IMG/VR virus record: IMGVR_UViG_2541047894_000002 | Span: 1-14,092 of that record | Length of the DNA: 14,092 nucleotides | Strand: one strand, 5' to 3' | From: a virus | Taxonomy: Duplodnaviria > Heunggongvirae > Uroviricota > Caudoviricetes | In this document: in pieces, positions 1 to 14,092 of the stretch | Layout: each line of letters starts with the position of its first letter | Numbering within the stretch: position 1 is the first letter of the stretch | Made by a program: the position numbers and the translations under genes | Notes under the pieces: model-generated | Seen by the model: only the letters and a program-made list of their open reading frames with translations | Told to the model about the DNA's origin: nothing | Databases searched by the model: none

Positions 1-396
1 GCAACACCAAAAGCGGTAAAGGCCGCGTATGACCTTGCTAACGGGAAATACACTGCACAGGACGCCACCACAGCGCGAAAAGGTCTTGTCCAGCTCAGTA
101 GCGTCACCAACAGCGATTCTGAAACGCTCGCCGCAACACCAAAAGCGGTTAAGGCAGCGTATGATCTTGCTAACGAAAAATATACCGCACAGGACGCCAC
201 CACAGCGCGAAAAGGCCTTGTTCAGCTCAGTAGCGCCACCAACAGCGATTCTGAAACGCTGGCGGCAACGCCAAAGGCGGTTAAGACAGCGTATGACCTT
301 GCTAACGGGAAATACACTGCACAGGATGCCACCACGGCGCGGAAAGGTCTTGTTCAGCTTAATAGTGCCATCAACAGCGATTCTGAAACGCTGGCT
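1..396 (+). repeat. Three tandem 132-bp (44-codon) near-identical repeats inside the tail fiber gene; a fourth copy starts at 397 and diverges after about 30 bp
   Basis: Repeat unit gcaacaccaaaagcggt...gattctgaaacgct(c/g)gc(c/g/t) restarts at 1, 133, 265 and 397 with only a few substitutions. Each encodes ATPKAVKAAYDLANGKYTAQDATTARKGLVQLSS(V/A)TNSDSETLA. Window begins inside the array, so more copies may lie upstream. Confidence 0.9.
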
Positions 397-1746
397 GCAA
401 CACCAAAAGCGGTGAAGTCTGCCTATGACAATGCTGAAAAACGTCTTCAGAAAGATCAGAACGGTGCGGATATTCCGGGAAAGGATACCTTCACGAAAAA
501 TATCGGTGCCTGTCGTGCTTATAGCGGTGCTTTGAGCACTGAATCCGGAAACTGGACAACCGCTCAGTTTATTGAATGGCTGGATTCCCGTGGTGCATTT
601 AATCATCCGTACTGGATGTGCAAAGGCTCCTGGTCATATGCAAATAACAAAATCATTACGGATACCGGATGTGGTGATATCCACCTGGCTGGTTGTGTCG
701 TCGAGGTCATGGGAACTAAATCTGCAATCACTATCCGAGTGACCACGCCGACAACATCAAGCGGTGGCGGTACAACCAGCGCGCAATTCACTTACATAAA
801 TCATGGGGACGGCTACTCCCCCGGCTGGCGTCGTGACTGGAATCGTCAGGGCGACGCAATGACCGGAACGATTAATCAGGATGGCGGAAGCCAGAATGCC
901 TATATGTCTACGGCCTTATGTTCAGGCACCAGAGGCGGCAAAAAATATCTCAGAAAGTTTCGTGGTGGAGAAGGAGACACTATCTGGCATGAAACAGTAC
1001 AGGCTGGGGTAATTCGCTGGGCGACAGGTAATACTGATGCTCAGGAAGAATTATCACTCAGCTCCGCTTATGGTCTCCGTTCTAGAGGTGAAATTACATC
1101 ACTCAGTGCTAATGGTCTGCGCATTGCTTATGGCAATTATGGATTCTTTATCAGGAATGATGGTGGCAGCACATATTTAATGCTGACGACCTCTGGCGAT
1201 AAATTTGGGACATGGAACGGTTTAAGGCCGCTGACTATCAATAACGCTAATGGCGGAGTGTCAATGGGGCATGGCCTGAGTGTTACTGGTGATATTGTCT
1301 CAAGTACCAAAGTACGTGCCGGTAGCGGGAAAAAACTCACGGTCAGCAGCAGTAATACATCCACGAAGGAAGCCGCATTCAATTTGTGGGGAAACTCAAG
1401 TCGCCCGGTGGTAGCTGAATTAGGTGATGATGCAGGCTGGCATTTTTACAGCCAAAGAAATACAGATAACAGCATCACTTTTGCTGTTAACGGGCAGGTA
1501 TCACCATCTAACTATGGCAACTTTGATTCACGTTATGTCCGGGATATTAGACTTGGTGGTGCGTCATCCTATAAACCAGCAAATAACGGGACAACATGGA
1601 CGCATCAGACTCCATCTGGTTGCGCGTATACCGGGATAATTGTTCAGGATACAGGCTCAAATTCTGCCGATAATATTGGTGGTGTTTATTACAGACCAAT
1701 TCAAAAAAATATTAATGGCACATGGTATAACGTATCGAGTGTTTGA
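1..1746 (+). CDS. Phage tail fiber protein (5' partial; frame 1 is open from base 1, ORF track shows only from the internal GTG at 412)
   Basis: Frame 1 has no stop from 1 to the TGA at 1744-1746. The repeat motif KGLVQLSSATNSDSETLAATPKAVK resembles the lambda Stf / phage tail fibre repeat. C-terminal 440 aa is Gly/Ser/Thr/Asn-rich as in receptor-binding domains. Followed by a tail fiber assembly gene with overlapping stop/start region. Confidence 0.85.
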   Translation, partial: ATPKAVKAAYDLANGKYTAQDATTARKGLVQLSSVTNSDSETLAATPKAVKAAYDLANEKYTAQDATTARKGLVQLSSATNSDSETLAATPKAVKTAYDLANGKYTAQDATTARKGLVQLNSAINSDSETLAATPKAVKSAYDNAEKRLQKDQNGADIPGKDTFTKNIGACRAYSGALSTESGNWTTAQFIEWLDSRGAFNHPYWMCKGSWSYANNKIITDTGCGDIHLAGCVVEVMGTKSAITIRVTTPTTSSGGGTTSAQFTYINHGDGYSPGWRRDWNRQGDAMTGTINQDGGSQNAYMSTALCSGTRGGKKYLRKFRGGEGDTIWHETVQAGVIRWATGNTDAQEELSLSSAYGLRSRGEITSLSANGLRIAYGNYGFFIRNDGGSTYLMLTTSGDKFGTWNGLRPLTINNANGGVSMGHGLSVTGDIVSSTKVRAGSGKKLTVSSSNTSTKEAAFNLWGNSSRPVVAELGDDAGWHFYSQRNTDNSITFAVNGQVSPSNYGNFDSRYVRDIRLGGASSYKPANNGTTWTHQTPSGCAYTGIIVQDTGSNSADNIGGVYYRPIQKNINGTWYNVSSV

Positions 1747-1748
1747 TT

Positions 1749-2282
1749 ATGATGCATTTAAAAAATATAAAACCGGGCAATCCAAAAACCAAAGAACAGT
1801 ACCTGTTAACTAAAAACTCCAGCGTTGTCTGGTTATTCGATGAAGATGGTAAAAACTGGTATGATGAACAAAAGAACTTTCAACCAGATACTATAAAGAT
1901 TGCATATGATGAAAATAATGTCATATGCGACGTGCAAATGGATGTAACTGCAATTTGCCCAGAAGGAAAAAGTGTTGTCGAGTTGCCCAATATCACAGCA
2001 AACCGACGTGCTGATATTTCAGGTAACTGGATGTTTAAGGATGGCGCAGTCATTAAACGTGTGTATACCGAAGAAGAGCAACGATTGCAGGCTGAAAACC
2101 AGAAACAAAGGTTATTACAACAGGCCAGAGAAAAAACGCAGTTCTGGCAAACCCAGCTTACTTTGGGGATTATCACTGATTCAGACAGACAGCAACTGAT
2201 GAACTGGATGCGATACGTGCAACAGATTGAAGCCACTGATACCTCTGAATTGCCCGTTACATTTCCGGAACAACCAGAATAA
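1749..2282 (+). CDS. tfa: Tail fiber assembly protein (Tfa / P2 gpG-like chaperone)
   Basis: N-terminus MMHLKNIKPGNPKTKEQY... and C-terminus ...TDTSELPVTFPEQPE match the conserved Tfa family pattern as recalled; sits immediately downstream of tail fiber gene. ORF track start at 1743 is a TTG; ATG at 1749 preferred. AT-rich relative to neighbours. Confidence 0.85.
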   Translation: MMHLKNIKPGNPKTKEQYLLTKNSSVVWLFDEDGKNWYDEQKNFQPDTIKIAYDENNVICDVQMDVTAICPEGKSVVELPNITANRRADISGNWMFKDGAVIKRVYTEEEQRLQAENQKQRLLQQAREKTQFWQTQLTLGIITDSDRQQLMNWMRYVQQIEATDTSELPVTFPEQPE

Positions 2283-2315
2283 ACGATAAGACCAGAATAC
2301 CGGGTCTTATCGTTT
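2281..2315. terminator. Putative bidirectional hairpin terminator between convergent tfa and U
   Basis: aaACGATAAGACC-agaataccg-GGTCTTATCGTtt: 11-13 bp perfect stem at 2283-2293 / 2303-2313, followed by tttctgtt on + strand; lies in the 41-bp gap between the tfa stop (2282) and U stop (2324). Confidence 0.45.
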
Positions 2316-2323
2316 CTGTTAAA

Positions 2324-2812
2324 TCAGAACAGCCCTTTAACTGAACTGGCCGCGTTGTTAATGGATGCTGTCACCTTATCTTTGAAGCCGGACAGCATAT
2401 CGCTGAACGATGAGGATTGCAGGCGCTCCCGCAAATCCTCATCACAGCGTTCAAGGGTCAGTGAAAATTCTATCTTTTTCGCCTTACCGTAGCGATCAAA
2501 CTCGGAACTGGTCGTATTCGTTCCGGTCAGGACATACATGCCGTAAATCTGCCCGACGCCATCAATAAGAGGCCAGGGGCGTCCTGTATACGCCTGCGTG
2601 GTCAGCAGCGACAGCGACACTTCGCCACCTGTAATTTCAGGATAAAGCACACCAGAAAGAACAATACGATCATCGCCTGCCCCGATATACTGCCAGCTTG
2701 CTGAACGGTTAACGCGTTCATTTTTCACATGTCGCCAGCTTTTATTTTGCTGTAACTGCTGATGCGGCAATGTGCGCAGCTCAAAAACAAACATGCCGTA
2801 GATCATCATCAT
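2324..2812 (-). CDS. U: Tail protein gpU-like
   Basis: Translation MMMIYGMFVFELRTLP...SWRH...GAGDD...LSGVLYPEITGG...WPLIDG...IYGMYV...TTSS resembles P2 gpU as recalled. ORF track start 2818; GAGGAG RBS abuts the first ATG, so the ATG at 2812 (8-nt spacer) is preferred. 6-nt gap from T stop (2825). Confidence 0.8.
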   Translation of the reverse strand: MMMIYGMFVFELRTLPHQQLQQNKSWRHVKNERVNRSASWQYIGAGDDRIVLSGVLYPEITGGEVSLSLLTTQAYTGRPWPLIDGVGQIYGMYVLTGTNTTSSEFDRYGKAKKIEFSLTLERCDEDLRERLQSSSFSDMLSGFKDKVTASINNAASSVKGLF

Positions 2813-2824
2813 GGCCATGACTCC

Positions 2825-5641
2825 TCAATCTTTATCGTAAAAACTGCCACGCCCGGCACGGGCGCGCCGTTCCATTTCTGCCCTGACCATTTCACCGACC
2901 AGTTTCGCTAGTTCGCGGGGATTCTGTGTAACAACGTTATGCAGATGAACATGAATTTCACCGCCAAATCCGGAGGCAACAGGTTCCCGGTTACGGGAAG
3001 TTGCAGGAACTGATGCCACTGGCGATCGTATGGCCTCCGCCACCGGGCGGGAGCTGGCCGCAACAACAGGGACCAGCGCCGGAGGCAGCGGAGCCGGAAC
3101 CACGGGTGTGATATTAATTGCGGTGGCAGGCTTACTGACCTGCGCAATCTTCCGCTCCTGCCACTCCCCACGAACAACAAGTGCGCGGGGCAGGTTCTTA
3201 AAGACAATATCGCCGGGGCCAATGCGTTTTTTCGTCTCATCAACCAGCTTACCTGTGTTATCAGCAATTTTGCTGAGTCTGCGTAGCGTCCCGGTATTGC
3301 TGTCTGTGAGCGGTTTATTGTCTTTGGGTTTATCACCTCCGGTGCCATTGCCATTTTCCACAGGCTTCGGCGGATTGATTTTCGCCAGGTCCCCCTGAAG
3401 CAAGGCAACCTTGTCCTGAAGAATGGCCGCACGCTGTGCGTCTTCGATTTTCTTTCTCGCCCTTTCCGCTTCATCCGGAAGAACACCGAGTTTTTCAAGT
3501 ATCCACGCCAGCGTATCCAGCAACATTTTTGCAGGCGTCAGAACAAGCTGTAACGCGCCACCAAGAACGTTACCGAATATCTCGCCAGCACTGGTACATT
3601 TATCCAGCGTTTCCTTGCTGGACTCCATCGGTGACAGCAGCGATTTGAACCAGTTAAACACCTGGCTGATCCCGCTTCCGATTGCGTCAAAAACAGGACC
3701 AAACTGTTCAAAGGTTTCGCGCAACGGGATCAGCCTTTCCATAATCCCGCTGAACACCCCGGCAAAAAATGCCCTGATGGGATCCCAGTATTTCGAGATA
3801 AGAACGGCAGCTCCGGCAAGCGCAGCCACGATAAGACCAACCGGACTGAATAGCGCCCCGATAGCACCTCCCAGCAAAGAAACGGAACCCGTCACCATTC
3901 CCCATAGTGCTGGCAGGACCCTGACAGCATTCATTGATCCGGTCAGGAGAGAAAAACCAAGACGCAGTTTTGCCAGCGGGCCAGCAAGCACACCAATAGC
4001 CAGCGACAACGAGCCAACCGTTGCAGTCATTGCCAGCAACGCACCGCCTGCTATCAGTAGCTGGCGCGTCAGTACCGGATGGGCCTGCGCCAGCGCCGTC
4101 ACCCTTGATACCACCCACGTGAGCCACTGCGTGACAGAACGCAGCGGACCGTCAATCAGATCTGCAATGCGGATGCGCAACCCTTCCCATGCACTGCCGA
4201 GTGATTTCAGATCGCCGTCAAGGTTGTTGGCCATAACCTTTGCTGTGCGTTCAGCCTCACCGCGCGCGCCTTCAAGTTCTTTTCTCAGTTTGGGTAAGGA
4301 ACCGTCACCCGCTGCATCAACGAGCGCCATAAACGATGTGAAAGCCTCTTCTCCGGCAATGTCCTTAAAGAACGATACCCGGTCAACTTCCCCGTATTTG
4401 CGGGTGGCTTTATAAAGGTCAGCCAGCACATCCTCCATCGGGCGCATTTTGCCGTTCGCGTCAGAGACTGCCACACCAAGCTCTTTCAGCGCCTCTGCTG
4501 CTGCCTTTGGCGGTGATGCCAGACGAGCCAGGCTGGCACGCATTGCCGTCCCGGCATCACTCCCTCTGATACCCATATTCGCCAGCACGCCCGCCATCGC
4601 TGCGGCCTGCTCCAGCGATATTCCCAGCTTACCCGCCACCGGACCTGCATATTTCATGGTTTCACCCAGTGCGCGAAGGTCAGTGTTGGTACGGGTAAAC
4701 GCTGCGGTGAGTGTGTCACCGACCCGGTCCATCTGGTCAGCAGAAAGGCCGAACTGCGTCAGGATATTTGAGCCAATATCTGCCGTCTCGCCGAGATCCA
4801 TACCGCCAGCCGTTGCCATGCTCAGCACGCTGGGAAGCGCAGCCTGAATGGCCTGCGGAGTGAAGCCAGCCATTGCAAGAAATGCCTGTCCACTGGCGGC
4901 ATCGCCTGCGGTAAACTGCGTTTCAGAGCCAAGTTTTAACGCCTGCTCACGCAGCGCCTTAAACTGCGGGCTGTTCTGGTCGATTCGCGTCAGTGCCTGA
5001 ACGCGGGACATCTCTTTGCCGAACCCGATCGCAGGCTGCAAAAAACGCCCCGCAGCATAGCCGCCCGCCGCTGCCGCACCAATTGCCAGCGCACCACCTG
5101 TTTTCAGTTTTCCCGCAGTTTCCTGCGCGCGCGAATACCGCTCACGCGCCCGCGTTACACGCGCAAGTGCCTGCCGTTCGCGTTCAAGCTGGTTGTTGTA
5201 CTGTTCGGTGCGTCTGATGGCCTGCTGGATGGTGTTATCGCTGCCTGTCAGGGAAATGCCGTGGCGTTTCAGCTCTCCGCCAAGCTCCCGCATTTTCTGA
5301 ATTTCCCGTGTGCGCGATTCATTCAGGCGTTCAAGCCGGGTGCTTAACTGCTGCATCAGCTTTTGTTGCTTTTCGCTGAGCACTGTACCCGTGCGTTGTA
5401 ACTGATTAAGGGCGTTAAGCTGGCGTCGTGCTTTCACGATACCCGCATCCGCTTTACTGACAGCGTCGCGGGCGCGCTCAAATGAACGCGCCTGACGCTC
5501 GAGATTTTTGATCGCCCCCTGCGTTCGCTGGATGGAGTCACCAAACTGCCCCATCAGGCGGCGGGCGTTTTCGGCAGGCCGGGTCAGCCTGTCAACGGCG
5601 CTGAAAGCGACCCGGATATCAAGAGTCTTCATTGTCTGCAT
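2825..5641 (-). CDS. T: Tail tape measure protein (gpT-like), about 939 aa
   Basis: Large Ala/Gly/Leu-rich protein with coiled-coil N-terminal part and hydrophobic glycine-rich central segments, downstream of the E/E' chaperone pair as in P2-type tail modules. Start ambiguous: ATG at 5641 (MQTMKTL...) or 5632; ORF track reports upstream extension to 5668. Start overlaps end of E'. Confidence 0.85.
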   Translation of the reverse strand: MQTMKTLDIRVAFSAVDRLTRPAENARRLMGQFGDSIQRTQGAIKNLERQARSFERARDAVSKADAGIVKARRQLNALNQLQRTGTVLSEKQQKLMQQLSTRLERLNESRTREIQKMRELGGELKRHGISLTGSDNTIQQAIRRTEQYNNQLERERQALARVTRARERYSRAQETAGKLKTGGALAIGAAAAGGYAAGRFLQPAIGFGKEMSRVQALTRIDQNSPQFKALREQALKLGSETQFTAGDAASGQAFLAMAGFTPQAIQAALPSVLSMATAGGMDLGETADIGSNILTQFGLSADQMDRVGDTLTAAFTRTNTDLRALGETMKYAGPVAGKLGISLEQAAAMAGVLANMGIRGSDAGTAMRASLARLASPPKAAAEALKELGVAVSDANGKMRPMEDVLADLYKATRKYGEVDRVSFFKDIAGEEAFTSFMALVDAAGDGSLPKLRKELEGARGEAERTAKVMANNLDGDLKSLGSAWEGLRIRIADLIDGPLRSVTQWLTWVVSRVTALAQAHPVLTRQLLIAGGALLAMTATVGSLSLAIGVLAGPLAKLRLGFSLLTGSMNAVRVLPALWGMVTGSVSLLGGAIGALFSPVGLIVAALAGAAVLISKYWDPIRAFFAGVFSGIMERLIPLRETFEQFGPVFDAIGSGISQVFNWFKSLLSPMESSKETLDKCTSAGEIFGNVLGGALQLVLTPAKMLLDTLAWILEKLGVLPDEAERARKKIEDAQRAAILQDKVALLQGDLAKINPPKPVENGNGTGGDKPKDNKPLTDSNTGTLRRLSKIADNTGKLVDETKKRIGPGDIVFKNLPRALVVRGEWQERKIAQVSKPATAINITPVVPAPLPPALVPVVAASSRPVAEAIRSPVASVPATSRNREPVASGFGGEIHVHLHNVVTQNPRELAKLVGEMVRAEMERRARAGRGSFYDKD

Positions 5642-6148
5642 TCCCGCTGCGAAGTGCCGCCCGCTCACGCCAGCTAACCACTTCGCCGGGCGTCATCATG
5701 AAGATTTCGGCGGGCGACCAGTTAAAAATAACGGCAATATCTGCCACAAAGTCTTCTATGTGCTCAAAGCACACAACCGTGATCAGGCTTCCGTCGCCTG
5801 TTCGTTCTTCCCGCCAGAGTCCGCACCGCTCAAAAAATTTACGGCAACCACACATAACTGAATAAAGTCACGGGATGCCATTTTTTTGATCGTCACTTCA
5901 TCCAGTCGCGGTGATGTCACGCGTGACAGCAGCGTAAACATGGATTCCGCTTTCAGATTCAGCACATCAGACAGCGACAAATCTCGCAGAGATCCAGCCT
6001 GCTCAATAGCTCCGGTGATCTCCACATACGTGATTTTTTCGCCGCCTCGCTCAATTGGTTGGGTAAGTTTTACGCCACGCTCACTGGTTTCTTTCACAGT
6101 GTCAGCAACGACCGTGTTTTCGGTATCGATGTTTTTCGTCTCTTTCAT
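5619..6148 (-). CDS. E+E': Tail assembly chaperone E+E' fusion produced by programmed -1 ribosomal frameshift (predicted about 176 aa)
   Basis: ORF 5619..5855 lies in the -1 frame relative to E (start coordinates 6148 mod 3 = 1, 5855 mod 3 = 2). Slippery heptamer T_TTT_TTG occurs in E in the correct register (0-frame codons aaT TTT TTG at - strand 5837..5831). After the slip the reading continues ...NFF-ERCGLWREERTGDGSLITVVCFEH... to the TGA at 5621-5619. Confidence 0.6.
5783..6148 (-). CDS. E: Tail assembly chaperone gpE-like (121 aa, 0-frame product)
   Basis: Located between tail tube FII and tape measure T as in P2; AAGGAG RBS 8 nt upstream of ATG at 6148; contains the frameshift heptamer near its 3' end. 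Confidence 0.8.
   Translation of the reverse strand: MKETKNIDTENTVVADTVKETSERGVKLTQPIERGGEKITYVEITGAIEQAGSLRDLSLSDVLNLKAESMFTLLSRVTSPRLDEVTIKKMASRDFIQLCVVAVNFLSGADSGGKNEQATEA
5831..5837 (-). other. Programmed -1 frameshift slippery site TTTTTTG (P2 E/E' type)
   Basis: + strand caaaaaa at 5831-5837 = - strand TTTTTTG; in-frame as T_TTT_TTG relative to the E reading frame; -1 frame open downstream for 70 codons. Confidence 0.6.
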
Positions 6149-6202
6149 CAGGAAACTCCTTTCAGTCAGAGGCGACGCACTGCGCCGCCTGCATATTACT
6201 TA

Positions 6203-6715
6203 TCAGCCAAGCCCGAGCGCAGAACGGATGCGATCGGGCACAATGTCCTTGCCGTCCTTCCGGTAAATGAAGTTCAGCAGGTCAATCTCCCACAACGGGC
6301 GATCGTTAACACTCAGCTTGTAGTAGGTGTTTTTAATGGCGTAAGTGTGTGATGTGGCTTCGCCCTGTTTGGCTTCCCCCATATCAATTTCCGTCACACG
6401 TCCGCGCATTTCGACTTCATACAGGTCGCTTTCTGCATCGGTGTAATATTCACCCGCAAAACGCAGCAGCGTGCCGTCAATCGTGCCGCCATACTTAAGG
6501 AACAGCTCACGAACTGCGCCCCCCATGACAAAGCTCGCATCAAGCGCGGAGTCGTCCAGACCGAGATCAATACTTACCGCACCCATCATGCCACCACCCC
6601 GGTAGCTGTCGGTTTTGCGCGTCAGCTTAGGCAGAGTGACGGACGTCACCTTACCCACTTCGTTTTCACCATCCACAAACAGCGTAAAAAAGCGAAGATG
6701 TTTTGGCACAGCCAT
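6203..6715 (-). CDS. FII: Tail tube protein (P2 FII-like)
   Basis: MAVPKHLRFFTLFVDG...VTLPKLTRKTDSYRGGGMMG...DLGLDD...RFAGEY...VEMRGR..EID.GE.KQGE matches the P2 FII pattern as recalled; GGGAGG RBS; start overlaps FI stop (TGATG). Confidence 0.85.
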   Translation of the reverse strand: MAVPKHLRFFTLFVDGENEVGKVTSVTLPKLTRKTDSYRGGGMMGAVSIDLGLDDSALDASFVMGGAVRELFLKYGGTIDGTLLRFAGEYYTDAESDLYEVEMRGRVTEIDMGEAKQGEATSHTYAIKNTYYKLSVNDRPLWEIDLLNFIYRKDGKDIVPDRIRSALGLG

Positions 6716-7899
6716 CAGGCACCTCCCAGCACCGCAAATGCGGGTTCAAAGTATTCATCAGTAAACGTCTGGTAAAGCTCCATGTCTTCCAGTGGCGGAA
6801 CGGGCGTATATTTGTAGCGAATACGCACACGTCCCTGACGTAAATCCGTGGTGCTGTTATCCACCACGTCATACCAGCACTCCGCGCCAATCAGTTTCCC
6901 GGCAGTAACCAGTGAATCCAGTTTTGCCCTGATGGCACTGATAACATCCTTCACGTTCGCAGGCGTCAGTGGACTGTCGATGGTTTCAAACTGCGCTTCC
7001 GCAATTGAATCAGCCAGCACCTGTGCGGTTCGGGTATACACCTCAAAGATGTAGGCGTTCGTTTCCGGTGTGCGGTTGCCCCAGAAGCGGAACCCGTTGC
7101 GACGAATAATGGTCGTGATTTCTTTGTTGTTAAGGCTGTTGGCATCACTGTCTTCGGCCTGCAACGACCAGAAAACATGCCTCGACATCCCCAGCACATT
7201 TTTAACCGGAACGTTGGACAGCGATTTGTGCCATCCCTGCTCATGGTCAATGTACGCACGAAGGCCGCACGCATAGGCAGGCGCGGGGAACGTTTCGTTT
7301 TTGCCACTTTTCGGGTTGTAGGCGATGAAGTCCGGCCATAAGAGCATCACCTCACGTTCGTTGAATTTCTGGCGGTAGGTAATCGCCGCAGCCATCGTGT
7401 TACAGCCGTGACATGAGGCATACACAAACGCGCGCAGTTTACCTGCAATCACGCACAGGGATTTTGTTACAGCCTCCGTGTCCAGCTCCGGCGCGGCCAG
7501 AATACGCGGACGGTATCCGATGCTTTCATCCTGCTCTGCAACAAGCAGCGCATACATCCCCGTATAGCTGCCGTCATCCTCAGAACCACCGATAACCAGT
7601 TGATCCTGCGTCTTTCCGTCTTCTTCTTTGTGTTCAGCCACGCGAACGACGATCACCTTTGTGCTCACCTGGTCTGCGATGGCCTTAAGCGCACGATAAA
7701 GCGTCCCCGTTGTCCCGCATTTTCCCAGCACGTCATTGACGCGGGTCAGCAGTGTGGGCTTGTTCAGCGGGAACAGCTTCGCGTCCGCATCATCCGCCGT
7801 TGCCACGATACCGATAACGCTGGAATCAACATCGTTAATCGCTGTTACCAGGTCGGTATTTTCCGTAACACGGGCACCATGAAAACGAGTTTCACTCAT
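6715..7899 (-). CDS. FI: Contractile tail sheath protein (P2 FI-like)
   Basis: 394 aa; motifs ...FPLNKP...LRAFVYASCHGC...WPDF...EQGWHKSLSNV...IRRNGFRFWGNRT...NYTRTAQV...RYKYTPVPPLE... match P2 FI sheath as recalled; AAGGGG RBS 8 nt upstream of ATG at 7899. Confidence 0.9.
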   Translation of the reverse strand: MSETRFHGARVTENTDLVTAINDVDSSVIGIVATADDADAKLFPLNKPTLLTRVNDVLGKCGTTGTLYRALKAIADQVSTKVIVVRVAEHKEEDGKTQDQLVIGGSEDDGSYTGMYALLVAEQDESIGYRPRILAAPELDTEAVTKSLCVIAGKLRAFVYASCHGCNTMAAAITYRQKFNEREVMLLWPDFIAYNPKSGKNETFPAPAYACGLRAYIDHEQGWHKSLSNVPVKNVLGMSRHVFWSLQAEDSDANSLNNKEITTIIRRNGFRFWGNRTPETNAYIFEVYTRTAQVLADSIAEAQFETIDSPLTPANVKDVISAIRAKLDSLVTAGKLIGAECWYDVVDNSTTDLRQGRVRIRYKYTPVPPLEDMELYQTFTDEYFEPAFAVLGGA

Positions 7900-8056
7900 A
7901 GCTTCAGCCCCTTGTATCCGTTAAATGATTCGGCAACAATCATCACCCACCACGCGCGTAATCTCACCCCTGCGCCGTTCTCCCGCCACGGCGACAACAA
8001 AAAGCAGTAACCCCCTACGCACGCACATGCGACCATGCCGCACAGGGAGGGAACAG
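7900..8056. promoter_or_regulatory. Divergent intergenic region between FI (-) and D (+); presumed promoters for both
   Basis: 157-bp non-coding gap flanked by divergently oriented start codons with RBSs on each side. No exact TGT-N12-ACA (Ogr/late-promoter type) dyad found by eye; only one TGT in the region (7913-7915). Confidence 0.3.
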
Positions 8057-9166
8057 ATGACCGATACCACCATGCAATTGCTCAGTCAGAGCACAGACCC
8101 CGTGAAAATGCCGGATTTTGATATTCTCGCGGAGGGGGAAACACTGTCCGGCGTGGCAGAGCGCCTGATGAGCCTGTCACTGACCGACAACCGGGGATTT
8201 GAAGCGGACCAGCTCACCATCACGCTGGATGATGCGGATGGTCAGTTGCAGCTACCGCCACGGGGCGTGCGCCTGACGGTTCTCATTGGCTGGAAAGGAG
8301 AACCGCTGACAGAAAAAGGCACTTACATTGTTGATGAAATCGCTCACGAAGGACCGCCGGACAGGCTGACGGTTTCAGCCAGAAGCGCAGATTTTCGGGA
8401 TGAATTTAACGTTAAACGTGAGGTGTCCTGGCATGATGTGACCGTTGAGCGCGTGGTATCCGCCATCGCTCATCGGTATGGTCTGAAACCGCAAATCAGC
8501 GAAATGCTGATGGATATAGAAATCGACCACGCCGACCAGACCGAAGAAAGCGACATGTCCTTTCTTACGCGCATGGCGGAAATGCTGGGCGCAATCACCA
8601 CAGTAAAAAGCGGTAATCTGTTATTCATCATGCCCGGTGGTGGCGTGAACGCACAGGGCCAGCCGTTGCCATCGTTCGCCATCACACGCAGCAGCGGCGA
8701 TCGCCATCAGTTCCGCATTGCTGACCGCGAGGCGTATACGGGTGTACGCGCCTACTGGCTTGATCTTAATTACGGGAAAAAGAAAAAAGTCAGCGTGAAA
8801 CGCCGCAAACCGCAAAAACCCAAAAAGGAGAAAAGCAGCAGCCGTGAAGGTGATTATATGGAAGGCGCGGAAGGCAACGTGTTTGTGTTACGCAAGACTT
8901 ATCAGAACGAGCAGGCAGCAAGACGCGCAGCGGCGGCAAAGTGGCAGCAGCTACAACGCGGAGCCGCAGCGTTCTCCATCACACTGGCACGTGGACGCGC
9001 AGAACTCTACCCCGAAATGCATGGCACGGTAACAGGATTTAAAAGCGAAATTGATAATCAGGACTGGATTATTGCAAAAGCCGAGCACACCATTGATAAC
9101 AGCGGCTTTACCACGCAGCTTGAACTTGAGGCAAAAATCCCGGAATGGATAGCAGAAACAGCTTGA
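8057..9166 (+). CDS. D: Tail protein D (P2 gpD / phage late control D family)
   Basis: 369 aa from ATG at 8057 with GGAGGG RBS 5 nt upstream; motifs LSLSLTDNRGFEADQL.I.LDDADGQ, SARSADFR, SWHD.T, FLTR.AE, ITRS.GDRH.F.IADR.AYTGV.A.W, lysine-rich KKKKVSVKRRKPQKPKKEK linker, REGDYMEG..NVF, FSI.LA.GRA, NSGFTT.LELE match gpD as recalled. ORF-track N-terminal extension from 7925 rejected. Confidence 0.85.
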   Translation: MTDTTMQLLSQSTDPVKMPDFDILAEGETLSGVAERLMSLSLTDNRGFEADQLTITLDDADGQLQLPPRGVRLTVLIGWKGEPLTEKGTYIVDEIAHEGPPDRLTVSARSADFRDEFNVKREVSWHDVTVERVVSAIAHRYGLKPQISEMLMDIEIDHADQTEESDMSFLTRMAEMLGAITTVKSGNLLFIMPGGGVNAQGQPLPSFAITRSSGDRHQFRIADREAYTGVRAYWLDLNYGKKKKVSVKRRKPQKPKKEKSSSREGDYMEGAEGNVFVLRKTYQNEQAARRAAAAKWQQLQRGAAAFSITLARGRAELYPEMHGTVTGFKSEIDNQDWIIAKAEHTIDNSGFTTQLELEAKIPEWIAETA

Positions 9167-9211
9167 TCAGCTAAGATGTATTGCACGCCTACCCCCTTCA
9201 GTTTTCTGACT

Positions 9212-9235
9212 GTCCGCTCTGTGCCAAGAGCGGAC
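9212..9235 (+). terminator. Hairpin downstream of D (weak candidate terminator / island boundary element)
   Basis: GTCCGCTCT-gtgcca-AGAGCGGAC, 9-bp perfect stem, followed by atatataattt (AT-rich, not a clean U-tract). Lies at the GC-content transition into the AT-rich island. Confidence 0.25.
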
Positions 9236-9334
9236 ATATATAATTTCGTACTGTATCAATCGAAAGGAATCAGCTCCTTCCTATCTCAAATATGAGACAC
9301 TGCTTATAGCACCACTGGAAATTGGTTAAACATC

Positions 9335-11374
9335 TCAACTTTGCCAATCATCAGCTATCTGTTGCCAATTAACTTTCCGAGGTTCTTTTGTAGTGCTAGA
9401 CCACACATCCCAAAAATCAGGATCATCAGATTGCGGTCGTTGTTTTTCAGTAAGCTCTTTCATTCTAACTAAAACAGGAAGTTCTGAAGCCCATCCAAGT
9501 AAAATAGCATGCCTAGATGGTAACGATGGCAGCTCTCTCAACAGCCCTCTCATATTATCTGGAACAAGTCTATGTACTTGCTCTTGATCTCTATCATTAC
9601 TAATCCTGTGCAACAAAAAAGTATTACATTGAGATAAAACCGTCGGAGATAGCTCTGATGGCCTTTGGGAAGAAACAACAAGGCCTAGCCCAAACTTTCT
9701 TCCTTCCCGTGCAATCTTTTCAAACACCTTGCAACATATATCAGAGACTGACTGAGTTTCACTATCTTCCTTGTAACGTTTAATAAACGTATGCGCTTCT
9801 TCTGCAACTAAAACTGTTGGTAGCGGCCTTCCATTTAATCTTCGATAACGTTGTAGTGCTTCAAAAGCCACCCTAGAAATTACAGCTGTTACCAAATGAA
9901 TTATTTCATTTGGTACTAGAGATAAATCTATAACAGTTATAGATCCTTGTTCATTTTTACCGAGAAAAGTGTCTAACCAATTAGTTAAACTTATAGGCTT
10001 TACAGAATCATTGGTTACTGCACTAATACGAGTGTCACCTAGCATTGTTCGAATACGAGTCAAAAGAAACTCAACGAATTGTTCTGTACCTGTTTCTTGA
10101 GCCAGAGCTTCGAGATATGCGACAAAATCATCGCCTTTAAAACGCATAGGCGCATCTTCGCTTTTTGGAAGAAGTTCTTGTTCATCTCCCCCTAGAGCTG
10201 TATATGCATCTCTGAATCCATTAATCAACAACTCAATCTCGGAAACAACAGGCTTTGCTGGCCAAGAAGATCCACTTCGTGAAGAAAGATACGTATTTAT
10301 TGTGTTTATTAGCTTATCGAGCGATTTATCAACAATTCTCTCGTTTAAGATAGAAATACTATCTCTCCAAGAACCCAAAGTTTCAACCAAACCTTTAGCA
10401 GATCCACTATTCACATATATCTGACCTTGACTTGCCTGCTGTCTCATAGATACAAGAAGGATACCGCAAAAGCGTTTGGCTTGAATTTTCACATCATCTT
10501 CTGATAGAAGATTATTCCTCATTGCCCTCAAAGCACGACGTAGTAAAGGAAGTTGCACCTTTGAACTTGCTTGAGTGAAAGCAGCCCACTCAGAACTATT
10601 CCATAACCATGAAGGTACTTTAAGATCCATCTCTCCGACATCGATGTTAGCCTCTACACGTAATAGTTTACCCTTATATCTTGATTCTGGCCCTAAAGCT
10701 CTACTATATTCTCCGTTCGGATCAAGTATTATAAATCGAGCATTTGGAGATTTTCCCTGTTGTAAAACAGCATCAAGAGACCATTGAATTAAGCCGGCCA
10801 CCGAACATGATTTACCACTACCCGTATTACCTAAAACAGCTATATGTCGTCCGAAAAGTCTATCGGGGTCTACTTTTATTTCAGCATTGTTAGCTAGGGG
10901 GCTATCCCCTATTTTTACCCTTCTATTATCACCTGATTCAATTATTGATTGTAATTGTCGGTCAGTAGGCAAAAGCACAGAGTCACCAACCGAAGGGAAA
11001 GCATCAGTTCCTCTCGTGAACCTGAAACCTTCGTTTTTTCTATCAACTCTCAATGTACCAACTGGATTGATACTAAGCTTTTTAAGTGGGAAAGGAAGGT
11101 CTATCAACCCAAAATCTTGTAAGCCTCTTCTTTTGGGATATGGCGAGTTTTCTATTGCAATCCACTCAACTTGCCCAACAAGAAACCCGTCATCACTACG
11201 GATTAAAATATAACTATTTATTCTAGGAAAATTACGAGGCGCCCCACCTTGAAGTGATACTGAATCAGGAGAATCAATCTCTAAAGACACCCTAATTTCA
11301 TTAGGTGATACAAACTCAACAGTTCCAATTCTTAGTTGTTCTATTTTTTCTATTGGTAAATAACTCATTGTCAT
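9335..11374 (-). CDS. HerA-like (FtsK/HerA superfamily) ATPase, partner of SIR2 protein
   Basis: Walker A HIAVLGNTGSGKS; Walker B-like PTVLVAEEAHTF; GLGLVVSSQRPSEL (arginine-finger region typical of HerA/DUF87); N-terminal beta-rich region (GTVEFVSPNEIRVSLEID) consistent with a HAS-barrel. ATG at 11374 overlaps upstream stop (ATGA); GAGGT abuts that ATG, so ATG at 11368 (6-nt spacer) may be the real start. Confidence 0.8.
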   Translation of the reverse strand: MTMSYLPIEKIEQLRIGTVEFVSPNEIRVSLEIDSPDSVSLQGGAPRNFPRINSYILIRSDDGFLVGQVEWIAIENSPYPKRRGLQDFGLIDLPFPLKKLSINPVGTLRVDRKNEGFRFTRGTDAFPSVGDSVLLPTDRQLQSIIESGDNRRVKIGDSPLANNAEIKVDPDRLFGRHIAVLGNTGSGKSCSVAGLIQWSLDAVLQQGKSPNARFIILDPNGEYSRALGPESRYKGKLLRVEANIDVGEMDLKVPSWLWNSSEWAAFTQASSKVQLPLLRRALRAMRNNLLSEDDVKIQAKRFCGILLVSMRQQASQGQIYVNSGSAKGLVETLGSWRDSISILNERIVDKSLDKLINTINTYLSSRSGSSWPAKPVVSEIELLINGFRDAYTALGGDEQELLPKSEDAPMRFKGDDFVAYLEALAQETGTEQFVEFLLTRIRTMLGDTRISAVTNDSVKPISLTNWLDTFLGKNEQGSITVIDLSLVPNEIIHLVTAVISRVAFEALQRYRRLNGRPLPTVLVAEEAHTFIKRYKEDSETQSVSDICCKVFEKIAREGRKFGLGLVVSSQRPSELSPTVLSQCNTFLLHRISNDRDQEQVHRLVPDNMRGLLRELPSLPSRHAILLGWASELPVLVRMKELTEKQRPQSDDPDFWDVWSSTTKEPRKVNWQQIADDWQS

Positions 11375-12783
11375 ACCTCAACTTCGGCTGAATTACCTAA
11401 CTCTTTGAACTGCATAAAGCCTCTTTGTTTGAGCAACTCTGCCATCTTGATTGATGCTTTATCAATAGCTGGTTTAGGTAAATAGTTATCAACTAAAGTT
11501 TTGAAGTCTCCTAAATGATCTCCCATCAAAAGGGTAATCTGTGCTTTTCTTCCACTATTACTAATGAAACGCATAATTCTGCCAAGTGGATCGCCAAAGG
11601 CTATTATTACTATATGAGTGGAAGGTACCGTAAGCATGTCTTCAATTACTCTATTGATATGCTCATCACCAAAGCTATAACCATAAGTGACTAATGTGCT
11701 ATTTGGACGGCTAGTTGCTGCTGCCAGATCTCGAAATAGCTCAACATAAGGATACTCGGCTGTTTCTCTGTCTTTTACTGAATTAGGGTAAATCATCAGT
11801 TTTTCATAGCCATTGCTTTGATGACCTTCGGCTTCCAAAAACGGCTCAACAGAACGTGCTCCAAAGGGTAAGCCAAAGCGCCTAATCGCATTATTTTGTT
11901 CATGCCAATCAAGGGAACCATGAAGTTTAGTAAAACGTGCCACGCCCTCCAAGTATCTTGGTTCACCACGGATTCCAGGAGGATTATAATGATAATCAAC
12001 TTCTAATCTTGAGGATCGAAATACTGGAGCAATACTTCCTACAAAGCGATCAATAAGTCTTAAACCAGCAAGCTCAGCACCCACTTCAATAATACGGTCA
12101 TAATTTGTTGTAAAGATATGTAGCCTATCGCGAGTGGCAGTTCTACTTGCAAAGCTCATCAAAAAACTAACTAGATAGTTGAAAGTTTCCTCTTTCCGGG
12201 CTGGTTCAGCAGTTTTGATTAAATATTCTCCTTTAATTATAGATTTAGAAAACTCCCCCAAGCATCTAGAAAGCTCGCCTTTGAGCTCGCCCAAGTCTGC
12301 TTTTAAGTTTCTATAAGCAGAATAAGGAGGTGGCGGATTTTCTGGTTGAGGAGTATTTAACACCGTTAAAATTTCGAGACCTTTAATAAGTTCATTGATA
12401 GTTCTAATTTGATCTTCTATATTTCCTCTATCGCGACCTGCAGCTTTTGCAGCCTGAGTGGAAAATTCATCTATTTCGCTTTTACATACTTTTAAATCAT
12501 TAATCCACCCCATCCCTACTGGAGATAAACCTGTAGCTGATTTTTGAATAGCCGAGCTTAAGCCTGCACCGATTAATAAATTTAAATGCTCTGATTGGAA
12601 GAGAGCTGTTAGCCAGGGCTCAATATTTTGGCGCAATTTCTCAATTGATATTTCTGCCCCCTGTTCTCCCCATACACAGTTCTTCGAGAGGATAAAAGGA
12701 TGAGAATCAGCATGCTCGCCAGAATTAGATGATAGATCAATAATTTCTGATATACTGCCAACTTTTATATGTTGAATACTCAT
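11371..12783 (-). CDS. SIR2-family (SIR2_2 / DUF4020-like) protein, predicted NAD+-consuming effector
   Basis: Motifs in order: LNLLIGAGLS (Gly-rich NAD-binding loop), IFTTNYDRIIE (TTNYD), KLHGSLDW (catalytic-His region), YGYSFGDEHINRVIEDM. ORF track start at 12843 is TTG; ATG at 12783 (MSIQHIKVG...) preferred but weak SD, so start is uncertain (12783-12843). Stop overlaps HerA start. Confidence 0.75.
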   Translation of the reverse strand: MSIQHIKVGSISEIIDLSSNSGEHADSHPFILSKNCVWGEQGAEISIEKLRQNIEPWLTALFQSEHLNLLIGAGLSSAIQKSATGLSPVGMGWINDLKVCKSEIDEFSTQAAKAAGRDRGNIEDQIRTINELIKGLEILTVLNTPQPENPPPPYSAYRNLKADLGELKGELSRCLGEFSKSIIKGEYLIKTAEPARKEETFNYLVSFLMSFASRTATRDRLHIFTTNYDRIIEVGAELAGLRLIDRFVGSIAPVFRSSRLEVDYHYNPPGIRGEPRYLEGVARFTKLHGSLDWHEQNNAIRRFGLPFGARSVEPFLEAEGHQSNGYEKLMIYPNSVKDRETAEYPYVELFRDLAAATSRPNSTLVTYGYSFGDEHINRVIEDMLTVPSTHIVIIAFGDPLGRIMRFISNSGRKAQITLLMGDHLGDFKTLVDNYLPKPAIDKASIKMAELLKQRGFMQFKELGNSAEVEV

Positions 12784-13207
12784 AAATGCACTTCTTTTAT
12801 TTGTGTTAAAAAACATACTTTTGTAGAGGCAAACGAGTGCCAAGAGTATGAAACTTAGCGATTAAGTTCGAATCTTACACCTCCCAAAGCCTCTGAGAAT
12901 TATCAACCTAACCCAAAGGAACTCAATCAGCGTTTTATTTTAGCACGACTAAATAACTAGTAGATAGCGTCAAAGACAAACCGGGGAGATAAAAACTTAC
13001 AACACTGCCACCAGTAAAATCATCTACATACCAACAAGTTGCCTTCAATCACGTAGAATAATCCTACTAGTGCATAGTCAATCTCGACTACTTACTCAGT
13101 GAAAATTCAACTGCAAACTTCTGGTTTTTACTCAAAGCAAGCAGTTAGTTGGAATCAGTATTAGTACAACTTAGAATAATAGAAACACCACGTTAAGGGA
13201 GGTCGCT

Positions 13208-13468
13208 ATGTTCCGTTGTCCACTTTGTGGCGCGTCTGCCCGTATCCGCACCAGTCGTCCGGAAAATGACTCAAACACCGTGCGGCAAAAGTATTACCAG
13301 TGTAATAACCTGGAATGCGGCGTATGCTTCTCAACACTGGAAGCTTTTCATAAGTTCACATCAAAACACACCTCAGAAGTTCATTCTTCAGAAGACATAC
13401 CGTGGCAGGCTCTGCCAGCTTCACACAGGGGGAACAATCAGATGAGTTTGCCCTTATCTCAGAATTAA
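13208..13468 (+). CDS. ogr: Ogr/Delta-family zinc-finger late transcription activator
   Basis: MFRCPLCGASARIRTSR...YYQCNNLECGVCF: Cys-X2-Cys ... Cys-X4-Cys arrangement and N-terminal MF.CPLC....A..RTSR pattern of P2 Ogr as recalled; strong RBS AAGGGAGG 5 nt upstream; 86 aa. Confidence 0.85.
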   Translation: MFRCPLCGASARIRTSRPENDSNTVRQKYYQCNNLECGVCFSTLEAFHKFTSKHTSEVHSSEDIPWQALPASHRGNNQMSLPLSQN

Positions 13469-13528
13469 CGAGCAGAATTGCCGGAGTAACAAAAAAGCGA
13501 TAGATTACGCGCGGGTGCCTTTCGGCTT

Positions 13529-13792
13529 ATGGTCGGAGGGAATACCCGAAGGCCAGATGTGGAAAGGCCCCGGAAAACATCTCTGTTTAACCGAGGCCCT
13601 AACCGCATTACCTTGACAAGTGAAAGGTTAGCGCCTCTCCTGAAAAGGAGCAAGTGCTATGTCGCAAAAATCGCTTACGGCCATCACGTTCTGCGTGACG
13701 GCAATCCTCATCATCTGGATGCTGCACGGTTCGCTGTGCGAAATACGGATGAGCTTCTGGGGAGCGGAGTTTGCGGCGTTCTTACAGTGTAA
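13529..13792 (+). CDS. mok-like overlapping reading frame covering the hok-like toxin ORF (true start uncertain)
   Basis: ORF in a different frame (start 13529 mod 3 = 2, hok-like 13659 mod 3 = 0) spanning almost the whole toxin ORF and ending 7 nt before its stop, as in hok/mok/sok loci. No independent sequence support for translation. Confidence 0.3.
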   Translation: MVGGNTRRPDVERPRKTSLFNRGPNRITLTSERLAPLLKRSKCYVAKIAYGHHVLRDGNPHHLDAARFAVRNTDELLGSGVCGVLTV

Positions 13793-13799
13793 GCAGTAA
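13659..13799 (+). CDS. Hok/Gef-family type I toxin (46 aa small membrane peptide)
   Basis: atg tcg caa aaa ... cag taa encodes MSQKSLTAITFCVTAILIIWMLHGSLCEIRMSFWGAEFAAFLQCKQ: N-terminal hydrophobic helix followed by the SLCEIR motif and AAF, characteristic of Hok/Gef peptides. RBS AAAAGGAG 8 nt upstream. Below the ORF-track size cutoff. Confidence 0.65.
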   Translation: MSQKSLTAITFCVTAILIIWMLHGSLCEIRMSFWGAEFAAFLQCKQ

Positions 13800-13888
13800 G
13801 GAAACCGCGACGGGGGAGCAATCCCCCGTCACTCGGTTGCCAGGGTAAGGTCGATAAGGCACCCTATCTCACAGACATGAACAACAAA

Positions 13889-13921
13889 CCCGCAGCGTAA
13901 AAACTGCGGGTTTTCTTTTTT
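13889..13921 (+). terminator. Rho-independent terminator (likely 3' end of the hok-like mRNA)
   Basis: CCCGCAG-cgtaaaaa-CTGCGGG stem-loop followed by TTTTCTTTTTT. Preceded at 13809-13830 by a second hairpin GACGGGGGA-gcaa-TCCCCCGTC with a GNRA loop. Confidence 0.55.
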
Positions 13922-14065
13922 GGTATCCTCACCGATTGAAACAGTGATCAGACTATAAGACAAAGCCCACAATGTAGCGGGCTTACTCCCCTCTCCCTCC
14001 ACTGAATGTGGACACATAGTGGAACAAAGAGAGATAAAACATTATAAATCAATCTGTTATTGAAA

Positions 14066-14092
14066 TAAAAAAGGCCGCAGAGCGGCCTTTTT
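14066..14092. terminator. Bidirectional rho-independent terminator at window edge
   Basis: aaaaaAGGCCGC-aga-GCGGCCTttttt: GC-rich 8-bp stem flanked by A-run and T-run; truncated by window end, associated gene unknown. Confidence 0.45.

Follow-up and report, generated by a model that had tools for sequence, protein, structure and literature searches.

The window, by which we mean the whole stretch of DNA analyzed here (14,092 nt), opens inside the tail fiber gene of a P2-family prophage. Window 1-1746 was identical at 1746 of 1746 positions to the 3' part of a gene annotated as "tail fiber protein" in a matching prophage of E. coli NZ_CP073589, which we refer to as L002. Window position 1 is codon 239 of that gene H, the full product of which is WP_021549125.1 (819 aa), and frame 1 stays open from the window edge as far as the stop at 1746. 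The features of this gene and of the gene that follows it are as listed here, with the evidence for each in parentheses; L001 is a second matching prophage.

1-1746, + strand: P2-type tail fiber gene H, 3' 71% (codons 239-819 and stop; 100% identical to WP_021549125.1)
1-429, + strand: tandem array with a period of 132 nt (44 codons); the window holds 3.2 of its 4.7 copies, the 3' 70% (Tandem Repeats Finder, repeat search, shuffles, L002)
1-78, + strand: repeat unit 2, 3' part (codons 239-264, KG[FL]VQL register), clipped by the window edge (mapping onto L002 gene H)
79-210, + strand: repeat unit 3 (codons 265-308), KGLVQLSSVTNSDSETLAATPKAVKAAYDLANEKYTAQDATTAR (unit table, distance matrix; unit HMM 5.5e-34)
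211-342, + strand: repeat unit 4 (codons 309-352) (unit table, distance matrix, unit HMM)
343-438, + strand: terminal partial unit 5 (codons 353-384) with the motif KGLVQLNSAINSDSETLAATPKAVKSAYDNAE, then Mu S-like sequence (unit HMM positions 1-32, 1.4e-19; Mu S chain alignment)
427-888, + strand: distal domain, query residues 381-534, like part of the chimeric Mu S/S' chain 8ju3 (phmmer against the PDB, 8ju3_A, E 1.4e-69)
1042-1740, + strand: Gp34-type trimerization domain (PF21446, aa 586-651), then Mu S-like receptor-binding tip (aa 593-818) (Pfam; 5yvq_A)
1749-2282, + strand: tail fiber assembly chaperone G, of the P2 G/lambda Tfa family (PF02413, E 1.7e-34; annotation of L001 and L002)

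The full H protein starts with a tail-collar fiber N-terminal domain (PF12571, aa 6-153, E 6.2e-54 in Pfam), which lies outside the window, since the window starts at codon 239, and which was read from the gene with the identical 3' 1746 nt. From aa 173 onward there are five stretches of PF03406 (Phage_fiber_2), which together score 318.1 bits against a gathering cut-off of 22 (E 3.8e-97). The window fragment of H by itself gave four matches to a unit HMM that was built from E. coli units. Toward the C terminus, H aa 593-818 (window 1063-1740) matched the Mu S tip 5yvq_A with a domain E of 4.3e-42 in a phmmer search of the PDB. A single fiber thus has two distal parts that match different solved Mu fiber chains, 8ju3 and 5yvq; the matched part of the chimeric chain 8ju3 is presumably S', the G(-) fiber. 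In L001 and L002 the genes are in the order V-W-J-I-H-G, and the capsid and terminase genes belong to the P2 family. The repeats are thus in a tail fiber setting, and one of P2 gpH type, with PF12571 at the N terminus of the protein, a Mu-homologous distal tip, the PF02413 chaperone G downstream, V-W-J-I upstream, and the structural genes of a prophage around them. The initial annotation had read them as a tail fiber shaft repeat, and this reading was upheld. They are the known PF03406 repeat in a P2-type gpH: the Pfam family is long-standing, and the exact protein is already found in RefSeq and in hundreds of contigs. As a feature the array is ordinary, and it matters little for discovery.

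The array itself was evident by several routes. Tandem Repeats Finder gave it 88% matches and 0% indels at a score of 669, and the remaining three rows in the 14 kb scored just 31 to 39. A repeat search found in-register copies of the 132-nt repeat at window positions 1, 133, and 265. The self-identity of window 1-429 was 0.88 at an offset of 132 and 0.87 at an offset of 264; the highest value at any offset was 0.43 among 1000 shuffles, and 0.40 when 66 stretches of 429 nt from elsewhere in the window were tried. Frame 1 of the array reads as three 44-aa units, ATPKAVKAAYDLANGKYTAQDATTARKGLVQLSS.TNSDSETLA, followed by a fourth copy that holds register for approximately its first 11 residues and then diverges. 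We take the array to be real because the tandem repeat calls, the shuffle control, and the frame-1 units agree. The initial annotation had described 132-bp tandem repeats at 1-430, in three full copies plus a diverging fourth encoding a 44-aa unit, and all of this stood except the term "near-identical," which is too strong for three full copies that are 87 to 91% identical in DNA and 91 to 95% identical in protein. It had also proposed that the array is truncated by the window edge. The complete array in the identical gene (L002 5946-6561) has 4.7 copies and begins 187 nt upstream of window position 1, so the edge does cut off the first 187 nt. Repeat unit 3 of the window had no close counterpart in the four other arrays compared, and unit 4 was nearest to the third unit in the arrays of L001, L004, and L005, with 8 to 9 differences per 132 nt. 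An ORF in frame 2 (29-415, 128 aa) was set aside; it is wholly within the repeat-coding part of H, where the Pfam and RefSeq matches are in frame 1.

P2 offers the most direct comparison for the gene as a whole. Like the window H, P2 gpH (NP_046775, 669 aa) has an N-terminal domain of the baseplate-binding type, though only some 66% identical to that of window-type H, and a 44-aa repeat from about aa 174, and P2 shares the gene order I-H-G with the window prophage. However, the unit HMM found two motifs in canonical P2 gpH, at aa 174-251, against five in the window allele, and the distal domains are unlike those of P2 gpH, the window H resembling the Mu fiber chains 8ju3 and 5yvq in this part. 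A cryo-EM preprint describes P2 gpH as a homotrimer of ~54 nm with an N-terminal adaptor and, adjoining it, "two repeat domains (RBPseg-D19)," in a fiber model that is AF3-derived and fitted to a low-resolution map; in the retracted state the fiber docks on the sheath layers in two classes, either at layer 6 or at layers 3-4 (doi 10.64898/2026.09.14.750843). By analogy with that preprint, the window-type H would be a homotrimeric fiber on gpI with the repeats as part of its shaft (doi 10.64898/2026.09.14.750843). The 44-residue modules would then form the proximal shaft of a P2-type fiber, in a run that sits after the baseplate-plugging N-terminal domain and before the distal receptor-binding domains.

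The motif is also found in fibers of other kinds. In lambda, the unit HMM matched orf401, the N-terminal part of Stf, at aa 361-394 (3e-19). Lambda Stf (orf401/orf314) has in common with the window H the motif RKGIVQLSSATNSTSETLAATPKAVKVVMDETN, at 78.6% DNA identity, and a PF02413 Tfa chaperone encoded next to it, and the lambda Stf-like motif of the initial annotation is thus well founded. However, Stf has a single copy of the motif and an N-terminal part unrelated to that of the window H, and lambda is a siphovirus in which the side fiber is an accessory structure. Mu S (PDB 5yvq, 9ki1, 8ju3) likewise has the motif, at residues ~105-150, as one copy with no array. The Mu chains homologous to the distal domains of the window H are 8ju3 (aa 381-534) and the S tip 5yvq (aa 593-818). 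Variation of the Mu fiber is by inversion of the G segment, whereas window-type H varies by unit number and homologous exchange. P1 gene S is 72.5% identical in DNA to the window array, and the P1 record has a "repeated element a1" under the match, but P1 S has a different fiber context, with a C-segment inversion system. Haggard-Ljungquist et al. in 1992 and Sandmeier in 1994 reportedly pointed out that the motif is common to unrelated phages.

Copy number of the array was compared between related prophages, as had been suggested together with the prediction that it would vary between strains. The best protein homologs are 775, 819, and 863 aa in length; these 44-aa steps correspond to 4, 5, and 6 motifs, and the rest of the protein is more than 90% identical. 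Joining the N-terminal 528 nt to the 700 nt downstream of the array gave a query for which both flanks were present in 30 complete E. coli genomes; there the flank-to-flank spans were 1448, 1580, 1712, 1844, and 1976 nt, exact steps of 132 nt. Two, three, four, five, and six motifs were present in 1, 1, 7, 7, and 14 of these genomes, respectively, and the 2-motif H gene is an intact ORF of 687 aa. The copy number of the H array differs between strains by whole 132-bp units, and the prediction of the initial annotation is confirmed. The whole-unit alleles lie on matching flanks, and in one prophage, L003 (below), there is a hybrid unit at the junction. Complete H genes from P2-like phages in IMG/VR (n = 59) had 1 to 8 motifs, although part of the copy number alleles come from draft assemblies and the 7- and 8-motif counts may be wrong or too low owing to identical adjacent units; the 8-motif version of H is 951 aa long and has the same tip as that of the window. 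In other species the first unit begins at aa 172-201 (mostly 173-177), after the N-terminal domain, and there are 1 to 4 motifs, mostly 1 in Xenorhabdus and Photorhabdus. A literature search for an earlier account of copy number variation in the gpH repeats yielded nothing specific. Annotators should expect fibers that differ in length by 44 residues and not call them errors, and array length could be used as a typing marker for P2-like prophages.

The gain or loss of single units can be followed in close relatives. L003, a prophage in NZ_CM137001, matches the 14-kb window over its whole length at 99.5% identity, and its H gene lacks exactly 132 nt of the window allele. L003 has a hybrid unit, the 5' part of which is from unit 3 and the 3' part from unit 4, with the crossover within a 9-nt identical stretch. 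Such a unit is the signature of unequal homologous recombination or of slipped misalignment. The arrays of L004, L007, and L006 are set apart from one another by exact duplication of a single unit, with one and two additional copies. L006, with 8 motifs, and L007, with at least 7, are IMG/VR sequences in which two or three adjacent units have 0 differences. These two arrays derive from the 6-motif allele by recent exact duplication of one of its units, and their count in short-read assemblies might be too low. The five motifs of L001 (A-B-C-B'-E) and the five of L002 (A-B-X-C-E) are not the same set of units, and this number was therefore reached independently. Because the DNA of the units remains 81 to 93% identical, misaligned homologous recombination would occasionally add or remove whole units. 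This process would alter the protein in in-frame steps of 44 residues. Alleles with 2 to 8 motifs do exist on the same N-terminal and distal domains, making the array a natural in-frame, length-polymorphic spacer of 2 to 8 units on one fiber type.

The array also has a second role, in recombination at its 3' end. Between L001 and L002, gene H diverges by 2% in the N-terminal part and by 4.5 to 12% in units 1-4; beyond unit 4, which ends at nt 1041, the two H genes have a single mismatch over ~1400 nt and the two G genes have none. On a mismatch map, the alleles of L001 and L002 meet in a recombination junction at the 5' border of partial unit 5. Matches between the window and other phages break off at 417-476, the 3' end of the array, and the distal module is also present, at 98.9% identity, behind an N-terminal domain of the P2-proper type. 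The break between L001 and L002, the ends of the matches, and the presence of the module behind a P2-type N-terminal domain are the reasons for which we consider the array a crossover site for the receptor-binding module and its chaperone. At the DNA level the array has matches of 71 to 93% identity in P2-like phages and in P1 S, lambda stf, and Mu S. This conserved array, common to lambda, Mu, P1, and other phages, acts as a patch of homology, at which the distal receptor-binding module and the chaperone gene are swapped between phages. Judged from the sequence comparisons, chaperone gene G travels with the distal part of H. The array is a natural splice point for swaps of receptor-binding modules, which is relevant to the engineering of P2 or pyocin-type fibers.

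Overall, we think it very probable that the array is a run of PF03406 modules in the proximal shaft of a P2-type gpH, that its units are old paralogs gained and lost as whole units, and that distal modules are exchanged at it. The initial annotation had read the likeness of the copies as recent expansion or ongoing homogenization. An array that was recently expanded, or that is held uniform by gene conversion (concerted evolution), would be in keeping with the 91 to 95% identity of the unit proteins, with the 0-difference tandem duplicates in the related arrays L006 and L007, and with the one-unit deletion between two prophages that are 99.5% identical. However, the four full units of the window allele have pairwise dS values of 0.27 to 0.61, far over the between-strain dS of 0 to 0.08 for the N- and C-terminal parts of H; they have 12 to 19 differences per 132 nt, mostly synonymous, and dN/dS values of 0.03 to 0.17. 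When 24 units drawn from five arrays were compared pairwise, paralogs within an array had 11 to 19 differences per 132 nt, versus 0 to 8 for units of the same type across prophages, and units are thus nearer to their counterparts in other phages than to their own neighbors. The closest pair of units was at least 3 nt apart in 46 of 49 arrays, with 12 to 18 differences commonest and 9 to 25 usual, and identical units occurred in only 3 of the 49. Because dS is high, dN/dS is low, and same-type units are closer, the likeness of the units is accounted for by purifying selection and not by recent duplication or homogenization. The window array is an old set of distinct paralogs, the protein sequence of which is under strong purifying selection, and we regard recent expansion or concerted evolution as very unlikely. 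Still less probable is a contingency locus, in which unit number would switch often within a lysogen population and so diversify fiber length and host range. The exact in-frame steps between very close relatives and the arrival at the same copy number by independent routes would fit such a locus. The units, however, are 9 to 14% diverged, their identical tracts are no longer than 38 nt, and the period is long, all of which predicts that recombination is rare and not frequent, and the synonymous divergence shows long persistence of most units.

A further question is whether the copy number of the window, or the whole copy number series, could be an artifact of repeat collapse or expansion during assembly. 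The 132-nt period is near the length of a short read, H is the gene in which 14 of 76 IMG/VR contigs end (L007, L008, L018, L035, L037, L038, L040, L047, L048, L056, L058, L059, L076, and L081), and a collapse would yield a hybrid unit just as a real crossover does. However, no two units are identical over a stretch of more than 38 nt, and an assembly with k-mers above that length tells all of the units apart and resolves the array. The identical 819-aa protein was found in 461 contigs and the 775-aa allele in 53, and the 5-motif array occurs between the same flanks in seven complete genomes. All five size classes are represented in RefSeq assemblies at the "complete genome" level, as exact multiples of 132 nt with intact ORFs. 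The contigs that end within H mostly do so 100 to 250 aa beyond the array and thus outside it. Distal fiber sequence has up to 15 matching places per genome, which points to assembly breaks caused by distal fiber sequences common to several prophages per genome as the origin of these contig ends. Misassembly of the window array would be unlikely on these grounds, and an artifactual origin of its copy number or of the series is highly improbable. The initial annotation had warned that the array is prone to collapse or expansion in short-read assemblies; this proved weak given an inter-unit match of at most 38 nt, although the counts for L006 and L007 may be wrong or too low.

For the particle, the consequence would be one of length. 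Given the trimeric shaft architecture, each unit would add a fixed length of shaft, so that copy number would set the length and reach of the fiber and would matter for infection. This link of copy number to fiber length and function is an inference, as an AF2 monomer model of window 1-660 (mean pLDDT 42, all-helix) is unusable for a trimeric fiber, the PDB chains cover one motif only, in Mu S, and the P2 fiber model is derived from AF3. A stronger proposal is that unit number is an adaptive ruler, with selection tuning fiber length to O-antigen or capsule thickness or to the sheath docking layer. If so, the gain and loss of units would be a dial for host range and stability that is separate from receptor specificity. 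The one hint in its favor is that among 55 P2-like proteins from IMG/VR, which are phylogenetically non-independent, more units went with shorter distal parts (Spearman rho, -0.61). This was not replicated with one genome per species (n = 70; rho, -0.07; p, 0.58), and the enterobacterial subset gave a rho of -0.30 (p, 0.10). Length compensation, in which a short distal part would be made up for by additional units, was rejected on this basis, and we consider the adaptive ruler itself unlikely.

The rest of the window carries the genes listed here.

2324-7899, - strand: sheath (FI), tube (FII), E/E', tape-measure (T), and U
7925-9166, + strand: tail gene D
9335-11374, - strand: HerA-type ATPase (PADLOC 3e-252)
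11371-12843, - strand: SIR2 (PADLOC 3e-155)
13208-13468: ogr
13659-13799, + strand: Hok/Gef-family toxin ORF of 46 codons, after ogr and just inside the right end of the prophage

The sheath-to-U (FI-U) block is inverted in the window prophage relative to P2, and the inverted arrangement is likewise present in L001 to L004. An invertible segment was considered for this block and rejected, as no inverted repeats flank it and the matches of 14 to 28 nt are at chance level. An Rfam scan of the whole window found no RNA family, and thus no Sok-type RNA to go with the Hok/Gef ORF. For L002, RefSeq annotates gene D (14498-15298) as its C-terminal 267 codons only, together with a spurious pseudogene. 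A truncated gene D can be dismissed for the window, where the ORF is intact. This ORF has 98% identity to D of L001, a protein of 369 aa, and its true start is probably Met45, at about 8057. The genes for SIR2 and HerA form an anti-phage defense pair (9335-12843, - strand) between tail gene D and ogr. In L001 gene D is directly followed by ogr, and the SIR2-HerA pair in the window is therefore a cargo insertion.

Follow-up and report, generated by a model that had tools for sequence, protein, structure and literature searches.

In phage P2, the genes H, G, FI, FII, E, E+E', T, U, D and ogr all lie on one strand (NC_001895). The record annotates an "F operon; encodes FI, FII, E, E', T, U, D", the seven genes of which are co-directional and read from promoter PF, with D in last position and overlapping U. 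The same annotation describes a second arrangement of late transcription in which the experimentally mapped promoters PP and PO share one activator site, located between two divergent late units and approximately 55 nt from each start. A P2 consensus for the Ogr-type dyad is cited in PMC3931495. Among the P2-like phages, P88 (NC_026014; genus Xuanwuvirus, family Peduoviridae) has the named relatives PhiSM, 520873, 500465-2, P884B11, PhiR44_2 and Chuche; P88 can be induced and is lytic, PhiSM shows spontaneous activity, and SEN4/5, Salmonella phages of the genus Senquatrovirus, were identified as myovirus by electron microscopy (PMC5285337, PMC6456863, PMC5261728). We describe here a tail gene block that runs opposite to the P2 arrangement and relate it to these phages.

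Results

A P88-like prophage with a flipped tail block

The window, i.e. the whole stretch of 14,092 nucleotides that was analysed (IMG/VR record IMGVR_UViG_2541047894_000002), is by nucleotide identity and gene order the right arm of a P88-like (Xuanwuvirus, Peduoviridae) prophage of Escherichia coli. Its tail region is 97.5% identical to P88 over 90% of window positions 1700-9300, with the order and strands of the genes identical, and for the region present in the window both identity and order place it in Xuanwuvirus. The closest prophage, in NZ_CP073589, matches the window at 99.6%, adjoins ihfA and has a complete P2-like gene set. The contractile-tail module of P2-like phages (Peduoviridae) was recognized by the presence of FI, FII, E/E' with a T6G site, T, U, D and an Ogr/Delta activator (Table 1).

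Table 1. Coordinates of genes and predicted elements in the window
Feature	Position	Strand	Evidence
H, tail fibre gene, 3' part	<1-1746	+	Pfam Gp34_trimer 1.8e-26; PGAP "tail fiber protein" in NZ_CP073589
tfa, tail fibre assembly gene (= P2 G)	1743-2282	+	Pfam Caudo_TAP 1.8e-34; 57% identity with P2 G
U, tail gene	2324-2818	-	Pfam Phage_P2_GpU 1.6e-38; 46% identity with P2 U
T, tape measure	2825-5632	-	Pfam PhageMin_Tail 3.6e-58; start per PGAP/P88 annotation
E' frame, GpE family	5619-5855	-	Pfam Phage_P2_GpE 1.7e-12
E, tail assembly chaperone	5783-6148	-	32% identity with P2 E; "tail protein" in P88 and NZ_CP073589 annotation
FII, tail tube	6203-6715	-	Pfam Phage_tube 7.5e-47
FI, tail sheath	6715-7899	-	three Pfam sheath domains; 45% identity with P2 FI
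Predicted -10 of FI-operon late promoter, GATGAT	7939-7944	-	conserved A..AT in alignment of 29 loci
Predicted Ogr-type activator dyad, TCT-N12-ACA	7979-7996		within GTTCT-N12-ACAAC 7977-7998, centre 7987.5
Predicted -10 of D late promoter, GACCAT	8031-8036	+	conserved A..AT in alignment of 29 loci
D, tail/baseplate hub, apparently a separate transcription unit here	8057-9166	+	Pfam Phage_GPD 4.5e-17; 49% identity with P2 D
Terminator-like hairpin 3' of D	9211-9236	+	consensus scan: 10 pairs, 6 G-C, then T-rich tail
ogr, zinc-finger late-gene activator	13208-13468	+	Pfam Ogr_Delta 4.4e-14; 40% identity with P2 Ogr

The initial annotation of this DNA had given the P2 order correctly and had placed H, tfa, D and ogr on the plus strand, with U, T, E/E', FII and FI opposite them on the minus strand, an assignment confirmed by the open reading frame listing and Pfam scans. 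The lengths of the two resulting intergenic junctions are likewise as first reported: the divergent gap from the FI ATG (7899) to the D ATG (8057) is exactly 157 bp, and the convergent gap between the stop codons of tfa (2280-2282) and U (2324-2326) is 41 bp. E' is entered from E through a -1 frameshift at the slippery heptamer TTTTTTG (5837->5831), and P2 has a frameshift annotated at the equivalent position. The D ATG is preceded by GGGAGGG. At the left end, H continues past the window boundary and contains 44-aa tandem repeats at approximately 1-430; a frameshift suspected in H from two open reading frames (29-415 and 412-1746) was ruled out, frame 1 being open from base 1.

The P2 F operon and the window share their gene set, T6G frameshift site, type of Ogr dyad and promoter geometry. 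The tail proteins, however, are only 32-49% identical to those of P2 (57% for tfa), and the window is thus not P2. Nor is the P2-type F operon architecture found in the window, where FI to U are inverted on the minus strand and D stands alone on the plus strand, divergent from FI over the 157 bp. P88 and the window are alike in this respect, with a 157-bp FI/D gap in both and 97.5% nucleotide identity over U-T-E-FII-FI-D, but they differ in their accessory segments: the segment between tfa and U contains a DNA invertase and an invertible alternative tail-fibre cassette in P88 but consists only of the 41-bp hairpin gap in the window, and the window, unlike P88, has a 4-kb SIR2-HerA insertion as cargo between D and ogr. 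SEN4 and SEN5 also have the block flipped, together with a compact divergent FI/D gap containing a perfect TGT-N12-ACA, although their D is only about 63% identical to that of the window and both genus and host differ.

Distribution and origin of the flipped order

The flipped order is present in 13 phage records, comprising P88 and 12 others. We used a 1.1-kb probe spanning the FI/D junction; of 5426 complete E. coli genomes, 1109 carried this junction intact, and the P2 U-D junction was intact in 1571 genomes of the same survey. All loci retrieved from IMG/VR were inverted (80/80). In a scan of one genome per species, every locus with a D of at least 60% identity to that of the window was inverted (28/28), and every locus with a D of at most 53.5% identity had the P2 order (52/52). 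The 28 inverted loci cover approximately 14 genera of Enterobacterales, namely Salmonella, Kosakonia, Klebsiella, Enterobacter, Citrobacter, Xenorhabdus, Photorhabdus, Providencia, Morganella, Yersinia, Hafnia, Rouxiella, Pectobacterium and Dryocola. A synthetic P2-style co-directional U->D junction assembled from P88-type sequences had no match in 1412 E. coli genomes. The initial annotation had asked whether the orientation recurs among P2-like genomes; it does, and it is invariant in the P88/SEN4 lineage. Of the three explanations that it offered, a lineage-specific architecture is accordingly the correct one.

Neighbour-joining trees separated inverted from canonical loci for each of four genes, with bootstrap values of 50/50 for D, FI and U and 49/50 for FII, while raw pairwise distances gave no clean separation of the two sets. 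Both phiCTX and the Mannheimia phage phiMhaA1 have the P2 order. Taken together, the division by D identity, the four gene trees and the order in these two phages point to one old inversion, which would most simply explain the data with one breakpoint upstream of the FI promoter and the other between U and D. Read from the two outgroup phages only (phiCTX and phiMhaA1), the direction of change suggests that the P2 order is ancestral. As judged from its distribution, the flipped FI-FII-E/E'-T-U block is a fixed, inherited order of a deep P2-like clade that extends across Enterobacterales. An in-place inversion of FI to U, as originally proposed, therefore holds as a comparison with P2 but not as a new rearrangement, because the order is inherited in the P88/SEN4 group.

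A predicted shared late promoter region between FI and D

The features sought as marks of an Ogr/Delta-dependent late promoter of the P2 type were a TGT-N12-ACA dyad whose centre lies approximately 55 nt upstream of the transcription start, combined with a weak -10 and the absence of a good -35. An exact search of the window for TGT-N12-ACA returned nothing, because the dyad in the FI/D gap is one mismatch away from this pattern; it was revealed by comparison with the P/O gap of the prophage itself and with relatives. The P/O gap of the P88-type prophage holds GTTCT-N12-ACAAC identical to that in the FI/D gap, and these are the only two perfect occurrences of the motif in the 49-kb prophage locus. 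At the dyad position a perfect TGT-N12-ACA is found in 24 of 29 clade loci, a count to be read in light of the common ancestry of these loci, which makes them non-independent, and the dyad is conserved across relatives with a variable 12-nt spacer. In the alignment of the 29 loci, the two A..AT elements are symmetric, with a distance of 48.5 nt between the end of each and the dyad centre. The corresponding distance at P2 PF, from the dyad centre to the end of the -10, is 49.5 nt, and transcription was mapped as starting 7-9 nt beyond this point. The gap thus contains a candidate Ogr/Delta-dependent late promoter with a dyad, weak -10 elements and PF-like spacing.

From this conservation and geometry we infer the use of the two promoters, their start sites and their dependence on Ogr; the PP/PO pair of P2 was mapped experimentally, whereas the FI/D pair is predicted. 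The inversion would have moved the FI late promoter, including its palindromic Ogr dyad, to a position beside D, and one dyad in the 157-bp gap would then serve two back-to-back Ogr-dependent promoters, one directing transcription of FI-FII-E-T-U to the left and the other that of D to the right, just as PP and PO of P2 share a single site. We favour, with moderate confidence, a reading in which the FI/D gap forms a second bidirectional late promoter dependent on Ogr, which arose when the inversion moved the palindromic PF site beside D. D would be transcribed separately but still turned on together with the sheath and tube. As one of its options, the initial annotation had proposed that D is uncoupled from the sheath/tube operon, and this appears to be so for the transcript; uncoupling of regulation, on the other hand, is probably absent, since D adjoins the same conserved Ogr-type site as FI.

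An arrangement in which the order is fixed in the lineage but D escapes control through the shared dyad is unlikely, although it fares best among the alternatives. D would here be driven by an independent constitutive or early promoter, or through an element such as the conserved CGCGCGCG tract. The weakness of the D-side -10 is compatible with this, and a sigma-70 consensus scan flagged neither of the weak hexamers, GATGAT or GACCAT; a conserved GC-rich tract also separates the dyad from the D-side -10 and has no counterpart on the FI side. However, the clade-wide mirror symmetry of the -10-like elements around the dyad, its match to the geometry of PF and the precedent of a shared site at PP/PO argue for joint control of FI and D.

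The convergent tfa/U junction

The perfect hairpin first reported in the tfa/U gap was confirmed, with a stem of 12-13 bp formed by approximately 2282-2293 and 2303-2314. Its folding energy is -20.0 kcal/mol on the plus strand and -20.9 kcal/mol on the minus strand (z = -5.2 and -4.4, respectively, against shuffled sequences). The hairpin (2282-2314) is a probable bidirectional transcription stop that would close the convergent tfa/U end to transcription from either side. Its tails are TTTCTGTT and TTTATTCTGG only, both short T-tracts, and it is absent from the output of the terminator consensus scan. Most other P88-like prophages are homologous to the window only from approximately 2313-2319 onwards, and P88 and L005 have hairpins in the same place that are non-homologous to that of the window; by this comparison the hairpin is part of a variable tfa-side module.

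Rearrangement, inversion switch and assembly

A recent inversion private to this strain, in which a P2 prophage had its D gene split from the operon and tail assembly perhaps crippled, is very improbable. The one observation in its favour is the contrast with P2 gene order. Against it stand the divergence of the tail proteins from P2 given above, the sharing of the order with 1109 E. coli genomes, 13 phage records and 28 loci of other species, and the plaques and tailed particles made by phages of the flipped order (PMC5285337, PMC6456863, PMC5261728). The genuine rearrangement entertained by the initial annotation is thus not a new event (1109/5426 E. coli genomes and 28/28 related loci with this order, 0/1412 with the opposite).

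To a comparable degree we discount a programmed invertible segment, in which the block would be a very large G-segment-like switch operated by the serine DNA invertase found beside U in many relatives. In P88 and other relatives the invertase gene does immediately adjoin the U end of the block, but the window has no invertase, and the invertase repeats of P88 (I1-I3) bracket only the tail-fibre tip cassette. A search for recombinase targets at the junctions found no inverted repeat pairing 2283-2323 with 7900-8056, and P88 likewise has no inverted repeats bracketing the block. The opposite orientation was found in none of 1412 E. coli genomes, and a single orientation in 80/80 and 28/28 loci, such that the locus shows neither the crossover repeats at both ends nor the two orientations of Gin/Cin/Hin-type systems. 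The old inversion itself may possibly have originated in a past invertase-mediated event at a pseudo-site that left no trace.

Least probable of all is an assembly artefact with the block mis-oriented, also raised initially, for which the unusual order alone speaks: both junctions recur in complete genomes obtained independently and in phages sequenced by many laboratories on many platforms, and no flanking repeats able to mislead an assembler are present. As the orientation is the common arrangement of a populous lineage, the very outcome that the initial annotation had set against them, the rearrangement and artefact readings both fail.

Discussion

We hold with high confidence the account as a whole, in which the window belongs to a P88-like prophage whose gene order is fixed in its lineage and most simply goes back to one inversion, with predicted late promoters that share a dyad. 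The flipped order is visible in every database record of the P88-like group. The papers on P88, PhiSM and SEN4/5 (PMC5285337, PMC6456863, PMC5261728) mention neither the inversion nor an FI/D promoter, and a literature search on Xuanwuvirus, P2-like Ogr and late divergent promoters, and opposite orientation returned no description of the inversion.

Phages of the flipped order are viable, P88, PhiSM and SEN4/5 being active myoviruses. Because the flipped block is the fixed, inherited order of a large working branch, the P88/SEN4 group, it is ordinary: the inversion that was flagged is the normal build of a common, named and viable P2-like group and leaves little to act on. It does show that P2 gene order is unsafe as a template for the annotation of all Peduoviridae, with approximately one fifth of complete E. 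coli genomes carrying the flipped version. The comparison also yields a testable prediction, namely that expression of the sheath/tube operon and of D is driven from one and the same palindromic Ogr site. If this is true, a bidirectional FI/D promoter would explain the tolerance of the inversion, and D would be a separately tunable monocistronic late gene. Two positions for cargo would have been opened, at the tfa/U junction (invertase, acetyltransferase) and in the D/ogr gap (SIR2-HerA and others), and just two bidirectional promoter regions may suffice for the whole late programme of the lineage.

A P88-like tail module with a flipped gene block

The region belongs to the P2-like tail module and to the P88-like group. 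ORF calls and Pfam scans bore out the gene map and strands of the initial annotation, including an FI/D gap of exactly 157 bp, and the P2 reference record (NC_001895) agrees with its description of P2, in which H, G, FI, FII, E, E', T, U, D and ogr run in one direction and D closes the F operon. A P2-type slippery heptamer for the E/E' frameshift, TTTTTTG, was found at 5837->5831. The region does not have the F operon architecture of P2, and identity with P2 itself was rejected because the tail proteins are 32-49% identical to those of P2 (57% for the fibre assembly gene tfa, the P2 G equivalent). From U through D the DNA shares 97.5% identity with Escherichia phage P88 (genus Xuanwuvirus of the Peduoviridae; NC_026014), whose annotation shows the same order, strands and 157-bp gap, and a further 12 phage records match at 95-97%. 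The entire window matches, at 99.6%, a prophage adjoining ihfA in E. coli MFDS1006657 with a complete P2-like gene set. Within window 1-430, H carries 44-aa (132-bp) tandem repeats that are near-identical to each other; across the matched span, the closest genome exceeds the window by 131 bp, possibly one H repeat more or less.

Positions of the tail genes and predicted promoter elements in the window
Feature	Position	Strand	Basis
Tail fibre H	frame open from base 1, to 1746	+	ORF list, Pfam
Fibre assembly gene tfa	1743-2282	+	ORF list, Pfam
gpU	2324-2818	-	ORF list, Pfam
Tape measure	2825-5632	-	ORF list, Pfam
GpE-family E' frame	5619-5855	-	ORF list, Pfam
E	5783-6148	-	ORF list, Pfam
Tube FII	6203-6715	-	ORF list, Pfam
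Sheath FI	6715-7899	-	ORF list, Pfam
-10-like GATGAT	7944->7939	-	A..AT in alignment; dyad centre 7987.5
-10-like GACCAT	8031-8036	+	A..AT in alignment; dyad centre 7987.5
gpD	8057-9166	+	ORF list, Pfam
ogr	13208-13468	+	ORF list, Pfam

The flipped order is fixed in a lineage

Of 5426 complete E. coli genomes, 1109 contain an intact match (coverage of at least 80%, identity of 95-99%) to a 1.1-kb probe that crosses the FI/D junction; an equivalent probe for the U-D junction of P2 was intact in 1571. Searching IMG/VR with the D protein gave 80 loci, all of which read U- T- E- FII- FI- D+ ogr+ over the stretch that each contig covers, and Salmonella phage SEN5, from another genus (Senquatrovirus; D ~63% identical), is also flipped. 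When four aligned D proteins were used to search a set in which each bacterial species is represented by a single genome, 80 loci were retrieved, and they split cleanly: the block is flipped in 28/28 loci whose D shares at least 60% identity with that of the window, and the P2 order holds in 52/52 with D at most 53.5% identical. Hosts of the flipped loci are Salmonella, Kosakonia, Klebsiella, Enterobacter, Citrobacter, Xenorhabdus, Photorhabdus, Providencia, Morganella, Yersinia, Hafnia, Rouxiella, Pectobacterium and Dryocola. The more distant phages phiCTX (Pseudomonas) and phiMhaA1 (Mannheimia) have the P2 order, and neighbour-joining trees recover the inverted/canonical split with bootstrap values of 50/50 for D, FI and U and 49/50 for FII. 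One scan locus, on a 226-kb contig labelled as a Firmicute ('Vagococcus sp. WN89Y', NZ_JBQPOM010000071.1), carries a P88-like prophage with D 95-98% identical to that of the window, and its label probably reflects contamination or a mislabelled assembly.

The arrangement is thus almost certainly fixed in the lineage, one of three options raised by the initial annotation; its other two, a private rearrangement and an assembly artefact, are ruled out by the same recurrence across genomes and phage records. The simplest account of these comparisons is that the block inverted once, long ago, on the branch to the P88/SEN4 clade and has been passed on in that form. An actively switching segment was rejected because no inverted repeats link the tfa/U junction to the FI/D junction, either in the window or in P88, the window has no invertase gene, and a synthetic query joining the U 3' end P2-fashion to the D 5' end was contiguous in 0 of the 1412 E. 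coli genomes in which both halves occur; the block showed none of the properties tested for a programmed invertible segment. Published work rules out a crippled tail: P88 can be induced and causes lysis of E. coli (PMC5285337), the Citrobacter rodentium phage PhiSM shows spontaneous activity (PMC6456863), and SEN4/5 are myoviruses by electron microscopy (PMC5261728). The flipped order is real but ordinary. Every public record of the group already displays it, though the published descriptions of P88, PhiSM and SEN4/5 do not remark on it.

Variable sites at tfa/U and between D and ogr

Cargo and mosaicism mark the tfa/U junction, whose position is equivalent to that of the P2 Z/fun locus. P88 (3800-6000 of its locus) and E. 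coli strain AVS0578 (3072-4983) carry a DNA invertase with an alternative, invertible fibre-tip cassette there, and in an O157:H7 strain the site is occupied by a serine O-acetyltransferase (4278-4850), whereas the window (2283-2323) has a hairpin alone. This exact junction occurs in only 28 E. coli genomes; in the remainder, homology begins at ~2313-2319, just past the U stop codon. The perfect hairpin noted initially at this convergent junction has a 12-13 bp stem within the 41-bp gap, with folding energies of -20.0 kcal/mol on the + strand (z = -5.2) and -20.9 kcal/mol on the - strand (z = -4.4). Its T-tracts are short and it is absent from the terminator consensus scan list; a terminator function is plausible as a prediction. 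Each variant has its own hairpin beside the U stop, non-homologous between variants, which would fit a conserved need to halt convergent transcription.

The gap between D and ogr (9167-13207) appears to be a further hotspot for cargo in this lineage. In the window it holds a SIR2-HerA anti-phage defence pair on the - strand (9335-12843; PADLOC, HerA 3e-252 and SIR2 3e-155) with a G+C content of 37-41% versus ~55% in the tail genes, and other E. coli genomes have different cargo, such as an Hxs radical-SAM system. The D-to-ogr distance is ~49 bp in 40 of 75 P88-like loci and 1-4 kb in the other 35. Beyond ogr lie a hok/gef-family toxin gene (~13659-13799, position transferred from the NZ_CP073589 and P88 annotations) and strong terminator-like hairpins (~13807-13913) just before the prophage end at ihfA.

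A predicted bidirectional late promoter between FI and D

At P2 late promoters Ogr binds a TGT-N12-ACA dyad (PMC3931495), and in the P2 record the divergent pP and pO share a single annotated activator site. In an alignment of FI/D gaps from 29 clade members (estimated at 122-198 bp), this dyad is perfect at one conserved position in 24, its 12-nt spacer free to vary; TCT-N12-ACA takes its place in the window (7979-7996) and in the Salmonella twin of the window, and TCT-N12-AGA in two Providencia loci. Anchoring the alignment on the dyad revealed, on both sides and read outward, a conserved A..AT ending exactly 48.5 nt from the dyad centre; in the P2 promoter PF, the -10 (GAAAAT) ends 49.5 nt from the centre of the PF dyad, with the mapped start 7-9 nt further. 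Across the 49-kb prophage locus, the variant of the window type, GTTCT-N12-ACAAC, is perfect only twice, in the P/O divergent gap and in the FI/D gap. An alternating CGCGCGCG-type tract (~8008-8028; same position in clade loci L088-L115) is conserved clade-wide between the dyad and the D-side -10, on that side only. Annotations at this gap probably include spurious calls: in the closest genome (25945-26798) the PGAP start of D lies 309 nt too far downstream, although the sequence equals that of the window there, and small 'hypothetical proteins' are drawn over the promoter region in P88 (11567-11698) and SEN5 (9300-9452).

Dyad conservation, the mirrored -10-like spacing, the shared P2 pP/pO site and the two-site distribution together led us to propose that one Ogr site would drive FI-FII-E-T-U leftward and D rightward, a mechanism that we consider reasonably likely on these sequence patterns. 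One option in the initial annotation was that the flip uncouples D from the sheath/tube operon; under our proposal D would indeed form a separate transcript, yet would stay within the late regulon through the Ogr-type dyad adjoining both D and FI. An inversion bringing a palindromic activator site beside D would have needed little further change for viability. In the closest prophage (8507-8662 and 14568-14580 of that locus), the S-like and V genes lie 12 nt from each other, too close for a P2-type PV promoter to fit, and both perfect GTTCT-N12-ACAAC sites fall in divergent gaps. The predicted bidirectional late promoter is the sole fresh content of the finding, and late gene expression in this lineage may start from no more than two bidirectional promoter regions.

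Follow-up and report, generated by a model that had tools for sequence, protein, structure and literature searches.

The closest described counterpart of the locus analysed here is the E/E' gene pair in the FETUD tail operon of phage P2, where, according to Lynch et al. 2010 (PMC3091744, with reference to Christie 2002 and Xu 2004), a shift on TTTTTTG that has no hairpin downstream yields E of 91 aa and E+E' of 142 aa. Tail-chaperone frameshifts produce the short protein in excess over the long one, and neither is present in the virion (Atkins et al. 2016). Lambda gpG/gpGT, with G_GGA_AAG as the heptamer, are likewise encoded by two overlapping ORFs between the major tail and tape measure genes; lambda is a siphovirus, whereas the phage considered here has a contractile tail, and the likeness is one of gene layout, and the heptamers differ. 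The dnaX, IS911 and IS3 signals of E. coli share the X_XXY_YYZ heptamer with tandem tRNA re-pairing, but depend on an SD-like element before the heptamer, on a hairpin or pseudoknot 5-9 nt after it, or on both; we find no such stimulator here or in relatives. The site described below is an ordinary, already known feature, which adds a lineage to the conserved tail-chaperone frameshift (Xu, Hendrix & Duda 2004), and we conclude from sequence comparison that a programmed -1 frameshift of the P2 tail-chaperone kind very probably joins E to E'.

The window, by which we mean the whole 14,092-nt stretch of viral DNA that was analysed (IMGVR_UViG_2541047894_000002:1-14092), shares ~99% identity with coliphage P88 (Xuanwuvirus, Peduoviridae), and its tail operon, FI-FII-E/E'-T-U, is that of a P88-like E. 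coli prophage of this P2-related genus. The sheath and tube genes are followed by E/E', the tape measure gene and U, which places E/E' between the tube and tape-measure genes. All parts of the E/E' site lie on the minus strand, which the earlier note left unstated:

6715..7899, minus strand, tail sheath gene FI (PF04984, PF22671, PF17482)
6203..6715, minus strand, tail tube gene FII (PF04985 Phage_tube, 7.5e-47), immediately upstream of E
5783..6148, minus strand, gene E, zero-frame tail assembly chaperone of 121 aa, from ATG 6148 to TGA 5783 (ORF list, translation)
5783..5867, minus strand, overlap of 28 codons in which E and the -1 frame are both open; TGA 5870..5868 closes the -1 frame upstream and TGA 5785..5783 closes E
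5831..5840, minus strand, tandem slippery sequence A_AAT_TTT_TTG (direct reading, register script)
5619..5831, minus strand, E' segment, read in the -1 frame over 70 codons from GAG 5831 (ERCGLW...NEDS) to the stop TGA 5621..5619
2825..5632, minus strand, tape measure gene T (PF10145 PhageMin_Tail, 3.5e-58), start as in the P88 annotation
2324..2818, minus strand, tail gene U (PF06995 Phage_P2_GpU, 1.6e-38), downstream of T

Gene E has a ribosome binding site, GGAG 6159..6156, 7 nt upstream of its ATG, and matches PHROG 103 'tail protein' (3.2e-35); its match to Pfam PF10109 Phage_TAC_7 is weak (17.2 bits, cut-off 25), and none of the NCBIfam models matches E or the E+E' fusion. The E' segment matches Pfam PF06528 Phage_P2_GpE (5.9e-12, 45.3 bits, cut-off 23) and, over residues 1-68 of 70, PHROG 1756 (6.2e-39), so that the latter match begins at the first residue after the slip. 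A PDB sequence search with the family profile gives no meaningful match, the best being an unrelated designed protein (E-value 0.0094), and across the whole window no Rfam family attains its gathering score. The tape measure gene may start at ATG 5632, as annotated in P88, or at the in-frame ATG 5641; with the former start, the end of E' and the beginning of T overlap by 14 nt. We thus find, as the earlier note had proposed, a -1 frame that is open for 70 codons up to the tape measure start (TGA 5621..5619, ATG 5632).

Over its whole length, the conceptual fusion of 176 aa can be aligned with P2 gpE+E' (BLASTP 8e-26 overall, 31% identity over both halves), with the match spanning residues 23-106 of E. 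The window VNFL is aligned to P2 VGFL at the junction, and an alignment of 12 sequences has an almost invariant Phe at the slip site and invariant columns throughout E. P2, Wphi and 186 all have T_TTT_TTG at the aligned position and in the same register, and the GenBank entries for P2 and Wphi mark GGT TTT TTG as the place of a -1 shift, at the same heptamer and register as here. The likeness to P2, shared by Wphi and by orf51/orf52 of 186, extends to the order FI, FII, E/E', T and U, to the F-L pair, and, for P2, to the same Pfam domain in E', to an end of E' that runs into the start of T (by 8 nt in P2 and 14 nt here) and to the lack of a downstream stimulatory hairpin. Apart from the low identity (31%), there are differences of length: E is 121 aa here versus 91 aa in P2, its zero-frame tail past the slip site has 15 codons versus 6, and E' has 70 codons versus 57. 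An additional, overlapping A_AAT_TTT one codon upstream is found here but not in P2, and gene D, unlike in P2, is relocated in this genus to a position upstream of FI and is divergent.

The -1 frame is open only from 5867, which confines a workable shift to the last 28 codons of E. Within this region the E codons GTA AAT TTT TTG contain T_TTT_TTG (5837..5831) in the exact X_XXY_YYZ register of E, codons 104-106 being AAT (5839-5837), TTT (5836-5834) and TTG (5833-5831); direct reading and a script both bear out what the earlier note had said of this register. The second heptamer, A_AAT_TTT (5840..5834), also in the E register, is absent from that note. The bare motif TTTTTTG is ordinary, with 10 occurrences in the window versus 5.5 expected and 10 of 200 shuffles reaching 10, but the combination of a heptamer with a long open -1 frame is not: across the remaining nine genes of the window, an in-register heptamer is found at only 0.52% of codons, and at least 70 open -1 codons follow only 2.4% of codon positions (median 7). 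An A7 run (5889..5883) considered as an alternative slip site is off the X_XXY_YYZ register, and a -1 frame entered there reaches a TGA after 5 codons. Both heptamers are prone to shifting in E. coli reporters, which supports the competence of the motifs: UUUUUUG gives 0.118% unstimulated, 0.247% with the IS911 stimulators and 0.765% with the IS3 pseudoknot, and AAAUUUU gives 0.070%, 0.355% and 11.4%, respectively (Sharma et al. 2014, Table S3), such that unstimulated shifting is only ~0.1% for either heptamer, close to the background of 0.055% (Sharma et al. 2014).

Relatives were surveyed in phage records and IMG/VR, and a scan of genome contigs with E gave two loci, both near-identical. An in-register heptamer is present in every one of the 89 distinct E/E' overlaps obtained from 175 loci, and over the same 3882 codons we count 112 heptamers in register versus 7 and 12 in the other two registers. 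Seven loci outside this count (L009, L010, L011, L021, L103, L117 and L163), which are incomplete contigs or carry homopolymer indels, all have the slippery sequence on inspection. Other relatives use C_CCT_TTC or G_GGA_AAG; the latter, lambda's heptamer, is found in a Mannheimia relative of E. Among the codon changes between the window and the Shae_phiSM type, the E frame has 4 synonymous and 1 nonsynonymous upstream of the site and 1 and 7, respectively, downstream of it; the corresponding figures for the -1 frame are 0 and 5 upstream and 6 and 4 downstream. Synonymous change thus prevails in the E frame up to the slip site and in the -1 frame from precisely there on, and these substitutions point to purifying selection on the -1 frame immediately after it. 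Synteny, the GpE domain, the P2 alignment, the P2 and Wphi annotation, the 89 relatives and this switch in selection all agree with the earlier assignment of the site to the P2-type tail-chaperone frameshifts.

In the mechanism we propose, most ribosomes on E would terminate at TGA 5783 and release the 121-aa chaperone E, and a small fraction would slip back by one nucleotide on A_AAU_UUU_UUG (5840..5831), read 70 codons in the -1 frame and complete the 176-aa E+E' protein at a stop that lies 14 nt within the tape-measure gene. To judge from P2 E/E+E' and lambda G/GT, the E part common to both products may bind the tape measure protein and the E' domain may recruit the tube protein, with the efficiency of slipping setting a fixed, low ratio that would correspond to the need of tail assembly.

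The reading of E' as an independent small gene, expressed from GTG 5774 (51 aa) or ATG 5855 (78 aa) with no frameshift, is very unlikely. It draws on RefSeq/PGAP and several phage records, which list a separate protein:

5619..5774, minus strand, separate 51-aa CDS 'GpE family phage tail protein' with a GTG start (PGAP/RefSeq; P88, PhiR44_2 and E. coli MFDS1006657)

The GTG 5774 codon is also kept, as a Val codon, in the sister clade described below, and ATG 5855 is given by a mechanical ORF list. However, conservation of the -1 frame by substitutions of the synonymous type begins at the slip site, 19 codons upstream of GTG 5774, as does the PHROG 1756 match to E', whereas the -1 frame between ATG 5855 and the slip site, with 0 synonymous and 5 nonsynonymous changes, is not conserved, and the sister clade has GTG in place of ATG 5855. 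Neither start is preceded by a good Shine-Dalgarno sequence, and we find no promoter-like site inside E. In P2 and 186, moreover, no more than 3 codons of open -1 frame precede the heptamer, and both the annotation and the literature give the P2 product as a fusion. Because protein conservation and the synonymous-site pattern reach upstream of the GTG to the slip site, we judge the 51-aa CDS to be an annotation artefact that comprises only part of E', which is probably translated only as a C-terminal extension of E. That standard gene callers would miss E' or report it as a separate ORF with a spurious start at 5855, as the earlier note had anticipated, holds for the separate E' of RefSeq/PGAP but not for its start, which is GTG 5774; the 5855 start comes from the mechanical ORF finder.

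Slippage of RNA polymerase on the T6 run, which would add one U to some of the mRNAs and allow E+E' to be made by normal translation, is if anything less probable still. The slip site is a homopolymer run, and the length of the homologous run varies among IMG/VR relatives, with T6, T7 and T8 in L116, L103 and L117, respectively, which indicates that the run is prone to slippage at some level, in polymerases or in sequencing. A run of six T is, however, on the short side for efficient slippage by the polymerase. Against it also stand the sites reduced to T4 (AAATTTTATG) in 599 E. coli genomes and in ΦSM, an active phage, all of which still keep the -1 frame, the relatives with C_CCT_TTC or G_GGA_AAG, heptamers of the ribosomal kind that lack any long run, and the strict preference for a single register (112 versus 7 and 12), a signature of tRNA re-pairing that register-independent polymerase slippage would not leave. 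That chance alone brought a heptamer and an open -1 frame together here, with E' a non-functional remnant, is scarcely credible: TTTTTTG by itself is not enriched in the window, but homology, synteny, the 89 of 89 relatives and the apparent purifying selection on the -1 frame contradict such a view, and these comparative data have effectively refuted it already.

Searches for elements that might stimulate such a frameshift find none, which, like the near-background shifting of the unstimulated heptamers, is a point against it. The 91 nt past the site fold with z = -1.33, and no stem begins within 12 nt of it; in 77 distinct relatives, the downstream region has a mean z of +0.16, with none below -2. 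Inspection by eye of the region upstream reveals no AGGAGG-like, i.e., SD-like, sequence. A 201-nt segment folds with z = -2.89 as the A7 run (5889..5883) pairs with the U6 of the slip run, but we judge this upstream hairpin to be incidental, since the run is no longer than U4 in the sister clade and the helix would be melted by ribosomes in the course of translation.

The sister Xuanwuvirus clade, which includes Citrobacter phage ΦSM/Shae_phiSM and Escherichia phages 503458, 520873 and P88_4B11, has ~89-90% nucleotide identity to the window, the same E/E'/T layout, an invariant GTAAATTTT and a conserved -1 frame. Its site differs: it reads AAATTTTATG, in which T_TTT_TTG is gone and A_AAT_TTT is the only heptamer in register. 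Since this clade lacks T_TTT_TTG, the heptamer named in the earlier note cannot be the universal site of the lineage. Among complete E. coli genomes, the sister variant is present in 599 of 5426 and the window type in 820 of 5426. We tentatively suggest, as a possibility that we rate somewhat below its opposite, that the working site in P88 and Xuanwuvirus is the upstream A_AAU_UUU, or the two heptamers in tandem on A_AAU_UUU_UUG, rather than the U_UUU_UUG of P2 alone. What argues for such a role is that these 599 genomes and an active phage retain an allele with A_AAU_UUU only, that another lineage has a parallel tandem, C_CCU_UUU_UUG, and that AAAUUUU is the more responsive of the motifs in the reporters. 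By our estimate, both heptamers can act. Were this the case, two E+E' isoforms would be made that are one residue apart (…VNFF-ER… and …VNFL-ER…), and the ribosome would have two chances in succession to shift, in place of an RNA stimulator. The choice of heptamer also bears on the junction peptide, given in the earlier note as ...VNFFERCGLW...: this holds as a conceptual -1 translation and is what a slip on A_AAT_TTT, or a P-site-only slip, would predict, whereas the classical tandem slip on T_TTT_TTG predicts ...VNFLERCGLW...

The papers on P88 and ΦSM that were consulted contain no discussion of E/E'. The main value of the site is for annotation: 1374 of 5426 complete E. coli genomes, roughly one in four, have this exact region, for which RefSeq/PGAP and most phage records give a free-standing 51-aa E' or none, instead of the 176-aa E+E'. 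With E' listed alone or omitted, protein databases would be left without the real product, E+E'. The two alleles, A_AAU_UUU_UUG and A_AAU_UUU_AUG, are both common, and constitute a small natural experiment on the share of each heptamer in shifting without an RNA stimulator.

Gene E, which encodes the zero-frame tail assembly chaperone, very probably carries a P2-type −1 programmed frameshift in this P88-like prophage, extending E into the −1-frame segment E′. E has a GGAG 7 nt 5′ of its start codon, and its codons 103-106 read GTA AAT TTT TTG, so that T_TTT_TTG lies exactly in the X_XXY_YYZ register, as the earlier note had claimed and as direct reading and a script both confirm. The −1 frame is shut upstream by TGA 5870..5868, which makes the last 28 codons of E the productive region; downstream it is indeed open for 70 codons and finishes at the start of the tape measure gene, with a 14-nt overlap between the T start and the E′ end.

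Features of the tail region
7899..6715, minus strand: sheath gene FI
6715..6203, minus strand: tube gene FII
6148-5619, minus strand: the whole E/E′ feature
ATG 6148 to TGA 5783, minus strand: gene E, 121 aa
5837..5831, minus strand: T_TTT_TTG
G5831 to TGA 5621..5619, minus strand: E′ segment in the −1 frame, 70 codons, ERCGLWREERTGDGSLITVVCFEHIEDF...NEDS
5619..5774, minus strand: 51-aa RefSeq/PGAP CDS from GTG 5774, which lists E′ as a gene of its own, "GpE family phage tail protein" (WP_000333495.1)
From ATG 5632 (as in the P88 annotation), minus strand: tape measure ORF T (PF10145, 3.5e-58)
2818..2324, minus strand: gene U

Homology searches connect both halves of the 176-aa conceptual fusion to P2. 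Pfam Phage_P2_GpE matches fusion residues 135-170 (45.3 bits; cut-off 23), PHROG 1756 matches the 70-aa −1 segment from its first residue (6.2e-39), and E matches PHROG 103. The comparison with P2 E/E′ suggested earlier, run at the protein level by BLASTP, gives 8e-26 and 31% identity spanning both halves, with the junction V-N-F-L aligned on P2 V-G-F-L; the slip-site Phe is nearly invariant in a 12-sequence alignment of fusions with eleven relatives. In the P2 and Wphi records, the E+E′ coding sequence is annotated as joined across a −1 shift at GGT TTT TTG, and the T_TTT_TTG of the window is the heptamer of P2. E alone scores 17.2 bits against Pfam Phage_TAC_7, under the threshold of 25, and matches no NCBIfam model, so it is a divergent family member. 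This alignment, register conservation among relatives and a frame switch of selection support the P2-type reading.

We surveyed annotated phage records and IMG/VR contigs, with hosts including Escherichia, Citrobacter, Klebsiella, Salmonella, Serratia, Yersinia, Burkholderia, Mannheimia and Acidovorax; 175 analysable loci reduce to 89 distinct E/E′ overlap sequences, and all 89 hold at least one in-register heptamer within the overlap.

In-register heptamers (number of distinct overlaps)
TTTTTTG alone: 40
CCCTTTC: 18
AAATTTT + TTTTTTG (window type): 9
CCCTTTT + TTTTTTG: 7
AAATTTT alone: 4
TTTTTTA: 4
TTTTTTG + an additional in-register heptamer, other combinations: 4
TTTTTTC; TTTTTTT; GGGAAAG + AAAGGGC: 1 each

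Across 3882 overlap codons, 112 heptamers are in register versus 7 and 12 in the other two registers, and the 6705 E codons upstream hold 27. Such retention of register despite sequence turnover is the signature that a ribosomal −1 shift would leave. The slip-site T run varies among near-identical IMG/VR relatives, being T6 in L116 (1143-1148), T7 in L103 (1143-1149) and T8 in L117 (1143-1150), and the T7 of L103 joins E and E′ in a single frame; another relative, L021, has T4 in place of T5 inside E′ (about 1621). These variants may reflect sequencing errors in homopolymers or genuine slippage mutations.

Could the heptamer and the open frame coincide by chance? The bare TTTTTTG motif shows no enrichment in the window (10 matches versus 5.5 expected). 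In the nine other window genes, an in-register heptamer falls on just 0.52% of codons and at least 70 open −1 codons follow only 2.4% of codon positions (median 7), which makes the combination improbable within the final quarter of so short a gene beside the tape measure gene; the comparative evidence is far stronger than these statistics and excludes chance. Transcriptional slippage as the source of the frame change is disfavoured on three grounds: a T4 allele exists, relatives carry heptamers that are not homopolymeric, and one register is strictly preferred.

Initiation of E′ independently of E is likewise disfavoured, among other things by the frame in which selection acts. Between the window and the Shae_phiSM type, the seven codons before the site show 4 synonymous and 1 nonsynonymous changes in the E frame and 0/5 in the −1 frame, and the fifteen codons after it show 1/7 and 6/4, respectively; the numbers are small yet directional. 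Conservation of the −1 peptide ER.(.)LWREER.GDGS.IT begins at the first post-slip codon, which places the start of E′ decoding at the heptamer. ATG 5855 is GTG in the sister clade, the −1 frame downstream of it is unconserved, and the pattern argues against both ATG 5855 and GTG 5774 as E′ starts. We find no good Shine-Dalgarno sequence and no promoter for E′, and in P2 and 186 the −1 frame opens only 3 codons ahead of the heptamer.

No downstream stimulatory structure was found at the frameshift site: the 91 nt after it are no more stably folded than shuffled sequences (z = −1.33), a mean z of +0.16 with none below −2 is obtained for the 70 nt that follow the heptamer in 77 distinct relatives, and an Rfam search found nothing. 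This agrees with the published absence of such structure in P2-like phages and would imply a low shift efficiency; Lynch et al. 2010 (PMC3091744), summarising Christie 2002 and Xu 2004, describe a P2 shift at TTTTTTG that yields a 142-aa E+E′ beside the 91-aa E and has no downstream hairpin. A 201-nt fold reaches z = −2.89 only because an upstream A7 run (5883..5889, minus strand; E codons ATC AAA AAA ATG) base-pairs with its complement 46 nt downstream, the U6 slip run (5831..5837, minus strand). In the sister clade A7 is retained while the U run is just U4, which makes this pairing probably incidental. As a slip site itself, the A run is rejected, a −1 slip there stopping after 5 codons (KNGIP).

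The window holds two overlapping in-register heptamers, A_AAT_TTT and T_TTT_TTG. GTAAATTTT is invariant throughout the genus and the sister clade has GTAAATTTTATG, in which T_TTT_TTG is lost and A_AAT_TTT alone is left. This allele is neither rare nor defective: 599 E. coli genomes contain its 100-nt context, versus 820 for the window allele, and its bearer ΦSM is described as a temperate phage that is fully functional and becomes active spontaneously. In reporters (% −1 frameshifting; Sharma et al. 2014, Table S3), UUUUUUG gives 0.118 without a stimulator, 0.247 with IS911 stimulators and 0.765 with the IS3 pseudoknot, and AAAUUUU gives 0.070, 0.355 and 11.4, respectively; UUY A-site codons shift better than UUG (Sharma et al. 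2014). Given these data and the sister clade, T_TTT_TTG cannot be the lineage's universal site, and A_AAU_UUU is, in our view, a co-site at the least. Slips on the two heptamers would leave distinguishable junctions, ...VNFF|ERCGLW for A_AAT_TTT and ...VNFL|ERCGLW for T_TTT_TTG; the peptide quoted earlier, VNFFERCGLW, is the former, and the heptamer then named would yield the VNFL form.

Escherichia phage P88 (Xuanwuvirus, Peduoviridae) is 98.9% identical over the 1-kb region and the sister group (503458, 520873, P88_4B11 and Citrobacter phage Shae_phiSM) 88.8-90.3%; the region is present in 1374 of 5426 complete E. coli genomes, where PGAP annotates E′ as a free gene. Gene callers were expected to miss E′ or report it separately, and both occur: the Shae_phiSM, KSP20, RSA1 and ST79 records leave E′ out entirely, and the start used by PGAP and P88 records is GTG 5774, not the predicted 5855. 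Among the records inspected, only P2, Wphi, 186 and Milagro annotate the frameshift. The frameshift type is well known and the window example is unannotated and moderately divergent; only two points are mildly new, namely how widely E. coli RefSeq genomes misannotate it and the tandem or alternative heptamer.

Further neighbours are a tail-fibre assembly gene, a fibre gene, gpD on the opposite strand and an Ogr/Delta zinc-finger gene. In Xuanwuvirus D is divergent and upstream of FI, whereas in P2 it follows U. The mechanical D ORF (7925..9166, plus strand) begins at ATG 7925 and, at 413 aa, exceeds the 366 aa of the annotated P88 D, which probably places the true start near 8066, beyond the 7900..8065 region. 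Between D and ogr, at a variable hotspot of P2-like prophages, lies an anti-phage defence pair (9335..12843, minus strand), SIR2 (12843..11371; PADLOC 3e-155) and HerA (11374..9335; 3e-252); P88 has only hok/gef there and no such defence genes, and E. coli MFDS1006657 has the same insert, adjoining ihfA/pheT, with D truncated. The 54-nt FII-E intergenic region contains a GC-rich 8-9 bp hairpin, GGCGGCGC-AGU-GCGUCGCC (6171..6189, minus strand), with no following U tract and a fold z-score of only −0.94; at the equivalent position phage 186 has an annotated "partial terminator tI", a rho-independent terminator is annotated in a Mannheimia phage record, and the hairpin might keep E, T and U expression below that of sheath and tube. 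This enterobacterial prophage region also has a 95%-identical copy on a 226-kb contig (L008, NZ_JBQPOM010000071.1) labelled Vagococcus sp., a Gram-positive genus, which is probably assembly contamination or mislabelling.

Follow-up and report, generated by a model that had tools for sequence, protein, structure and literature searches.

A SIR2-HerA operon carried between D and ogr in an Escherichia coli P2-like prophage: a probable Nezha-type anti-phage cassette

Genes and Junctions of the Insert

The window, that is, the whole stretch of 14,092 nucleotides that was analysed (IMGVR_UViG_2541047894_000002:1-14092), is an Escherichia coli P2-like prophage beside ihfA, and it looks complete from integrase to ogr. 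An AT-rich insert of about 4.0 kb (9176..13174) separates two phage genes of the plus strand, the tail gene D on the left (8054..9166; 370 aa from the ATG at 8054) and the late-gene activator ogr on the right (13208..13468; 86 aa). D matches Pfam Phage_GPD (3.4e-17) and has homologues labelled “late control D family protein,” while ogr matches Ogr_Delta (4.4e-14), in agreement with its RefSeq annotation. The junctions were mapped against the empty site of a relative (L002), in which 40 bp lie between the D stop and the ogr ATG. This empty site holds a single GCAACTTAG, and occupied loci hold one repeat copy per end, here CAGCTAAG at 9168..9175 and CAACTTAG at 13167..13174, both given on the plus strand. 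An earlier note on this DNA had described an island about 15 GC points below the tail genes, splitting the normally adjacent D and ogr and representing horizontally acquired cargo in a prophage accessory slot. This description holds, as GC content is 0.390 in the island and 0.545 in the tail genes (2324-9166), a difference of 15.5 points, and the slot is empty in relatives. The extent proposed there, 9240-13200, does locate the island, but the insert proper runs from 9176 to 13174.

Two adjacent and co-directional genes occupy the minus strand of the insert, encoding a SIR2-family NADase candidate (11371..12783; 470 aa) and, downstream, a HerA-type ATPase (9335..11374), and the rest of the insert contains no further ORF reaching 60 aa. 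SIR2 begins with the ATG at 12783, and 12784-13174 is non-coding. HerA comprises 679 aa if it starts at ATG 11374 and 677 aa if it starts at ATG 11368, and depending on this choice the two genes overlap by 4 nt or stand 2 nt apart. The ATGA overlap that had been taken as the sign of translational coupling is indeed present (HerA start at 11374, SIR2 stop at 11371-11373), but the true HerA start is probably 11368, 2 nt past the SIR2 stop, because the Met at position 3 is kept in all 34 aligned homologues and the RefSeq start also falls there. In the homologues, it is this conserved Met itself that makes the ATGA overlap with SIR2.

Several putative transcription signals were found around the two genes. 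A GC-rich hairpin followed by a T/A-rich tail (9211..9236, plus strand) lies within the left flank of the slot, which is conserved, has related hairpins in three other loci (L003, L010, and L013), and is probably the terminator of the D transcript. On the opposite side, a consensus scan returned a candidate ogr promoter (TTGGAA-17-TAGAAT; 13149..13177, plus strand) that spans the right junction, with the −35 element supplied by the conserved right flank of the cargo. Nine occupied loci keep this element in front of ogr, and the annotated −35/−10 of ogr in P2 lies at the same distance from the ogr ATG. Insertion seems to reconstitute the ogr promoter from the right end of the cargo. For the operon, the same kind of scan suggests a sigma-70 promoter (TTGAGT-16-GATAAT; 12899..12926, minus strand) some 115 nt ahead of the SIR2 start codon, within upstream DNA that is conserved with Citrobacter koseri (L008); the count of sigma-70-like sites in the region is not above chance, and this site may be taken as a candidate. 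The P2 late-promoter motif, searched as TGT-N12-ACA, has no exact match in the window. A hok/gef toxin gene adjoins the cassette in the prophage, and an Rfam scan of the whole window, including the area near hok, gave no family at the gathering score. The classical A-Q slot of the same prophage is also filled, carrying an AAA ATPase and an S8 peptidase.

Domains and Catalytic Residues

The translations contain every motif that had been quoted for them, namely GAGLS, TTNYD, LHGS, and YGYSFGDEH in SIR2, and GNTGSGKS, VAEEAH, and VVSSQRP in HerA. The first protein matches Pfam SIR2_2 (PF13289) at 4e-8 (33.9 bits, cut-off 24.5) and, over its full length, the PADLOC SIR2 model PDLC04079 at 2.5e-155. 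Its matches in the PDB are exclusively SIR2 chains of SIR2-HerA systems, led by E. coli Nezha (8J4U_A; 3.6e-21 with the sequence alone and 1.6e-28 with a profile), which aligns over residues 171-412 only, and including S. aureus 8YHX and Paenibacillus 8W9L. The divergence that had been left to be measured is considerable, the protein being only distantly related to the SIR2 of every solved or tested SIR2-HerA system (best E 3.6e-21). N227 of TTNYD and H288 of LHGS align to N168 and H227 of 8J4U_A and are invariant across 36 homologues of 56-89% identity; mutation of the residues with these numbers abolishes defence in Vibrio cholerae Nezha (PMC11559045).

The second protein matches Pfam DUF87 (“Helicase HerA, central domain”) at 2.7e-23 and the PADLOC HerA model PDLC04098 at 3.1e-252, from position 4 to 684 of 686, and it reaches HerA chains in the PDB down to 1.5e-63, with 9.3e-61 for the HerA of the Paenibacillus SIR2-HerA system (8WIV). 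Walker A spans G182-S189 (with K188), Walker B includes E525/E526, and SSQRP occupies 568-572; 34 homologues carry GNTGSGKS, EEAH, and SSQRP without variation. The Pfam hits had been anticipated in the earlier note together with a HAS-barrel, and of these the SIR2_2 and DUF87 profiles were recovered, but a HAS-barrel was absent even at E ≤ 10, and searching isolated N-terminal regions (HerA 1-177) gave no Pfam match to a HAS-barrel or any other domain at that threshold. The HerA family profile, from position 11, nevertheless aligns to residues 11-240 of Paenibacillus HerA, in which the beta-barrel comprises 1-132. The AlphaFold models, built on alignments of 34-36 sequences, are poor (pLDDT 62 for SIR2, and 52 for HerA with residues 1-191 below 50), and because both are of low confidence they do not independently confirm the fold or the HAS-barrel. 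A Foldseek search with the SIR2 model returned only SIR2 chains of SIR2-HerA complexes (TM about 0.3), which lends weak support to the assignment. Neither Pfam nor PADLOC detected a nuclease domain in either protein.

Relation to Known Systems

The SIR2-HerA gene order and domain pairing, recognised in the earlier note from motifs, are borne out by Pfam, PADLOC, and the conserved adjacency of the homologues. E. coli SIR2-HerA/Nezha (8J4U, 8SU9, 8SXX) likewise consists of two genes in one operon, SIR2 preceding HerA, and it has the TTNYD, KLHGSL, and FGD-HIN motifs and the HerA RecA-like core in common with the present pair. However, the relationship is distant (SIR2 3.6e-21, confined to residues 171-412; HerA 1.5e-36), the E. 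coli Nezha proteins are shorter (SIR2 415 vs. 470 aa, HerA 610 vs. 679 aa), and the PADLOC sub-models differ, those matched here being PDLC04079/04098. For the system of Paenibacillus sp. 453MF (8W9L, 8WIV, 8WLD; PMC11472057), the aligned part of the HerA profile takes in the beta-barrel and the RecA-like domain together with a portion of the arm (profile 11-264 and 458-679 against chain 11-240 and 390-601), and the middle region of HerA, all-helical in the low-confidence model, would match the alpha-bundle insertion there. On the other hand, the Paenibacillus SIR2 is very distant (4.7e-9), its host is Gram-positive, and the C-terminal arm is shorter in our protein. The Nezha of classical-biotype V. 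cholerae (PMC11559045) is of the same system type with aligned catalytic residues and also sits on a mobile island, yet its tested SIR2 uses the E. coli-type N168/H227 numbering and is therefore probably a member of the E. coli Nezha subfamily. V. cholerae has a separate SIR2-HerA locus much closer to ours (L007; see below), for which we found no experiments.

Other assignments were considered and rejected. HerA-DUF4297 systems (9C1M, 8XAU, 8ZIQ) give the best HerA sequence matches (1.2e-48 alone, 1.5e-63 with a profile) and are also two-gene units of HerA and an effector; the effector there is a DUF4297 nuclease, whereas here the partner is SIR2_2 with no DUF4297 match, and the resemblance is limited to HerA. 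By sequence, our HerA is at least as close to the HerA of these systems (9C1M, 8XAU), and thus HerA alone does not specify the effector. Thoeris, consisting of a ThsA SIR2 and a ThsB TIR protein, was dismissed since neither protein has a TIR domain and the insert lacks any further ORF of 60 aa or more. SIR2-Argonaute was discarded as well, given that the PADLOC Aga_SIR2 match is weak (9.5e-15), far below the SIR2-HerA model, and that the neighbouring gene is HerA.

Homologues, Spread and Selection

Conservation of the gene pair extends across phyla, and the two genes are adjacent with a 4-nt overlap in Thermanaerovibrio, V. cholerae, and Citrobacter. The pair lies in a type I R-M/BREX island in Thermanaerovibrio and in the chromosome in Citrobacter, and in V. 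cholerae (L007) it has F-type transfer genes (TraN) on one side and ssb/RecT/YqaJ genes on the other, a setting that we read as an SXT/R391-type conjugative element (ICE). By blastn, the module is matched at the DNA level over 9283..12955 (minus strand) with 85% identity in C. koseri (L008), taking in about 170 bp upstream of SIR2, and over 9332-12849 with 79% identity in the V. cholerae locus, where the proteins are 86-88% identical to SIR2 and HerA of the window. At these 79-85% DNA identities, dN/dS is 0.06-0.11 for both genes, which are under purifying selection. Proteobacterial proteins remain 55-60% identical to homologues from organisms named Synergistota, Bacillota, Nitrospira, or Gemmatimonas. 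Moreover, 193 plasmid records give near full-length matches to the subfamily, which is also present in loci resembling SXT/R391 conjugative elements, and the module moves between cargo sites of mobile elements.

Within the species the operon is rare, being found in 20 of 5,426 complete E. coli genomes; the insert is present at 99% identity or more in 15 of the 5,426. In two pig isolates (H6/H7), annotation indicates a SIR2 gene broken by an IS4-like element, an apparent disruption which implies that the system is dispensable. No match to the insert was found when it was compared by megablast with 50,697 phage records, and a protein search of the same records yielded only SIR2 fragments of about 27% identity.

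The D-ogr Junction as a Cargo Slot

About 21 of 39 sampled loci have the D-ogr slot occupied, and nine unrelated cargos were found in it. The genes carried there include SIR2-HerA, GmrSD, PIN, TIR+SIR2 (the latter pair in another strain, L014), DUF3800, YecA, ParA, and ComF. These otherwise unrelated AT-rich cassettes share one nucleotide position and common, repeat-bounded ends, namely a direct repeat of 8 bp of target sequence (CAACTTAG) and, in addition, terminal inverted repeats that are imperfect and about 32 nt long. Tested over 100 nt as a long inverted repeat, the flanks are clearly supported in L003 (54% identity) and L013 (44%), compared to 33±2.6% in shuffled sequences; those of L010 match over the first ~45 nt only, and those of the window over the first ~13 nt only, which is not significant over 100 nt. 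This footprint looks like that of a transposon-like or cassette-swapping mechanism rather than of independent illegitimate insertions.

It is well known that P2-like prophages carry defence cargo. Their described hotspots, old/tin between A and Q and Z/fun, as well as phage morons, also present an AT-rich and independently transcribed unit between conserved phage genes, with defence-type content that varies among relatives, but they differ in position from the cargo between D and ogr. Explicit mention of D/ogr as a named hotspot did not emerge from the searchable text of papers. We raise tentatively, and with more doubt than conviction, the idea that in this E. coli P2-like lineage D-ogr is a hotspot of defence cargo not yet explicitly described, with an exchange architecture of its own.

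Function and Competing Explanations

We consider the insert to be a self-contained cargo cassette, or “moron,” carried in a complete P2-like E. coli prophage, encoding a SIR2-HerA (Nezha-type) anti-phage system, with a probability of roughly 85%. In line with what defines morons and cargo hotspots, it is an accessory unit between conserved genes, absent in relatives, deviant in GC, and occupying a place of variable content. As for function, membership in the family suggests defence against phages through NAD+ depletion. In the Paenibacillus and S. aureus complexes, a SIR2 oligomer sits on a HerA hexamer and the NADase is activated in a HerA-dependent manner (PMC11472057, PMC11514289), and work on V. 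cholerae Nezha has also informed the mechanism of these relatives (PMC11559045). By analogy with such characterised systems, the operon would be read in the lysogen from a promoter of its own, in antisense orientation to the late genes of the phage, and SIR2 would form a 12- to 14-mer on the HerA hexamer, giving a large complex. Infection by another phage would lead HerA to lift the autoinhibition of SIR2, and the loss of NAD+, possibly with an action of HerA/SIR2 on DNA, would stop phage replication and thereby protect the lysogen population and hence the prophage. We found no publication mentioning the RefSeq accessions of the two proteins and no experiment on the subfamily.

It might be argued that defence is mainly DNA-directed, the HerA helicase/ATPase and a SIR2-associated nuclease attacking phage DNA with NAD+ hydrolysis being secondary, and the closest solved HerA chains do come from ATPase-nuclease HerA-DUF4297 systems. 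We regard this as unlikely, since point mutations in the NADase active site alone abolish defence by V. cholerae Nezha (PMC11559045), the corresponding N and H are invariant in the subfamily, and neither protein has a detected nuclease domain. Less probable still is that the operon is inert cargo, unexpressed or not triggered by coliphages, which merely hitch-hikes and leaves the lysogen without a phenotype. Its rarity in E. coli (20/5,426), the copies annotated as IS-disrupted in two genomes, its lack of a match among sequenced phage isolates in the 50,697 records, and a promoter that is only a candidate would agree with such idleness, but both reading frames are intact with all catalytic motifs retained, dN/dS is 0.06-0.11, and copies of the module are also seen in ICEs, on plasmids, and in defence islands.

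The pair could also serve the prophage itself, whether by working as an addiction or stabilisation module or by attacking P4-type satellites or close P2-like phages. NAD+ depletion is intrinsically toxic, a hok/gef toxin gene stands next to the cassette, and activity against related P2-like phages is known for other cargo of P2 hotspots; still, an antitoxin-like partner is absent, the module is also found in non-phage settings (chromosome, type I R-M operon, plasmids), and SIR2-HerA is not known to act in plasmid or prophage maintenance, which together leave this explanation with only a very slight chance. The cassette is thus best regarded as carrying an anti-phage system of a recognised type, of which it is a new but fairly ordinary member that the PADLOC models already capture, and it leaves the current understanding of SIR2-HerA action unchanged. 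For the search of prophage-borne defence genes, the D-ogr junction is a further place to look, and its many unannotated “hypothetical” cargos are candidate new defence genes. With this operon, the defence cargo of P2-like prophages gains an uncharacterised SIR2-HerA subfamily that is very widespread and strongly conserved, and lysogens that carry the operon may resist therapeutic or typing phages.

SIR2 and HerA Genes of the Insert

By each test that sequence data allowed, the AT-rich insert of about 4.0 kb between the prophage genes D (8054-9166, plus strand) and ogr (13208-13468, plus strand) encodes a SIR2-HerA system. Its two genes lie on the minus strand: the SIR2 reading frame spans 11371-12843, with a likely ATG at 12783 that gives a 470-aa protein, and the HerA frame (9335-11374) encodes 679 aa. 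The motifs quoted in the earlier note are all present in the two translations, and the Pfam match that it expected on the upstream protein, SIR2_2, was obtained above the cut-off (4e-8), together with the PADLOC SIR2 model (2.5e-155). Among solved structures, SIR2 matches only the SIR2 subunits of SIR2-HerA systems, namely the E. coli Nezha chain 8J4U_A (3.6e-21 alone, 1.6e-28 with the family profile), S. aureus 8YHX and Paenibacillus 8W9L. Alignment pairs N227 and H288 with N168 and H227 of 8J4U_A, and in the V. cholerae Nezha, alanine at the same-numbered residues N168 and H227 abolishes immunity (PMC11559045). Neither N227 nor H288 varies among 36 homologues, which show 56-89% identity.

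On the downstream protein the anticipated DUF87 domain ("Helicase HerA, central domain") was recovered at 2.7e-23 and a HAS-barrel, likewise expected, was not; the PADLOC HerA model matches at 3.1e-252 with essentially the entire model covered. No variation was seen in Walker A (G182-S189), EEAH (525-528) or SSQRP (568-572) across 34 homologues, the most distant at 53% identity. When the HerA family profile is compared with Paenibacillus HerA 8WIV, it aligns in two stretches, one from position 11 to residue 240 and the other over 390-601, which together take in the published beta-barrel (1-132) and the RecA-like domains. The middle region left unaligned is all-helical in the AlphaFold model, as would be expected for the alpha-bundle insertion of Paenibacillus HerA, in a model with pLDDT 52 and an N-terminus below 50, too poor to settle the fold; the same holds for the SIR2 model (pLDDT 62).

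The genes had been described as overlapping by a 4-nt ATGA. This stands in so far as an ATG at 11374 shares bases with the SIR2 stop TGA (11371-11373), but the functional HerA start is more likely 11368, 2 nt past the SIR2 stop, because the third HerA codon is a methionine (M3) conserved in all 34 aligned homologues and is where the RefSeq protein starts. In homologues it is the methionine equivalent to M3 that makes up the ATGA overlap. With either start the two genes are tightly coupled.

The D-ogr Site as a Cargo Slot

That the insert splits D and ogr was borne out at both flanks. Just 40 bp separate the D stop from the ogr ATG in a related prophage, and alignment to this empty site (locus L002) sets the limits of the insert at 9176-13174. 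Its lower GC content also held, at 0.390 versus 0.545 in the tail genes. D-ogr serves repeatedly as a cargo slot: of 39 loci, sampled for spread and with both genes still in place, 21 (about half) carry cargo or an IS and 18 are empty. Nine fetched loci hold nine unrelated AT-rich cargos (GC 0.33-0.42), encoding SIR2-HerA, YecA, DUF3800, GmrSD, PIN, ParA, ComF with a hypothetical protein, TIR with SIR2, and a 479-aa hypothetical protein. These cargos share one position, with the 8-bp direct repeat CAACTTAG at each end versus a single copy in the empty site. Comparison of the slot ends in the window (9166-9240 and 13105-13207) with those of the E. coli P2-like loci L003, L004 and L010-L015 revealed an imperfect inverted repeat of about 32 nt, with the consensus CTWAGWTGTAYTAGCTCAGACTCCAACTGACA; in L003 and L013 the inverted ends are clear across about 100 nt, in the window for only about 13 nt. 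A terminator-like hairpin follows D in the conserved left end of the slot.

The conserved right end holds TTGGAG/TTGGAA-17-TAGAAT, 30 nt upstream of the ogr ATG, and it is kept in all occupied loci. In the window this promoter-like element (TTGGAA-17-TAGAAT) lies at 13149-13177. Since its -35 hexamer is supplied by the right end of the cargo, the cargo may rebuild an ogr promoter once ogr is severed from read-through coming from D. P2 has an annotated ogr promoter at a matching distance from the ATG, although its sequence is unrelated. P2-like prophages are well-known carriers of defence cargo; papers on their hotspots name, in their text as distinct from their figures, neither the D-ogr site nor its repeat structure, and this pattern of repeats and cargo deserves a census before any claim of novelty is made.

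Host Prophage and Neighboring Genes

The window is DNA of E. coli. The insert occurs in 20 of 5,426 complete E. coli genomes, at 99% identity or more in 15 of them and chromosomal in every case; none of 50,697 phage records contains it. In strain HSP60 it lies within a P2-like prophage bounded by an integrase next to btuC at one end and by ogr and hok next to ihfA at the other, with head, tail, lysis and replication genes all present. A further cargo pair, encoding an AAA family ATPase and an S8 family peptidase, occupies the classical A-Q (gpA-portal) hotspot of this prophage (L017 12941-16311, outside the window), so that the prophage has accessory cargo at two sites. In two pig isolates of E. 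coli (H6 and H7), an IS4-like ISVsa5 element lies in the insert and the SIR2 gene annotation is lost, which suggests inactivation of the system by insertion.

Several features of the surrounding genes were also observed. Sheath, tube, E, tape-measure and U genes are on the minus strand (2324-7899), opposite to the tail-fibre genes (412-2282) and D, so that D and the sheath gene are divergent and share a 155-bp region; in P2, by contrast, T, U and D are co-directional. The opposed strands are common to related E. coli prophages and are therefore a feature of the lineage. A second variable slot, between the tail-fibre assembly gene and U, is empty in the window (41 bp, 2282-2324); L002 (884-1483) and L004 (880-1479) have a recombinase (invertase-like) gene there, and L003 (3731-4303) a serine O-acetyltransferase. 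Over 1500-2250, across the 3' portion of the tail-fibre gene and through the assembly gene, GC content drops to 0.38-0.40, a dip that may come from exchange of a host-range module. In the RefSeq annotation of many genomes, gene D is a truncated 267-aa "VgrG/Pvc8 family" protein with an overlapping antisense pseudo-fragment (L001 19144-19997; window 7925-9166); the intact 370-aa frame from ATG 8054 matches 366-aa D proteins annotated in other genomes, and the truncated call is probably an annotation artefact. Beyond ogr, at the prophage end, lies a 46-aa Hok/Gef-family toxin gene (13659-13799), for which Rfam returned no hok/sok-type RNA at gathering score.

Distribution and Proposed Function

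The pair, with its order and 4-nt overlap kept, is found in three very different settings. In Thermanaerovibrio velox it lies within a type I R-M operon near BREX-like genes, in Vibrio cholerae it is flanked by F-type transfer genes (TraC, TraN) and ssb/RecT/YqaJ genes in what we read as an SXT/R391-type conjugative element, and in Citrobacter koseri it forms a small chromosomal island. The Thermanaerovibrio arrangement (L005 2346-13410) is one defence system nested in another, with the pair between hsdM and hsdS; the same operon also holds a Fic/RhuM gene and adjoins a BrxC/PglY-like gene. Because the Citrobacter copy is homologous at the DNA level across 9283-12955, about 170 bp upstream of SIR2 is taken to belong to the mobile unit, and a promoter-like site (12926-12899) lies inside this conserved DNA. 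The subfamily is conserved to an unusual degree: identity is still about 60% in SIR2 and about 55% in HerA for homologues attributed by source name to Synergistota, Bacillota, Nitrospira or Gemmatimonas.

The system falls within an existing PADLOC sub-model, and SIR2 with HerA has already been reported from a P4 satellite hotspot. It is nevertheless distant from every solved or tested SIR2-HerA example, and our literature search found no experiment on its subfamily.

Three other accounts of the operon have some basis and less support than defence through NAD+ depletion. One is that it acts mainly on DNA; HerA is in sequence at least as close to the HerA of HerA-DUF4297 nuclease systems (9C1M, 8XAU), and its partner gene here is unambiguously SIR2. 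Another holds that the operon is inert cargo; against this, both genes give a dN/dS of 0.06-0.11 when compared with the Citrobacter and Vibrio copies. The third gives the pair a role selfish to the prophage; against this, 193 plasmid records carry relatives that are nearly full-length (query coverage of at least 80%) at 60-86% identity.

The analysis establishes the sequence features of the pair and their conservation; for anti-phage defence, we infer expression, complex formation, trigger and phenotype from membership of the SIR2-HerA family. In the lysogen a promoter of its own would drive the operon, antisense to the late genes, and SIR2 and HerA would assemble into a large complex, within which HerA would lift the autoinhibition of SIR2 (PMC11472057, PMC11514289). 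Infection by another phage would then lead to hydrolysis of NAD+, by which replication of that phage would be arrested.

Follow-up and report, generated by a model that had tools for sequence, protein, structure and literature searches.

Mosaic anatomy of the gap between a SIR2-HerA defence operon and ogr in a P2-like Escherichia coli prophage

Does the long non-coding gap between a phage-borne defence operon and the divergently oriented late activator gene ogr serve both as one control region, or did each bring upstream DNA of its own? We addressed this question in a 14,092-nucleotide stretch of a Caudoviricetes record (IMG/VR IMGVR_UViG_2541047894_000002, positions 1 to 14,092; hereafter the window). 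It represents the right arm of a P88/Gemsvirus-type, P2-like prophage and has an identical copy beside ihfA in E. coli MFDS1006657 (NZ_CP073589). Its genes run in the order H and G (plus strand), U, T, E, FII and FI (minus), D (plus), HerA and SIR2 (minus) and ogr (plus), followed by hok/sok and host ihfA. The first gene of the defence operon, SIR2 (11371-12783, minus), matched Pfam SIR2_2 and the PADLOC SIR2 model PDLC04079 (E = 3e-155) and overlaps by 4 nt the second gene, which encodes a HerA ATPase (9335-11374, minus; PADLOC HerA, E = 3e-252; Pfam DUF87). Adjacent SIR2-domain and HerA-ATPase genes place the pair among the SIR2-HerA defence systems; it forms the same two-gene operon as the Nezha-type abortive-infection systems, with strong PADLOC matches, but its predicted products are distant from the solved SIR2-HerA structures (E = 4e-21). 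The SIR2 start was set at ATG 12783, as in the PGAP annotation and all orthologues, and not at the TTG at 12843 of a mechanical ORF list. ogr (13208-13468, plus) encodes an 86-aa Ogr/Delta zinc-finger late activator (Pfam Ogr_Delta, E = 4e-14; PGAP), and the tail gene D (7925-9166, plus; Pfam Phage_GPD) probably starts at ATG 8057, which is preceded by a GGAGGG Shine-Dalgarno sequence and yields a 369-aa product, as in P88. In the identical genome, RefSeq gives D only 266 aa (window 8366-9166) together with a small antisense pseudogene fragment. The 157-bp gap between FI and D (7900-8056) is the expected site of divergent late promoters, yet it contains no exact TGT-N12-ACA.

The gap between SIR2 and ogr (12784-13207, 424 bp) is the longest non-coding stretch in the window. 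A sequence-only reading had described it as an AT-rich, ORF-free leader shared by two divergent units, and the geometry of that description was borne out: RefSeq gives the same SIR2 and ogr starts at the identical MFDS1006657 locus and annotates zero features in the gap, and the longest wholly internal ORF in our search for hidden genes was 37 aa. Its GC content of 37.0% is indeed low against the phage backbone (52-55%; gene D, 54%; ogr, 47.5%), but it is nothing special within the island, where SIR2 and HerA each have 39%. The whole gap was found in 15 of 5426 complete E. coli genomes, always with the SIR2-HerA island and at identities of at least 98.9%, and a plasmid search with the gap sequence returned no match. 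No Rfam family of cis-regulatory RNA or sRNA came near its gathering score in the gap; at a permissive E-value, nqrA-II touched it with 23.4 bits (55 required) and KCNQ1OT1_5 matched mostly inside the SIR2 coding region with 26.9 bits (120 required), both with E ~0.4. The gap is a mosaic of four pieces that differ in origin, which we refer to as segments A to D in the direction from SIR2 to ogr. Since SIR2-HerA and ogr each brought separate upstream DNA, the gap is probably an ordinary cargo-slot junction with no shared control region.

We further compared the SIR2 side of the gap with the upstream DNA of SIR2 orthologues (82-89% amino acid identity) from Mangrovibacter, Edwardsiella, several Vibrio, Providencia, Shewanella, Colwellia and metagenomes, and found that ~190 nt (12784 to ~12972) could be aligned. 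Segment A (12784-12874, minus), which holds a Shine-Dalgarno-like AAGAAG (12796-12791, minus), is the spacer that natively precedes SIR2-HerA. Its identity to orthologues is 71-81%, and it can be aligned both with the 93 nt between recombinase and SIR2 in Vibrio and with the SIR2 upstream region at every orthologous locus. The best-conserved non-coding stretch was the block from -60 to -1 before SIR2. Segment B (12875 to ~12972, maybe to ~12990; minus) corresponds to the decayed 3' end of a tyrosine recombinase gene (about codons 160-198), with a relic of the stop codon at 12877-12875. In V. olivae, V. albus and V. mytili, SIR2 is preceded by the 93-nt spacer and, before it, by an intact 198-aa recombinase ORF (PF00589, Phage_integrase, E = 4e-18; catalytic domain only), with the 3' end of which the DNA of segment B aligns. 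Recombinase fragments (about codons 156-198) are still recognisable by tblastn at other SIR2-HerA loci; the relic in the window is the most decayed copy, ~100 nt long with stops and frameshifts, and a tblastn search for the recombinase gave no match in the window. Judged by these alignments, segment B is the relic of a recombinase and not a gene.

The identity of segment B to orthologues (64-73%) is close to that of SIR2 third codon positions (60-73%). Because segments A and B have diverged about as much as third codon positions, hitch-hiking with the cassette is enough to account for them, and the relic needs no functional explanation; on the same ground we ruled out that it was kept by selection for carrying a promoter. 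The unit that moved comprises SIR2 and HerA, the recombinase relic and 5' spacer upstream of them and ~130 nt downstream. Other settings of SIR2-HerA in E. coli are beside traN/TraU conjugal-transfer genes, in an ICE-like region, and beside tRNA-Phe, in an island. Segment A accompanies the cassette in both, as it does in Vibrio, Edwardsiella and Mangrovibacter. We also found a near-identical SIR2-HerA variant with a shorter relic (codons 172-197) in Vibrio, Providencia, Shewanella, Colwellia and a Planctomycetota MAG; its loci are L006-L008, L012, L013, L019, L110, L111 and L021, the last being the ICE-like traN/TraU locus of E. coli WP4-S18-ESBL-08. In three Vibrio loci (L009 of V. olivae, 165-3907; L010; L018), the intact recombinase and SIR2-HerA adjoin hsdS-like and hsdM-like type I restriction-modification ORFs, which suggests that the cassette in those genomes is embedded in a restriction-modification locus.

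On the ogr side, segment D (13125-13207, plus) comprises the right inverted repeat of a cargo frame together with the native ogr -10 and ribosome-binding site. Its outer part, the right inverted repeat (13125-13177), is degenerate in the window; its homologues are the 'right inverted repeat' of AJ512682/AJ512683 and the border next to ogr in 11 other cargo classes. The native ogr upstream region (13167-13207), which is common to cargo-free phages, carries CAACTTAGA at 13167-13175 and a Shine-Dalgarno sequence, AAGGGAGG, at 13195-13202. The D stop and the ogr ATG are 42 bp apart in the cargo-free phage P88_4B11, and this spacer is 90% identical to window positions 13167-13207; phage 500465-2, which has an unrelated 340-aa gene in the D-ogr slot, has 13133-13207 in common with the window. 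Just 3' of ogr lies a hok/sok-type module (13513-13799), with a sok-like RNA (57.3 bits, where the gathering score is 59; E = 1e-11), a Hok ORF (13659-13799) and an overlapping Mok-like ORF (13529-13792). About 1150-1550 E. coli genomes carry it together with ogr (1553 for the ogr-hok module). Partial matches to the enterobacterial sRNA STnc540, found on both strands of the host DNA near ihfA (14007-14092), were below threshold (31.3 against 38 bits).

D-ogr spacing was surveyed at 82 loci, 80 of them on viral contigs that encode close relatives of Ogr and the other two being the window and phage 500465-2. The spacing was 40-43 bp, that is, empty, at 46 of the 82 loci, and 36 held cargo of about 11 size classes (1.0-4.0 kb). 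This low-GC cargo (32-42%) is found in both orientations; among it are Thoeris (ThsA and a TIR protein), a PifA-like NTPase and PDC-S31. All cargo classes had a conserved D-side border and a conserved ogr-side border of ~80 bp, both of which were absent from empty sites. In the window, the D-side border is a left inverted repeat (9167-9236, plus) that begins directly after the D stop, with a degenerate CAGCTAAGA at 9170-9178 and a hairpin at 9211-9236 that scores terminator-like on the plus strand. This left repeat is homologous to the 'left inverted repeat' of AJ512682/AJ512683 and to the P2 site 15335-15365, just after gene G. BLAST with the D-side hairpin recovered 'left inverted repeat' features in AJ512682, AJ512683 and AJ512685 (the 'proviral Z-region' records of P2-EC53, P2-EC58 and P2-EC67) as well as P2 after gene G.

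When aligned, both borders proved homologous to the left and right inverted repeats that are annotated at the Z/fun locus. Within single loci, the similarity of left to right repeat was not significant (z <= 2.5), and the relationship between the two was visible only through a fixed-offset 16-mer test and through homology to the annotated P2 repeats. In that test, the left-repeat 16-mer CTGACAGTCCGCTCTG recurred inverted in right borders at a fixed offset with a mean of 5.1 mismatches, against 7.5 in shuffles, and the copy in the window had 6 mismatches. The alternative that the D-side flank is a decayed duplicate of the ogr 5' end (sharing a 'CPLC' motif) was discarded, as the local alignment was no better than shuffles (188/1000). 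A likeness of the borders to Tn3 or Tn7 ends was also rejected, because neither orientation nor target-duplication length fits those elements. By these sequence comparisons, the D-ogr junction is a defence-cargo slot in this common E. coli prophage lineage, with a repeat frame of the Z/fun type.

The variable Z/fun locus of P2-like coliphages was reportedly treated by Nilsson, Karlsson and Haggard-Ljungquist in 2004, in a paper whose title implies exchange by site-specific recombination at the repeats. In the present slot, as in the P2 Z-region, long imperfect inverted repeats enclose low-GC cargo for lysogenic conversion or defence, and both the D-side and the ogr-side border of the window align with AJ512682/AJ512683, including the hairpin core CTGACAGTCCGCTCTGTGCC...GCGGAC. 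Variable cargo between core genes and homologous flanking repeats are both found here, the right copy in the window being degenerate, but the position differs: the frame lies between G and FI in P2 and between D and ogr in the window. The FI-FII-E-T-U block (2324-7899) is inverted relative to P2, and the G-to-U junction is 41 bp long and without cargo (2282-2324). Moreover, the right repeat of the window abuts ogr, would supply the ogr -35 and lacks 33 nt relative to P2-EC58. The ogr upstream region resembles that of P2 (NC_001895) in that a weak -35 and a good -10 lie in the short stretch between D and ogr, and in the distance from -10 to ATG (~31-35 nt). In P2 this stretch measures 81 bp, and the annotated ogr -10, TAAAAT, lies 35 nt before the ATG. 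The terminator that the P2 record lists 'for ogr transcript and F operon' points to transcription reading into ogr in P2, whereas the window has 4 kb of cargo and a terminator-like hairpin between D and ogr.

P2-like variable loci, known since 2004-2006, are described in the available text of two studies as defence hotspots (PMC9122126; PMC13586616), for which the slots gpA-gpQ, tail-gene (Z/fun), int-att and int-primase are named (PMC9122126; PMC13586616). One of them also describes small intergenic pseudogene remnants as common in P2-like variable slots (PMC13586616), and SIR2 plus HerA is reported in P4 hotspots. The present locus has in common with these hotspots that defence systems of many kinds replace one another at a small number of constant positions among the core genes. 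The locus is a further example of the known P2-like cargo loci, and its local detail is a Z-region-type frame at D-ogr that overlaps the ogr promoter.

We next turn to the promoters, which the sequence-only reading had placed in the gap for both units. Promoter prediction and consensus matching did put the best candidates for each inside it, while its word 'leader' proved a misnomer, since most of the gap probably lies upstream of both transcription starts. A scan of the gap gave one sigma-70-like site per strand, each facing its own gene, although two such sites are no enrichment over shuffles (0.8 +/- 1.1). The sole plus-strand match is a candidate ogr promoter (13149-13177) with -35 TTGGAA, a 17-nt spacer and -10 TAGAAT. 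This -10, 31 nt before the ATG, is kept at empty and occupied sites. The -35 position at empty sites falls within the 3' end of D (TAGCGG or ATAGCA), and at occupied sites it reads TTGGAR from the right repeat in 21 of the 36 loci, with variant hexamers in four smaller cargo classes; the total hexamer score is 8-9 of 12 at occupied against 7-8 at empty sites, a small gain. On the minus strand, the sole match is a candidate distal SIR2 promoter inside the relic (12899-12926; -35 TTGAGT, 16-nt spacer, -10 GATAAT; 9/12). Its TTGAxT...GAxxAT pattern is present in all orthologues and encodes IEYLGVEIED where the recombinase gene is intact. A candidate proximal SIR2 promoter (12815-12843, minus; 8/12), with -35 TTGGCA (12843-12838), a 17-nt spacer and -10 AAGTAT (12820-12815), was below the threshold of the scanner and was read directly from the sequence. 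It lies within the best-conserved block, and neither the TAT of its -10 nor a GTTTG block varies among the upstream regions of 11 orthologous loci. Both SIR2 assignments are putative as to function. Two further candidates around the proximal promoter were rejected: the inverted repeat CATACTCTTG/CAAAAGTATG is specific to the window, is not conserved in orthologues and is probably not an operator, and a sigma-54 look-alike, TGGCAC...TTGC (12842-12829), has a GG-GC spacing one base short and a GC that is not conserved in orthologues.

Could these candidates nevertheless belong to a single bidirectional control region that places the defence operon and ogr under joint regulation or lets each interfere with the other? 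The genes are divergent, both best promoter candidates lie in one gap, and divergent transcription can couple neighbouring promoters via supercoiling. However, the candidates stand back to back with their -35 elements 222 bp apart, and we found no overlapping promoters, common operator or shared inverted repeat in the gap. The two halves also have separate evolutionary histories and recur independently: the ogr-proximal 41-83 bp recur in phages with no cargo or unrelated cargo, the same module serving 11 unrelated cargoes in either orientation, and the SIR2-proximal ~190 bp recur with SIR2-HerA outside phages. The 'shared' and 'coupled' of the sequence-only reading therefore gave way to two independent modules, and we regard joint control from this gap as improbable. 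Control of SIR2-HerA by Ogr itself through a late-type promoter, which would switch the defence on with the phage late genes, has proximity to ogr in its favour. Yet the Ogr box TGT-N12-ACA occurs 0 times in the whole window against 3.6 expected by chance, and the same SIR2 upstream region is found in hosts and elements without Ogr, so this alternative is very unlikely indeed. As the gap and island have 37-39% GC against 52-55% in the phage backbone, H-NS might bind this AT-rich DNA and damp the SIR2-HerA and ogr promoters in the lysogen. Such xenogeneic silencing would be compatible with an ordinary junction of two modules, but the ogr module also functions where the slot is empty and no AT-rich DNA adjoins it, and we consider silencing rather unlikely.

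The last alternative, control of SIR2-HerA by a functional RNA or a structured leader, concerns segment C as well as the SIR2-adjacent block. Segment C (~12973-13124) is an orphan AT-rich spacer of ~150 bp, assigned to neither strand, whose occurrences (15 of 5426 E. coli genomes and identical viral-contig and metagenome copies) were all with this island; we found no match to it in E. coli genomes beyond the island, in phages, in plasmids, in other cargo classes or at other SIR2-HerA loci. It contains a long imperfect hairpin (13009-13074; ~22 bp with G-U pairs) that is stable as minus-strand RNA only, with a minimum free energy of -34 kcal/mol, z = -2.1 to -2.6 and 8 of 200 shuffles folding as well or better, against z = -0.05 on the plus strand. 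This strand specificity and the conservation of the -60 to -1 block are what a functional RNA would explain. The hairpin lies upstream of both promoter candidates, however, and the scan found no promoter to transcribe it; its known copies are all at least 99% identical. For the SIR2 leader, the consensus fold of 11 orthologues was weak (-9 kcal/mol) and the window leader alone gave z = -1.5, on which grounds a conserved RNA structure there was rejected. With no Rfam family near threshold in the gap and a divergence of A and B that fits hitch-hiking, we doubt that an RNA element controls the operon and give the idea only a small chance.

Given that the sites stand back to back at least 222 bp apart, with no shared operator and no Ogr box, SIR2-HerA and ogr are most likely expressed independently. 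The cassette arrived with its own upstream DNA, made up of the ~91-nt spacer A and the decaying recombinase 3' end B, beyond which come the ~150 bp of orphan segment C, and the last ~83 bp (segment D) belong to the slot and the phage, with the right repeat giving the candidate -35 TTGGAA next to the native -10 TAGAAT and ribosome-binding site. In the mechanism that we propose, the defence operon would be read leftwards from a promoter within segment A or B and ogr rightwards from one within segment D, as two independent units. At empty sites, D and ogr may be co-transcribed, as the 42-bp spacing and the analogy with P2 suggest. In the window, 4 kb of DNA and a terminator-like hairpin lie between them, and cargo and hairpin together would uncouple ogr from D read-through, while the right repeat would keep a self-contained ogr promoter in place whatever cargo docked. 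Like the promoter assignments, this uncoupling is our inference. The sequence-only reading had also suggested that the island displaced the native promoter context of ogr, which is correct in part: the -10 and the ribosome-binding site are native and were retained, and the -35 now comes from the right repeat. Because the right repeat is common to all cargo classes, this replacement belongs to the slot as such and is nothing peculiar to the island. The island left the ogr core promoter in place but probably cut ogr off from gene D read-through, and the coupling of ogr to D has probably been changed by the cargo.

Overall, what had appeared to be a shared leader is resolved into a dissected junction, with a practical consequence for cloning SIR2-HerA 'with its native promoter': the conserved unit is the ~200 bp upstream of SIR2, and the ogr-proximal 83 bp are the phage's. 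The repeat frame may also bear on how such cassettes move. At three other places, SIR2-HerA has beside it the palindromic left-repeat hairpin (TGTCCGCTCTGTGCCAAGAGCGGACA) or a close relative of it, namely beside gpA in an Edwardsiella P2-like phage (L005, 5458-5487), on both sides of the cassette in Mangrovibacter (L004, 3533-3555 and 8582-8607) and upstream of the relic in the E. coli tRNA-Phe island (L020, 6714-6743). This hairpin may be a recombination site or merely a shared terminator. Since its relatives flank SIR2-HerA elsewhere and a recombinase gene or relic rides with the cassette, it is conceivable, if a long shot, that the inverted-repeat frame is a working recombination site for integron-like, site-specific cassette exchange in P2-like phages, with the right repeat acting as a portable ogr promoter. 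If so, the right repeat would keep the essential activator ogr expressed whatever cargo docked in the slot.

Follow-up and report, generated by a model that had tools for sequence, protein, structure and literature searches.

What is encoded between the late-gene activator ogr and the right end of a P2-family prophage, and how might its expression be controlled? A sequence-only reading of the window, i.e. the whole stretch of 14,092 nucleotides analysed here (IMG/VR record IMGVR_UViG_2541047894_000002, positions 1 to 14,092), had placed an unannotated Hok/Gef-family toxin locus just downstream of ogr, with an overlapping mok-like frame and a structured 3' region. The follow-up described below makes it very probable that a P88-like prophage has here, as accessory cargo between ogr and attR, a type I toxin-antitoxin locus of the hok/sok type, which would lack mok and produce an mRNA activated by trimming.

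A toxin gene next to attR

The gene, hok, occupies 13659..13799 on the plus strand and encodes a peptide of 46 residues (MSQKSLTAITFCVTAILIIWMLHGSLCEIRMSFWGAEFAAFLQCKQ). Its assignment to the Hok/Gef family, already made in the sequence-only reading, was borne out by Pfam HOK_GEF (PF01848), which matched residues 7-44 of the ORF with 29.9 bits (E 4.1e-7) against a gathering score of 22, while PHROG 251, a family labelled 'MokW-like host killing', matched the full length of the peptide (E 1.3e-22). The hydrophobic N-terminus, the SLCEIR motif and the ribosome site that had been described were found as well, the hydrophobic stretch spanning residues 6-22 and the ribosome site being GGAG at 13647-13650, 8 nt upstream of the ATG. 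In an alignment of 24 sequences, C27, E28 and C44 are unchanged throughout, and in the peptide of the window C27/E28 and C44 match the C31/E32 and position-48 features described for the family. Both cysteines are coded directly, as described for HokA of the E. coli K-12 chromosome, so that TadA editing would be unneeded. Among 67 database relatives of the peptide every named one is Hok, and of the three frames it is the hok frame that shows the highest synonymous fraction (34%). When the small ORF was checked in homologous loci, its length was found to be held to 45-47 residues in 73 of 77 distinct ones. The HOK_GEF and PHROG 251 scores, this retention of ORF length and the fold of the predicted transcript (z -8.1, see below) mark the 46-codon ORF, as far as sequence can tell, as a Hok-family membrane toxin and as more than a chance resemblance.

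The hok locus is already known. A 100% identical locus bears the RefSeq annotation 'Hok/Gef family protein' (WP_000078916.1), so that the earlier description of it as unannotated holds for the ORF track used in that reading but not for public genomes, and matches occur in 1555 of 5426 complete E. coli genomes (about 29%), at 2019 places. The identical peptide has been catalogued too: it is sequence 72_1621 of Hok cluster 72 (construct LRP137), listed in a toxicity test set in which toxicity was seen for 42 of the 45 tested Hok peptides, the three named as non-toxic being other sequences (19_179, 60_1482 and 69_1540) (Escalera-Maurer et al., bioRxiv 10.1101/2025.08.07.668861). The mok, Sok and mRNA structure of cluster 72 lay outside the analysis of that preprint. 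For a gene that is RefSeq-annotated, common and represented by its peptide in a published toxicity test set, the biological addition made here is small; what is added to annotation is a putatively complete hok/sok-type module in a prophage next to attR, of a gene type overlooked by short-ORF tracks.

The best NCBIfam match of the peptide is to the model of HokA (NF007290, E 2.2e-8) and not to a general Hok model, but its 34 bits compare with a cutoff of 89, and the peptide is thus not a HokA equivalog. HokA has 50 residues and belongs to cluster 93, whereas the peptide of the window has 46 and belongs to cluster 72 (bioRxiv 10.1101/2025.08.07.668861). An identity with hokW-sokW, suggested by the 'MokW-like' label in phage records, was ruled out. 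hokW-sokW (Sp5/933W) is a prophage-borne type I system like the one proposed here, bears the same PHROG label and in experiments behaved as a toxin-antitoxin pair and influenced the release of phage, but in Stx phages hokW is a separate locus with a separate peptide of 51 residues (58463-58615 in 933W, where a mokW is annotated along with it). The gene related to the window's hok is, in both 933W and VT2-Sakai, a second hok of 46 codons, unannotated and just downstream of lom (45660-45797 in 933W), whose product shows 74% amino acid identity.

The prophage setting is evident from both flanks. Upstream, ogr (13208..13468, plus strand) is matched by Pfam Ogr_Delta with 52.6 bits (cutoff 26.3) and is annotated in RefSeq as an Ogr/Delta-like zinc finger protein; of 35 homologs with at least 90% identity, 34 have it immediately upstream of hok, whatever the flanking DNA. 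Downstream, about 150 bp past the hok terminator, the attR core AAAAAAGGCCGCAGAGCGGCC (14067..14087), which corresponds to the ihfA terminator, forms the right boundary of the prophage, and in an identical genome the same 21-mer is found at the btuC-side junction beside the integrase. The ogr-hok locus is also present in the phage records P88, Chuche, P884B11, 500465-2 and Citrobacter Shae_phiSM, and gp52 of P88 is a 97.8% identical peptide encoded at the same position, after ogr and at the right-hand end of its P2-like genome. Because the locus ends before the att core repeat is reached, phage records carry ogr-hok and the two genes are linked in nearly all close homologs, hok is phage-borne; the prophage is P88-like (Xuanwuvirus, P2-family) and has the ihfA terminator as its integration site. 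The sequence-only reading had allowed for a host chromosomal hok lying by chance beside the integration site and marking the prophage boundary, an idea for which one may cite the several hok loci of E. coli chromosomes and the fact that 2002 of the 2019 matching places are chromosomal. Against the twin att cores enclosing the gene, the P88-like phage genomes and the constancy of the ogr-hok linkage, it has almost no credibility left and was rejected. Weak Rfam matches in the region (STnc540, Thr_leader, CsrC and others) are below threshold and were dismissed, the one to STnc540 being due to the ihfA terminator hairpin held in common.

Predicted RNAs of the locus

A hok promoter was read from the sequence at 13478..13506 on the plus strand, with a -35 element TTGCCG (13478-13483), a 17-nt spacer and a -10 element TAGATT (13501-13506), whose form TAnAnT is retained by most homologs. 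This promoter agrees with the consensus at 8 of 12 positions, which is why it is missing from a consensus scan whose threshold was 9/12. It would set +1 at G13513, which is also the first base of a match to the sense-strand hok leader model of Rfam (RF01794; 13513-13672, model positions 1-157, 57.3 bits, E 8.4e-12), just below the gathering score of 59. The full-length mRNA predicted from this match, from the minimum free energy (MFE) fold and from pairing among homologs measures about 408 nt (13513..13920, plus strand), and the terminator scan places an intrinsic terminator at 13886..13921, made of a 10-bp stem (hairpin 13886-13913) followed by a T-run.

The 408-nt predicted transcript has an MFE of -181.1 kcal/mol (z -8.1 versus shuffles), with its 5' and 3' ends paired. 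Over 77 homologs 85.8% of the pair cells of this fold are canonical, versus 39-43% in slid controls, a figure to be read with the fact that in most of the helices the sequence either does not vary or shows wobble changes on one side, patterns that can neither establish nor refute a structure. Two-sided changes were seen in the same homologs at 13622-13834 (GC in 47, AU in 17) and 13623-13833 (AU in 33, GC in 25). The end-to-end pairing involves a tac-like 5' element GGGUGCCUUUCGGCUU (13513..13528), whose core GGGTGCC is nearly invariant, and an fbi-like element at 13848..13864 with the core AAGGCACCC (13856-13864), of which GCACCC is kept in 11 of 12 diverse loci. The two share a perfect 9-bp complementarity and form 16 pairs in the MFE fold, 87.7% of which are canonical over the 77 homologs; the complementary 5' and 3' elements looked for in the mRNA fold are therefore present. 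In the fold of a 3'-trimmed RNA (13513-13834), the tac-like element is predicted to pair with 13559-13571 instead, i.e. with the ucb-like element GGAAAGGCCCC (13559..13572), in a helix that is 98.1% canonical in the 77 homologs (50-78% in slid controls). The partner of this ucb-like element in the full-length RNA would be an SD-like element containing GAGG, GAGGCCCUAAC (13593..13604), which occupies the site equivalent to the R1 mok ribosome site and is followed by no conserved start codon. In the trimmed RNA, the GAGG element would pair with the dcb-like element GGUUAGCGCCUC (13626..13637), otherwise the 5' half of a predicted hairpin (13629-13659) that buries the ribosome site and AUG of hok. 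The GAGG/dcb helix is 94.0% canonical across homologs and 27-55% in slid controls, conservation around 13625-13639, which covers the dcb element and the Sok -10, being partly forced by the pattern used to gather IMG/VR loci.

The structured 3' region described in the sequence-only reading is likewise there. It consists of the terminator, whose stem is 80.2% canonical with two-sided changes in eight pairs, and of a GNRA-loop hairpin (13807..13832, loop GCAA), which is 90.2% canonical and shows two-sided changes in six of its ten pairs. By analogy with R1, this hairpin is likely to be the protective 3' end of a trimmed, translatable mRNA.

A search of the minus strand between about 13540 and 13660, where a Sok-like unit had been thought possible, located a conserved predicted promoter and a hairpin. 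The predicted Sok promoter runs from 13653 to 13625, with a -35 element TTGCTC (13653 to 13648) that overlaps the hok ribosome site, a 17-nt spacer and a -10 element TAACCT (13630 to 13625). From the position of the -10 element, an antisense RNA of about 56 nt is predicted to run from ~13619 to 13562 on the minus strand, containing a hairpin GGCCUCGG...CCGGGGCC (13598 to 13566; -26.8 kcal/mol, z -3.75) followed by UUUCC. The -10 hexamer, with the reservation just made about how loci were gathered, is TAACCT in 77/77 homologs and the -35 is TTGnnn in 73/77, with a spacer of 17 nt in 70 and 18 nt in 7; TAACCT is also invariant in 12 independently collected loci. By consensus this promoter is weak and falls below the scan threshold. 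Both promoters thus remain predictions, since they were placed by hand with the help of conservation and the consensus scan lists neither. Conservation of the leader is lowest at 13607-13616 (0.69), beneath the predicted 5' tail of Sok.

The predicted arrangement is that of hok/sok (parB) of plasmid R1, with which the locus would share the order of promoter, tac, ucb, GAGG, dcb with the antisense -10, hok ribosome site under the antisense -35, hok, stable hairpin, fbi and terminator. An R1-like locus has a hairpin GGCGGGC...GCCCGCC at the same site as 13807-13832, the same layout of the antisense promoter and the SLCEIR motif, and is matched by the same Rfam leader model (92.6 bits, sense strand, from +1 to the hok AUG). 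The two toxins are only distantly related, R1 Hok having 52 residues and the Hok of the window 46. R1 is a plasmid carrier in which translation of mok is required, whereas the locus of the window is carried by a prophage and has no conserved mok start or frame: in the R1-like locus an ATG follows 6 nt after GAGG, a position at which the window's locus has no conserved start.

The overlapping frame and the mode of activation

The mok-like frame noted in the sequence-only reading is indeed open in the window, where it extends over 87 codons (13529..13792, plus strand) and finishes 7 nt short of the stop of hok. This could mean a canonical hok/mok/sok locus in which the frame, or a shorter version of it from TTG 13613, is a functional mok whose Sok-blocked translation is needed to open the hok ribosome site; in R1, mok has to be translated as far as the hok ribosome site, the GAGG element sits in the position of the R1 mok ribosome site, and the nearest relatives of the window retain both the frame and the TTG at -46. 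Conservation is where the claim fails. Of 54 parsed homologs, only 7 have the frame open, with a start codon and an end 7 nt ahead of the hok stop, and of 74 homologs whose hok is intact, 51 have no ATG, GTG or TTG ORF across the hok start. In most of these there is a TAA in this frame at -46 to -44 with no later start codon, the leaders of close relatives differ by indels of 1-3 nt that shift the frame, and its synonymous fraction of 15%, as compared with 34% for hok, gives no sign of coding. The leader of the window is a minority variant (CGCATTACCTTGAC) that leaves the overlapping frame open. Searches of Pfam, PHROG and NCBIfam with the 87-codon frame gave no match, and the window has no start codon within 10 nt 3' of GAGG. 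A substitute for mok was sought in the +1 and +2 frames with ATG, GTG or TTG starts and none was conserved in position, frame or stop; allowing CTG, ATT, ATC and ATA starts as well, on a subset of 12 loci, gave no conserved leader ORF either. A 3-codon GTG ORF at 13620, inspected by eye in the leader alignment, is not conserved, and nor is the ORF from the conserved ATG at 13557, whose stops are scattered among homologs. Judged by its sequence, the 87-codon frame is probably fortuitous, and a functional mok in this locus appears improbable.

Activation without mok would then proceed as follows, in a model built largely on analogy with R1 and on predicted folds. The promoter at 13478-13506 would give rise to the mRNA of ~408 nt from G13513, coding for the 46-residue membrane toxin. 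As long as this RNA is full-length, its tac-like 5' end would be paired with the fbi-like element (13848-13864), and the hok ribosome site and AUG would be hidden in the hairpin 13629-13659. Slow 3' trimming up to the stable hairpin 13807-13832 would remove the fbi-like element, upon which the 5' end could re-pair with 13559-13571. The GAGG element (13593-13604) thereby freed would pair with the dcb-like element (13626-13637), opening the hairpin over the hok start. The short-lived antisense RNA of ~56 nt might pair with the leader and block this switch, probably triggering cleavage by RNase III, so that the toxin would stay off while the prophage is present. Unlike in R1, no conserved mok frame would be available for translational coupling; the predicted folds suggest that trimming of the 3' end could directly uncover the ribosome site of hok.

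A broader reading, which we put forward tentatively, concerns the whole cluster of 46-residue Hok proteins found in P2-like and Stx prophages and in some plasmids. The cluster looks mok-less since 51 of the 74 homologs have no leader ORF across the hok start, and it may represent a naturally mok-less variant of hok/sok in which the R1-type mok ribosome-site element is kept only as an RNA switch, trimming activates hok directly and Sok sequesters the switch element, with no leader ORF to be blocked. If so, these loci would differ in the route by which Sok controls the toxin, with consequences for the prediction of type I toxin loci and for the way in which prophage-borne copies are turned on. 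The interest of the locus, a modest one, is regulatory and lies here, in a widespread Hok cluster apparently devoid of the mok frame on which the R1 paradigm depends.

Possible roles in the prophage

What such a module would do for its carrier can be approached through systems that have been studied. In hokW-sokW, the only prophage hok locus tested, the module aided phage release and did not stabilize the prophage: release of Sp5 after mitomycin C was increased about two-fold and loss of sokW RNA was RecA-dependent. By the same logic, induction of the prophage would lead to loss of Sok, synthesis of Hok, damage to the inner membrane and release of more progeny, and it fits this scenario that hok comes immediately after the late activator ogr and that neither the sequence reading nor the terminator scan gave a convincing terminator in the ogr-hok interval. 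However, hokW encodes a different Hok (51 residues, another locus) in a lambdoid and not a P2-like phage, and help in the lytic cycle seems rather unlikely. Somewhat less likely still is abortive infection, in which another phage would shut off host transcription, the unstable Sok would decay and Hok would kill the cell before the invader finishes. This idea draws on R1 hok/sok, for which a 42% reduction in T4 plating and plaques ~85% smaller are cited, and on a SIR2-HerA defence pair located 0.8 kb from the hok locus in the same prophage. However, the effect on T4 was a modest one obtained with hok/sok on a high-copy plasmid, a genome-wide count shows no enrichment of hok in the neighbourhood of defence systems (12% observed versus 9.4% expected), none of the models of PADLOC matches the Hok peptide and P88 itself has no defence cargo neighbouring hok.

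The most likely role, held with less than even confidence, would be a penalty for prophage loss, i.e. addiction. A point against it, made in the introduction of the preprint, is that chromosomal hok loci studied earlier were unable to mediate post-segregational killing (bioRxiv 10.1101/2025.08.07.668861). If the R1 model is any guide, a slow activation that depends on trimming would suit a response to loss of the element better than a timed lysis.

A Hok toxin gene downstream of ogr

The ORF at 13659-13799 (+ strand, 46 codons, peptide MSQKSLTAITFCVTAILIIWMLHGSLCEIRMSFWGAEFAAFLQCKQ), which has a GGAG ribosome site 8 nt 5' of its ATG and an Ogr/Delta gene (Pfam) as its upstream neighbour, is a Hok toxin gene, as proposed in the sequence-only reading, which was thus a real finding, correctly interpreted; the ORF, GGAG site, GCAA-loop hairpin, terminator, overlapping frame and upstream ogr are all present as described there. 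The peptide passes the Hok-family profile check proposed at the time (Pfam HOK_GEF, 29.9 bits for a gathering score of 22) and is spanned in its entirety by PHROG 251 (E 1.3e-22). HokA is its top NCBIfam match, but at 34 bits this falls far under the model cutoff of 89. The large protein collection searched contains 67 relatives in Escherichia, Shigella, Salmonella and Klebsiella, every named one of which is a Hok. C27, E28 and C44 are invariant in a 24-sequence alignment and, as in HokA, both putative disulfide cysteines are directly encoded. The small ORF is conserved in homologous loci, its length being 45-47 aa in 73 of the 77 distinct DNA loci, and the synonymous share of codon differences from the window is 34% in the hok frame versus 15% and 19% in the other two.

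This is an already known and annotated kind of element. The gene had been called unannotated, which is true of the ORF track then available but not of RefSeq, where the identical gene is labelled 'Hok/Gef family protein' (WP_000078916.1). A match is found in 1555 of 5426 complete E. coli genomes, and the identical peptide is in the literature as LRP137 / 72_1621 of a construct table (Escalera-Maurer et al., bioRxiv 10.1101/2025.08.07.668861). Upon arabinose induction, 42 of the 45 Hok homologs tested in that study were toxic, and 72_1621 is not among the three named exceptions (Escalera-Maurer et al., bioRxiv 10.1101/2025.08.07.668861). Only one point adds to the descriptions that were found: judged from sequence comparison, this Hok cluster apparently has no conserved mok frame.

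Identity with the characterised prophage system hokW-sokW (PMC8621323) was ruled out, hokW being another locus, with a product of 51 aa (933W 58463-58615). The relative of the window gene in the Stx phages 933W and VT2-Sakai (Sp5) is a second 46-aa hok, distinct from hokW and located directly 3' of lom (933W 45660-45797, or 2501-2638 of the retrieved 933W DNA, L135; VT2-Sakai AP000363.1 44701-44838), which shares 74% aa identity with the window gene's product and is without annotation in both phage records. A tandem pair of hok loci from the window gene's cluster adjoins serS in E. coli STEC1012 (L012:289-429 and 763-903). Hok loci also occur in genome records that bear the titles Planococcaceae MAG, Vagococcus sp. 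WN89Y and Xanthomonas pisi (L004, L005 and L008; 98%, 98% and 72% aa identity to the window's peptide, respectively), and L005 contains the E. coli att core as well; these records are probably wrongly labelled or contain enterobacterial contamination.

Phage cargo inside the attR boundary

E. coli HSP60 has a 100% identical region, flanked by ogr and ihfA, while the opposite prophage end adjoins btuC and carries the integrase. The 21-mer AAAAAAGGCCGCAGAGCGGCC, the att core, is present at both junctions (7730-7750 of the retrieved comparison DNA L003 and 14067-14087 of the window). It is also the ihfA terminator hairpin, which accounts for a partial Rfam STnc540 match at the window end, and integration between btuC and ihfA restores this terminator at attR. 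The suggestion that hok might instead be a host locus marking the prophage boundary is refuted, since the hok terminator ends ~150 bp inside attR, phage genomes carry the gene (94-98% identity in the records of P88, Chuche, PhiR44_2, P884B11, 500465-2 and Citrobacter Shae_phiSM) and ogr lies directly 5' of it in 34 of 35 homologs at >=90% identity. The hok locus is thus carried as cargo by P88-like (Xuanwuvirus, P2-family) phages.

Between gpD and ogr, the minus strand of the window encodes an anti-phage pair (9335-12843) consisting of SIR2 (PADLOC PDLC04079, E 2.5e-155) and a HerA ATPase (PDLC04098, E 3.1e-252). In phage P88, by contrast, D, ogr and hok occur without this insert and, in 14 of 35 close hok homologs, ogr is present but gpD is absent within 1.5 kb, which suggests that P88-like phages take up variable cargo at the junction of D and ogr. 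The gpD-like tail protein ORF (7925-9166, + strand) has 413 codons, only the last 267 of which are annotated in RefSeq (L001:10887-11687 in the comparison DNA), together with a small pseudogene on the opposite strand; the mismatch may stem from the choice of start site or from the annotation.

A predicted mRNA fold, a predicted Sok and a dubious mok

The hok promoter (TTGCCG-17-TAGATT, 13478-13506, + strand) is predicted and was placed by hand, its score of 8 of 12 consensus positions being under the scan cutoff of 9. Its predicted +1, G13513, is also where a match to Rfam RF01794 begins (+ strand, 13513-13672, 57.3 bits, E 8.4e-12, slightly under the gathering score of 59). In an R1-like locus the match of this family likewise lies on the strand sense to hok and extends from the 5' terminus of the mRNA as far as the hok AUG (L136:686-857, 92.6 bits). 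Despite the name 'sok antitoxin (CssrC)', what the family describes is thus the leader of hok and not the Sok RNA; in neither place should the strand of the match be taken as the antitoxin strand. The predicted 408-nt RNA (13513-13920), which includes the GCAA-loop hairpin (13807-13832) and an intrinsic terminator (13886-13913, then a T-run), folds at -181.1 kcal/mol (z -8.1). The complementary 5' and 3' elements expected of a hok mRNA were found: in the fold, the first 16 nt pair with 13848-13864, the core AAGGCACCC being perfectly complementary to GGGUGCCUU, much like the tac/fbi fold-back of plasmid R1. When this fold was projected onto a MAFFT alignment of 77 homologs, 85.8% of the pair cells were canonical, versus 39-43% in controls with partners slid by 1-3 columns, and several pairs show two-sided changes, e.g. 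13622-13834 (GC 47, AU 17) and 13623-13833 (AU 33, GC 25). This is consistent with the structure without proving it, for the conservation is largely sequence invariance or wobble-compatible one-sided change.

A minus-strand search for a Sok-like antisense unit yielded a candidate, with a predicted promoter (-35 TTGCTC at 13653 to 13648, 17-nt spacer, -10 TAACCT at 13630 to 13625) whose -35 overlaps the hok ribosome site, as in the R1-like locus. The -10 is identical in 77/77 loci, an invariance partly forced by the pattern used to collect them and seen also in 12 independently gathered loci, and all loci have a spacer of 17 or 18 nt. The predicted transcript would start at ~13617-13619, enter the hairpin GGCCUCGG...CCGGGGCC, which has UUUCC after it (~56 nt in all, z -3.75). 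Its 5' tail is underlain by the least conserved leader stretch (~13604-13616, 0.69 at 13607-13616), where indels of 1-3 nt distinguish close relatives. An E. coli genome has up to seven hok-matching places, and this variability may reflect divergence of Sok specificity among co-resident loci.

The mok-like frame that had been noted (13529-13792, + strand, 87 codons) is real in the window, its end lying 7 nt short of the hok stop, but comparison argues against its function. Only 7 of 54 parsed homologs have this frame open, with a start codon and the same end, and close relatives are set apart by indels of 1-3 nt in the stretch from GAGGCCCTAAC to CAAGTG. The ORF from the well-conserved ATG at 13557 meets scattered stops and is merely 'M-stop' in 11 loci. 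With a more flexible parser covering both non-hok frames, no ATG, GTG or TTG ORF starting 5' of the hok ribosome site and crossing the hok start was found in 51 of 74 loci with intact hok. In R1, by contrast, mok translation as far as the hok ribosome site is mandatory.

A possible route to hok activation without mok emerges from the modelled folds. RNA trimmed to the stable hairpin (13513-13834) would refold so that its 5' end pairs with 13559-13571, and GAGGCCCUAAC (13593-13604), released in the process, would pair with GGUUAGCGCCUC (13626-13637), i.e. with the 5' half of the hairpin that, in the full-length fold, buries the hok ribosome site and AUG. These two helices, which are canonical at 98% and 94%, respectively, across homologs, have their R1 counterparts in the tac/ucb and SD/dcb stems. 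The second could directly expose the hok start, which Sok, covering 13562-13619, would prevent.

Possible roles in the prophage

Penalising prophage loss is, tentatively and by analogy, ranked first, although at somewhat less than even odds, because a locked, stable mRNA reservoir and a short antisense RNA are the architecture that gives post-segregational killing in R1. Exclusion of other phages might also be considered, since R1 hok/sok excludes T4, if modestly, but hok loci in general are not enriched near defence systems. The locus could, alternatively, promote phage release on induction: ogr, the late activator, is the gene directly 5' of hok and is not separated from it by a convincing terminator, and hokW-sokW is a prophage hok locus shown to have precisely this effect.
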